Below are positions 1-64,000 of a DNA stretch of 64,000 nucleotides, piece after piece. Position numbers and translations under genes: made by a program. This DNA comes from Dicyema japonicum (taxonomy: Eukaryota > Animalia > Dicyemida), in assembly GCA_011109175.1 (NCBI GenBank), contig RDEW01000044.1, positions 9,402-73,401 of the forward strand, given 5' to 3'. Within the stretch, counting starts at the first letter, position 1. Each line of letters opens with the position of its first letter. The notes beneath the pieces were generated by a model. That model was given only the letters and a program-made list of their open reading frames with translations. It had not been told where the DNA came from and ran no database searches.

Positions 1-217
1 TTATAAATTTCGGTGTCCAAATATTTTTGAACGTAGGGGTCATTAGACATCTCTCTAAATTTCTCCAATTCTGATAAAGCTTGCTCCATTAGAAAAGCGT
101 GACAGAAAATTCTAGAAGTAATTTAAAATTTATTTTTTTAATTATAATAAATTAATTTTTAATAAAATTTATTAGATAATAAATGTTGGACTTTTTTGTA
201 TTTGTGTTATTATTAAA

Positions 218-660
218 AAGCACTCCCGAGAAAACATTAAATTAGTTAAGTTTCCCTTGTGCCGTATTATTAATCATTTTCTTTGTCAGCCTCGACCATG
301 ATGTTATGTTGTGCGCTAGTTCTTTTAAGTAGTCTTGGTCGTCCGCCATTTCCATTATAATGTTAGATGGTGCCCACACTCTTGTAACACAGTGAATCAG
401 GTCTTGATAGACTGCAAATCCGATACCATAATGTCGACAGGCTGATGAGAGGGTAAAAAGTGGAATTTTCTAAACAGTTCTGTAAATTGTACGGTCGTTT
501 TTGTCTNTTGTAGACAGCAGAGAAAGTCGTCGTATTTTGTTAGATCGCATGCCAGTTGGTGTTTCCTGTAAGGTTGTTTAAGTGAACAGAAAAGTCGGTA
601 AATAAAAAAGCAATTAAAAGATCCAGAGTGAACGGAAAAGTCGGTAAAGAATACGAACAA
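218..660 (-). mobile_element. RTE-like LINE 3' remnant
   Basis: 3' UTR 'cactcccgagaaaac..ttcccttgtg' and adjacent sequence match the RTE-like copy at 32826-33500. Confidence 0.7.
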
Positions 661-3084
661 GACATTGTGCAGTAGAGGCCTCTCACCACCTCAACCGAAT
701 TTTTTTTTAAAAAATTAAAAAATTCTATTCTTTAGTGGAAAAGCTAATATTGTAATTATTTTTTTCAATCACTGTTTTTAAATTAAATTATTTATTATAA
801 TTTGAAATTGATTAATTCGCCGCGTGTTCCCACGTGGGTACCTGATTTAAAATTTCTCTCTCTATCTTCTGGTGGCGTCATTAGATTTACCCCACACAAG
901 AGATCCCTAATACTTGGCCTAAGTTCAAAAAGATCAATCTATTCATTTCACTGTGAGACAATTTTACACGCTGGAGATTAGTTCTGAAATCGATCTCATC
1001 TCCCCGGACAACGTCCTATGTATCACTGTGCTGGCTGAGAATTCTGCTTGAACTCCTTGGGATCAAGGAATTTTTTAGTTTGGTTTTACCCTTGGTCTTT
1101 GGAATAATTTAATAAATTTAATGCCGTTAAAATTTGCTAAAACATTTATTTAGATGGTTTAAATAAAATACTGGATCTTCCTATTACAAAATAAGATGCC
1201 ATCACCTTACTCCATGAAGTAAATATATTTCCGTCATCTCTAATCTGTCGAAAAAGAGGGTAATGNGATGGTTTAAATAAAATACTGGATCTTCCTATTA
1301 CAAAATAAGATGCCATCACCTTACTCCATGAAGTAAATATATTTCCGTCATCTCTAATCTGTCGAAAAAAAGGGTAATGTTTATAACTCTAAGAGCTTTG
1401 TAAACGCTCAAAAACTGTGTAAATCACAATGGTAGAACTACACTTATTGTGCTGCCACATGATTGAAAATGAAAACATACCCTTCCCTGATGTCATGCAA
1501 TTTATAATATTATAATTTATAAGGAGAAAACAAATCAGTTGTGATGCTTTCGCTTTCATAGAGATCGTAGATGCCATTGCTTTGTTTCTGCTACCAATGC
1601 TTGGATAAAACGACCACTATTGCGATGATTTTTTAAAAAAATATAATAAAATTTTAAAATAGTGATAGAAAAAAATAAAAATAAATATTATATTTTCCAC
1701 TAAAAAATAGATTTTTTAATAAAACCCAAATTGCTAAAGGGATCGAAAAGTCGAATAATTAGAATAAAAATTTCGGAGGAGAGACATCTATGGAATAAAA
1801 CGGGGGATGTTTCCGTGGTCAACTCATGCAGTGATAACTATCTAAATTTATAGATCACGGTATTCATCAACCTTTTTTCAGTTTTTGGCAAAATCTTCAG
1901 ATCCTCCAGAAATTAAAGTTTTAAATTGTCCGCTGCTTGAAAAGTATCAATTAGTCAAGTGGCATTTACGGGAGACACCTTCATCAAAGTGAGATTTTTT
2001 TAAACAAATATTCTGAAGCGAACTAGAAATTTGATAACAAGAAAGTCTAATTGGAAAAGGAATAAATTACCGAGACCATAAGATCGAGGATCTAAGAGGG
2101 ATCTACTAGAGGTATGTGCTCTCTTAATACTACAATGAGTTTACAAGTACTTCCACATTATTGTGATCAGCCATACCTATAAGATTACTACAATAAACAT
2201 CTAAACGAGAGCTATAATACTTATAGCCCCACTTGTGCAGTAGAATTCTCAGTTTTAGTTTCAATCATTATTATTGACCCAAGAACACCAATAGTTAATT
2301 TAATTACTAAATTAAATTAAGTGATCTCGAAGGCCTCAATCAGATTGCTCATTTTCTCCTAATGTCCCTTCTAGGACCCAACACAACTTCTTAGTTGGCG
2401 GGGTGGTTTCGGGAATAGTTATTGGAGAGTGGTGATGTATACCCTTCTCTTAAGACACGTCGTGAGAGTATATTGATGAGAGTTGCACTGCCTGCACAGG
2501 GTGGCAAATCCCTTTCCATTTTTTTCGGATAAGGTTTTCAAGTGATGAGAGTATTAGCTTTTTCTAGTTTCCCGAGATTACTAATAGTAGTGGCTGTTAA
2601 GGCCTGAATGTCCCGGATTCTTTGTTTGTTCGTCCAGGACAGATTGATCTATTAATGAATCAATTGGCAAGCGATCTCAATAAGTCTACGTCATTATAAA
2701 TTTAAACTTTAATTTTCAACGTTTACGGGTTATTACGGTACAACAGGGTTAGTAGAGTCTTTTGTAGACAACTAGTAAAAAATCATATCTCTTGGGGTAA
2801 TCGCAAATGTAAGAAGCTTAGACGACAAATGTCTGCTCGTATCATCTGCTTTCTATTCATTTACCACAATTGTCAACCAATCAAAGAACAAGGGATATTG
2901 CAATCTCACCAAAACGCCAAGATTACGAAGAGTGGAACATTAACCTATTATAGAATTCGAGTTTCTTTCCAAATTTCGTTGATATGAGAGCATGTACTAT
3001 TTATAGTTCTATTTATGTCAAGGAACAAGGGATATTGCAATCTCACCAAAACGCCAAGATTACGAAGAGTGGAACATTAACCTA

Positions 3085-3900
3085 TTATAGAATTCGAGTT
3101 TCTTTCCAAATTTCGTTGATATGAGAGCATGTTCTATTTATGTCTTCGAAAAGGAAATTTCTAATTTTAATTCTTTCTTCTTTCCCCTCTCTTTGAACAG
3201 TTGCAATGGGAATAGTTGGTTCAGTTTCCTTACTCTCTGTAACCCAAAACCCGAAAATATCAAAAAACTGACAATTCTGCTGAAAAAGTGTTCGGAGTGA
3301 TATTTCATCATTAGGATTACCAATGAAACACAACTTCACTTATCAGGGACATACTGGTATCCAAGTTAATATCATCATATTAGTACGTCTTCCGGTAGAT
3401 GATCCTTCGAAGTACCTTTGAAATTAATAGGTGGTATTCATACTTTTTTGTTATTTTACCTACACGATAATAAAATCGTGGTAAATAATTTAATTTAAAA
3501 ATATTTTTTAATTTAATTTGNAAAGGAAATTTCTAATTTTAATTATTTCTTCTTTCCCCTCTCTTTGAACAGTTGCAATGGGAATAGTTGGTTCAGTTTC
3601 TTCACTCTCTGTAACCCAAAACCCGTAAATATCAAAAAACTGACAATTCTGCTGAAAAAGTGTTCGAAGTGATATTTCATCATTAGGATTATCAATGAAA
3701 CACAACTTCACTTATCAGGGACATACTGGTATCCAAGTTAATATCATCATATTCGTACGTCTTCCGGTAGATGATCCTTCCAAGTACCTTTGAAATTAAT
3801 AGGTGGCATTCATACTTTTTTGTTATTTTACCTACACGGTAGTGAAATCGCGGAAAATTATTTAATTTAAAAATATTTTTCACTTTAATTTTTTATTTAT
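3085..3900 (-). repeat. Tandem duplication (~380 bp) around a single N, carrying an unidentified ORF (MKLCFIGNPNDEISLRTLFQQ...)
   Basis: ORFs 3085-3339 and 3508-3711 are near-identical; N at 3521. No family recognised. Confidence 0.6.
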
Positions 3901-3993
3901 TTAATTTAAAAAAAATTAGACAATTTTTTTCAATAACAGATGTTGTTAACTTGAAAAATAAAATGATAAAGTAATCGATTTCATAATATACGA

Positions 3994-4726
3994 ATGACTA
4001 GTAACTCTATGATTGCATTCATTTATTCCGATTGCGCTTTAATTGCCTCTGATTGTGTTAAGGATAATGATATTCCTATGCGTGACTCTTAGTAATTTAC
4101 ATATAGCTGGCGATAACTTTTGCTACAGAATATTTCAAATCACCGATTTTATAGCAGTTGGGATATCAGGGGTAGAAATCGGAATTATAAACTTATACTA
4201 TGAGTCATTCAACATAATATAGTTTCTGTCATCATTAACAGATAGTGAACATTATTATAAGGAATCTCATGTTTCTTTTTCGTTATCATATTTTTCCGGT
4301 AAACTCGCTGCTTATATGAAAAGTCATCGATATCCGACGGTTTGACGTTAATCTATTTTAGGAAGCTATAGTCATTGGCCTTGATAAGGATATGAAGGTT
4401 AATCTGATGAAAATAGACACTAAGGGAAATTTGGCTGTGAAAGATATAGCTTGCATTGGAGCTAGATCAGCAGAGGTTCAGAGAATTTTAACTGAATAGT
4501 ATTTATGTTCTCATTGCTTTTAGTGTTATAGGTTACCATCCTGAAAATACTGATCTTGCTGTTCTAATCTCCTTTAATCTTTTATTTAATGAATCAACGT
4601 TTAAACGCTTTGGGGTTTTCACCAAGAGTATTAGCGTATATTTTTTTAGTGTGGATTATTGGTCCTTCTATGGAAAAGGGATGTTTCATAACTATTAACA
4701 GAGATAGAAAAATCCAATTTGTTTAA
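3994..4726 (+). CDS. Highly divergent proteasome-subunit-like (Ntn fold, beta3-like by eye) protein, 204 aa, 6 exons; paralog A
   Basis: GT-AG introns 4082-4106, 4222-4245, 4340-4361, 4499-4523 and 4628-4649 (22-25 nt) give an intact 615-nt frame: MTSNSMIAFIYSDCALIASD..RIFQITDFIAVGISG..YPTEAIVIGLDKDMKVNLMKIDTKG..CIGARS. This follows the proteasome pattern (NCVAIAAD / KIF..GLAG / TEPVIAGLD). Confidence 0.75.
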
Positions 4727-6599
4727 ATTATTTAAAATTTAATTTATTAAAATATTTCTTTTTATTTATTTCAAATTCGTCTTATATTGTGGTGTTGTGG
4801 CTTTATGTTACCTGAAAAGATCAGAATGGCTTCCATCAAGTTTGATAGGAGAGACCAGAAGGGCATTCGTCCATGAAGGACAATATTTTTGAATTGTTAA
4901 AAAATCAAAGATTTTAATAGGACGACTTTACTAAGAATTATTGAAAATATACTATAATTACAATGTCTCTGACAATTAAGCTGTTGTCCTAAGAAATGAC
5001 CCAAAAAACTGGAAACTGAGTCGAAATCCACATATGACTTGGTCTTAGTGACACTAAACAATGCAACTATAAGTCATATGCACGTAATAGGTCGATGAGA
5101 GGCTCAATCCATGAAACTTTTGAAATTTAGTTTTTTAATTGTAGCTTTGTACTAAGAATTCTAGTTCTGTTCAATTTATTATACTGAACAACATATGCTT
5201 CCTTGTTTTTAAAAATATTTGCGAGTTAGTAACCCTACTAATATCTCTCTGTTTCTTCTAAAGGTATAATGACCAAGTTCTTCCAAATTTTGTGTAAATA
5301 TGATTCAAAGTGGGAACACAGTATATCCGACGCTTAATGTCTCAAAACTTCTTAGATCAAACGTCTTCTTAGTTCATTACTTCCATTACTTGCAAGATGG
5401 GTTAAATTTGAGACCTCATCCTGAAATCACCGCATCAACCATCCGAAAGCTTGGTTTTATCTTAAATATTTAAAAACGATTGGATGATTCTGTTCACTAG
5501 CCTCTTCCACTCCTTAGGAATCTCAAATCAGCATTGAGAACATCACAAACATCATAGTTGACGTTTACAGAATCTTCCCTGATGCTTATGTAGTCTTCAG
5601 TGATGGCATCTTTCTGTGTGCAGACGGTTGAAGACAAACCTGTTCGCCAGGTCCCAATATTTTCTCCTTTCAATAACCTCGACTCTAGAAGATTTAAAAT
5701 CCACACGTGCTAAAGTTAGGCATATTTGTAATAGGATATATCCATAAAGGGAGTTCATAGTGACGATCAAGTGGATTACTGCAAACCAGGGGTACCCAAA
5801 CTTTTTCATCCAGCGCCCCCTTTGCATAATCAAAAACAATATTTTCCCCAAGCAAGTAATATGAATTTATTTCCAAGAATTATTGACGCAGCAAGTTGCA
5901 AATAAATTCTATATTTTTCAATATTAAACATAAACTATTCTCCACATGCGATATCTCAAATGAACTTATATTCTGAGAAGGTTGCTACATTTCTGATATC
6001 AATACTTCTAGAATTGATGGAATAAGTTATTCACCAATTGTGTGAGGCTCCCCAATGATTAAAGTGATTTTATGAAAACAAAATTTTTTGAAAATATTGT
6101 CTCTAACCTGCGTTGACCGTTTTGTTTTTTCTTTAGTTTTTGGTCCGCTAAATTTATAAAATATAAAAACCGTTTGTATATTCTTTTTCAATCTGGAAAG
6201 TTTCATAACATTGTTTAAAATTATTCCAAAGACCAGAATAACCAAACTAACCAACTCCTTGATCCTTCGAACGTTCCAGAACTTGTCTCCAGGAAACAAC
6301 ATTGTACCCATGGGAAAGAATAGTTGCATCCTCTTGATGCCGGCCAAGAATTGGGCGTCTCCTAAGAAAGGTGGACCCAATGATGCGATCGGAGGAAAGG
6401 AAAATAATATTTGACCAACTAACCACATATCACCACATGGCGTCACGCGCCTCGTTTGAAAACAACTTTGGGCATATAGAGAAAAAAAGTTTTTTTACAA
6501 AATATATTTTTTAATTTTTTATAAATCGTGAAAAAAATTAAAAAATATTATTACAATATCCAATTATACTTTTAAGAAATGGCCAGTCCTTGACATTAT

Positions 6600-7090
6600 A
6601 ACATAAACTCGATTATACAACTCGCTAGTGAAACTTATACTACTATGTAACGCTGGTACCTGGGCATGCTCAAGAAATAAATTAAGGATGCTTATTGCAT
6701 TTCATAGAGACCAACTACGGCAGATGATGTTCAAAAGAAGTTATGCGAGGATGTTATCTAATCTTCTCTATAAAAGGACGAGGACCTCTGAAATTTTAAA
6801 TGAAATTCTGGATACACGATAGAGGCTTTTCGGCCATATTCTGCGACTAAACCTAGATTTCCCCGCGAGCGTAGCCATGGAGGATTATTTCATGTTTGAA
6901 GCCCCCCGTTTCCATGGTCGCCCAAGGACGACACTGCCAGTCGTTCTCGACGAGGACTTCAAAGAAATGGGACGGCATCTTGGAAGTTGAAAGGATCTGA
7001 CTGGTTACGTACTGCGGCTTTGAATAAGAGGAAGTGATTGAAATTAACTATGAATTGCTAACTCGTGTTGCACATGCTTTGTCAAGTCCT
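6600..7090 (+). mobile_element. RTE-like LINE C-terminal remnant
   Basis: Translates to AFHRDQLR..RLFGHILRL..FHGRPRTTLPVVLDEDF; same family as 11.6 kb and 33 kb. Confidence 0.75.
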
Positions 7091-8559
7091 ATGTCATAGC
7101 GATAAGTGCAAATAATAATAAATGGCCTGTTTTCTGTCGTCAGGAAGACATGATGATTGTCCAATTTCTTACAAATACGCACGTAAATTCACTTGGTGAC
7201 CACAACGTAAGCGCGTCAAGTGGACACTAATTTTTTTTGAATTAATGAATCACAATAATTCATTAAAGCTTTCGCTTCCGAGGTTAAATGGAGAAATATG
7301 TCCACCCTCGCCATTCCAATTCCTTACAAATACGCACGTAAATTCACTTGGTGACCACAACGTAAGCGCGTCAAGTGGACACTAATTTTTTTTGAATTAA
7401 TGAATCACAATAATTCATTAAAGCTTTCGCTTCCGAAGTTAAATGGAGAAATATATTCACCCTCGCCATTTTCATCACACATTCCTCCGTTGGAGAAATC
7501 ACTTCATTCATTGGCGGAAGACCTTTCACTGTGAAAATTTTCACCTAACTGATTGTCGTTTAGAGAAGCTTAATGTTTATTTGTCTAAAAGCTTATTGAC
7601 CAGCAAGAAAAAAGCTGTTAGGAATAGTGTTTTTGGTGATATATACAAGTCCTATAAATTTGTTAAAACGAGCTAATGCGAGCTAATAGGTGTTTGCTGT
7701 GAATGGCGGAAACACAAATACGAGTGGCGGGTAACGTAAAATAAAATTAACCACATCATTTAGGGATTAGAAATGTGGTATGTGTCGTAGNAAATTTGTT
7801 AAAACGAGCTAATGCGAGCTAATAGGTGTTTGATGTGAATGGCGGAAACACTTGTAGGATTACAAATACAAGTGGCGGGTAACGTAAAATAAAATTAACC
7901 ACATCATTTAGGGATTAGAAATGTGGTATGTCTCGTAGTTGTGCGCCTGTAATAATTTACAAATTGGAGCTTGTGTCCGATCGCAACTTAGCGTTTTATC
8001 AGGTTATTCTTGTGTCCATATGTATTCAAAATTAATTTACATGTCAGAAGAAATGGGAGAAACTTTGACTTCCTCTACGTTAATAACAAGTTTCATTACC
8101 TCCAAAAATGCACACTCGTATTTCAGATGTAAGTGTTCAACCAGACAGTTTCGTTTGTGTATGTAGTTCGTACGAATAAGCATAAGATTTTCGAATTGAG
8201 TGTCGTAGAGAAAATACGAGTCTTTTTTTTTTATTCAGGGATTTTTAATGNCAAAGTTAATTTACATGTAGGAAGAAATGGGAGAAACTTTGACTTCCTC
8301 TACGTTAATAACAAGTTTCATTACCTCCAAAAATGCACACTCGTATTTCAGATGTAAGTGTTCAACCAGACAGTTTCGTTTGTGTATGTAGTTCGTACGA
8401 ATAAGCATAAGATTTTCGAATTGAGTGGCGTAGAGAAAATACGAGTCTTCTTTTTTTATTCAGGGATTTTTAATGAATTTATTACCATGGTAAATGACAA
8501 TATGTGGGATTGTAATTTTAGCTTGAAGCTCTTGTAGGAAAATAAAAAGATAAAGAGCC

Positions 8560-8990
8560 AATAGTCTTCCAAAATTATTGAGAGTCATATCTTCGTGTCC
8601 TTATCTAAGAAGAGACATTTTATTGCAAATCAGCAACAAAGCCGGTCCGCATTCGAATATTTTTTGAATTATGCAAACACGACACATAGAAAAAGTGTTT
8701 TTTAAAGAACAAATCTGACGCTTCAAGATGGAGAAACAACGATACTGCAGGGCTAAGTAGAGATGATCTTTTCTGGATTTGGGTGGAATTTAAACGTTAA
8801 GGGAGGAAAACATCTCGATGATGAAAATGATGGTTCAGTGAATCTGTCTTATTATCCCATTCACAGGGAAAAAACACAACTTGACACGGATTTGGTGGAA
8901 AGCTTAACAGTGTTAGTTTTTATGTTCCCAACATTAATCCCTTAGGTATGACCGGCAGCTAGATATAGGTAATTTCATACGTTTCTGATA
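8560..8990 (+). mobile_element. Possible Tc1/IS630-like transposase remnant
   Basis: Weak, frameshifted resemblance to the C-terminal 'SPDLNPIE' region. Confidence 0.25.
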
Positions 8991-9776
8991 ACCGTTAAGA
9001 GGCCACCATCAATCCCTTAACCAGTTTTTGCAGATTACAAAATAACTTTTTACTAAGGTAACATTACAGGATTAAAAAAAATTTACACGCTCTTTCCTAT
9101 CAAACAACTACAGAAAGTGATCCGATGGCCTCATGTGATCCAAGTGTTTCCAGTAACACGATGAAATGAGAAAAAAAATCGTCGTTTTCTTATCTCTATT
9201 CAAGGAGTTCACATAATTAACGACTGAATGTTTTCTTCACTATTTGCTGATATAGATTGACTTTTGTGACATTGGAAAATCTCTTTATTTCTTAGAGAGA
9301 AAGTTAAAATATAAATTTTTAATAGAAATACAATTTATCAGGCTCCACCATCCAAGAGACAGTTTTATTGTCACAGACGATTGCAAGGCGTTGTGAGAGC
9401 TTCTTTCACTTGGGTTTCTGTCTCGTGTCGCGATTATATTTTCGAATTTATTGATAATTCTTGTATCTATTCTCTTAAGGAAACACTTGATGAAAATCGC
9501 ATCCCACGTTTTCTAATACTGTTTCTTCTAGAAATGTCCTTTAATAGGTCTCTCTTACAGATCCGGGTTTTGGATATGGCCTAGTTAACTTCTCTCTGGG
9601 TTTACACGAAGAAAATTAATGTGAAAGTTCAAAAAGACATACAACTTTTTCGGTCCTCGCTTGAGGGATCGGATTTATTCGTAAAGATTATTTCATCAGC
9701 CCCGACTGTTATAGGAAATGACGTTGATCATGAAGTTACTACTCATTTCTATATAAATTCCCTGCTTAACATAATA

Positions 9777-9968
9777 TGTCACGAGCCTAGGGTGTTACCG
9801 AGCCTAGGTGGTTTCTTCAAATAGACACTAATTCCCTATGCTGTTTTTATTTAATAAAAAAATTTAATTTCCTTTATTTATCTCAAACAATAAATTAATT
9901 TTCAATCTTTATCGAAAAATAACCTAAGTTTAACCACCTAGGCTCGGTAACATCCTAGGCTCGTGACA
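9777..9968. mobile_element. MITE with 37-bp TIRs, TGT...ACA ends
   Basis: Left end tgtcacgagcctagggtgttaccgagcctaggtggtt; the reverse complement of the right end is identical except for 1 nt. AT-rich non-coding interior. Confidence 0.85.
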
Positions 9969-10151
9969 AAATAACCAATGGTTGTGACGAAATTAGTAAA
10001 GTATGTTTAAAAAGCCAATAAGTATTGTTCCATAGGATAGTCATATATGATGATAAGAAATACACTAACATTCAAGATGGTCTCTAGATTTACAAATTTG
10101 TTGACTCTTTCATTAAAGAACTTTCGAAGACGATAGTAATCAAAAGAAAAA

Positions 10152-10223
10152 TGCATCAGCCGGGAATCGAACCCGGATCACAAGGTTGGAAGCCTTGCAT
10201 AATAACCATTATACAACTGATGC
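10152..10223 (-). tRNA. tRNA-Gly-TCC: tRNA-Gly(TCC)
   Basis: GCATCAG/CTGATGC acceptor stem, CAAGG-CTTCCAA-CCTTG anticodon arm, CCGGG-TTCGATT-CCCGG T arm, followed by a T-run terminator. Confidence 0.95.
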
Positions 10224-11569
10224 ATTTTTTATTCATAACTATATAAAACAATAAATTTAAATTTCATAAATAATAAAATATTTTCAATATTAAAATATGT
10301 CTGCTATTTGATAGCTCTTATTTGTGCAAAATTATCCAGAAAAAATTCTTTTAGTTTATTCCTCTTTCGCACGGTTTTGTGAACTTTCCAGAGATGGTTA
10401 GACTGGGATTTCAAAACTTGCAGGATTTTTGTTGCATATATTTTATGTTTTTGTAGCTTCCCTTGTCCGTGATGTTCCCATTTTTATATCAAAAAAGTAG
10501 AAGGATTTGTTAGCTTCACATTTATTAATCGCTAGTAATCGTTATGATGAATTATCTTGTATTTGTCAGGTTTTCTGAACTCTCATAGATATTTTAATCA
10601 CCTGATCTGAGTTTGCTATGGAATATATCATCTTTAGATCGACTTTTTCACGTTTCTGACTATTTTACTTTGAGTTATAATTTGACTCTTAGTAGCGTCT
10701 GAAAATATCATAAGTGACAACGAAAGAACAAATGCGATATTTTAAATAATTTATTTTTATTTTTAAAATTATTATTTATGTCTCGATTTATAATTGTTTT
10801 CCTAATTTAAACATAAATAAATAACACGACGTTCTCGATTCCAGGTTTCCAATCTAAAAGGATGTCACTTCTCAGACGGCCCTTTATTGGCCTTACTAAT
10901 CTATTCTGATACCTTATCAGAAGGACGACATCGATGTATGTTTTCACTAGAGACAAAGCAATCACTTTTACATTCCTCTGCAACACCACTGTCAGATCAA
11001 CTACTAGGAATAATTACTCGAGTAGGAATAAAGGACATGACGACTTCCTAGTTGCTACAATCTCTCTTCCTCTGCGGAATAAAATCTCTCATTACTAATG
11101 AACATAAGAGATGCACATAACCCCTCAGTATAAAGGATTTTGTATTTTCTTGAAGGACTTGCAAAATTATCAAGACATGTTGAGTGGATATACAAATGCA
11201 AAAAATCAAACCTAGTTGANGTATGTTGTCACTAGAGACAAAGCAATCACTTTTACATTCCTCTGCAACACCACTGTCAGATCAACGACTAGGAATAATG
11301 ACTCGAGTAGGAATAAAGGAGATGACGACCCTTTAGTTGCTTCAATCTCTCTTCCTCTGCGGAATAAAATCTCTCATTACTAATGAACATAAGAGATGCA
11401 CATAACCCCTGAGTATAAAGGATTTTGTATTTTCTTGAAGGACTTGCAAAATTATCAAGACATGTTGAGTGGATATACAAATGCGAAAAATCCAACCTAG
11501 TTAAAAAATAAAATGGCCGTCACTAGAAGAATCCTTATATTGGTATCCTGGAACCTGTAATCCTCAACA

Positions 11570-12400
11570 ATACACGTGGACACTGTATAGCATGGGTTCA
11601 AGATTGGTAGATGGATGGAGACATTCCAGAAAGCTCGGCTCCCTCCTCGGGGATGGTGAGGACATATCCCAGAGGAAAGTACTATCGACGGTCGCACTGA
11701 ACAGGATAAAGACGGATTGGTTGGCTGACAGACAAGTAACGATCGCGCTTCGTTTGCGCATCTATAATGCTTTCGTGAAACCGGTCCTGCTATGTATCTC
11801 TTCCTGCTGGGGAATCTCGGTCTCAGAAGCCAAAAATCTTAACTCCTTCCACCGAAGGCAATTACGAATACTTTGTGGGCTACAATGGGCGACACGGATC
11901 AATAATGAGGCACTGTACCGAAAGTGCTCAACGCGACCTGTGATNATATATCTCTTCCTGCTGGGGAATCTCGGTCTCAGAAGCCAAAAATCTTAACTCC
12001 TTCCACCGAAGGCAATTACAAATACTGTGTGGGTTACAATGGCCGACACGGATCAACAATGAGGCACTGTACCGAAAGTGCTCAACGCGACCTGTGACAT
12101 GAGATGTGGTAGAGGCCCGATGGAGAATGTTTGGACACGTCCTACGGATGGGTCCCACATCACCTGCAAATTTGGCTATGGAGGAATATTTCGCTGCAAG
12201 TGGAAGTAAATATCGTAGACGCCCGTGTACTACGCTACCGGGGGTGCTGGATGAGGATCTTAAGGAAATCAACCGGAGGCTCGTAATTGGGGAGGATCTG
12301 GATTCTATGAGAAGTTTGGCATGTAACAAGAGAGGATGGACGAGATTTATCGGTAAAATCGCTTTAAGTGCCGCACGTGTGGAAACATAACAATTATGTT
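11570..12400 (+). mobile_element. RTE-like LINE 3' portion (internal duplication at N 11945)
   Basis: LRLRIYNAFVKPVLL..NSFHRRQLR..RWRMFGHVLRM..RRRPCTTLPGVLDEDL. Confidence 0.85.
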
Positions 12401-12620
12401 TCTAGGATAGTTGCCTATAATAATAATCAATACACAGTAATGTCTTGATTAAAGTGCATGAAAAAAATTCTAATGGGTCGATTATTCCTTGAAAAAAACC
12501 TATCATTTTGAATTTCAACTATCTTAATAGCGTGAAGAGTATTAACAGACAAAAAAGAACTTCAACCAATTAGCCACATAGCACCACATGCCATACTTTA
12601 TTTTTTTAAATTTATTACAT

Positions 12621-13163
12621 ACAGAAGAAGCGCCGGAAGGGGAACACGTCATGCTGCTCTGAATGATGTGATCGTCAGAGCTCTGACGGCTTCAGGCTTC
12701 CCAGCACAGTTTGAACCGATGGGTCTTGATCGAGGAGATTGGAAGAGACCTGACGGGATGACCCTTTTCCCCTTCACGTCTGGAAGATCTTTGGTCTGGG
12801 ACGCAACTTGCATAGACACGTTCTCAAGCACGAACATTTTTAAATCGGTTCAGACACCTGGAGCAGCTGCTTCGACTGCGGAAAACCTAAAAATCAAGAA
12901 ATATTCTTGCCTCGGGGATCGCTACCGATTTACTCCTGTTGCGACCGAATCATCGGGAGCCGTTGGTCCAATGACGGCTGAATTCTTGCAAGAACTCGGA
13001 GGATTGCTTGCCAGAAAGAAAAGGGATCAACGAGAAGGGTTATGGCTAAGACAAAAGATTGGAATAGCCATACTCCGAGGGAACTCGTTCGCAATCCACG
13101 CAGCAGGCTTCCTCAACTGACATTTGTTTAATTGTTAAAAAAAATTTTTGTTAAAAAAAAAAA
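12621..13163 (+). mobile_element. 5'-truncated CRE-clade non-LTR element (RLE domain) with 9-bp TSD
   Basis: RHAALNDVIVRAL..KRPDGMTLFP..WDATCIDT..AENLKIKKY..AILRGN; A-rich tail; 'ttattacat' at 12612-12620 and 13164-13172. Confidence 0.85.
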
Positions 13164-13217
13164 TTATTACATGTAAATCAAAAAATATTAAAAATTATAT
13201 TTTAGAAATATTAAAAC

Positions 13218-13395
13218 TAGGGCAAAATCCTGATGATTCAAGTTGTGATGCCTCCGGGATGAAATCTTACCGTGTGCATTCCGACTGAAGGTTCCACACA
13301 TCTATGAAGCTTTGGGTATGCCTAGTAACACCTTCATCAGTTAATGATCACTGTGGAACCGAACCGTCTGTATTTGACCCAAACGCTAGAAAAAA
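13218..13395 (+). mobile_element. Diverged copy of the tRNA-derived SINE
   Basis: 'aaggttccacacatctatgaagct' and 'agtaacaccttcatcagt..tcactgtggaac' align to the SINE body at 35.6 kb. Confidence 0.6.
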
Positions 13396-14373
13396 TAAAA
13401 TTTGAATTTTTAAATAAATTTAATCTTCAAAATGTATACGTAACCATCGTTAATGTTCAATTTCCGGGGTCGTGTCCGACATATTAACCTAACTTAAACT
13501 AATTTTAGCCTTTTTAAATATAATAAAATTCTGATTTGTCTGATTTCAGTTAATTGAATTGACAGATTTAAGCATAAGACCTTTGAAAACCGTTTTGACA
13601 GATATTAGTTCCTCATTCTAACTTAGCAGAACTTATCTATCACTTAGGCTTAAAGGTATATCTCAATTCCTCACTTGCGGTATAAGAAGTCTAATTAATT
13701 CGTTTAATGCTAATAAATGCGATCCTTTTTGGATGAGTCATAGATATTTAGTTTCTTATCCACAAGAAACCCAACTTTTCAGGAAGTAAAAAAATGTTAC
13801 AATTTTAACTTATTTGAGTATGATTGACTCCCGAATTGATATGAAGACTAGATAATCTTATCTTTTCATCAAACAGTGATCGTATTAGAGGTCATCTAAG
13901 ACACTTATTTACCACAAAAAGGCATGTCGTTTAGTTTACTCTAAAATCCGTGCGATAATGCTAGGTGTGTGATTCCATATAACTCTTGACGTTCATTAGC
14001 TAGCAATAGAGAATTTAACTCGTGTAAACGTATGGTCACTTCTGATAGTAATTTCACATTTTGATCTCTGTGATGAGAACTTGAGAGAACGTGCTCAACA
14101 TGTTTTACCAAATCTGTGATAAATTGTTCAATAACAAGCAAAAAATGTACTTAAACGACCGACAACTAACACGTGGTTACAATTATGAGTAAATAAAATT
14201 CCATTAATGGGTATTTGATGAAATCGGAGGTTTGGTAATTGGATCGAAGATACGTGTAGTAAGGACTCTAGAGAGTACGGAAATAGCTACACAATTAACA
14301 TCAGGAACCACGTGAGTGTTCTTAATTTACGAAATTGTCATTTCCTACCAAAAAACAACCATTAAATTATATA

Positions 14374-15086
14374 TCAGTTTAAAATCATATTTGCAATGTC
14401 GGAAATAAAGTTCCCCTTTTGAATTATCTGATTGAGGTACCAAACTGAATAAGTATGATGACTACTTGTATACTTTCCCAAGTTCGTCAAAGGCTCCGCA
14501 TTGTAGAAGACATTGGAAGCTACCCGGATAGCATCATTAGTATCCGCCGGTCTGTCACTTCTTAGTCTACAGTGATGGAGTACATTTACAAGCGAATTAA
14601 ATCCCTCACCAACAGCTTTGCGCTAGATCCAATGCAAAAGACGTCGTTAGCGTAAACATTGGCTGTGACGTCAAAGCACATCAAACTAATAGAATTCGAC
14701 TCGACTCCGAGAATTAGCAACTCCTAAAGTACGCAATTCCCCCAAACTGTGTCAAATTTTCGTCCTTTCATATATTTTTGAAGTTGGGGTACGAAATGTC
14801 TCATCGGAATACAAATCCGATATTGTTGAAAATATTGGCTATTTTTTTAGTAAAAAAAAAACTTCGCGTAATATACGGATGCGTTGTGTAAGTCCAGAAC
14901 TTCCCATTCCACACCAAACATTCCAACGGCGAGAGACTTTGTTATTTGAAATATCCTGATGCAAGGATCATCGCTATCTGAATGTAATAAAATGTCACAT
15001 TGAGGAGTATCGTTATCACCTGCAGAGTCGGAGGCAATTATTGCACAGTTTGAGTATTTAAATGCAATAATCACGTTACTCGGCAT
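14374..15086 (-). CDS. Highly divergent proteasome-subunit-like protein, 199 aa, 6 exons; paralog B
   Basis: GT-AG introns 14978-14998, 14839-14862, 14724-14747, 14567-14589 and 14445-14465 (21-24 nt) give an intact 600-nt frame: MPSNVIIAFKYSNCAIIASD..RIFQITKSLAVGMFG..FDTELLILGVES..CIGSSA. It aligns end to end with paralog A. Confidence 0.75.
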
Positions 15087-15282
15087 TTTATTCTTATGTC
15101 ATTTATTAATTCTATCCTCACATTACGTGCTTGTCATAACAACTAATTTATTTTAATAAATTGTCATTTTATTTTATGCACTAACGAAAAGTCAAAGAGT
15201 CAATTATTTATTTTTTATATGAAAAAAAGAAGTTAATTAAGCTTCCCTTGTGCCGCGGATAAATTATTAAATAATTATAAAA

Positions 15283-15546
15283 GTGTCCAAGAAAGCTCTT
15301 ATCAATATGACAAAATGGAACTGCCAACCATACCTTTCATCTGGTACTACTTTTTCTTACTCCAATCAAACTGCTTGCATTGAACCGTTTGACCCTACTC
15401 TCTTAGCAGATCCTGATGAAGCTCTGAAACTGATCTCTCGAACGCGCTCGGACGTGACCAATCCTGTGAAGATTCCCAAAGGTGCGAGAACTGCTGTTAC
15501 CGAGGCTCTGATCTACACCATCAAGTTATTTTGGAGCACGTTATAG
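15283..15546 (+). mobile_element. Probable CRE-clade element fragment upstream of the RT
   Basis: 'LKLISRTRS..VKIPKGARTAVTEAL' resembles the KRIPKGAR motif that precedes CRE-type RTs. Confidence 0.4.
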
Positions 15547-15610
15547 ATTTCGCGTTTGTACGTCAAAAACAGTTACGAGTATGATACCCTGAATAATATT
15601 TTTCAATATA

Positions 15611-16260
15611 GAGCAGTGTTTTTCAAAATAAAGAGCATTGTTTCTCCACAAAGGACCGCGGAACAATCTTTAGTGATTTATATTAGTCAACTTTTATATT
15701 ATATTTTTTTAAATTGTTTGAATTGAATTTAAAAAAAAGTGCTCAAATTTATCCTTGAGGAATTTCCTGTTTAAATAATTCAACAAATAAAAAATATGGA
15801 TTCACTCTGATATCTTCAGAAGGTAAATTAAAACCACAGTGTGTTTTCTGTTCGGTGCACAAGTAATGTTTAGTTGCCGTTCCGGATTTCAAAATTTAGT
15901 CAAGGAAAAGTCCCCAAATGCTATTGGTATACATTGTATGATCCACCGTCATGCATTAATTAAGAAGACCACGACTGAGAATTTGAAAAATGTCATGAAT
16001 GATATAATGATTAAACGGTGAACTATATTATAGCCAAAGCACTCAATTCTCGTCTATTTGCTTGGTTATGCAAAAAAAATGACTCTGAATTTGAGACTTT
16101 TGCTGAATTCGCATGTATATGGCATTCATAAAAAAAATTATTGAAGAGAGCATTTATACTACGAAAAGAAATACATGAATTTCTTAAAGACATCAAAATT
16201 TTCTAATAGTCGTTTTCTGACTTTATTGGCATTTTGGTCGATATATTTGAATCTGTTAAG
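15611..16260 (+). mobile_element. hAT Buster/ZBED5-like transposase remnant
   Basis: GFQNLVKEKSPNAIGIHCMIHRHAL..VNYIIAKALNSRLF; 'cagtgtttttcaaa' terminus-like sequence at ~15614. Confidence 0.75.
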
Positions 16261-16329
16261 AAATTATACAAAAAGTTGATAGCAAAAATTAACAAACTTG
16301 TCATCATATCCAAAAATAACCGAAATGGA

Positions 16330-16560
16330 GCTATTTGCGAAAGAGATTCACTAAACAATACATTGCGGACAAAACACCTTTAAGGGGATTTAAACAAAAT
16401 ATTTTTCATCATCCAACGAACACTGATTAGAGAAGTTTTTCCTTCATGCGTATTATGTAATTTTTCATCAGCTTGGAAAACTTTCGATCTCCAAAATCAT
16501 GTAACGGCAAATACACCCAATGAGCTATTTCAGATAGATTTGATCGATTTATAAGGGTAA
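16330..16560 (+). mobile_element. Retroviral-type integrase remnant (zinc finger into the DLID motif; Ginger/TDD-like)
   Basis: Frameshifted RTLIREVFPSCVLC..PNELFQIDLIDL. Confidence 0.5.
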
Positions 16561-16819
16561 TAATTTTTTATGATTTCAGATTAAAAAATCAACACGTAGA
16601 CATTGAGTCTTCAACAGGAAGATAAGGATTAATAAAATAAGGTCCATTCACGATCAATTACAAAATATATTATTGATTTTTTCCAGAAATATTATTTTTT
16701 GATTTACATAACAGTTTCTTCGACGTGATCCGTATAATCAGTTACCAGAATGGATCTTCACTCTGACCATGGAGGAATAATTCAAAAAATATAATACAAA
16801 CAAAAAACTCCAAAAAGTG

Positions 16820-17600
16820 TGCCTTCAATTTGTTTCACTCAAAACTTTCTTCTTGTGCTCCTGTCAGCTCTTGATCAAGATGATTCTCCAACTCCCAACA
16901 AAATCGTCATAGAAGAGTTATACGGACCATCTGAAAGTCAAGATACCCGAGCAAAGGGATGGCAATCATTGCAGAATATCCGTGTGATCGATACATTGCT
17001 GATCTTATGTATCTGAGAAGACATTCCAGATTGAATATACGATATTCTTGGGTAATAGTTCTTCATTAACGATTGATCTTAGTATTTTGTACATTAATTG
17101 GCAGAGAATCGTAGTTTGCTCATATTGGAAAGGATCGTTTATTCAGACATCTAATAAGACCCCAATAACATAATTAAGATAATCATCGTAGAATATCCAT
17201 GTGATAGACATCGCTGATCTGATGAATCAGGTTCATATGAGTACTTNAATTAATCACTGTTAAAATCCATTTGAATTCATTATTGTCCGAAGCATATCTT
17301 TTAAGATCGATACAATCAGCCATAAATCGTTCATAATTTTTAGAGACAGTGGCATTTTGATTTCTTCAGATGTTTTTAGAGAATAAAAACTTGTGGAATC
17401 GTAATTTGATATAACTCTGCGAATAACATGATGTTTTGTTTCAACATATTTATCTGATATAAGTTTTGTCAATTTGCTAAAACCAAGATTGCCGCTATTG
17501 TGTTCTTGGGATAAAATAATGAATTCTATCCTTTTGAAAAGCACAAACGACTGTCCTTAGAGATCCATCTTTTTTAATCAAAAATAAGTGATCATTTATC
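16820..17600 (-). mobile_element. Second Ginger/TDD-like integrase remnant
   Basis: EHNSGNLGFSKLTKLISDKY..VIRRVISN, then frameshifted KNYERFMADCIDL. Confidence 0.5.
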
Positions 17601-18119
17601 AATAAAAGACTTTGACATTATCTTCTAAGTGTTTTTTTAGGATGATCAGACATTCCAATAGGATATACTTTCTCTTTCAAATAACAAATAATTATATTCA
17701 GTTCTTGTGACAATAATTAATGTGAACAATGATGTTGCAAATAGTTAGACACAAGTTTCTCAATATTTGGGTTCATGTTTGTGAACCTAATTCGTAGATA
17801 TCCTCTTTAAACAATTTTCAAGCGGTTTCTCATTTTGGTAATTGATACGATACTGAAGCCTCTCTCGTATTGTTGCGAAATCGACTTAATATTCTGGGAA
17901 GTTTGGTGCATTACTGTTTTCAGTACTTCAATAATTAATGATATTATCAGTTCCTCCCCAATTGTGTGGGGTTTCCCCAACTAGGCGATAAGTAAAGCAA
18001 TGTTATATGATGCAACAACGCAATCATCACTACGTATATTATTACTGGAGAATATTTTCTCCAGGCTCCGTTGATTTGAAATTCTATTATATTAATTAGA
18101 TGATTTTGCAGTAACGTTG

Positions 18120-18410
18120 CATATAATTAGATCGTAGGAGAGTTTGTTTGTAAAACACAGATTGGCGTTCTTTTGGCATGTTGTCCGCTCTGATTCCCTG
18201 GAAAGAACCATTATGTTGAGCAATATTACTGGGAAGAGAAGACCTAGTTTACTGAGGCCTCGGTGGCTATCCACGGTAGAAGACGTCACGGGAATGCCTA
18301 TATCAAGGCTACTCCAAATAGCAACGGATCGGGGAGAGTGGAGGAAACTCGTTCATGAGATCTCCAAGGGTCGGACACGACTTAATTGGACAACATAACA
18401 TATAAAAATT
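18120..18410 (+). mobile_element. RTE (BovB-type) LINE 3' end
   Basis: Near-identical to 31570-31830 (KHRLAFFWHVVRSDSLERTIML..RWLSTVED). Confidence 0.85.
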
Positions 18411-18519
18411 AAATGATTGATATAAATTTTACGAATAATTTATTATCGCAATGAGATTGGTCTGTATGAACTGGGATCTTCTTTTGGTTTTCCGGCCTTA
18501 TGAATAGGAGAGTTTGTTA

Positions 18520-18850
18520 ATTAGCCACGTGGCGCCATGTGGTGCTGCGTGGTTAATCGGGTTGAAATTTTCCGCTTGCTTGTCTCTTTCTTTTCTCTCT
18601 TCCTATTAGAGTGGCATCATGTGATCCACCTGTCTAGGTGACGCCCAGTGCCAGGCCGGCACGAAAAAGGATCATTTGCTTTTCCTCACTCCACTGGAAG
18701 GGTTTCCACAACTGCATGTAATGGACGTCTTACCCTTTATGTTGATTCCGGATGGACTCTGTTTCTGTAGAAGTGGAAACTGGATACACTTAATTAGTTG
18801 TTTACTTTAACTTATTTTTTGGTGTATCCGGGGTTAATTAATAAATAAAT
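18520..18850 (+). repeat. Non-coding dispersed repeat 'X' (SINE-like)
   Basis: 18690-18850 recurs on the minus strand at ~37533-37700 and ~47716-47885. Its 5' part resembles 12560-12595 (minus). Ends in an (aat/taaa)n tail. Confidence 0.65.
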
Positions 18851-19560
18851 TAATTGGAGTGATGAGCGAGTTCTTCCATATTTGGGAGATAGAGTTCCAG
18901 TTAACAAACAGGTTAAAAATTTCCGTTATGTAGATAATTGCGTATTTGCTTAGGTATTTTAGGTGAAATGAAGATACTTTGTCTGGGTCGCAGGCCCGTA
19001 AGTTTTTTAATCCGACGATAACCTCTGAAACCTGCTTATCTGAGAATAGTTCTTGGTAAGGTTCATTTTTCGGTTTTCGGGCACGTACTTTGATATCCAG
19101 TTGTTTAGAGAATTTCTTGAAGCTGATCGCAGCGTAATGTTTCATAAGTAGATTAGGGCGTATATGACAAATATTTTAGGAGAGGAGTTACAGGTTCCAT
19201 TCGCATCTTCCAACTCTGATTTACTTTGTTTTAATGTTTTCCAAAAATGATGAGATGAACTTTACCCGTCAAGGCGATTGATTAGAACAGCATGAGAAGC
19301 AGCGTCCACGAAAAGCATTCGAATACTTGTGCCAATAATTTTTTTCCAATTTGTATTAAAATTGTCTAATTAATAGGGAGAATAGGTTTTTTCTTAGAAA
19401 ATATTTAAAAATGCGCCAATAAGCGAGGATGACTATATAACAAATCCAGATGAGTCTGATAGTGATCTTGACCGTTCTTGACACTAAATGGAGTCCAATA
19501 ATAAAGGTAATAATGGTTGGACCTAAGAAGAGAATATTGAGTTATAAAATAATTACTTTT
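18834..19560 (-). mobile_element. APE-RT LINE fragment (pre-RT region)
   Basis: MKHYAAISFKKFS..DPDKVSSFHLKYL..WKNSLITPI is homologous to the 41291-41953 ORF. Confidence 0.7.
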
Positions 19561-19571
19561 ACTTATTTTTT

Positions 19572-19655
19572 NNNNNNNNNNNNNNNNNNNNNNNNNNNNN
19601 NNNNNNNNNNNNNNNNNNNNNNNNNNNNNNNNNNNNNNNNNNNNNNNNNNNNNNN
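19572..19655. other. Assembly gap
   Basis: N run. Confidence 1.
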
Positions 19656-20225
19656 GGCATACAGTGTGTCTACCGCGCTCCCGACAATGTTGGACGGGCA
19701 AAGCGTGTCGACACAAGTAGCGTCCCAGACCAAAGGTTTCCCCTCTTCAAATGGAAAAATTGTGATCCCGTAGGGACGTTTTCCGTCTCCTCTGTCCAGG
19801 ACAACAGGTTCTAGTATGGCTGGGTATCCCGTAAACTCCAGGGCTCGCTTGACAATTTTGTTGATCGCCTTGTGTTTTGGGAATCGTCCTGCACTTCTTC
19901 GACAAGAGAGGGCATGGTGTCTATAACAATAGACGGTGGCGCCACATTGGCATTTGTGAGTCCGGCAAATCTCCAGTCCAAGTCTGGTGAAGATGCCGAT
20001 GCAGACATATCGTCGTCAAGGTGGGTCCCGACATTACCAACGGGGAGTGCATTGATCCATGCGCCACTCGACGTCTGTGTTGGTTTGATTGGTTCAGAAG
20101 CTTCTCATATTTATCCTCGTAGATGGTCCTGTAACGGTCTTATTGCTCAGGCATCATCCCCTACCTGCGAAGACATAATGAGGTGGTTAAATGCATGTGC
20201 ACTTGTGTCGTCAATATGGAATTAA
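19656..20225 (-). mobile_element. CRE-clade element C-terminal fragment (second subfamily)
   Basis: HKCQCGATV..HHALSCRRSAGRFPKHKAINKIVKRAL..DGKRPYGITIFP..WDATCVDT. Confidence 0.8.
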
Positions 20226-20929
20226 GAAGACTAAAAACAGACTCAGTGCAGTCTATTGTTGCAAACAAGTCTATAGAGATTCGAGTGGATCAACAGTAGA
20301 CACGAAGGTACAAAAATACACCTGAGAGATTAAAGTATGATCAAAAGAACTTATAGCTTTTAAATGGTCAGTAAGTTAAATGGAATAGTGTCCTCTCAAA
20401 AGAACGTCACACTATTTAATGAATACAACAATTTCCTTGGTCAAATTGGACAATTAAAACGCATTCAAAAACATAGAAAGATCATATTCTGTCATTATGA
20501 AGAGATACCCAAATAGTTGGGTTAATCAATCAGTCTTATGTACCTCATTCTACTCTTCTGTGAATATCTAAGGAAGACCCTATTGGATCTCTTTTTTTTG
20601 CTATTGAAAAAATAACAATTTTGTATCTGAGGATTCCGCTTTGATATCTTAAAAATTTGGCCTTGCGTTGAATAAAAATAAATATTAAATTATTAATTAT
20701 TTTTCTCAAGCCTTTTGTTAATTTTATTTGTTGTTAGGTTGTATTTTTTCCTTGGTTCTCTTATAAATAAAAGTGTAGATACAGTTATGTTTAACAAACG
20801 TTCCTATGCCTTCATCACACTGTTTCTACTGAATAAAAGTCCTCATATTTTTCTTTACGGGCAATGCTATATTATATTGATGATCTATTTAACCAGGTTC
20901 ATTTATAATTTTTTTTTCAACTATTNCAA

Positions 20930-21381
20930 AGCGTGTCGACACAAGTAGCGTCCCAGACCAAAGGTTTCCCCTCTTCAAATGGAAAAATTGTGATCCCGTA
21001 GGGACGTTTTCCGTCTCCTCTGTCCAGGACAACAGGTTCTAGTATGGCTGGGTATCCCGTAAACTCCAGGGCTCGCTTGACAATTTTGTTGATCGCCTTG
21101 TGTTTTGGGAATCGTCCTGCACTTCTTCGACAAGAGAGGGCATGGTGTCTATAACAATAGACGGTGGCGCCACATTGGCATTTGTGAGTCCGGCAAATCT
21201 CCAGTCCAAGTCTGGTGAAGATGCCGCTGCAAACATATCGTCGTCAAGGTGGGTCCCGACACTACCAACGGGGAGTGCATTGATCCATGCGCCACTCGAC
21301 GTCTGTGTTGGTTTGATTGGTTCAGAAGCTTCTCATATTTATCCTCGTAGATGGTCCTGTAACGGTCTTATTGCTCAGGCA
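20930..21381 (-). mobile_element. Near-identical duplicate of the 19.7-20.15 kb CRE fragment
   Basis: Direct sequence identity apart from a few substitutions. Confidence 0.8.
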
Positions 21382-22150
21382 AGATAGGAATTTGTTTTTT
21401 GCACACACGGGGTCATTATGCAACCATTGCAAAAAAAACAGGAAACTGTAGATCAGTTGGCCACTCAGTGTAGTAAAATACTAAACAGTGATTATCTCCG
21501 AAGACATAATGAAGTGGTAAAGTGTATCTATCTTCATCTTTGTCGAGTTTATGGAATCAAAAGAAGCAGGAAATTGAAAGGACATTCGGTTCAGTGAATA
21601 TTGAGGACTCAAAATGTCGAAATCAAAGTTGACACGTCGATTATGACAGAAACAAAAGTCCAATTCAATAAACCTGATATTTTTGCTTACGAAAAATAAA
21701 GAAAAAAGTAACCTTAATCGAAGTGGGTATTACCTCACAAGACTGACTAAAGCAAGTTGAAGTTTAGAAACTTCAAATATATGATTTGCTTGCAAATGAT
21801 CTTTCACTACTCTATGAATCCCAAGTAAAAATTATTCCAGTGGTTTTGACATGGGATGGAGTTGTCTCATGATGCTTCAGGAATAATATGGGTAACTTAT
21901 CTTTGAAGAATCAACGAGGATTTGCATCTAATCGGTTGTGCTAAAGAGTATGCTCATTGAACATAAGCATGGGATGAAAATATACGATGAAAAGTACGCC
22001 TCTGCTATCTCCCAACTTGTAGAAATGGCATGCCTTGAGGACAGCCCACTTGAATCTAACAGATATATTTTGACTAAATCTGATGTGGAGATGGGGAGTA
22101 ACAGGGAGTTTATGGCACACTTTTCTAAGAGAAGTTTTGAATTTATGTAA
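21381..22150 (+). mobile_element. RLE-type non-LTR element (R4/NeSL-like) C-terminal CCHC + endonuclease remnant
   Basis: QDRNLFF..LCNHCKK..ETVDQLATQC..RRHNEVVKCI..NKPDIF..LIEVGIT..IIPVVLTWDG. Confidence 0.8.
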
Positions 22151-22831
22151 TTAATCAGATCCTTTATTGCCCAGAGACTGAATATCTTGTAATATATAAT
22201 TTGTGAACAATTATAAATAATTAAATATCAATATTCACTAATTGTAAAACAGTTGATTAGGCAAATATTGTTGATGCGAAATAAAATACCTGGAAACTGT
22301 AGTCTGGTCCATTAGCCACGAAAACTATTTTGTCGTTGCTTGGTAAGGGAGAGAGTTTGTTCTGTTCGACACTAATGTAGGAATTTTTCTCCACAAATAG
22401 GTGACTCATGTGTAAACCACAATAATGGTCAGCCTTCTCCGCCATCGGATATACCTGGAACGTCCGCTTAGTTTCCTGTTTGACACTGGATTCCTTCACT
22501 TGAAGGAAGTAAATAAATAAGATGTAAAATGACTCAGATTCAAGAATTTCCTCTTCAAACATTCACTTTATTATAGTTACTCACAATCTTCACCTCAATA
22601 GACTCGAATATAGCATTATCAGATAATAGCCCATAGTATCCACAAATTTAGTGAGTTAGTGGGGATTATCTCAAAGGTCAAACCAAAAATGCCATAAAGG
22701 GTTAAACTTAGGGAATCGTCATCAAAACTAAATCTGAGAATTGAAATATCTTTAAATAATGAGAGAATATAAATTATCACAAAATTAATAAATATTTGTG
22801 ATTATTAAAAAATAATTAATGATTTTTACAT

Positions 22832-24480
22832 CTAAGCTGTAGTTTCCAATGTTTTGCGCAATTCATTAACATAAAATTTAAGTCGTTTTCCAAGGACGAT
22901 GTTATTCCAGTTTAGAGATCTCCCCCTATCATAATTATCACATTTTATACTTTGGGTCGATTGATATAAAGTGGGTAAGCTTACAGCATTCACCACGCGG
23001 TTCAATAAAGTACCCGAAAAACTGACAGTCCATTACAGCAAAATTCCCGTGATTACTGTATTCTAGGGATCGTCCAACGATAGCGTAGTTTCCATCAATA
23101 CTCTGTTTGTGCCTTTCCGGTAATAATATGAGTTGTTACCATATCATGTAGCATATTCTGTCCACAATCCATTTTTCTTTGAATGTTACAATTTCCGTAT
23201 GCTTAGTGAGACTAGTCACACTGTACTCATCCTGCAAAAACCAGCCAATCCTTTAATTAACAAATTAATGCTACTTTTTATCAAAAATCTGATTGACTGT
23301 CGTTTTTACGTCGCACTTCAATCCATTTTTCTTTGAATGTTACAATTTCCGTATGCTTAGTGAGACTAGTCACACTGTACTCATCCTGCAAAAACCAGCC
23401 AATCCTTTAATTAACAAATTAATGCTACTTGTTATCAAAAATCTGATTGACTGTCGTTTTTACGTCGCACTTTACGGAAGTCTGACATCGCCAAATCTTC
23501 AAAATGGTGTCCTCGAACAACCGGGATTTTAATTCCACGCCATTTCCATTTGATTCCGTGGACTTTTCGTCCTCAAATTCACAATAGTTCACGTACTAAT
23601 GTGAAACAGACTCAAACTTGATACAAGTCACTGATAAGCTTGTTTATGATAATCATAGGATTTTTGGGAGGGATAAACCTAACATTTCCCTGGAAGTCTT
23701 CAATCTGGGGTCTGCGAGTAAACAAACCTCAAATATGAAGTCATAGTGATTTATTAGTATTTCAGAAAATTCAATCGACTGGTTTTTCCATGCTATTTCC
23801 TCCTTCAATTTTGAACTCATACTCCTCATAGACCTTGGTTTTGACATTTTCCTAGTGAAGATTGTTTCACAGAGACAAACACTGAGATTGTAGGCAGTCA
23901 TCTATTAAATTTAACACAGTTCATACATGAGTTCGTTCACTGTTTTTAGATATTTTGTTTAGCAGTCTAATCCACATAATCAACACTTCTCTGTTTGTGT
24001 CTGGTAATAGGGTCACCAAGTCTCTAAGTAGATTAAGTCGCTTATTCTTGTCAACTGGAATTACTAATAAATCAACCATCAAAGTGAATCAAATCAGTGA
24101 AAGGTTTAGTAAACAAAGGTTCTGTACTATTTCTGAGATATTTGCTAACAACAGTGGAAATAACGTAATTATTGTATTCCAGTAGAGAAAAACATTCTAC
24201 ACTGGTAAAATTAAGATACCATTGTTGAGTATTTTTTGATACAAATCTTCGTTCATCGTCGCACTTCCTGCTTTTCGGAAAATAAACTGAAGATCTGTGG
24301 CATTCTCGTAAAGGTGACAAATTGCTTCTTTTATGACAGAAGGGATGGGGGACCCTGTAGTTATATAATTCACAAGGTAGTCATTTTTGTTGTTATCTGA
24401 CAGATATTTTTTCGAGAATCTAGAAAAACTTGATTTTTTACTTTGGGATTATTTTGACGATTTCTGACCTGGCAAGATTT
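22832..24480 (-). CDS. DLC1: DLC1/STARD13-family RhoGAP + START domain protein; 5' end unresolved (may extend to ~25520)
   Basis: Splicing 22-27 nt introns (e.g. 24197-24219, 24055-24076, 23902-23926) gives TGSPIPSVIKEAICHL..IFRKAG..LLPDTNREVL..MTAYNLSVCL (RhoGAP with Arg finger). It continues LKIWR..YFIEPRGECCKLTHFISIDPRG..W (START) to a stop at 22832. A tandem duplicate at ~23170-23470 interrupts the gene. Confidence 0.85.
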
Positions 24481-25607
24481 CGAGAGACTTCAAGCTGTGA
24501 AACCGAGGAATTCCATATACTATTTTTGCGACTAGAATGAGGCACATAATGCACCTCTCAGAAAATGGTAGACATATGTTTAACTGAGATTTCTGTGATT
24601 TGCTTATCTAAATTTTATGAAAAATTATGACATTTGTGAGGTATTTTAATTTAAAATCTTCTTTATTGTTATTATTGACGTTGGGTTTATTCGAATATTT
24701 GATCAAATCGGGAATCTCGTAGTCCTCGCTTTTGGGAATAAGTTTTATGTTATCTAATGAAGATGAAAACTATATACTCAGAGATCCACTTGATAAATAT
24801 CTATGCTTTATAGTGAACTGTTTGATGTATGATTCCTTTCGGGCTAGTCGAGGTTTAACCAAATATTCTTTATTTGGAAGCAACATTTATCGTTTCTACT
24901 AACTACGTGGTTAACGCAAAATAAATTGCATATTAGATAGTTGCCATAGCGATTATACAGATATTCACTGCGTCTATTCGTTTAAAATCATTATAAATTA
25001 TGAATAAGCTAGAAATGACATATTGTTTCGATTTTTACTTATATTATAAGTGCTCTTAATGAGAACCATGCTTAGGCGATAATTTATACTGATTAACTTT
25101 GAATTCAACAAAATTAACGATAACACCAACATATTATTGTTTCGATTTTTACTTATATTATAAGTGCTCTTAATGAGAACCATGCTTAGGCGATAATTTA
25201 TACTGATTAACTTTGAATTCAACAAAATTAACGATAACACCAACATATAAAAGTACGATGCACTCTAAAATACCACAGTGATTGATATTGGAGAAATATC
25301 TGAGCAGTCAGCATAATCAAGTGAGACTACATTCTCCCAGGCTTGTTTGAATTTATCATTAATACCATCACTTGTTTTAGAGGCATAAATCAATTCCTTA
25401 GGGATATTTACGCATTATAGCCAAAACCTTATTTGTATCTTCCAACTTGCGATCACTCACGTGTGCTCTAACCTCGATTTGATGCCAGAATATTCATTAT
25501 TGATTTTTATTAATTTAATAAAGCATTATTTTAAGGAAAATCTAAAATATCAGTAGCAGAAACTCTAATATTTGATGCCAGAATATTCATTATTGATTTT
25601 TATTAAT

Positions 25608-28493
25608 TTAATAAAGCATTATTTTAAGGAAAATCTAAAATATCAGTAGCAGAAACTCTAATTCCGTCATTAATTTTAATTATAGTAGGATTATCAGGTA
25701 AGGAGAGCACCAGTTCATCCACTTTAGTGAGATATTTAATGACATCACAATACTCATTCAAATAATCTAGATCAGTTGCGTCAACGTAAACTGCACTTAT
25801 AAAACACAAAATACATCTTTTTGGTGTCCTGAATTCCCCTCTGAGAGATCTGACTAACTGAGTGACCTTTATGACGGTTTCCATTCTTCTACATGCTACC
25901 TTGCTATCAAAATTCCACATTTCAGGCCATTTTCTGTAAGCAACGGGTTTGTACGATTCCTTGCCTCCGTGATAAAGCAGCCACTCGCAAATAAATGGAA
26001 TAAAGGGACTCAACAAGACTAAACAGCATTGACTACACCTATAAAGACACTGTTGAATAGACTGAATCTCATCACTGCATACAGTATTGAACCTCCACTT
26101 TGTCGCCTCCTTATTATCAAAGTTATGTGAATAACAACCAAATAAAATCCACACAGTTCATTCAGCCAAAAATTGCGAAGTTGTGACAGAATCAAATGAA
26201 AGTCTCGATTTTCGAAATGAACGTCAAACGAGGCCACAATCTGTGATGTCCGAGAATACATCCACATCTCCATATCCGTTTCAAATCCAGTCAACTAAGC
26301 ATTATAACCAACAATCACAAGTGGAATTGGCAGTGGAGTAAAATCAGGGGACAATTTCATGTTAATAAAGCGAATAGTCTGCCATATTTTATTAAAAAAC
26401 ATGCGCACTGAAGTGAACAAATCTGAGCCTACCTTTACATGTGAGACTAAAATAAGAAAGAAGGAAACCTTTTATTTCATGAGAACACAAAGCAAATCTC
26501 AGAGAATCTGCTCCAACGACAAAATTATTATGCATAGGTCTCTAAGCATAACAAATCACAAACCTCAATAAAATTAAGGGGATCAATGACATTGCCCACA
26601 GACTTACTCATTTTCCTACCCTTTCCGTCACAAACTAATCCGTGAAGCAAAACACCATCAAATGGCATCTTCCCCAATAATAGCAAAGACATGAGCATCA
26701 TACGGGCAACCCAAAAGAAGACGATATCACCACCAGTTTCCAAGAGAGCTTGAGGAAAATATTGATCAAGGTTTGGATTATCTGGCCACCCAAATACAGC
26801 AAATGGAAGAAGAGCAGCAGAAAACCACGTGTCTAGCACATCGCTATCCTGTTCAACTGTTATTGTCTCAGGATTCGAATTAGGGAACATCTGACCAGCG
26901 ATATTGAACGCCTGTTCCTTTGATCTAGAAACAATCCAACTCGAATCAACGCCGTTGGATACTTTGAAGGCTGGAATTCGGTGTCCCCACCACAATTGAC
27001 GAGAAATACACCAATCTGGTGACTTACTCAACCATTCCTTCAATATATTCTCATAAAAGGGGGGAGTAATCCTAGGATTTCCAGATCTTAGTGTTTCGAG
27101 AACTTTTCGATGTCCATCTCGACAATCCATAAACCACTGTTCCATGATGATTTTTTCCAAAACATCTCCAGTTCGACTGCACGTGGGTATTTGATAGGAA
27201 TGATCAACATTTCCAGAATACAAATTTTCCTCTATCAGTCTGTCTACCAGAAGTCGACGAACTTCAAATCGGTTTAATCCCTAATTTTATGAGATAATAA
27301 GCTAAACGTCGAAAGGAGTATCTGTCCCAAAAATATTCCCAGAGTCATCGATAATCCTACTTCCCGGTTTAAGCCCATGTTTGCTGGCTAATTCATAGTC
27401 AACTGGACTGTGATGAGGAGTTATTTTCAGTCCTCCCGATCCAGTCTCTATATCGACGGATATGTCTCCAATAATGGGAAGATTTTGACGCGTGAAAGGG
27501 TGGAAGACAGAACGACCAATAAATCTGTTCCATCGTTGATCGTTTGGGTGCACCGCCACGGCCATGTCTCCCAACATTGTCTCTAGTCGTGTTGTCGAAA
27601 CTGTCAATCGTTCATCTTAACAGTAAAAATGCAAACTACCGGAATCAACAATTGGATAAATAAAGTTGTGAAGGACCCCAAATTGTACTTTATACGGGTA
27701 GTTGGGGACATTCCTAAAACACTCCCCGTCGACTTTCAGGAGATTTACCTAAGACATAGAAAAGATGAGTGCCTCAATATCTGAAACAACTGATTGCAGT
27801 GCAGGACACCAGTTCACGAATCTATTAGATCGATAGATCAAACCCATCTCATAGAGACGAATAAAGGACTCCTCCACCGCGGCAGTCAGATTCTGTCTTA
27901 AATTACGAGACCAACCTTATCCATTGTGAAATATTTGAATCGTTTATCGAATGAGCATCCCAGTTTAGCCAACTGGTTGTAAATCTCCCCTTCTTTGCTA
28001 ATTTTATAATATCACAAAACCTTATCCGCCATTTCTGAACCTCCTGGATAAAACCATTCCTTCCAAGATCAAATCTGTTCACTCCTTTAGATTCTGCCAA
28101 ATGTCGTTCAACAATCGTCTGTGTTGCAATTCCAGCATGGTCACAGCCGGGGACGAACAGAGTTTTCTCCCTTCCTTCAAATCTCTTCCTGCGAACTATG
28201 ATATCCTGCAATGTGCAGCCAAGAGCGTGCCCCATATGAAGATTTCCAGTTACATTTGGCGGTGGCATGCAAATTACAAATTTTTTGCAAGAATCCTCCT
28301 TTTCTATATTGAAATGCCCTGATTTCGTCCACCATTTTGTGAGGACTGGTTCTATTGACAGAGGATCGTATTTAGTATTTAATTGCCCTGAAATTATGTA
28401 AAAGTTACCTTTTTGGCCAAATATTCGCTGGAGGGAATTACCGCATCCCCTTATGACCAATTTAATAATGTTATTTGTTTTTAAATTTCTCAT
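25608..28493 (-). CDS. VARS: Valyl-tRNA synthetase, probably mitochondrial; at least 10 micro-introns
   Basis: [13 protein letters not shown] (HIGH), [49 protein letters not shown]. Introns of 22-29 nt at 27998-28020, 27893-27915, 27749-27772 (GC-AG), 27616-27639, 27281-27307, 26542-26563, 26447-26468, 26295-26318, 26110-26138 and 25635-25656 join the ORFs in frame. Confidence 0.93.
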
Positions 28494-28699
28494 TCTTTAA
28501 AAATATTACAAATTAATTACATTTTATTATTATTAATGAGCTTTGAATTCTCGTTACAACTTCCCACCTGAAAACTAATAAATAGTATTTTTAAGTTTGT
28601 TGTATTATTGTTATTGAGGATTTTGAGGTTTATTTTCTAATTATTATTTATACTCACGCCAATCAAACCCTCACAAAGGGCTTACATAAACTAAATATT

Positions 28700-29110
28700 T
28701 TTTCAACTCTTGTTAAGTGAATTCCTTATATGGACGAATTTATACAAAAACTTTAAGGACACACCATTTCACCGACTGTTATGCGAAAAAGGGTTCCCGC
28801 TACACGTATCTCTTTTTTTGGCAAATGAAAGTCGATCGACTCAGAACTTCTCTTCCACAATCGATTTCCTGTTCAAGAACGAGAGGAGGTGTTCCCTGGA
28901 AACGGTGGGTACAATGGAAGATCATAGACATTACTGGTTGTGGGAATTGGAATTATAGGGGATTACAATGAGCGTTTTATCCTATTTGTTGAAAAATGCG
29001 GCAGAGAAAGGATGGCAAACTTTTTAAAAAGGGATGCTATCATTGACTCGTATGTCGCAGCACAGAATAAACCATAAGAGGGGTTTAAGGCGCAGAGGAG
29101 ATTCAAGCTA
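28700..29110 (+). mobile_element. Possible Merlin/ISXO2-like transposase remnant
   Basis: Weak frameshifted motifs (KVD..RGG..WV; HRINHKRG). Confidence 0.25.
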
Positions 29111-29598
29111 TGGCAGGACTTGAGAAGCCTCAAATTAATATTCTCTCTACTTTCCTTTGTTAATAAAGTTTTTTAAATTTATTACGCCCCTAGTGTTGAA
29201 GTGAGGGTAGAAAACAAATAAGAATCATAAAAACACGTATTCGACATTAGTGAAGGAGAGGTACGTCACCCTTTCAATCAAAAATTTCCAAAGTTTTATT
29301 CTATCCAAAATTATTGCTCCTCTAAATCCGCCTTTGCCCTCGTCAACTCTTTGAGGTCCCATTTGGGAACACGGCGTTCACTAAGTTACTCTCATACTAT
29401 ATGCGGTGCTTTTCATTCACATGCAGATCTGCTCACTCAATTTAGTGATTAAGTTCTTTAAAAGTATTCCATATCCAAGAGCATTTTCCATCTTTATTTG
29501 ATTTAACACCAACATAATAATAAATTCACTCGATTAACTGTAACGTGTTTGTTGTGGTGTTTATACATTCTCTAAAACTTATTACAATATAAGAGCTG

Positions 29599-31830
29599 TT
29601 GATAGGGAAAGACCTAGCAACCTACCCTATATTTAAATGCCAAGAAAATCTTATGAGCAAATTCTCCTACGATCTAATTGGAAGCAACGTTACTGCAAAA
29701 CATCAAATCTCGAGTCTTCGTCACACAGAATCTCACAAGTTCGCAACATGGAACGTAAGAGGCTTAAGCGAAGGGAAACTAGAAGTCGTAAAAAGAGAAA
29801 TGAGAAGGCTTGATATTGACCTGCTTGGAGTAAGCGAACTTCATTGGATTGACAGTGGTTTTTTTCGTTCTGATGATTTCGTCATATATTATTCTGGTAA
29901 CATTAATGCGAAGAGAAACGGAGTGGCCTTCATTGCTTCAAAGAAAATTGCACCTGCTATTGAAAGTCATAGAAAATTTAATGATCGGATAATACTAATC
30001 CACGTCCGTGGACGACCATTGAATATTACGGTCATGCAAGTGTATGCCCCAACATCCATTGCCAAGGATGACGAAATTGACCAATTTTATTATGAATTTC
30101 AAGAAGCACTAAAACTAATACCCAAAAAGGACATAACCTACATAATGGGGGATTTCAATTCAAAAGTTGAATGTATGCCACATACGGATATTGTGGGAAG
30201 TTTTGGTTTGGGGAAAAGAAATGAACCACTAAAACTAATACCCAAAAAGGACATAACCTACATAATGGGGGATTTCAATTCAAAAGTTGAATGTATGCCA
30301 CATACGGATATTGTGGGAAGTTTTGGTTTGGGGAAAAGAAATGATGCTGGGGATCGACTGGTCCAATTCTGTCAGGAAAATGGATTTCAGATAACTAACA
30401 TATGGTTCAAATAGCACAAACGACGATTATACACTTGTACGTCGCCAAATGGAATGTCTAGGAACCAGATTGATTATATTTTGTGCGCCAAACGTTGGAA
30501 AAGCTCTATAACAGCCGTCAAAACATATCCAGGGGCAGACTGTGGAACAGACCATCAGCTACTTGTTGCAAAAATTAGGAAGAAATTCAGAAACACTTGG
30601 AATACCCCCCGAGTAAAAAAATTCGATGTCTCAAACATACCACCAGAATACGCAATGGAAGTTAAGCACAATATTGGATTACTGGATTTGAACGGAAGGA
30701 TGCCTGATGAATTATGGAATGATATGTAGTTGGTTATCAGGAACGCTGCAATAAAACATGTCAAATACAAAACGCCGGCCAAGTGCTCTGAGTGGCTTTC
30801 TGCCAACACCCTAAACATTGCTGAGGCTCGTAAAACTGCTAAAGTCTCTGGGAATATAGACGAGATAAGAAAACTTAATTCTGAATTCAAAAAGGCAGGC
30901 AGGAAGGATAAAGAAGACTACTGAAGGTTACACTGCAAAAAAATGGAAGATGAATATAAGAGAGGTCACACTAGAAATGCGTATTTACAACTAAAAAGAT
31001 TACGAGCCCCCTTTACGAAAATGATGGGCAAAATCAAGGACAAGGATGGTGTAGAACTGCTAAGCCAACAGAACATCCGATATGGTTGGAGAGAATATAC
31101 GGAACGACTATATTCAGAAACTGTGTCCCTGAGATTCAGAGAAGGGAGCGCCGTCTTTGGTTTATTGCTGAATGTCAAGAAGACCAAAATTATGACTGCT
31201 AATAATGGAATAATGGAACTAAAAATTGGGAATGAGAAAATAGAGAGTTGCGATAATGCTTTCTGAGATGTCTAATTAATTAGAATGGTGAGGCTTGGAA
31301 AATTATAGGCGAATTGCAGCCTTCCTGAAATTGAATAGAATTTGGAAAAACAAAGATATTTGCTTAAAGACCAAATGCAGACTGGTTAATGCAATCGTGT
31401 TCACGGTTTGTCTATACGGTGCAGAATCATGGATACTGAAAAGGCGAATAGACGGAAAATTGATGCTTTTGAACTTTGGTGCTAGAGGAGTTTACTAAGA
31501 ATCCCTTTGACTTGCAAAATAACAAACACCGATGTACTCAAACGGGTGGAGACGGACATTTCGCTAAAAGGAAGAATCGTAAAACACAGATTGGCGTTCT
31601 TTTGGCATGTTGTTCGCTCTGATTCCCTGGAAAGAACCATTATGCTGAGCAATATTACTGGGAAGATAAGACCTAGTTTACCGAGGACTCGGTGACTATC
31701 CACGGTAGAAGACGTCACGGGAATGTCTATATCAAGGCTACTCCAAATTGCGACGGATCAGGGAGAGTGGAAAAATTGGCTCATGAGATCTCCAAGGGTC
31801 GGACACGACTTAATTTGGATAACATAACAT
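29599..31830 (+). mobile_element. RTE (BovB-type) LINE, internally deleted (RT core missing)
   Basis: APE: ATWNVRGL..LGVSELHW..QVYAPT..MGDFNSKV..RNQIDYIL..GADCGTDHQLL. The C-terminus joins directly at ~31130. A 5' 'gcaacctaccctatatttaaatgccaagaaaat' motif resembles BovB 5' sequence. Confidence 0.9.
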
Positions 31831-32825
31831 ATAATTATTACGACTGGATTTACGTTATTTTTGAAATCCTTAAGGATCCATGAATATTCCCTTAATTTGT
31901 TTGTAGTATTTTTTTACAATTGTCATCCATTCAAAAGTTATTTTCAGTTCTTTACATTCTAATTTGCACACATTTTTTCAATAATCTTTGGTGCATTAAT
32001 ATTTTTTGTTAACTTATTTGAAGTTGTCTGTACAAAAAAATCTATAGATACCACAGTCTACAAGCCAACTTTGGTTGTTTTCTTGCCGTTTAGCTAGTAT
32101 TCCAGCCAGTCTGTGCAAACTTTTTCTGATTTTTAACTATTTCATTTTTGTGACTAGTTGATTATTCATATTTATTCTGTTCTCTCTTGATTTTCTTTTA
32201 GTGGTGCTGAAACCACAGTTAACGCACTTTTTCAGTTTAGTAACTCGGGAACAATGAATTATTAGGATGATATACGACATTTTTTGTGATTAACACCTTT
32301 GTTACTAGTGGACATATTATAACTTCCTTCTCTTCTCTACCATGAGGAACAAACTCTCATTTTCTCAAACATTTTCGAAATGCAAGGAAAAGCACATGTG
32401 CATGTCAATGGTTATTCACAAGAATTTTTATTTAGATTTTGATTTATAATCGACCGTCTGTTTTCTTACTCTCTTGTTTAAGGTAAGTAGGGTTGTAACT
32501 GATTTTTATAGGCTCGTCAATAGACGAAACCTTTTCCATTATGAAAATTAATACAGGATTTCAAAAAAGCCATATGAGAAAGCTTTGCATGTACACCGGA
32601 GCACTCATATAGAAAATATTTCTTAACTTTTTTCTTGTGGTTTCTGAGGTTAATAATTTAATTAAAACCACAATCCAGAGAGTTATAGACATTCAGTTAA
32701 GAAAGCAGTTTTCTAACTATAATTATTGTTGCTATTGATTAATGTCGGTGTATTATTTAAATCAGTGTTTCTCGGCGAGGGGAGAATTTTATTTGTCCTG
32801 GGGCGATTTTTTAATTATTATCATT

Positions 32826-33890
32826 AAAAAACACTCCCGAGAAAACAAAATTAGTTAATTTTCCCTTGTGTCGTATTCCGAATCTCCGTCTGCCTCGACC
32901 ATGATCTACTGTTGCGCGCTAGTTCTCTTAGGTAGTCTAGGTCGTCTGCTGAAGTCAGTCTCGTATAACGTCGATAGGTCTTCATTCAAGATAGTCAGAA
33001 GTGTCGTTCTTGGCCTTCCACGGAATCCGGCTCCTGTGTGTGCGACATTTGCGGAGACCTGGTCATTTAGACGTAACACGTGGCCAAAGAGGCTCCATTT
33101 TGATTTGAAAATATCATCTGACAGCACGCTGGATTTGTATTTATTATAAAGGTTTGCATTAGAGATTTTCATAGGCCAGTTGATCTTGATTACCGATTTG
33201 AGCTGAGTTCTGTGGAAAGAGTCAAGACTGTCCATTTCCAGCTTAGAAATTCCCCAAGTCCAGGAGTTGTAGGTTATAACAGGGATGACAAAAGCTTTGT
33301 ATATTCTAAGCCTGACGTTTAATCCTATCCTCTTCTTGTGATTCCATATTAACGATATTTTTTTCAGTGCACTCATAGCAAGGATCTTCTTACGAGTAAC
33401 ATCTTCAGAGTTTCCTAGAAGCGAGTCAACCTTTTTTTGCCTTCTCCATGACTCTTCCGATCTCCGATCAGTACGTGTAAGTATTGTAAACTCCATTTTT
33501 TCTGGATTTAAGGATAAGAACCATTTCTAAAATATGTGTGGGAGTACGCTGAGCATGTGCTAAATGTTTGAGTATCCTCAGAAACAAATTCCAGATCGTC
33601 CGCATAAATTATCTCCTCATAGTTGTTTCCAATCAGGGTCCTGAAATCTCTTAGTGTAGCTTCAAGGTAAACAATAAAGAGGCCCGTGGATAGCGAGTCC
33701 CCCTGTGGAACTCCACGTGAAGTCGGAAAAAAGTTGGAGGTACATTTGCCAATTTTGACAGAAAATGAGTGTTCCGCATGAGAAGGCGTATTATTTAACG
33801 TCGTCTGGGTGAAGAAAACTTTTCAGTACTTCCATAAGTTTTCCCCGGTGTACCGAATCGAATGCACGGGGCATATCAATGTCAAGTAAA
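32826..33890 (-). mobile_element. RTE-like LINE, RT core to 3' UTR
   Basis: DMPRAFDSV..GVPQGDSLS..YADD..RLRIYKAFVIPV..SLFGHVLRL..FRGRPRTTL. Confidence 0.9.
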
Positions 33891-33929
33891 AATGATCAAT
33901 AAGCATAAATGATCAATAAATACACTATG

Positions 33930-34955
33930 TATTTTAATAACGGTAAAAATGGAATTTTCATAAACCACTTGTGGAAAAAGAAAACTTATGCATGATGGCT
34001 ATGCGTACATTATGGATAGACAATGTCATATATTAGAGATATGAGCTGAAAGGAAAATGCAAAGGCAGAGTAAGAACTGTTAACGAAGAACGTAATGGAA
34101 CTATGACACCACATGAACATCCACCAAATGCAGGACGTTTACATCACTGAAAACCGTCAATACGATAAAGAAGAGAGCGAGAGATTCTGAAGAAACTACA
34201 TCCACAGTTATCCAAAATTGTTTAAGCACATACCCTATTGATGCTGATTGTGCGCTACCCAAAAAAACCTTTGCACGTACTGTTCGATAAATACAAGACG
34301 ATAATGTTCTTACTGATGAACTTAAAAGTACTCTCAGAGGAGATGATTTTGTGCTACATGATAGTGATGGATTGCTTATATTAACAACAGCAAGAAACCT
34401 TGATCTTATGTCTATGAAAGAACATTGGTTATGTGATGGTATGAACATTGGTTCAGCTCCATTAGGTTTTCAGTTATACACATGTTACATTATGTAAAAC
34501 ATGTACGGTTCCATTAGTGTACGCTATTGCTCGAGAAAAATCTCAAAAGAGAAAAGGCACAATTGAATCCACTATCATTTACCATAGATTATGAGCGAGC
34601 AATGATCAATGCTATCAACAGAATTTTTTAAATGCAAATGTGTATGGCTGCTACTTTCACTTTGGGCAGTGTTTATTGCGAAAAATACAAAATCTAAGAC
34701 TGCAGGTGTGGTATAATGACCCAGCAAATGCAAACTTAATTAAAAGTATTCAAGCACTAGCATTTGTTCCTTTACCTCAAGTCATTGAGGGTTTCCGAGC
34801 GCTCCTTGAAACTATAGATGACGAGACTGATGACATGTTGATAGATTTTCTGACCTATTTTGAGACAACATGGATCGGAGCCTTGCAACGTGGAAGGAGA
34901 AGAAGACCATTGTTTAATTTAGAAATGTGGATTGTACACGACGAACATTTTTAAT
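33930..34955 (+). mobile_element. MULE (Mutator) transposase remnant
   Basis: HWLCDG..PLVYA..IDYERAMINA..YGCYFHFGQCL..IQALAFVP..FLTYFETTWIG. Confidence 0.85.
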
Positions 34956-35089
34956 TAGTGATTTTTTATTAGGAAAGTTATAAATTTTAAGTAAAATTAA
35001 TTATTTTATAGCACCCGTCTAACTCTCGTAATAATAATTCTCGAATCCATTACTCCAGTTCCTTAAAAGTTTGGAAAAACAGTCGACTG

Positions 35090-35547
35090 TATGTTTGCGA
35101 AGGTCGGGAATTTTGTGAGAATAAAAAACAAAAAATGGCACTTGGCAACAATCACAGAATTTATGGCCTCTAAATATGCAATTGCCGACAGGGAAAGCAG
35201 AGGAAATATTTATTTAATAAATTTTATTGCAGAACACTATACTCTATTATGTTCAAATATATAAATGAACCAAATGTCGACCTATCTACTTCCTCAGAAT
35301 GGTTATCCAAGGAAAATAACGGCCCACGGAGCGAAGCATTGTACTGTCTTCTGCAAGATAGGAATTTGTTTTTCGCACACACGGGGTCATTATGCAACCA
35401 TTGCAAAAAAAACAGGAAACTGTAGATCAGTTGGCCACTCAGTGTAGTAAAATACTAAACAGTGATTATCTCCGAAGACATAATGAAGTGGTAAAGTGTA
35501 TCTATCTTCATCTTTGTCGAGTTTATGGAATCAAAAGAAGCAGAAAT
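35090..35547 (+). mobile_element. RLE-type (R4/NeSL-like) fragment
   Basis: SSEWLSKENNGPRSEALYCLLQDRNLFF..; overlaps the 21381+ copy in sequence. Confidence 0.8.
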
Positions 35548-35860
35548 GGGCATAGTGGTTAGGCGTCGGGCTAAAGTGACTTATGTTACGGGTTCGATTC
35601 TCACTGCTGTTCACCTGGTAAAAGGTTCCACGCATCTACGATGCTAAAATGGCTTGACGAGTGACGCCGTCATCAGTGGATACTCACTGCGGAACTAGAT
35701 TGTCTAGAAAGGAACCACACACAAGAAAAAGAAAAAAGAAGTTAAGATCATTCTTTGGTTCTACGATTAGCTAAAATTAACTGTTCTTTACTTAAATAAA
35801 GTGTGTGTCCCTGCCTATGTGGAACTATAAATATTATGTCTCTCGTGAAAAGGCTATTAT
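35548..35860 (+). mobile_element. tRNA-derived SINE (slightly 5' truncated)
   Basis: A box ggcatagtgg, B box ggttcgattc, shared body, A-rich middle and ~110 bp 3' part. Other copies at 45966 (+) and 56478 (-). Confidence 0.8.
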
Positions 35861-35949
35861 ATCTAAAAACTTGTCATTGTCTGCGCCTTATTAGGATTTT
35901 TTCCATTTTCCGACCGATAGCGTAACTTTATATTCATTAACATGGGATA

Positions 35950-36300
35950 AGGGTAAATATATTTTTGGATAAAAGAACATCTTAAAAGTCACAATAAGAT
36001 CGGGTTTTTAGATCCTAAAGACCAAGACGAAGAAGAGCTGTTTCAGGATCTTCTAAATATATTCCTGTAGGGGCCATCAGAACCAGAAATTGCACCAATA
36101 GATAATTTTTATTGAATCCTTAAAAAATTTTTTTATGAAGAGAGAGTAGAAGACCTGATATCTTTGATAATGCCTATCATTACACGGACAATCTCTATGT
36201 TCCATTATCCCTCACTTGTCATTTCTCAATCCGATTGAGAATTTATTCAGTACGTGGAAAAACTACATGTTTCCGAAGGTGTTGAAAATGAGAAAATTAA
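35950..36300 (+). mobile_element. Tc1/IS630-like DDE remnant
   Basis: DNAYHY..SFLNPIENLFSTWKNY. Confidence 0.6.
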
Positions 36301-36359
36301 AAAAAAAAGTTTGTTTTTAACCTTAAAAAATTTAGTAACTCATAGCTCTAATTGTTCAT

Positions 36360-36730
36360 AACAGTTTCGTTAATTATTCTCCTCCAAATAGTCCTGTTTC
36401 TTGCTTTTTCTCTTAAGTAGTCAATGTTTTCAAGTTCTTTCCGATATTTTTCAGTTCCTGGTTAAAAATAAATGGTATTATAGCTCTTGACGTTCTACGG
36501 AATCCTCCTCCGCTTTGCGTGCAGTATGTTTCCATTGCAATATTTGCCGAAATATTTATTTCCATTCGTGATTTCAAAATATCCATCGATAGTTTGTGAT
36601 ATTTGCTACAGTTGTATAGATCCGAGTTCGAGATCTTTACCGGATATCGTATCTTTAGTGCGGCATGGAGCTGGGATCTATAGAAGTTGTACAGTCCCGT
36701 GCAAATGTTACCGCCAGGGTCAAGTAATTC
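36360..36730 (-). mobile_element. RTE-like LINE C-terminal remnant
   Basis: NFYRSQLHAALKIRYPVKISNSDLY..SANIAMETY..GGGFRRTSRAIIPFIFNQEL aligns with the 32906-33496 ORF. Confidence 0.7.
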
Positions 36731-37413
36731 ATAAGATAAGCAAAAAATGTTACTTTTATTTGATAATTTTTATTATTTTAAAAAGCAAATATGCTTTTTA
36801 AATTTTAGCCAACCTAATCAATTTTTTATTTTTTTATTTCATCCCTTAAAAATGGGATTTTTCCACTTTTTATTTTTTTAACGAAAATTAACCCGTGCAT
36901 ATGTTACCGCCAGGGTCAAGTAATTCATAAGATAATCAATTTTTATTTTTTAATGAAAATTAAGCCGTGCATATGTGAATAAAATTGTACGCTTTAGTTG
37001 AGTAGAAACTCTAGTACTTCTGGGTTAGATGAAAATCTGACTCCTGTTAGAGAATATATATTCTTTGGAATATTTTTAATGAAAATTAAGCCGTGCATAT
37101 GTGAATAAAATTGTACGCTTTAGTTGAGTAGAAACTCTAGTACTTCTGGGTTAGATGAAAATCTGACTCCTGTTAGAGAATATATATTCTTTGGAATAAT
37201 TTTAATATACATTCATTATAAAGATCACAGAATTAGTTTTATTCTGATTTACAAAACAGCTACTCGGTCAGACCAGATTCGAGTTAAATGAGATTGTGAA
37301 GGACAGCAAATCCAAGTATATAGTGTCTATATGTTTTTGGGAGAGTAATTATAATTATATTTCCTAGTGCAGTGTTCTGCAGTTTTCGTGTCTTGTAGAC
37401 AACATATATTTAT

Positions 37414-37700
37414 CCCAAACCCGTAACCTAAGCCACTTAAGCCCGACACCTAACCACTATGCCACCCGGCTAAAGAACCATTGAATGATCTTCATTTTTT
37501 TTTCTTTTTGTTAGGTATGTCCTATTTATTAACCCCGGATACACCGAGAAATAAGTTAAAGTAAACAACTAATTAAGTGTATCTAGTTTCAACTTCTACA
37601 GAAACAGAGTCCATCCGGAATCAACATAAAGGGTAAAAGACGTCCATACTTGCAGTTGTGTAAACCCCTCCAGTGGAGTAGGGGTGAGTCCTATGCCAAT
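37414..37700 (-). repeat. Nested repeat X + SINE tail segment + SINE tRNA head
   Basis: Reads X, then 'ggacatacctaacaaaaag..gaagatcattc', then 'agccgggtggcatagtggttagg'. Confidence 0.65.
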
Positions 37701-37704
37701 CATT

Positions 37705-40130
37705 TATTTATTTAACACCCCTAGACAACGGTAAAACCAAACTAACTATCACTTGATCCCGATGCGTTCTACCAAAATCCTCATCCTTTTTCGGTGCTCC
37801 TCCCTCATGCCCACACAAGCTCCTACTGGACGGCTGACTGTATTTGCAGGGCCACCTTTCCGCAAGCCGGAGTTTAGTTTCATGAGGACATCCAGAGTAG
37901 TCGGTCCGGTTCTGTGTCTCCCACAAGTCCACCGCTCCGTGACTCTGAAAGCCTTCTTTTGTACGTCCTCGATTTTCTTAGTATTCGTCCATGATAACGA
38001 AGGTCCCCACGAAGCACACGCGTACGAGAAGCATAGTTCAATGTATTGTATGTAGATATTCATCAAGACCGAGTGGGTACCGGTCTTCCATATTTTAGAT
38101 AAACATTTCAATACATTGATTTCCTTCTCGCACTTAAGAACAATGTTTGCCACGTGTGGTGACAAACATAAGTGCGTATCCAGTGTCACGACCAGGATCT
38201 TCTGACATTTGCTGAAAGGGATTTTAACGTTTTCCAATTTTAAGGTCTTCTCCAACCTTTCGTCCGAAGTAAACATAGACCGACTTTCTGGAATTTACCG
38301 TGAGTTGGTTATTAATAACCCAGGCGTTGAGTCGGTCCAAGTTAATTTGTAATCTTTCTGTAGCATTTTGGATATTTCGATCACGCGAGGCCAAAACAAT
38401 GTCGTCCGCATATGATAGTAGAACATCGTTCTTGGATTCTGGTGTCGGGAGGTCTGTCAGATATAAATTGAATAAGGCGGGGGATAAAGGAGATCCTTAG
38501 GGGAAACCGTTTGGGAGAAGACGTGAGACTGATTTCAGTCCTCCGAGGCATACACTTCCCCTCCGTCCACTTAGAAATTTGTTATCCAAAGTTTAAGCTT
38601 CCCCGGGATCTCCGACTGGAAAATTTTCTTTGATAATATTTTTCTCGAAATAGAATCAAAGGCCTTGTTAATATCAATGGAACATAAGACTGTTTTCAAA
38701 TGCTTTGGTTTGTTTGAAAATCCGTCTCTAATGAAGTTGGTTAATTTCTGTAGGTACGTTGATGTAGAACAATCGCTCTTGTATCCGTGTTGAAAATCCT
38801 TTTCTAATAAAAAAGCCTTGATTCTTCCAAGTACAAGCCTCTCCAGGATTTTCGATACGGAACATAACAATAACACAGGTCTAAATGATGCCGGGTCTTT
38901 CTTAAGTTTTCCAGGTTTCAGTATAGGTCGGATGTTGGCTTGCTTTCATAATAACGATTTTACATTCCAATTAATTGAATAGTTGAAAATCGACGTTAGA
39001 AAACTGACTCCCATATCTCAAAGGTTCTTCAATAACACTACTGGAATGTTGACTTCTCTCTTGATCTTCATCACAATCGGGTTATGATCGCTTCTTGTTT
39101 CATAGAAGACTGACCAGGTAATTTTCGATGAAAGTGATGTGGAACAGAGTGCTACGTCAGGAGAGGTAGGCTGGTCCGTCTCTCTGAGTGGGGTCTTTGT
39201 ATTTCTCGCTGAGTTATTCAGTATCGTTAGGGAGTCCGTTTTCCATAACAATTGCTTCCCTCTCGTGTCGGCCTGTTGGGTTGACAACCATAAGGGGTGT
39301 TTTGAGTTTAAATCTCCACATTTGATGATCTCCTCGTAGATAGCCAATCTTGATAAATTTGGAATAACATAGTACTTTGGAGAGGAGCCGGGAAGAGACA
39401 AGTAGATATTCACGAGGCACAGACTTCCTTTCGTTGTCCCAAGCGAGATTCCAACTGCCTCAGTAACCTCGTCGTTTCCAACAAGTTTTCTCACTTCCGA
39501 AGTAATGTCTCTGCATTTCAGGTTCTTTTTGAATAGAGTAAGTAGTCCGCCCCCTCTTCTCTTTTTGCGGTCCATCCTGATAGCCTCGTATCCAGGGAAT
39601 GAAGGAGTGGGATCATTCATGCGGAGTTTAGTTTCTTGGATCATAGCCACGTCGATCTTCTGATTTGCCAGAATTGAACGGAGTTCCCTGACCTTGCCTT
39701 TAGTTCCGTTGATGTTCAATTGGAGAGCAGTAAATTTCCTTTCTCCACAGTGGGCTGAGGGTTTTCTCCAGGAATGTTTAGACTTTTTTTGAACACATCG
39801 CCGGGGGGTCGATAATGACCCCGAGAGGAAAGGGTCTAATGGTCCTTTTTTGGGAGTGCATTAGAAGCTCTCTGGGCGTTGCCAAATGCTTTTGAATTTT
39901 TTGAATTGATGGACCACATAACGCCACGTTACACACGCTACAATGACTAATTGTGTACACAACGAGGGACACGTGGTCACAACGAGGATTTCGAAGTGCT
40001 CCGTTCAAGAGAACTGTCCGGTCTAATTTAATCGAAGGTGGCACCCATACAGCCATCAGGGCAATTTCCTCAAGTTTGATTGCATCAAACGATGAAATTC
40101 TCTACGAAATATGGAATTTTCCCCTAGTAG
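37705..40130 (-). mobile_element. Ingi/Vingi-like (I-group) LINE, near full length and decayed
   Basis: Cys-rich N-terminus; APE (NINGTKGK..IQETKL..CGDLNSKH..SPDVAL..SDHNPI); RT (RPVLLL..FQHGY..DINKAFDS..YADD); (taaa)n tail. Confidence 0.85.
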
Positions 40131-40139
40131 CAGTGGCGG

Positions 40140-41290
40140 GCTCGACGGAATGAGACCTGGCTACCTGAAGTATCTAACCTCTTTGTCTGTAGAAGAGCAG
40201 AACTTCGTCTTACTAATTCAATTACTTCACTTATGAATTGGATCATGTCTGGAGTTCTTCCCGAAGTTATCCGCCATGTCCTGTTCTCCACCAATTTGAT
40301 ATCCTTTGATAAGAAGGGAGGCGGAGTACGACCAATTGCGGTCGCGTTTTTCTTCAGAAGACTGATTGATAAAATTGCCTCCAGACATTCTATTCCACTC
40401 GTCACAAAATTCTTGAACCTTTCAAGTATTCGCCTGGATGCTGTCCATTCAATGAGGACATTCACAAACCGCAGTATAAAAGAATCCCGGGGACATGTCC
40501 TGGTCAAACTGGACATCAAGAACGCCTTCAATAGTCTAAGGAGGGACAATATCCTGGAGGCGTGTGTTGAGAGATGCCCTAATATTTTCGAATTTGTGAA
40601 TCAGTCATACAGTCTACCTTCATCTTTACTTTTCGGGGACTACCTAATCCATTCGTATTCTGGAGTGCAACAGGGAGATCCCCTTGGACCCCTATTGTTT
40701 TGTCTTGCAATGGAGAAAATCACCAAACTTCCGTGCTCGCCCCTCAACCTATGGTATCTGGATGATGCGGTCCTCGGAGGACCCCCGGATACTGTTTTCC
40801 GGGATTTGGAAGTGATAATTCCAGCATTGTTGGAGGCTGGACTAGAATAAAATTACACTAAATGCGAAATCTACAATTGCGGACTTTCAGAGGAGAAGTA
40901 TTCATAAGCTTTGTCATGTTTCGGAAATTTACTGCCTGGAAGTATTTCCACACCCGATGAAGAACTTATATTCCTCGGATACCGGATCACCATAAATGCA
41001 ATGGGAAGAGCTATACGTGAAAAACGACTGTTACTCGAAGAGACTCTGAACCGCTTGTGTCTACTCGACATGCATACAGCATTATTCCTCCTGAAAAACA
41101 GTCACAACATACAGAGGCTTGCATATGTCCTAGGACTGCTCCCTATTTCACCCTGTATGACCAACTCACATAGATTAACGAGATCTTCCGTACGACAGCG
41201 GAACTTATCTTCAAGAAGCGATGGACATCACTTATTGATTCTCTATCGCCAAATACACCCGAGACACTGATATGGAGGAAAATTAAATAT
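40140..41290 (+). mobile_element. CRE-clade RT fragment
   Basis: GMRPGYLK..NLISFDKKGGGVRPIAV..KLDIKNAFNSL..GVQQGDPLGPLLF..WYLDDAVLGG. Confidence 0.85.
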
Positions 41291-42855
41291 TTGAGACGTT
41301 GCAATGAAGGCTCTGAAAAAGTCCTCCACGGACAGGGATGTAGCAACATCGACCCAAATATTTTAATGAAGCACTATGTCGCGATCAGCCATAAAAATTT
41401 CTCGAGGGAACACAGAGTCTACAAGAAGTTGTATCCATCATATGATTTGATTGTCTTTACTCCAAAAGAAGTTCGAAATGCAATCATGGATGTCAAAAAC
41501 TCCAGTTCCCGAGGTGCTGACAATGTCTCGATGATGGAACTGAAACACCTTGGTGAAAAAGCAACCAAATTCCTATCATACGTTTATACTATATCTGTGA
41601 ACAATAATATGATATTTTCTATATCGAAGAAATCCATAATTCTGTCAATTCGGAAGCCAAACAAGCCTGCAAACGATCCCTCTTCTTATCGTCCAATTGC
41701 AATACTATGTGCAATGTCCCGAATTTTAGAAAAATTAATCTTAACACGAATCAAAAATAGTGTACCAAATCGAGTATTCCAGCATGGATTCCGTGAAAAT
41801 CATTCTACTACGACTCACTTAACAAAATTAACTCTACATATTTCTGATGGATTCTCTTATCCAAAACCACATAAAAGGAGCATAATGGCTTCAATAGACT
41901 TGAAGAAAGCATTCGACTCCGTTTCCCTTTGGTCTGGGACGCAACTTGCATAGACACGTTTTCAAGCACGAACATTTTTAGATCGGTTCAGACACCTGGA
42001 GCAGCTGCTTCGACTGCGGAAAACCTAAAAATCAAGAAATATTCTTGCCTCGAGGATCGCTACCGTTTAGATCGCTACGTAAAAATTTTTGTTTAAGAAA
42101 ATAAATAAATATATTTCTGACCACTAATCCAAAACCACATAAAAGGACCATAATTGCTTCTATAGACATGAAGAAAGCATTCGACTCCGTTTCCTGGACG
42201 CTGAAAATTTCTAACACTCTTATAAATCCAAACATTAAAAGATGGCTGTCGAACTTTTTAAGTGGAAGAAGAGGACAAGTGATGTCAGACAACAGAAAAT
42301 CTAAATCCCGTTTATTGCCGAATGGTGTCCCTCAAGGTTCACCTCTCTCTCCCCTGCTCTTCAACCTGTATACCAATGACCTCCCACCAACGACGATCCC
42401 TATACATTAATACTCTCATATGCAGATGACATTGTTATTTCAACGAGAGACTCTAACTATGAGAAGGCAGGGATAAAACTTCAAAGTTATATTAGTATGC
42501 TGGAACATTGGCTCACATCAAATCGACTGGAAGTTTCTACAGGAAAGTCGTTTATAACAATTTTCTCTACATATATAAGATCATTATCAAATTGTTTGGA
42601 TATGAAATTTCTATGAATAAGTCTCCAACAATACTAGGATTAAAGTTGGATACTCTCCTGACATTCGGCCAACATGTCAATGACGTTATTACCAAAGTCA
42701 GGAGAAGGACCAACATATTGAAAATTTTGTCCCGATCACCAATCGGGCACAAAACCTTCTTACTACAGAAAATTTACAGACAATACATACTGCCAGTAAT
42801 CGAATATGCATGTCCCTCCTGGAGCTCGATGATTTCTGAATCGTCGTCTCAAAAA
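41291..42855 (+). mobile_element. I-group LINE RT, interrupted by a CRE fragment
   Basis: SYRPIAILC..FQHGFR..DLKKAFDSV..GVPQGSPLSP..YADD..PTILGLKLD..YACPSW. Confidence 0.85.
41927..42126 (+). mobile_element. Short CRE RLE fragment + tail, flanked by a 68-bp direct duplication
   Basis: Matches 12790-12925. Flanks 41859-41926 and 42127-42194 are 64/68 identical. Confidence 0.7.
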
Positions 42856-42894
42856 NNNNNNNNNNNNNNNNNNNNNNNNNNNNNNNNNNNNNNN
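42856..42894. other. Assembly gap
   Basis: N run. Confidence 1.
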
Positions 42895-43149
42895 GCTTCA
42901 AGGTAAACAATGAAGAGGACCGGGGATAGCGAGTCCCCCTGTGGAACTCCCCGTGAAGTCGGAAAAAAGTTGGAGGTACATTTGCCAAATTTGACAGAAA
43001 ATGAGTGTTCTGCATGAGCAGGCGTATTATTTAACGTCGTCTGGGTGAAGAAAACTTTTCAGTACTTCCATAAGTTTTCCCCGATGTACCGAATCGAATG
43101 CACGGGGCATATTAATGTCAAGTAAAAATGATCAATAAGCATAAATGAT

Positions 43150-44583
43150 CAATAAATACACTATGTATTTTAATAACGGTAAAAATGGAATTTTCATAAA
43201 CCACTTGTGGAAAGAGAAAACTTATGCATGATGGCTATGCGTACATTATGGATAGACAATGTCATATATTAGTAATATGAGCTGAAAGGAAAATGCAAAG
43301 GCAGAGTAAGAACTGTTAACGAAGAACGTAATGGAACTATGACACCACATGAACATCCACCAAATGCAGGACGTTTACATCACTGAAAACCGTCAATACG
43401 ATAAAAAAGAGAGCGAGAGATTCTGAAGAAACTACATCCAAAGTTATCCAAAATTGTTTAAGCACATACCCTATTGATGCTGATTGTGCGCTACCTAAAA
43501 AAACCCTTGCACGTACTGTTCGACGACAGCGTACAGATCAAATACAAGACGGTAATGTTCTTACTGATGAACTTAAAAGTACTCTCAGAGAAGATGATTT
43601 TGTGCTACATGATAGTGATGGATTGCTTATACTAACAACAGCAAGAAACCTTGATCTTATGTCTATGAAAGAACATTGGTTATGTGATGGTATGAACATT
43701 GGTTCAGCTCCATTAGGTTTTCAGTTGTACACATGTTACATTATGTAAACATGCACGGTTCCATTAGTGTACGCTATTGCTCGAGAAAAATCTCAAAAGA
43801 GAAAAGGCACAATTGAATCCACTATCATTTACCATAGATTATGAGCGAGCAATGATCAATGCTATCAACAGAATTTTTTAAATGCAAATGTGTATGGCTG
43901 CTACTTTCACTTTGGGCAGTGTTTATTGCGAAAAATACAAAATCTAAGACTGCAGGTGTGGTATAATGACCCAGCAAATGCAAACTAAATTAAAAGTATT
44001 CAAGCACTAGCATTTGTTCCTTTACCTCAAGTCATTGAGGGTTTCCGAGCGCTCCTTGAAACTATAGATGACGAGACTGATGACATGTTGAGAGATTTTC
44101 TGACCTATTTTGAGACAACATGGATCGGAGCCTTGCAACGTGGAAGGAGAAGAAGACCATTGTTTAATTTAGAAATGTGGATTGTATACGACGAACAAGC
44201 AGAAGGCCTCCCAATAACTACGAATTCACTTGAAGGATGGCACAGATCTTTTTAACAAAGAGTGTCTATAAAACATCCAACCGTTTTTTGGCATGTTGCA
44301 AAAATACGAAAAGAACAGTCAGAGTGGGAGCTCACAGTAGAACAAGTGATGGCCGGAATAACAATAAGACAAGTAAAGAAGTACCAGGATGTGAACAAAA
44401 GGATACACAGTATTATTGGAAAATATGATAAATAGACTCCAGTTGAATTTTTGACTGCCCTTTCTCATAACCTTTAATTAAATGTATTTATCTTGAAATT
44501 TATCTCTGAATTTTAAAACCAAACTTTCCTGACGGCTAAATGTCCTGTCGGCCTAATATCTATCGGCCAAATGTCTGGACACC
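43150..44583 (+). mobile_element. MULE remnant with C-terminus and subterminal repeats
   Basis: As 33930-34955, plus EGLPITTNSLEGWHRSF and 'cggctaaatgtcc..cggccaaatgtctggacacc' end repeats. Confidence 0.85.
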
Positions 44584-44639
44584 CTTTGGTTGGGGGGTTA
44601 GGAATTTGTTCACTTTGTTTTTTATCCGGTGTAATGCAA

Positions 44640-45450
44640 TGAGAGACAGTGTTTTGCGTATGGAAGTTAGTAGAATTATTGGTCTAAGGTTGCAAAGGGG
44701 ACCTTTCCCTTATTTTTTAGTGGTATTAGCCAGCATCCTTTTAGTTCCAACGTAGTGTCTTCTTGGAGAGACCGATTGAAAACATTAGTGATCATTTTGT
44801 CTAGCTCCTTTGGGGCATGTTTTAAAAGTTCAGCTGGGATATTATCTGGTCCTGCATATCTTCCGGTGTTCAGTTTTTTAATTGTTTGAAGAGTTTCCGA
44901 AATGCTTTTTGGGTGCAATATAGTGGATTTGTCAGGTTTCAGTGGTTTTATTGTGTAATCAGTTTCGCTGATGTTGAATGGATGATCAAAATGCGAAGCT
45001 ATTGTAGTAGCTTTGTTAAGGTCTCCAATGACAGTACGGCCGAGGTTATCGTGGACAGAGATCGGGGCCGAACTCCTCCCTCTGTTAAGGAAGCGAATTG
45101 CATTAAACATCCTTGGTCAGTCTTTATATTTCGTTATTTCGGACATTTGATTTTCTGCTTCACTTCTGGCTAGGAATTTTTGTATTTGTTTGATCTTTAT
45201 TAGGACTCTGCCTCTCTGGGTGCGGAGCTCGTTGATTTTTTCCGGTGCACTTGTATTTTCGGATTGGAGCCATGAATTACAGAAAGTTGTCTGATATCCT
45301 AACTTCTTTGTTTGTGACTAGGTTTGAGGGTTGGACCCAAAACACTAGAGGCTGCTTTTTGTATAGCAACTACTATTTCCTCCCATATTTTATTTGCTGG
45401 TTTTTTATATTGTTGATGTTAATGGTGTTAATGCTATTCCTCAGAGTTAT
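44640..45450 (-). mobile_element. LINE fragment between APE and RT
   Basis: IKKLNTGRYAGPDNIPAELLKHAP..LIPLKNKGK; related to 59560-60230. Confidence 0.7.
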
Positions 45451-45965
45451 TTTTTAATTAGTGATTTTTTATTAGGAAAGTTATAAGTTTGGAAAAACAG
45501 TCGACCGTATGTTTGCGAAGGTCGGGGATTTTGTGAGAATAAAAAACAAAAAATGGCACTTGGCAACAATCACAGGATTTATTGCCTCTAAATATGCAAT
45601 TGCCGACAGGGAAAGCAGAGGAAATATTTATTTAATAAATTTTATTGCAGAACACTATACTCTATTATGTTCAAATATATGGATGAACCAAATGTCGACC
45701 TATCTACTTCCTCAGAATGGTTATCCAAGGAAAATAACGGCCCACGGAGCGAAGCATTGTACTGTCTTCTGCAAGATAGGAATTTGTTTTTCGCACACAC
45801 GGGGTCATTATGCAACCATTGCAAAAAAAACAGGAAACTGTAGATCAGTTGGCCACTCAGTGTAGTAAAATACTAAACAGTGATTATCTCCGAAGACATA
45901 ATGAAGTGGTAAAGTGTATCTATCTTCATCTTTGTCGAGTTTATGGAATCAAAAGAAGCAGAAAT

Positions 45966-46278
45966 GGGCATAGTGGTTAGGCGTCGGGCTAAAGTGACTT
46001 ATGTTACGGGTTCGATTCTCACTGCTGTTCACCTGGTAAAAGGTTCCACGCATCTACGATGCTAAAATGGCTTGACGAGTGACGCCGTCATCAGTGGATA
46101 CTCACTGCGGAACTAGATTGTCTAGAAAGGAACCACACACAAGAAAAAGAAAAAAGAAGTTAAGATCATTCTTTGGTTCTACGATTAGCTAAAATTAACT
46201 GTTCTTTACTTAAATAAAGTGTGTGTCCCTGCCTATGTGGAACTATAAATATTATGTCTCTCGTGAAAAGGCTATTAT
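45966..46278 (+). mobile_element. tRNA-derived SINE (duplicate)
   Basis: Essentially identical to 35548-35860. Confidence 0.8.
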
Positions 46279-47889
46279 ATCTAAAAACTTGTCATTGTCT
46301 GCGCCTTATTAGGATTTTTTCCATTTTCCGACCGATAGCGTAACTTTATATTCATTAACATGGGATAAGGGTAAATATATTTTTGGATAAAAGAACATCT
46401 TAAAAGTCACAATAAGATCGGGTTTTTAGATCCTAAAGACCAAGACGAAGAAGAGCTGTTTCAGGATCTTCTAAATATATTCCTGTAGGGGCCATCAGAA
46501 CCAGAAATTGCACCAATAGATAATTTTTATTGAATCCTTAAAAAATTTTTTTATGAAGAGAGAGTAGAAGACCTGATATCTTTGATAATGCCTATCATTA
46601 CACGGACAATCTCTATGTTCCATTATCCCTCACTTGTCATTTCTCAATCCGATTGAGAATTTATTCAGTACGTGGAAAAACTACATGTTTCCGAAGGTGT
46701 TGAAAATGAGAAAATTAAAAAAAAAAGTTTGTTTTTAACCTTAAAAAATTTAGTAACTCATAGCTCTAATTGTTCATAACAGTTTCGTTAATTATTCTCC
46801 TCCAAATAGTCCTGTTTCTTGCTTTTTCTCTTAAGTAGTCAATGTTTTCAAGTTCTTTCCGATATTTTTCAGTTCCTGGTTAAAAATAAATGGTATTATA
46901 GCTCTTGACGTTCTACGGAATCCTCCTCCGCTTTGCGTGCAGTATGTTTCCATTGCAATATTTGCCGAAATATTTATTTCCATTCGTGATTTCAAGATAT
47001 CCATCGATAGTTTGTGATATTTGCTACAGTTGTATAGATCCGAGTTCGAGATCTTTACCGGATATCGTATCTTTAGTGCGGCATGGAGCTGGGATCTATA
47101 GAAGTTGTACAGTCCCGTGCAAATGTTACCGCCAGGGTCAAGTAATTCATAAGATAAGCAAAAAATGTTACTTTTATTTGATAATTTTTATTATTTTAAA
47201 AAGCAAATATGCTTTTTAAATTTTAGCCAACCTAATCAATTTTTTATTTTTTTATTTCATCCCTTAAAAATGGGATTTTTCCACTTTTTATTTTTTTAAT
47301 GAATAAAAAGTGGAAAAATCCAATTAAGCCGTGCATATGTTACCGCCAGGGTCAAGTAATTCATAAGATAAGCAATTTTTATTTTTTAATGAAAATTAAG
47401 CCGTGCATATGTGAATAAAATTGTACGCTTTAGTTGAGTAGAAACTCTAGTACTTCTGGGTTAGATGAAAATCTGACTCCTGTTAGAGAATATATATTCT
47501 TCGGAATAATTTTAATATACATTCATTATAAAGATCACATAATTAGTTTTATTCTGATTTACAAAACAGCTACTCGGTCAGACCAGATTCGAGTTAAATG
47601 AGATTGTGAAGGGCAGCAAATCCATTGTGAAGACACCTAACCACTATGCCACCCGGCTAACCATGGAATGATCTTCATTTCTTTTTTTCTTTTTGTTAGG
47701 TATGTCCTATTTATTAACCCCGGATACACCGAGAAATAAGTTAAAGTAAACAACTAATTAAGTGTATCCAGTTTCCACTTCTACAGAAACAGAGTCCATC
47801 CGGAATCAACATAAAGGGTAAAAGACGTCCATACTTGCAGTTGTGTAAACCCCTCCAGTGGAGTAGGGGTGTGTCCTATGCCAATCATT

Positions 47890-50010
47890 TATTTATTTAA
47901 CACCCCTAGACAACGGTAAAACCAAACTAACTATCACTTGATCCCGATGCGTTCCACCAAAATCCTCATCCTTTCCCGGTGCTCCTCCCTCATGCCCACA
48001 CAAGCTCGTACTGGGCGGCTGACTGTATTTGCAGGGCCACCTTTCCGCATGCCGGAGTTTAGTTTTATGAGGGCCTCCAGAGTAGTCGGTCCGGTTCTGT
48101 GTCTCCCACAAGTCCACCGCTCCGTGACTCTGAAAGCCTTCTTTTGTACGTCCTCGATTTTCTTAGTATTCGTCCATGATAATGAAGGTCCCCACGAAGC
48201 ACACGCGTACGAGAAGCATGGTTCAATGTATTGTTTGTAGATATTCATCAAGACCGGGTGGGTACCGGTCTTCCATATTCCAGATAAACATTTCAATACA
48301 TTGATTTTCTTCTCGCACTTCAGAACAATGTTTGCCACGTGTGGTGACAAACATAAGTGCGTATCCAGTGTCACGACCAGGATCTTCTGACATTTGCTGA
48401 AAGGGATTTCAACGTTTTCCAATTTTAAGGTGACAGTCTTCTCCAACCTTTCGTCCGAAGTAAACATAGACCGACTTTCTGGAATTTACCGTGAGTTGGT
48501 TATTAATAACCCAGTTAATTTGTAATCTTTCGGTAGCATATTGAATATCTCGATCGCGCGATGCTAAAACAATGTCGTCCGCATATGAGAGTAGAACATC
48601 GTTATTGGATTTCGGTGTCTGGAGGTCGGCCAGGTATAAATTGAATAAAGCGGGGGATAAAAGAGATCCTTGGGGGACACCGTTTGGGAGAAGACGCGAG
48701 ACTGAGTTCAGCCCTCCGAGGCATACACGTCCCCTCCGTGAGTATAGTCATCCTATGGAAAAGTTTCTTCGCCCTGTGAATATTTCGGATGGCTTTCCAC
48801 ATTTCTAGAATTGTCCAAGTAAAGTATTTGATCGCATTTTCTAGAGATTTGAAGCTGTCCAAGTAACAATTCTTCAGTCTATCATCCGAGATTGCGCGAT
48901 ACAATTCCCAATTAGCAGCTTTGTAATTATAACTAGTAGGTGTTCTCCTCACTTTGACTTCTCTCTTGATCTTCATCACAATCGGGTTATGATCGCTTCT
49001 TGTTTCGTAGAATAATGACCAGGTAATTTTCGATGAAAGTGATGTGGAACAGAGTGCTACGTCAGGAGAGGTAGGCTGGCCCGTCTCTCTGAGTGGGGTC
49101 CTTGTATTTCTCGCTGGGTCATTCAGTATGGTTAGGGAGTCCGTTTTCAACAACAATAGCTTCCTTCTCGTGTTGGCCTATTGGGTTGACAACCATAAGG
49201 GGTGCTTTGCGTTTAAATCTCCACATATGATGATCTCCTCGTAGATAGCCAATCTTTGGGCAGGAGCCGGGAGGAGGTAAGTAGATATTCACGAGGCACA
49301 GACTTCCTTTCGTTGTCCCAAGCGAAATTCCAATTGCCTCAGTAACCTCGTCATTTCCAACAAGTTTCTCACTTCCGAGGTAATGTCTCTGCATTTCAGG
49401 TTCTTTTTGAATAGAGTAAGTAGTCCACCCCCTCTTCTCTTTTTATGGTCTATCCTGATAGCCTCGTATCCAGGGAATGAAGGAGTGGGATCATTCATGC
49501 GGAGTTTATTTTCTTGAATCATGGCCACGTCAATCTTCTGATTTGCCAGGATTGAACGGAGTTCCCTGACCTTGCCTTTAATTCCATTGATGTTCAATTC
49601 GAGAGCAGTAATTTTCCTTTCTCCACAGTGGGCTGAGGGTTTTCTCCGGGAATGTTTAGACTTTTTTTGAGCACATAGCCGGGGGTCGATAATGACCCCT
49701 AGAGGAAAGGGTCTAATGGTCTTTTTTGGGAGTGCATTAGAAGCCCTCTGGGCGTTGCCAAATGCTTTTGAATTTTTTGAATTGATGGACCACATAACGT
49801 CACGTTACACACGCTACAATGACTAATTGTGTTCACAACGAGGGACACGTGGTCACAACGAGGATTTCGAAGTGCTCCGTTCAAAAGAACTGTCCGGTCG
49901 AATTTAATCGAAGGTGCACCCACACAGCCATCAGGGCAATTTCCTCAAGTGTGATTGCATCAAACGATGAAATTCTCCTCGAAATACGGAATTTTCCTTT
50001 AGTAGCAGTG
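47890..50010 (-). mobile_element. Ingi/Vingi-like LINE, copy 2 (different internal deletions)
   Basis: Homologous to 37705-40130. Confidence 0.85.
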
Positions 50011-50014
50011 GCGG

Positions 50015-50676
50015 GCTCGACGGAATGAGACCTGGCTACCTGAAGTATCTAACCTCTTTGTCTGTAGAAGAGCAGGACTTCGTCTTACTAATTCAAATAC
50101 TTCACTTATGAATTGGATCATGTCTGGAGTTCTTCCCGAAGTTATCCGTTATGTCCTGTTCTCCACCAATTTGATATCCTTTGATAAGAAGGGAGGCGGA
50201 GTACGACCAGTTGCGGTCGCGTTTTTCTTCAGAAGACTGATTGATAAAATTGCCTCCAGACATTCTATTCCACTCGTCACAAAATTCTTGAACCCCTCAA
50301 GTATTCGCCTGGATGCTGTCCATTCAATGAGGACATTCACAAACCGCAGTATAAAAGAATCCTGGGGACATGTCCTGGTCAAACTGGACATCAAGAACGC
50401 CTTCAATAGTCTAAGGAGGGACAATATTTTGGAGGCGTGTGTTGAGAGATGCCCTAATATTTTCGAATTTGTGAATGTCATACAGCCTACCTTCATCCTT
50501 ACTTTTCGGGGACTACCTAATCCATTCGTATGCTGGAGTGCAACAGGGAGATCCCCTTGAACCCCTAGTGTTTTGTCTTGCAATAGAGAAAATCACCAAA
50601 CTTCTGTGCTCGCCTCTCAACCTATTGTATCTGGATGATGCGGTCCTCGGAGGACCCCCGGATACTGTTTTCCGGG
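50015..50676 (+). mobile_element. CRE-clade RT fragment, copy 2
   Basis: Homologous to 40140-40803; runs into the gap. Confidence 0.85.
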
Positions 50677-51559
50677 NNNNNNNNNNNNNNNNNNNNNNNN
50701 NNNNNNNNNNNNNNNNNNNNNNNNNNNNNNNNNNNNNNNNNNNNNNNNNNNNNNNNNNNNNNNNNNNNNNNNNNNNNNNNNNNNNNNNNNNNNNNNNNNN
50801 NNNNNNNNNNNNNNNNNNNNNNNNNNNNNNNNNNNNNNNNNNNNNNNNNNNNNNNNNNNNNNNNNNNNNNNNNNNNNNNNNNNNNNNNNNNNNNNNNNNN
50901 NNNNNNNNNNNNNNNNNNNNNNNNNNNNNNNNNNNNNNNNNNNNNNNNNNNNNNNNNNNNNNNNNNNNNNNNNNNNNNNNNNNNNNNNNNNNNNNNNNNN
51001 NNNNNNNNNNNNNNNNNNNNNNNNNNNNNNNNNNNNNNNNNNNNNNNNNNNNNNNNNNNNNNNNNNNNNNNNNNNNNNNNNNNNNNNNNNNNNNNNNNNN
51101 NNNNNNNNNNNNNNNNNNNNNNNNNNNNNNNNNNNNNNNNNNNNNNNNNNNNNNNNNNNNNNNNNNNNNNNNNNNNNNNNNNNNNNNNNNNNNNNNNNNN
51201 NNNNNNNNNNNNNNNNNNNNNNNNNNNNNNNNNNNNNNNNNNNNNNNNNNNNNNNNNNNNNNNNNNNNNNNNNNNNNNNNNNNNNNNNNNNNNNNNNNNN
51301 NNNNNNNNNNNNNNNNNNNNNNNNNNNNNNNNNNNNNNNNNNNNNNNNNNNNNNNNNNNNNNNNNNNNNNNNNNNNNNNNNNNNNNNNNNNNNNNNNNNN
51401 NNNNNNNNNNNNNNNNNNNNNNNNNNNNNNNNNNNNNNNNNNNNNNNNNNNNNNNNNNNNNNNNNNNNNNNNNNNNNNNNNNNNNNNNNNNNNNNNNNNN
51501 NNNNNNNNNNNNNNNNNNNNNNNNNNNNNNNNNNNNNNNNNNNNNNNNNNNNNNNNNNN
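50677..51559. other. Assembly gap
   Basis: N run. Confidence 1.
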
Positions 51560-52160
51560 ATCCGTCATGTAGAAGTCACCTTTTCTGATATATTTTTTCT
51601 ATACCGTTTCTGCATCCGATCTAGTACATACCAGAAGGATAGATTCTTGATTCAAATTTTAAGGCTTTGTCCTTCTATTTTCAAATCAACACACCCTTCC
51701 ATATTTATAGACTTGACCACAAATATCCCTTTGGATAAAGCATCTCCATCTTATCTGTCGATAAAGAGTCTCAATTTCGTCCGTAGGGGATTCCTCTCAC
51801 GTATAAATTCATAACTTTTGACGGTTAAAATTTATTACAGCTTTTTTGGATTACCATCTTTTCATAAAATCGTAGATGCGTCTTCACAGATATTTATCTG
51901 CTAACAGTATCCACTTCCTCCCGTGTTGAATATTCCATGGCCCAACCACATGAACTCTTTGATGGAAAATCCCGATAGTGGTTCCAGGCTACACCAGTTA
52001 CGGCGAAACTAAAGAAACTTCATTAATATTCGACTTCAAACTGACAATCACCTCTTGAGGAATGTAGTCAGTCACAATATCCTATATGGTTTTAAGTATA
52101 TCCACATAAACAAGAAGTGACGACGAAATATTAAACCCCATTTATTACGGCCATAAGTAC
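51560..52160 (-). CDS. Putative micro-intron host gene of unknown function (partial)
   Basis: Short frames joinable by 24-26 nt GT-AG introns (..PQEVIVSLNFAVTGVAWNHYRDFP..MEYSTREEVDT|THLRFYEK). The model is incomplete. Confidence 0.3.
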
Positions 52161-54194
52161 AATTTTTTAATATTTAAATTAAAAATTTTATTATTATTTT
52201 TTTTAAATTTAAAAAACGTGAGTTAGAAAAAAGCCGTCAATTGAAATAAAAGATGGTATACAGGGGAAAATATCAAATCACCGAAGGCCGTGGAGACACT
52301 AATTGAAAAAAAACAAAAAAGAACACCAATGCCAAGAAGGAAATGCTCGCCTCAACGAACTTGTGTAGGTTCAAAGGATCAACACCGAGCAAAAATGAGA
52401 GCCATGACTCAACAGAAAAACATACAAATTTATCATGAATATTATGCCAATTGAAGGTATTGTGAGTTGATAAAGAAGGCAGAAGAAACCTTTCTCTAAA
52501 TAGAAGACGCTGTTGTAAACATTCATAAGTTGCATTGAAAATAAATGAATAAATTTAGAAAAATATTTTTTACACTGAAACTGTTCCCTCTATTGGTTCT
52601 ACGAGTCATGAATTCGAAATCAACGGCATCAAAATAAGACTAAATGACTTACCAGGGAATGAATTTCATGATATTATTAACATTGACACGATACAGACGA
52701 CACAACAATTTTTGGTACAAATGGACTGGAAGCGAAATATAGAAAATAGAATAAAAGTAGGGACAAATCAAATAGAGAAAAATAATCCATGTTTATGGGT
52801 TACCAAAATATAAAACACATATTAGACATTCTGATAACAGACTTCAACACTATTTGAACAATCTTGTTATAGCGCCAGATGTACTTCAGTTATATGGTTC
52901 TAAACCTCTCTAATATGTCGGTCTTCATTCTACTCAGTCTGTCTATTCTACACAGTAGACAACCTCGATGACTGTCGAGAAGTTACATAGAGAAAACTGA
53001 TAAAGCAGATAGTGAAGAGCATGGCACAAGCGGAAACCTAAGTATTCATATGCTAATGGATAACGTGGGAGTCCATTCAACTACTGACTAATTTCGAAAA
53101 TTGGACATGGATCACCTCCTCATGGCGAAAATTAGATGCTATTTTCGTACAACTAAAAGACCCTATTCTTCTTCCTCACAGGGATTTTTCTCATAAAATC
53201 CCTTTGTCTGCTACCAAGCTGTTACTAGGCAATTCCCTGTAAATTTTATAATTTTTTTTCGCCACCAATTTGGTCATTAATTTATACAGGGTCAACATAC
53301 ATGTAATCGACTTTACTAGGGGTCATCAACTAAGGAATCAGGCTCATGATCCTAATGTATAGCCACTGAGAAAGAATAGCTGAATTAGAGACATATTGCT
53401 CATTGTAGAGAATTAAACATTTCATCGATTGGTTTTTAAGTGAGTTGTCTGCTCGTGGAGAACACTACATACAACTGTCACCAACAAACCCACCTTCTCT
53501 CCTTACCAAAACAACTATTAATTAGTTTGCTTGGTAGTGGTTAGGGGACGGGTGCTCAGTTATGTTACCAGTTGCTTCTATTAACTCCCGGAGGTATTCT
53601 AATGATATGTCATCGTACTTTGAATCCTATCAGTAATCTGCTGGTTACACTGACTATATGATGGATAGTTTTTCTCATGAGTACGGACAATCCAAACACT
53701 CATTTAGACTCCAAATGACAATGAAATTATGTACCACCCCCTTCTTAATGAACCCATTATCTCCATTTATTTGCCCAGTGGCGTTTTAGGTCGCCGTTTT
53801 TCCTTTAATTTTAAATCTCGAATTTAAGATATACCTGATTTACCCTCGATACCAATCCTAATTCACAATTTTGAAGCTCATGAGTCATGACACATCATGA
53901 GATATCCACTTTAGCCTTTCTCTTACACTCCACAGTCGTACTGAGGTCAACCAATTTTGAATGCTCCCTATTTTTAGAAAACCCCCATATCCTATGTCTT
54001 TTAGAGTCCGTAAAAATGGTGAAGATTATATCCATAAGATGTTTGATAATCGATCTTTCCTGACCCAACTGTCACATAATAAAGGCATAATTTAGAATAA
54101 TTTTTTGTCATTTTTCATTAACTTTGCATCAACATCACAGTACGAATAAAAGTCAACATTTGCATTACGTTTTCGTTAGGTTATCAGTTCATTA

Positions 54195-55194
54195 ATGATT
54201 TACCGGCGTTCGGTTATTAATTCATTGATGATTCGCAACGAGGAGGTTAAAAATTTCTTTGTAGACTTGCGAATAATAAGCATTCTAAAAGAAGATACAA
54301 CTCGAAAGATGTTGGCTGTCTATTGCAGACATGCAAATGACAATGCTATTGTGATATTCCAGAGACAGACAGTTGCAGTTGAGGATGTACAGAAAATAAT
54401 TGATTGTTGTTCAAATGAATATTCTGATCACATTAAGTATGCGGATAGTCGATTTCACAGATTTCAGTTATCTACAAAAATCATCATGTCCAGTATATTT
54501 TTAAATAATTTAGAAATATCTGTTGGTTTAATATTTCCTGCGGATCCGTACTTTATTGAAAGCTTCCGACGTTCTGAATTATCAGTTACATTACGAGAAA
54601 CGGCAGAGGAATATTTTAAAATTACCTTTATCATGTTGACTCGTGTTCTTCGTGAGATGGTTGCAAATTTAGTAAAAATTTTAGTGGGTGTATGACTTGA
54701 GTGAGGGAAATAAAAATGTCCTGTTTAGAGACGATGATCCAGTTAATGGGTTCATACTCATTCCTGATTTTATGTGGGACCAAAAGGATGATTATGAGCT
54801 GTGTATTTTAGCTTTTTGTAAAAGAAATGATATAATGAATTTGAGATCCCTGGGGGGAGAACATATTAAACTCTTGGAAAATATTCTTCACCGTGGAACT
54901 GTATTTATGCTGTATTTATTTGTAGGAAGTCATCGAGAGTTTGTTCAAAGTCTACGACATATTTCTAGAATTTATGTCGTATATCCAACCGAAATAAATC
55001 ATTTCTACGTTTATTTTGCGGAGATTAAAAGTTACACGGTTGCATCACATTTTGGAAACGCACACCTGCTAGAGGACGTTATTGACAATTTAAAGGAAAA
55101 TCCTGAATTCTACAAAGAAAGAGCTATTTCCTTCATTACTACAGAATCTATTTACTTCTCCTTCAAACACTACATGAAGCCTCAATATATTTAA
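54195..55194 (+). CDS. DCPS: DcpS (m7GpppX scavenger decapping enzyme)-like protein with degenerate HIT motif
   Basis: NAIVIFQRQ..LIFPA..LRETAEEY..; intron 54660-54684 gives WVYDL; then GFILIPDFMW..LRSL..AHLLEDVIDNL. The HIT region reads HFYVYF instead of HLHVHF. Confidence 0.85.
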
Positions 55195-55872
55195 CACATT
55201 ACTGGTCTTTTTTGTTTTCATTAACAACTTACTTTTTTTCTAAATTATATTCATAGTCCTTGCCACTAAAGTGGGTTTTAGTCACCAAAGTATCTGCTTG
55301 TAACTTGAAAACATCAGTCTACCTTATGGCTCTGTCACTCCACCTTCTCTTATTTCAAGAAAGAGTCTCTTCTGGGATCTATTCCAATAGTAATGACCGT
55401 TCACACGTGTCTAGTTTTGATTTAAGTGCTTAGGAGACTTGAAATAAGTATTTTATTATTTGTAAGAAGAGTGTTTAAATAAGCAGTTTAAAAATCAAAT
55501 TTGATGTTTACCCACGTGGGGCGTCTATTGTCCCACATCTCCAGGATCTCTGGGATCTTGTATTAGTACCTATAAATGATTAAAGTTGAAAGTTTTTGAA
55601 ATTAGCATTGAAGGTCACTTGACAGGATGATATTGATTGAAATTTTCAGAAACTCAAAGTCTTCATATCTGGTTCACTCACTTTTTCGGAAATGTTCTTG
55701 CTTCTGTGATTCTTAAATGTTTATCTAAAAATTGTTGATACACAGGGCTTACCTTTTCTCCTGTCTGCACGTCTAATCCATTAACGAATCTCTGTCATGC
55801 CTACTATTGAGTGTTATTTTCTTGCTGACCGCTTGTTTACGTGTTGGGAATAAATAGATGTTTAAAATAATC

Positions 55873-56465
55873 GATGGTCTTGATCTAAGAGATGGAAAGA
55901 GACCTGATGGAATGACCCTTTTCCCCTTCACGTCTGGAAGATCTTTGGTCTGGGACGCAACTTGTGTAGACACGTTCTCAAGCACGAATATTTTCAAATC
56001 GGTTCAGACACCTGGAGCAGCTGCTTCGACTGCGGAAAACCTAAAAATCAAGAAATATTCTTGCCTCGGGGATCGCTACTGATTTACTCCTGTTGCGACC
56101 GAATCATCGGGAGCCGTTGGTCCAATGACGGCTGAGTTCTTGCGAGAACTCAGAGGATTGCTTGCCAGAAAAAAAGGGATCAACGAGAAGGGTTATGGCT
56201 AAGACAAAAGATTGGAATAGCCATACTCCGAGGGAACTCGTTCGCAATCCACGCAGCAGGCTTCCTCAACTGACATTTGTTTAATTGTNCGTTGGTCCAA
56301 TGACGGCTGAGTTCTTGCGAGAACTCGGAGGATTGCTTGCCAGAAAAAAAGGGATCAACGAGAAGGGTTATGGCTAAGACAAAAGATTGGAATAGCCATA
56401 CTCCGAGGGAACTCGTTCGCAATCCACGCAGCAGGCTTCCTCAACTGACATTTGTTTAATTGTTA
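55873..56465 (+). mobile_element. CRE-clade 3' fragment (tandem duplication at N 56289)
   Basis: Near-identical to 12720-13135. Confidence 0.85.
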
Positions 56466-56477
56466 CAAAATTTTAAT

Positions 56478-56793
56478 AATAAAAACCTTTTCACGAGAGA
56501 CATAATATTTATTGCTCCGCATAGGCAGGACACACACTTTATTTAAGTAAAGAACAGTTAATTTTAACTACTCGTAGAACCAAGGAATGATCTTCACTTC
56601 TTTTTTCTTTTTCTTGTGTGAGTGTCCTTTCTAGACAATTCAGTTTCGCAGTGAGTATTCACTGATGACGGCGTCACTCGTCAAACCATTTCTGCATCGT
56701 ATATGCGTGGAACCTTCCACCAGGTGAACAGCAGAAAGATTCGAACCCGTAGCCTAAGCGTCTTAAGCCCGACACCTAACCACTAACCCGGCT
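56478..56793 (-). mobile_element. tRNA-derived SINE, most complete copy
   Basis: agccgggttagtggttaggtgtcgggcttaagacgc..gggttcgaatc head, followed by the body and tail. Confidence 0.8.
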
Positions 56794-56852
56794 AGCTAAA
56801 AAATTTTTTGTTTAAAAAAAATATAATTTTTAATATTAAAATTTGAATATTT

Positions 56853-57207
56853 CTAAGTTAAGCGAAGTCTGTCTAATTCGCAGAGTTGATTTTCAATTTC
56901 AATAGAGACGTACTCCTATTACAAATATAATAATTATACGAGAGTATTTTCTAGTCTAGTGCGAATATTGATCAGGTTTATTCGATATTCTCGACTAGTG
57001 ACGTAATCTTTGTAAATTAACATAAATACCACGTGTTCTATTAGTTTCCTCAAAATGTTCTATTGCGATAAGACTGTTCAATATTCGAATCAGGTTCATT
57101 ATTCTGTTGGCTGTAATGACTTCATTTCGATAATCATTTTCCAGTCTTCTGACCTCTTCGTTCCTTTTCCTTCGTGCGAGTGAACACAAGTCAGGAGGAA
57201 TTACCAT
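56853..57207 (-). CDS. Orphan helical protein gene with micro-introns (start uncertain)
   Basis: ORF 56995-57207 extends through GT-AG introns 57008-57029 (22 nt) and 56916-56939 (24 nt) to ..EIENQLCELDRLRLT*. Confidence 0.5.
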
Positions 57208-57486
57208 TTACGTTTGTTCGAATTTCAATATTTATAGTACCAATGATATACAAGAAGATAATATAGCCGCGAAATTCGAAAAATGAGCTTAATAAGATTA
57301 TTTAAATAAACGATTTTATTTAATATTAAAATGATTCTCGAATCAATGTGAATTGAAGTATTAATAATATTAAGATTGAGTTGGTGATCTTAACAATTCA
57401 GTCTCAATTTTCGATGTGGTTCACCTTCACGTGGAGAAAATTGGATACTAGTATCAATCTGGCAACTAAAAGAACCACAATTATTC

Positions 57487-58225
57487 CCCTGTCAAACTTT
57501 TCAACGACCTCTGGGAAGTCGGACTGGATGATGGCGGCTATTGAGCGGGCGCGTAGCTTTTGCTCCCAAAGATCGGATTTGCTACTCTTAATCCTTGCTG
57601 GAGACATCGAACAGAACCCCGGGCCCCATAAAAACGGGAAATTCCTTAATATCATGCAATTTAACATAAACGGCCTCACACACAATCAAATGAACTTTTT
57701 GCATTTCTAACTTATCACAAAATTGATATTGCCATGCTACAGGAAACGAAACTATCAAGAAAGTCAGCGCTTCCACACTACAAAGACTACTCAATTGTCC
57801 GCCGTGATCGACCGAATTCAAACAGAGGAGGCGGTGTTCTCATACACAAATCTATTCCATTCTCCGATACTTCCGCTCAGACACAAGCTCTGTTTGAATA
57901 TGACAATCACATCGAACTTACTTCTGTCTTGGTGAAAATAAACCACACAAGGTATACATTTGTAAGTATTTATATCCCGCCACCAAGTTCCAGTATGAAA
58001 CATTACTCCCCAAAACTAACCGAATTGCAAAAAATTGAAAATGTGATAATCTGCGGAGACCTAAATGCAAAAGATTTTCTCTGGCTAATCGGCCAAAAGA
58101 GTAATGAGAGGGGGTTTCAGGTCCTCTCTCAAGTAGAACAATTAGTTATCCTCAATGACAGGAAATCACACACTCAAACAGCTTCCAGACCAGGACACTC
58201 TAATACAGAGCTTTTCAAAAAATAA
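57487..58225 (+). mobile_element. 5' part of an Ingi/Vingi-like LINE with 2A-like peptide and APE
   Basis: LLLLILAGDIEQNPGP, then LNIMQFNINGL..LQETKL..RGGGVLI..SIYIPP..CGDLNAK. Confidence 0.85.
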
Positions 58226-58229
58226 TTCT

Positions 58230-58720
58230 CGCGGCACACTAATTGTAAAAAAAATAATCCACGGCACACATTAAAAATAAAAAAATTAATTTTTTTAAGA
58301 TGTGTAAAACTAAATACAAAAATCGGTAATTTAATGCCCAAATTTTTATTAATAAAAAAATGAATTTTTAATTATTATTGTTTTTGCATATATCATCAAT
58401 ATCAGGTCAAATGGTTAACAAAGGCACTCGCATTTCAGCACAAATCCGACGAGAAACAGTGTTATCTGACAAAGGTATCTTCATTATTTTTTGTTCATAT
58501 TTATGACCAAACATAGTCCGAGCAATAATACGACAAGCAGGGATTATCAAGTTTTCGTTAATATTGTGAGGTTTTAGTTGTTTTGCTATCACTTCTGAAA
58601 TCAGGTATGAACATTTCAATGATTCCTTTGTGTTTAAAAAAGTTTCACTGAACATCATTTGACTAGATCTACGATTCATAGAAAAAACCAAATAATACTT
58701 AAGTTGTTTTTTTTCAAATG
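58230..58720 (-). mobile_element. hAT Buster remnant
   Basis: SYLISEVIAKQLKPHNINENLIIPAC..IPLSDNTVSRRI; 'cgcggcacac' subterminal repeats. Confidence 0.8.
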
Positions 58721-59139
58721 GATAAAATAATCGACAGATTTTTCGGAATAGTCCGGATGCTTGGAAGTAAAATGACTCTTTAGTTTGCTAGAAACCATAG
58801 CATCACTTGCCAAAAATCCATGCAAATTAGACATTGAGGTAGTTTATTTTTATTTTGCATATACATCCAAATGACAAATAAGAATCTTTATAAGAACGAC
58901 GAACTGATTTACCCATAAGCACGTTGATGCGCACGTTATTAAAAAATTAATAAATAATGGTTAACCAATGTAAATGTCAAATAATGTATAATATGTCACA
59001 TGGGCCAAGCGTTACCTATGGGCAGCCTGTTACATTAACCTTGAACCAAGATTAACTTCAATTAATTTTATAAATGATTTATTAACCACAAAAAATTAAA
59101 TTTAAGTAACTTTTTTTAGTCTACTCATTAATACAGTCG

Positions 59140-59430
59140 ACTAGGAATTATGGTTGCGCATGTTTAATGGATTTATGAAATCAATACTAACATATAATGA
59201 TAATACTTGACCTGTTCGAATGCGGAATTTATGGCTTTCGATGCGATTCACAGAAGACAGCTTAGAGTGCTATTTGCCATGCAGTGGCGTTCTAGGATCT
59301 CTAATGTTGGAATTCATAAAAATTCAAGACTAGGCATCTAAGTCTAGAGATCACTGACGCCCGGTGGAGACAGTTTGGACACATCATGCGTATGGATCTC
59401 GCCACCGGGAGTTTTTTGGTAAGTACATTA
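59140..59430 (+). mobile_element. RTE-like LINE C-terminal remnant
   Basis: Frameshifted LRMFNGFMKSIL..FDAIHRRQLR..WRQFGHIMRM. Confidence 0.55.
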
Positions 59431-59559
59431 AAGTGCATTCTGAAAGCACATTCCGTATCTTTTATGAATTCATGCTCTAATTGTCTAGCTTTTATCTTCT
59501 TCAGATCATCATCATAAAAATTTTCTAAATTTTCACTTTTCAATTATATTCTGATTAAT

Positions 59560-60230
59560 TAAGATGATTTCATCCTGTCCAGGGGAGCGGCCATTCTTAA
59601 GTTTGACCATTGCATTTGAGATTTCGCCAGGTGTGGTAGCTTTATCAGTTAGGTGGCGTATCCACAAATATGATTAAATATTTCTCCGCGGACAGTTAAT
59701 ATATCCTCGAAATACGGCGCAATATATTCAACCTGATCTTTGGGATTTGTTAAAAATCTTCCATTCCCGTCGTGGAGTTTGAGTTTGTTCGTTTGTTTTC
59801 TTCTGTTGAGCAGACGCATTGCAGTGAAGATTTTTGATGAGTCTTTGAACTGTTCAACTTCTGCAGCTCTTAGATCAAGGAGGTTAGTAATGTGCTTCTT
59901 ATTTAAAATCTTTATGGTTTTCTGGCTGGATGTTCTTCTAAACTTCAAGATTTTATCCTATCAGGATCAGACTCATTATCCAGTTATAATCTTAGTTCCC
60001 TTTGTTCTTTAATGAGGGCGAGGACTTCTGGATGTATAAATTTTTTAATCAGTGCTGGGACCAGGATCCGATACTTCCATTTGCTGCCGAAAAGATCCCA
60101 TTCATTGTCTCCGGCCAGGTGCCTCCTGGAGGAAGTTAGGGATCCAGGTTTCGGATGAATCTCGTAATTAATATTTGGTAGTTATCTCTGATCGATGTAG
60201 AGCAGCGCTTCTCGATTCGTTTTGAGTTTG
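59560..60230 (-). mobile_element. LINE fragment between APE and RT
   Basis: DSSKIFTAMRLL..KPPGEISNAMVKLKNGRSPGQDEII. Confidence 0.6.
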
Positions 60231-60429
60231 CACCTTCAAAAATTTTAAAAACCACCCAAATTTTAAATCTAAGAGAATTCGAATTTTATTAAAAAATTAG
60301 TCAGGTTCCTTGAGACTTTTCCTGTCTTTTAGTTTTAATTAATTCTTCGAATCGTGGTTTTTTGTTTGTTAATGCATTCTGAGATCGTTTTTAGGAATTA
60401 AGCGTTTCGGTACTTAATTTTATATTTAG

Positions 60430-61380
60430 TAGAGATGAAAATCCAGATTCACATAGTTAAGTTGTTGCAAATGGAACCAGAACTTCCAGTGCTTTTTTTA
60501 CAAGTGTCGGAAAACCAAATTGCAAACCTTACCAAAAAACCTTCAAAGAATTTGAGTCGTACATCATTTTCAGTTATGTAGATGATTGAATTTCAATCTA
60601 ATTGTCTTTAATCTCTTTTCTATCCTCCATCTTTTCTATTTTGAAAGCAAATTTATTCCTGAAGGAACATATTTTGTCAGAAGCATTTATAATGCTCATC
60701 CCTTTCCCTTGAGATGATTGAATATGTCAGCAAAATATGCCAAAAAAATCACAAAATTTGAAGATTTGAAACAATCAAATAGTTCAGAGTTTTTTCAAAT
60801 AAAAATTGTTCGATTTCACGTCTGAGAATAAAAAATCTTGTTAAAACACGGCCTCTTGAAAGCCATCTAACATCAGTATGATACAAGAAAACAGTGGCGT
60901 CAGCATCATAATCAGTACATAATGCTTTGAACAATCTATGATTCAAAGCCTTTCCTCGAATAAAATTTACGATTTTGACACACGAATTAAAGACATCTTT
61001 TAACTTCATTGGCAGAGACTTAGATACGAGTGCATGTTGATGAAGGGTACAGTGAGTGACTGTTACATCTGGAACATGTTTTCTTAAAAGGGCTGCAAAC
61101 CCCGACCTGTTCCCCAGCATAACTGGAACACCGCCCGTGCAAATTGATCCTATAATTTCCAATGGAATATCGTGTTCATTAAAAAAAGTCTCGAATATTT
61201 GAAAAACATTTTTTGCAGAGGTTTCTGTTTTAAGAAATTTACAAAAAAGAAACTTTTTGGCAATTAAATTTTCTTGTACATAACGAACGAAGCAAATATA
61301 TATTTTATTTGATGATCATTTGCATATATGTACAAGTAATCATAATTTTTAGAATTAAAAGTCCTTGTCTTATTAGCTCA
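60430..61380 (-). mobile_element. hAT Buster transposase remnant
   Basis: SICTGGVPVMLG..THCTLHQHAL..KALNHRLFKALC..HTDVRWLSRG. Confidence 0.85.
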
Positions 61381-61849
61381 AAGTCCTTGTTGTGAACTTG
61401 GCAAAGACTATCTTGTGATCACTGTCGATAGCTGAACCTCCGTATGACCTCGAGGCACGTAGGAATGACTTTTCTTTGACTCGGAGATGATGTAGTCAAT
61501 TTGGCTGAAAATGTTAATAGAGCCTTCGGTAGGTAAGAATCGTTGCCCAGTCTATATCGTTAATAATAAAATATTTAATTATAGAAATTTATTAAATATA
61601 ACTAATAAAAATTAAATAAACACGTTGCTGGCTAATGGTTGTTGTTGATAAAATCCATCTATATTCATCGGATTATGCCGACTTCTGTGCCGAATTGAGT
61701 TAAAAAAACCCAAATCGAACGCCCGCCGAGCTTGTTCGGCATGTTTCCGACACGGATGCATCTAGGATTTGTTTTCATCAAAACAACACGAAATTTCTGG
61801 TTTTACGACCAATAATGTCTTCCTCAACAGCTGATTGTCGAGAACAATG

Positions 61850-64000
61850 GGATGCTTCGGTTATTTAAAGAACGCTTTCTAGACTCGGTCGTGTCCCCAG
61901 AGGTGGATGGGCTATTCTCTTGGAAGGGTTCAAGTCTAAGTTTGGAGAGGAAATAACAATGCCTGAGTTCAGAAAACTGATTATGTCCAAAAACACCAAC
62001 AATTACCAGGCAATGAATATGATTCGAAGGGGACCTCAGATTCTAAGCCTGATATGCCTTCGACATTTATTGAGGCAATTTGTATGCTCGTTGTGAACGT
62101 ACCTTTATTGCAGAGTTACGGACGAATCAGTCAATTGACCATTCTTCCAAGACCCCGTACGAAGAAAATTCCTTATGTAAATGTGGATATTCTCGAATGC
62201 CTGAACCGTGTTATTAATGCTTGGATTAAGTTAATCACCCAACATCAATTGATCAAATTTCCTCTATTATTTATGCTCATGGGATCTACAATTTTTTCCT
62301 TAAGAAATTTACCTCGCTGTTTGAATTTATCTATATCGAAATGCTTAGGATTGTAAACAGAGAGTACGTCTCTGGAAACTGGTTTTTTACTGGAATTACG
62401 TACTTTATCCCAAAATGTGAAGCGCCACAGTCGAAAGGAATTACGCCCTATTACATGCATTTCGTCACTATAAACTTATGACAAAGTGTATCAATGCCAA
62501 GATAGCGGATTATGTGGAAGCATTCGGCCTTCTATCTGATAACTAGATGGGAACAAGGAGATGTCAGGGTGCTAAAGAACAGGCACTAGTCAATAAATCA
62601 CTTAATAAAGTAAATGGAGGTTGATTATATGCTGCATGGATTGATGTTAAAAAAGCATTTGGCTCGGTTCACCACAACTTTTTAATGGAAGTCCTTGAAA
62701 ATTCCGTAATTCCCGAATGGATTATTAAAGTTGTGAGATTACTGATTATAAATTGGGGAGTGAAACTAATGTTGAATAATGAAAATATTCGTGATATTCA
62801 CATTGAAAGGGAAAAGTCTATCCCCCATGACCCACTTAACCGTTTATTGACATATAAATATCCAAAAGTCTCCGTTTTACTTGATAGTCTGTCTCGTCAT
62901 TCTCAACTAATCATCTTTTATTTATTGACGATTTTAAACTTATTTCGAATAGTGAAGATGTTATTGTCAAGATGATGGAAGATGTTAATTTGTATTTCAG
63001 TCCTGTGGGGCTGGAAAGGAATCTAGAAAAGTCCGCTACAAATGTCTTGTGTTATCAGTTGTTAGAGGGAATGGACGGATATAAATACCTCGGTGTATTC
63101 CGGACAAATTCAAAATCCAGAAATGTTAAAAATAATTTCTTCGCAAGTAAACCAGAGAATTGAGAAACTGGTGAATACCAAACTAAACGCAGTGAATTTG
63201 TTTAAGGCTATTAACGAGCATGCTCTGCCTTTATATAACTATTATATTGGACTCATTAATGTGGAACCCTGTGAATACGATTTGAATGACTCAGCTATCC
63301 GCACCATATTGATTAAACATCGAGTCCATCTCAAACCTGCATGCAAGCAGAGGCTTTATTTAACGTTCAATATTTCTTCTAAGTGAGAAGATGTTATATG
63401 GATTTTTTTATGATCTGAAACTCAGAAGTACTGTTTGCAGTAGAAATGCCGCAATTCTTCAAGCCGAAATATCGGAGAAAACAAATTTGGCATTAATCGA
63501 AGAATTTCTAAGGCACAAGTATTCTGTTTGCGACACTTCTGAGTTGGATATAAAATTGATATCGAACATGCAAAAAGAAGGTTTAATGAATCAAATAAGA
63601 TTGAAGAGTCTTTATTCCGTTATTTATAAGAATTTGTTGGAGGATTATGTGAATATAGAACATTCCTTTAATTGGATTCTAAAGGGAATAACTCCCCAAG
63701 GTCGGAAGCCTTATTCTGTCTTATTCAAGATAGGAATCTGTTCTTTGAGAACAAAATGCAATGTGCACCCATTTAAAAAATGGAAGAAGACAGTGGATAA
63801 TTGTGCCACACGCTGTGAAAAGATGTTGCATGGGGATCATGTAAGAAGACATAACGGAGTCGTGAGATGTCTACATTTCCACTTTTGAATAGAGTTTGGT
63901 CTCAAAAACGATAAGAAACTGAACACTCATTCAGAGCAATTTATTGTAATGAATGACTTAGTTGAAATCTGAGTTGACACGTTTATTTAAACGGACATAA
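61850..64000 (+). mobile_element. RLE-type (R4/NeSL-like) non-LTR element, RT to endonuclease, many stops and frameshifts; runs off the window
   Basis: LRPITCISSL..QMGTRRCQGAKEQAL..WIDVKKAFGSV..YKYLG..KLNAVNLFKAINEHAL..QDRNLF..RRHNGVVRCLH. Confidence 0.85.

Follow-up and report, generated by a model that had tools for sequence, protein, structure and literature searches.

Two intron-split genes in a 64,000-nt stretch of the Dicyema japonicum genome, hereafter the window, are predicted to encode extremely divergent, catalytically inactive relatives of the beta-type subunits of the proteasome. Gene A lies at 3994–4726 on the + strand and gene B at 14374–15086 on the − strand. The two are lineage-specific duplicates that purifying selection has maintained, and they may serve as structural subunits of a remodelled 20S core. 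Alpha subunits stand closer to the beta consensus than the predicted proteins do, and the latter show no specific affinity to any of the eukaryotic beta types with which we compared them.

Gene A is interrupted by five micro-introns

In an ORF scan with the standard code, 3994–4726(+) gave no ORF of any length, consistent with the remark in the initial annotation that the ORF track misses this gene. Removal of five GT..AG introns of 25, 24, 22, 25 and 22 nt reproduced exactly the 204-aa frame that had been described there. The resulting CDS is 615 nt long and has 204 codons plus TAA; it starts with the ATG at 3994 and ends with the stop at 4724–4726.

The predicted gene has six exons, all on the + strand. 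Exon 1 (3994–4081, 88 nt) encodes amino acids 1–29 plus 1 nt and covers strands S1–S2, with Asn4 at the position of Thr1 and Asp20 at that of Asp17; it is followed by intron 1 (4082–4106, 25 nt, GTGAC...TAG, phase 1). Exon 2 (4107–4221, 115 nt) carries Arg37 at the Lys33 position and then an 'AVGISG' turn, and intron 2 (4222–4245, 24 nt) is in phase 2. Exon 3 (4246–4339, 94 nt) and intron 3 (4340–4361, 22 nt, phase 0) precede exon 4 (4362–4498, 137 nt), where 'CIGARS' stands in place of the beta-subunit GSGS. Intron 4 (4499–4523, 25 nt, phase 2) leads into exon 5 (4524–4627, 104 nt), in the C-terminal third of the protein, which is not recognisably proteasome-like. Intron 5 (4628–4649, 22 nt, phase 1) and exon 6 (4650–4726, 77 nt including the TAA stop) complete the gene.

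None of the five introns can be coding, since four of them have lengths that are not divisible by three and would break the frame, and the 24-nt intron 2, if kept, brings in an in-frame TAG at 4220–4222 that spans the exon 2/intron 2 boundary. The only animals with reported introns of 21–29 nt are Dicyema japonicum and myxobolid myxozoans (PMC13644364). The sequencing runs that contain the gene A locus include a fraction of ~0.5 of its 31-mers, a value that fits spliced RNA or a slightly different DNA.

We also considered a ciliate-type reading of this DNA, with 15-nt introns like those of Stentor or Paramecium and with TAA/TAG read as Gln. This was rejected because the standard code works, gene A stops with TAA and gene B with TGA, and metazoan non-LTR retrotransposons are present in the window.

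Gene B has the same exon–intron architecture

A tblastn search of the 64-kb window with the spliced A protein detected gene B (E=7e-23); the same search detected no second beta-like locus besides B and no canonical beta gene within the window. Gene B (14374–15086, − strand) is predicted to have six exons, at 15086–14999, 14977–14863, 14838–14748, 14723–14590, 14566–14466 and 14444–14374, which together make 199 codons plus TGA. Its introns are 21, 24, 24, 23 and 21 nt long, and all five occupy the same positions and phases as those of A: codon 30 (phase 1), codon 68 (phase 2), the boundary of codons 99/100 (phase 0), codon 145 (phase 2) and codon 180 (phase 1). The exon lengths of A and B are 88/88, 115/115, 94/91, 137/134, 104/101 and 77/71 nt, respectively. 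Even the 5′ ends of the introns are partly alike in the two genes (GTGAC/GTGAC and GTTTG/GTTTG), the 21-nt intron 1 of B having the GTGAC start. Gene B independently supports the predicted model of gene A.

The A and B proteins are 33.7% identical to each other (blastp, 123 bits, E=2e-39). Exon 1 is the best conserved part, with 62% identity, and the middle and C-terminal exons are at 21–27%; the N-termini of both proteins read M-[T/P]-S-N. From Nei-Gojobori counts we obtained pN=0.40 and pS=0.68, which give dN/dS <= 0.31 with synonymous sites near saturation. As pS is close to saturation and pN is not, purifying selection has acted on both A and B since the duplication.

The two genes face each other, and the ~9.6 kb between them consist of retrotransposon debris and unannotatable sequence. 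We noted in this spacer retrotransposon-like ORF fragments (listed span 11592–13120), as well as two translated stretches, 6610–6999 and 11757–12300, that are 38% identical over 113 aa (tblastx). From this content, A and B are parted by repeat debris and not by ordinary genes.

Gene A is homologous to beta-type proteasome subunits

The initial annotation had described A as a proteasome-like (Ntn) protein. Searches of the public libraries (Pfam, NCBIfam, PDB and ESM-Atlas) were made exon piece by exon piece. Exon 4 of A matched the Pfam family PF00227 with 20.2 bits (E=4.9e-4, profile positions 107–149 of 189), the gathering score being 22.4; the other pieces of A and all pieces of B gave no Pfam match. 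The NCBIfam search of the pieces returned noise only, and phmmer/hmmsearch against PDB with exon 4 of A and the exon 1–2 piece of B returned either nothing or designed repeat proteins. In ESM-Atlas, PF00227 was found in 87 of the 100 nearest clusters (fragments) for exon 4 of A and in 89 of the 100 nearest for the exon 1–2 piece of B, with a top score of 0.95; the C-terminal piece of B was not recognised there. A profile of exon 4 of A searched against 1.84 billion representatives hit 5 spurious repeat proteins and no relative. This blank result means only that other sampled organisms have no close relative, since this genome's own proteins are absent from the collection, as the valyl-tRNA synthetase (ValRS) control described below indicates.

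The spliced full-length proteins were compared with a reference set collected by a degenerate motif pattern, GTTTVG...A.D.R, which retrieved 120 loci, nearly all archaeal, and yielded 108 beta and 6 alpha sequences. Searched with the HMM of the 108 archaeal beta sequences (hmmsearch), A reached 16.9 bits, with a single-comparison p=1.6e-7, and B reached 7.2 bits, with p=1.5e-4; both matched in a common register (HMM 46–146 against residues 37–136). When the A+B profile was aligned with the same 108 sequences by hhalign, the local alignment covered 139 columns (A 8–150 against beta 13–154) and scored 41.7, at a probability of 85%. The global alignment of the two profiles ran end to end over 188 columns (A 1–201 against beta 6–199).

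These hhalign scores were judged against several nulls. Column shuffling (n=200) gave 12.9±2.1 with a maximum of 20.5; shuffling in blocks gave 14.4±2.6 for 8 columns and 17.5±3.4 for 15 columns, with a maximum of 29.7; and a reversed alignment gave 13.6. A alone scored 34.1 against archaeal beta (null 13.0±2.0), and B alone, in the same register as A, was a borderline case, its score of 23.4 barely passing the highest null value of 23.3. The local hhalign alignment stops at residue 150, so that the C-terminal third of A lies outside it. The match to the beta profile stays in register across the exon joins, and it comes from the spliced product and not from the unspliced frames.

Taken at the sequence level, the PF00227 match on exon 4, the ESM-Atlas neighbours and the HMM and hhalign scores above the nulls bear out the proteasome-like assignment, and the homology of A to beta-type proteasome subunits is established. 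That of B follows from its clear homology to A.

Both proteins are of the beta type and lack all catalytic residues but Asp17

In hhalign, the alpha profile, which comprised only 6 sequences, scored 25.4 against A+B (6.8% probability), compared with 41.7 for the beta profile. Neither A nor B has the alpha-type N-terminal extension, and only 3 residues stand ahead of the Thr1 position in both. On these features, the two predicted proteins are beta-type and not alpha-type.

From the profile alignment we observed that the Thr1 position is taken by Asn4 in both A and B, and that there is no propeptide. Asp17 is retained as Asp20, and Lys33 has become Arg37 in both. At the GSGS turn, A has GARS and B has GSSA, and the residue at Ser129 is Ala in A. 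The catalytic subunits beta1, beta2 and beta5 are recognised by a propeptide together with Thr1, Asp17, Lys33 and Ser129, and of these features A and B have kept only Asp17. Since Thr1 is lost, no propeptide is present, Lys33 is Arg and, in A, Ser129 is Ala, the predicted A and B proteins cannot act as Ntn proteases of the usual kind. The earlier description of A as apparently non-catalytic, with neither the alpha-subunit N-terminal signature nor a Thr1 with propeptide, is consistent with all of these observations.

A has a second threonine near its start, Thr2, directly after the initiator Met (3994–3999), which would become the N-terminal residue upon removal of the Met; in the alignment it precedes the Thr1 position by two residues. 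B has Pro2 instead (15081–15086). The Thr2 of A, which is not kept in B, is probably coincidental.

A and B lie beyond the alpha–beta distance and have no specific affinity to beta3, beta4 or beta6

Eukaryotic references were collected in two ways. A beta4 motif pattern retrieved 79 eukaryotic metagenome loci, 13 of which had full-length intronless beta4 genes. For beta3, a piece from a fungal contig retrieved 120 fungal beta3 proteins, 77 of which were used in the hhalign profile. A query with an Asgard beta subunit for eukaryotic betas returned archaeal proteins only.

When compared with archaeal beta, the canonical beta3, beta4 and beta6 subunits scored 58–113 bits in the HMM search and 130–194 in hhalign, and the archaeal alpha subunits 71–128 bits and 215, respectively. 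The corresponding values were 17 bits for A and 7 bits for B, and 41.7 in hhalign for the A+B profile. By these scores, alpha subunits stand nearer to the beta consensus than the two predicted proteins do, in agreement with the claim that A is far more divergent than 20S subunits usually are. The ValRS exon of the same window, by comparison, has kept 47–50% identity to other eukaryotes.

A further suggestion, that A is closest to beta3, was not upheld. The A+B profile scored 16.9 (0.6% probability) in hhalign against the 77 fungal beta3 sequences, a shallow profile of fungi only, and hmmsearch with beta3 gave 1–2 bits. The score was 18.8 (1% probability) against the 13 beta4 sequences, also a shallow profile, and 21.8 (2.8% probability) against a single fungal beta6 sequence. 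All three hhalign scores fall within the 13–21 range of the shuffle null or at its edge. An HMM built from A+B and run over every reference gave a median of ~2 bits in all groups and did not discriminate among them.

A carries 'ASD' and 'KRF' motifs, which resemble beta4. The beta4 identity to which they would point was rejected on the 13 beta4 sequences and on the intron positions. The introns of animal beta4 are conserved at codon 31 (phase 1), codon 72 (phase 1) and the boundary of codons 95/96 (phase 0). After alignment, animal beta4 and A/B had no intron site in common, the nearest pairs being 4–5 codons apart.

An ML tree joined A and B as sisters (SH-aLRT 100%) and gave their stem a length of 4.4 substitutions per site. 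The stems of beta3 and beta4 in the same tree measured 1.9–2.0, less than half as much. The pair branched basally in the beta clade, unplaced. Among the tested types, beta3, beta4 and beta6, none can be named from these comparisons as the ancestral type of A and B.

Two minor observations came from the reference sequences. One pattern-matched 'beta' ORF in the tree, from an uncultured Actinomycetota contig (L112), had a branch as long as 6 substitutions per site; it probably matched the pattern by chance or is a highly aberrant homolog. In several fungal-looking metagenome contigs, whose named hits are Pezizomycotina, beta4 lies directly beside another proteasome beta gene. The neighbour is beta6 in L158 (6879–7568, − strand) and L123 (1868–2260, + strand), and beta3 in L169 (704–1162, + strand) and L121 (951–1409, − strand). 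It is on the strand opposite to beta4 in L123, L169 and L121 and on the same strand in L158. In these contigs 20S subunit genes are paired locally.

A possible role as inactive subunits of a remodelled 20S core

An ancestral beta gene of the Ntn-hydrolase family (PF00227) was duplicated in this lineage to give A and B. The Thr1 nucleophile is gone from both copies, and under purifying selection they have drifted past the distance that separates alpha subunits from the beta consensus. We propose that they are now inactive structural subunits in the beta ring of a strongly remodelled 20S core, either as alternative (e.g. stage-specific) isoforms of one ring position or as lineage-specific replacements of ancestral inactive subunits. 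We put the chance that this is their role at about even or a little higher.

A tightly packed ring position would not readily be expected to tolerate a divergence beyond that between alpha and beta. A single beta gene might have expanded into a whole family of ultra-divergent, dead paralogs, which either replaced several inactive positions of the beta ring, so that the ring of the 20S core would now be built of lineage-specific subunits, or went on to a new role; this we entertain only tentatively.

The main alternative, which we find rather unlikely, is that A and B have left the 20S particle altogether for a repurposed, non-proteolytic role, such as that of a scaffold, a binding protein or another structural part. 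The distance from the beta consensus (17 and 7 bits, against 71–128 bits for alpha subunits), the stem in the tree, over twice as long as those of beta3 and beta4, a C-terminal third that is unrecognisable, and the alteration of every catalytic residue but Asp17 would all suit such a departure. However, we saw no positive evidence for any other role, and the parts that are best conserved (exon 1, 62% identity) are the N-terminal strands and the core of the beta sandwich. The proteins also align globally to beta subunits from end to end, with no added domains. Judged by eye, the N-terminus does not look like a signal peptide, and it aligns with strand S1.

The pair arose by duplication of a single gene

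The standard beta types provide a yardstick for the age of the pair. Among themselves, beta3, beta4 and beta6 are 21–27% identical and score 35–59 bits (in fungi and animals, where they evolve slowly). A and B, with 33.7% identity, 123 bits and five common introns in a fast-evolving genome, split much later than the standard beta types did. Such a younger split makes them duplicates of a single gene, and not orthologs of two different subunits. A and B come from one ancestral gene that was duplicated within this lineage, as was implied when the initial annotation placed A and B together in a lineage-specific family; the excess of their identity over 21–27%, the common introns and the sister relationship with 100% SH-aLRT all argue for this.

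A competing account of the pair is that A and B are simply the only orthologs that this organism has of two standard inactive subunits (among beta3, beta4, beta6 and beta7), evolving very fast. The genome is indeed a fast one, in which a ValRS exon is just 47–50% identical to its best matches; lengths of 204 and 199 aa with no propeptide would suit beta3 and beta4; and the 64-kb window has no visible canonical beta gene. We nevertheless consider this account improbable. The likeness of A to B exceeds that among beta3, beta4 and beta6 both in identity and in bits (123 against 35–59), all five intron positions and phases are common to A and B, and the two are fully supported sisters. Moreover, no specific affinity to beta3, beta4 or beta6 was detected, and the introns of animal beta4 lie elsewhere.

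Pseudogene decay, or a choice of introns that merely removes stops, is a very improbable origin of the frames: a free choice of short GT..AG segments can sometimes force an open frame, but here two 34%-identical copies would need the same five introns and phases while staying open over 204 and 199 codons, pS (0.68) is near saturation against a pN of 0.40, and the spliced product fits the beta profile in register across the exon joins.

Comparison with known proteasome subunits

The predicted A and B proteins are like the inactive beta subunits of the eukaryotic 20S particle (beta3/PSMB3, beta4/PSMB2, beta6/PSMB1 and beta7/PSMB4) in being beta-type sequences of ~200 aa that lack Thr1 and keep Asp17, and their absent or minimal N-terminal extension is shared with beta3 and beta4. 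They differ from canonical beta3, beta4 and beta6 in scoring 17 and 7 bits, as opposed to 58–113 bits, with the archaeal beta HMM and in having no specific affinity to any of the three; from animal beta4 they also differ in their intron positions.

Lineage-specific duplicated subunits are known elsewhere, namely the testis-specific beta isoforms of Drosophila and the subunits of the vertebrate immuno- and thymoproteasomes. By analogy with these, A and B may be extra beta copies that arose by duplication within a lineage and plausibly form alternative 20S particles. However, the known duplicated paralogs are easily typed and are mostly catalytic or near-identical isoforms, whereas A and B, themselves 66% different, have no assignable type.

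Of the profiles compared, that of archaeal PsmB matched best (hhalign 41.7, 85% probability), in the same register for A and B. PsmB is an active protease with a propeptide, Thr1, Lys33 and GSGS, in place of which A and B have Asn4, Arg37 and either GARS (A) or GSSA (B).

Implications for the evolution of the 20S core

Few known proteins are as well conserved as those of the eukaryotic 20S particle, with its 14 subunit types; from yeast to human, a ring position normally has a single ortholog that can be recognised as such. As predicted here, A and B are extreme members of this known subunit family. A lineage-specific, selectively kept set of beta subunits that lies beyond the alpha distance would show how far remodelling of the 20S core can go in a parasite of radically simplified organisation, and it would offer studies of proteasome assembly a natural extreme case. 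The interest of A and B hinges on whether or not a canonical beta set exists alongside them.

The two genes are invisible to ORF finders, and they fall below the Pfam cut-off when their exons are searched singly. For these reasons, such genes may be missed in the gene sets, and in the completeness scores, of genomes with tiny introns.

Genomic context

The window has a GC content of ~0.36, and the standard code works throughout. The published D. japonicum assembly has 36.7% GC, 4.1% gaps and 49% repeats (PMC6736024). Non-LTR retrotransposon ORFs, with endonuclease and reverse-transcriptase pieces, were found at 29599–30414(+), 32906–33496(−), 37749–39719(−), 40233–41953(+) and 47934–49156(−). 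The ORFs at 37749–38276 and 47934–48467 are near-identical copies, from which we conclude that recent LINE insertions form a nest over roughly 30–50 kb of the window. Pfam gave no match for ten ORFs in the neighbourhood of A and B.

A valyl-tRNA synthetase gene lies in pieces at 25624–28493(−). One of its exons, of 231 aa, is 47–50% identical to its best matches among 5.8 billion proteins, from other eukaryotes, and returned no self match. This result indicates that the proteins of this genome are absent from the collection, and that its housekeeping genes evolve moderately fast. Runs of N, which are assembly gaps, at ~19500–19600 and ~50600–51560 point to a scaffolded assembly.
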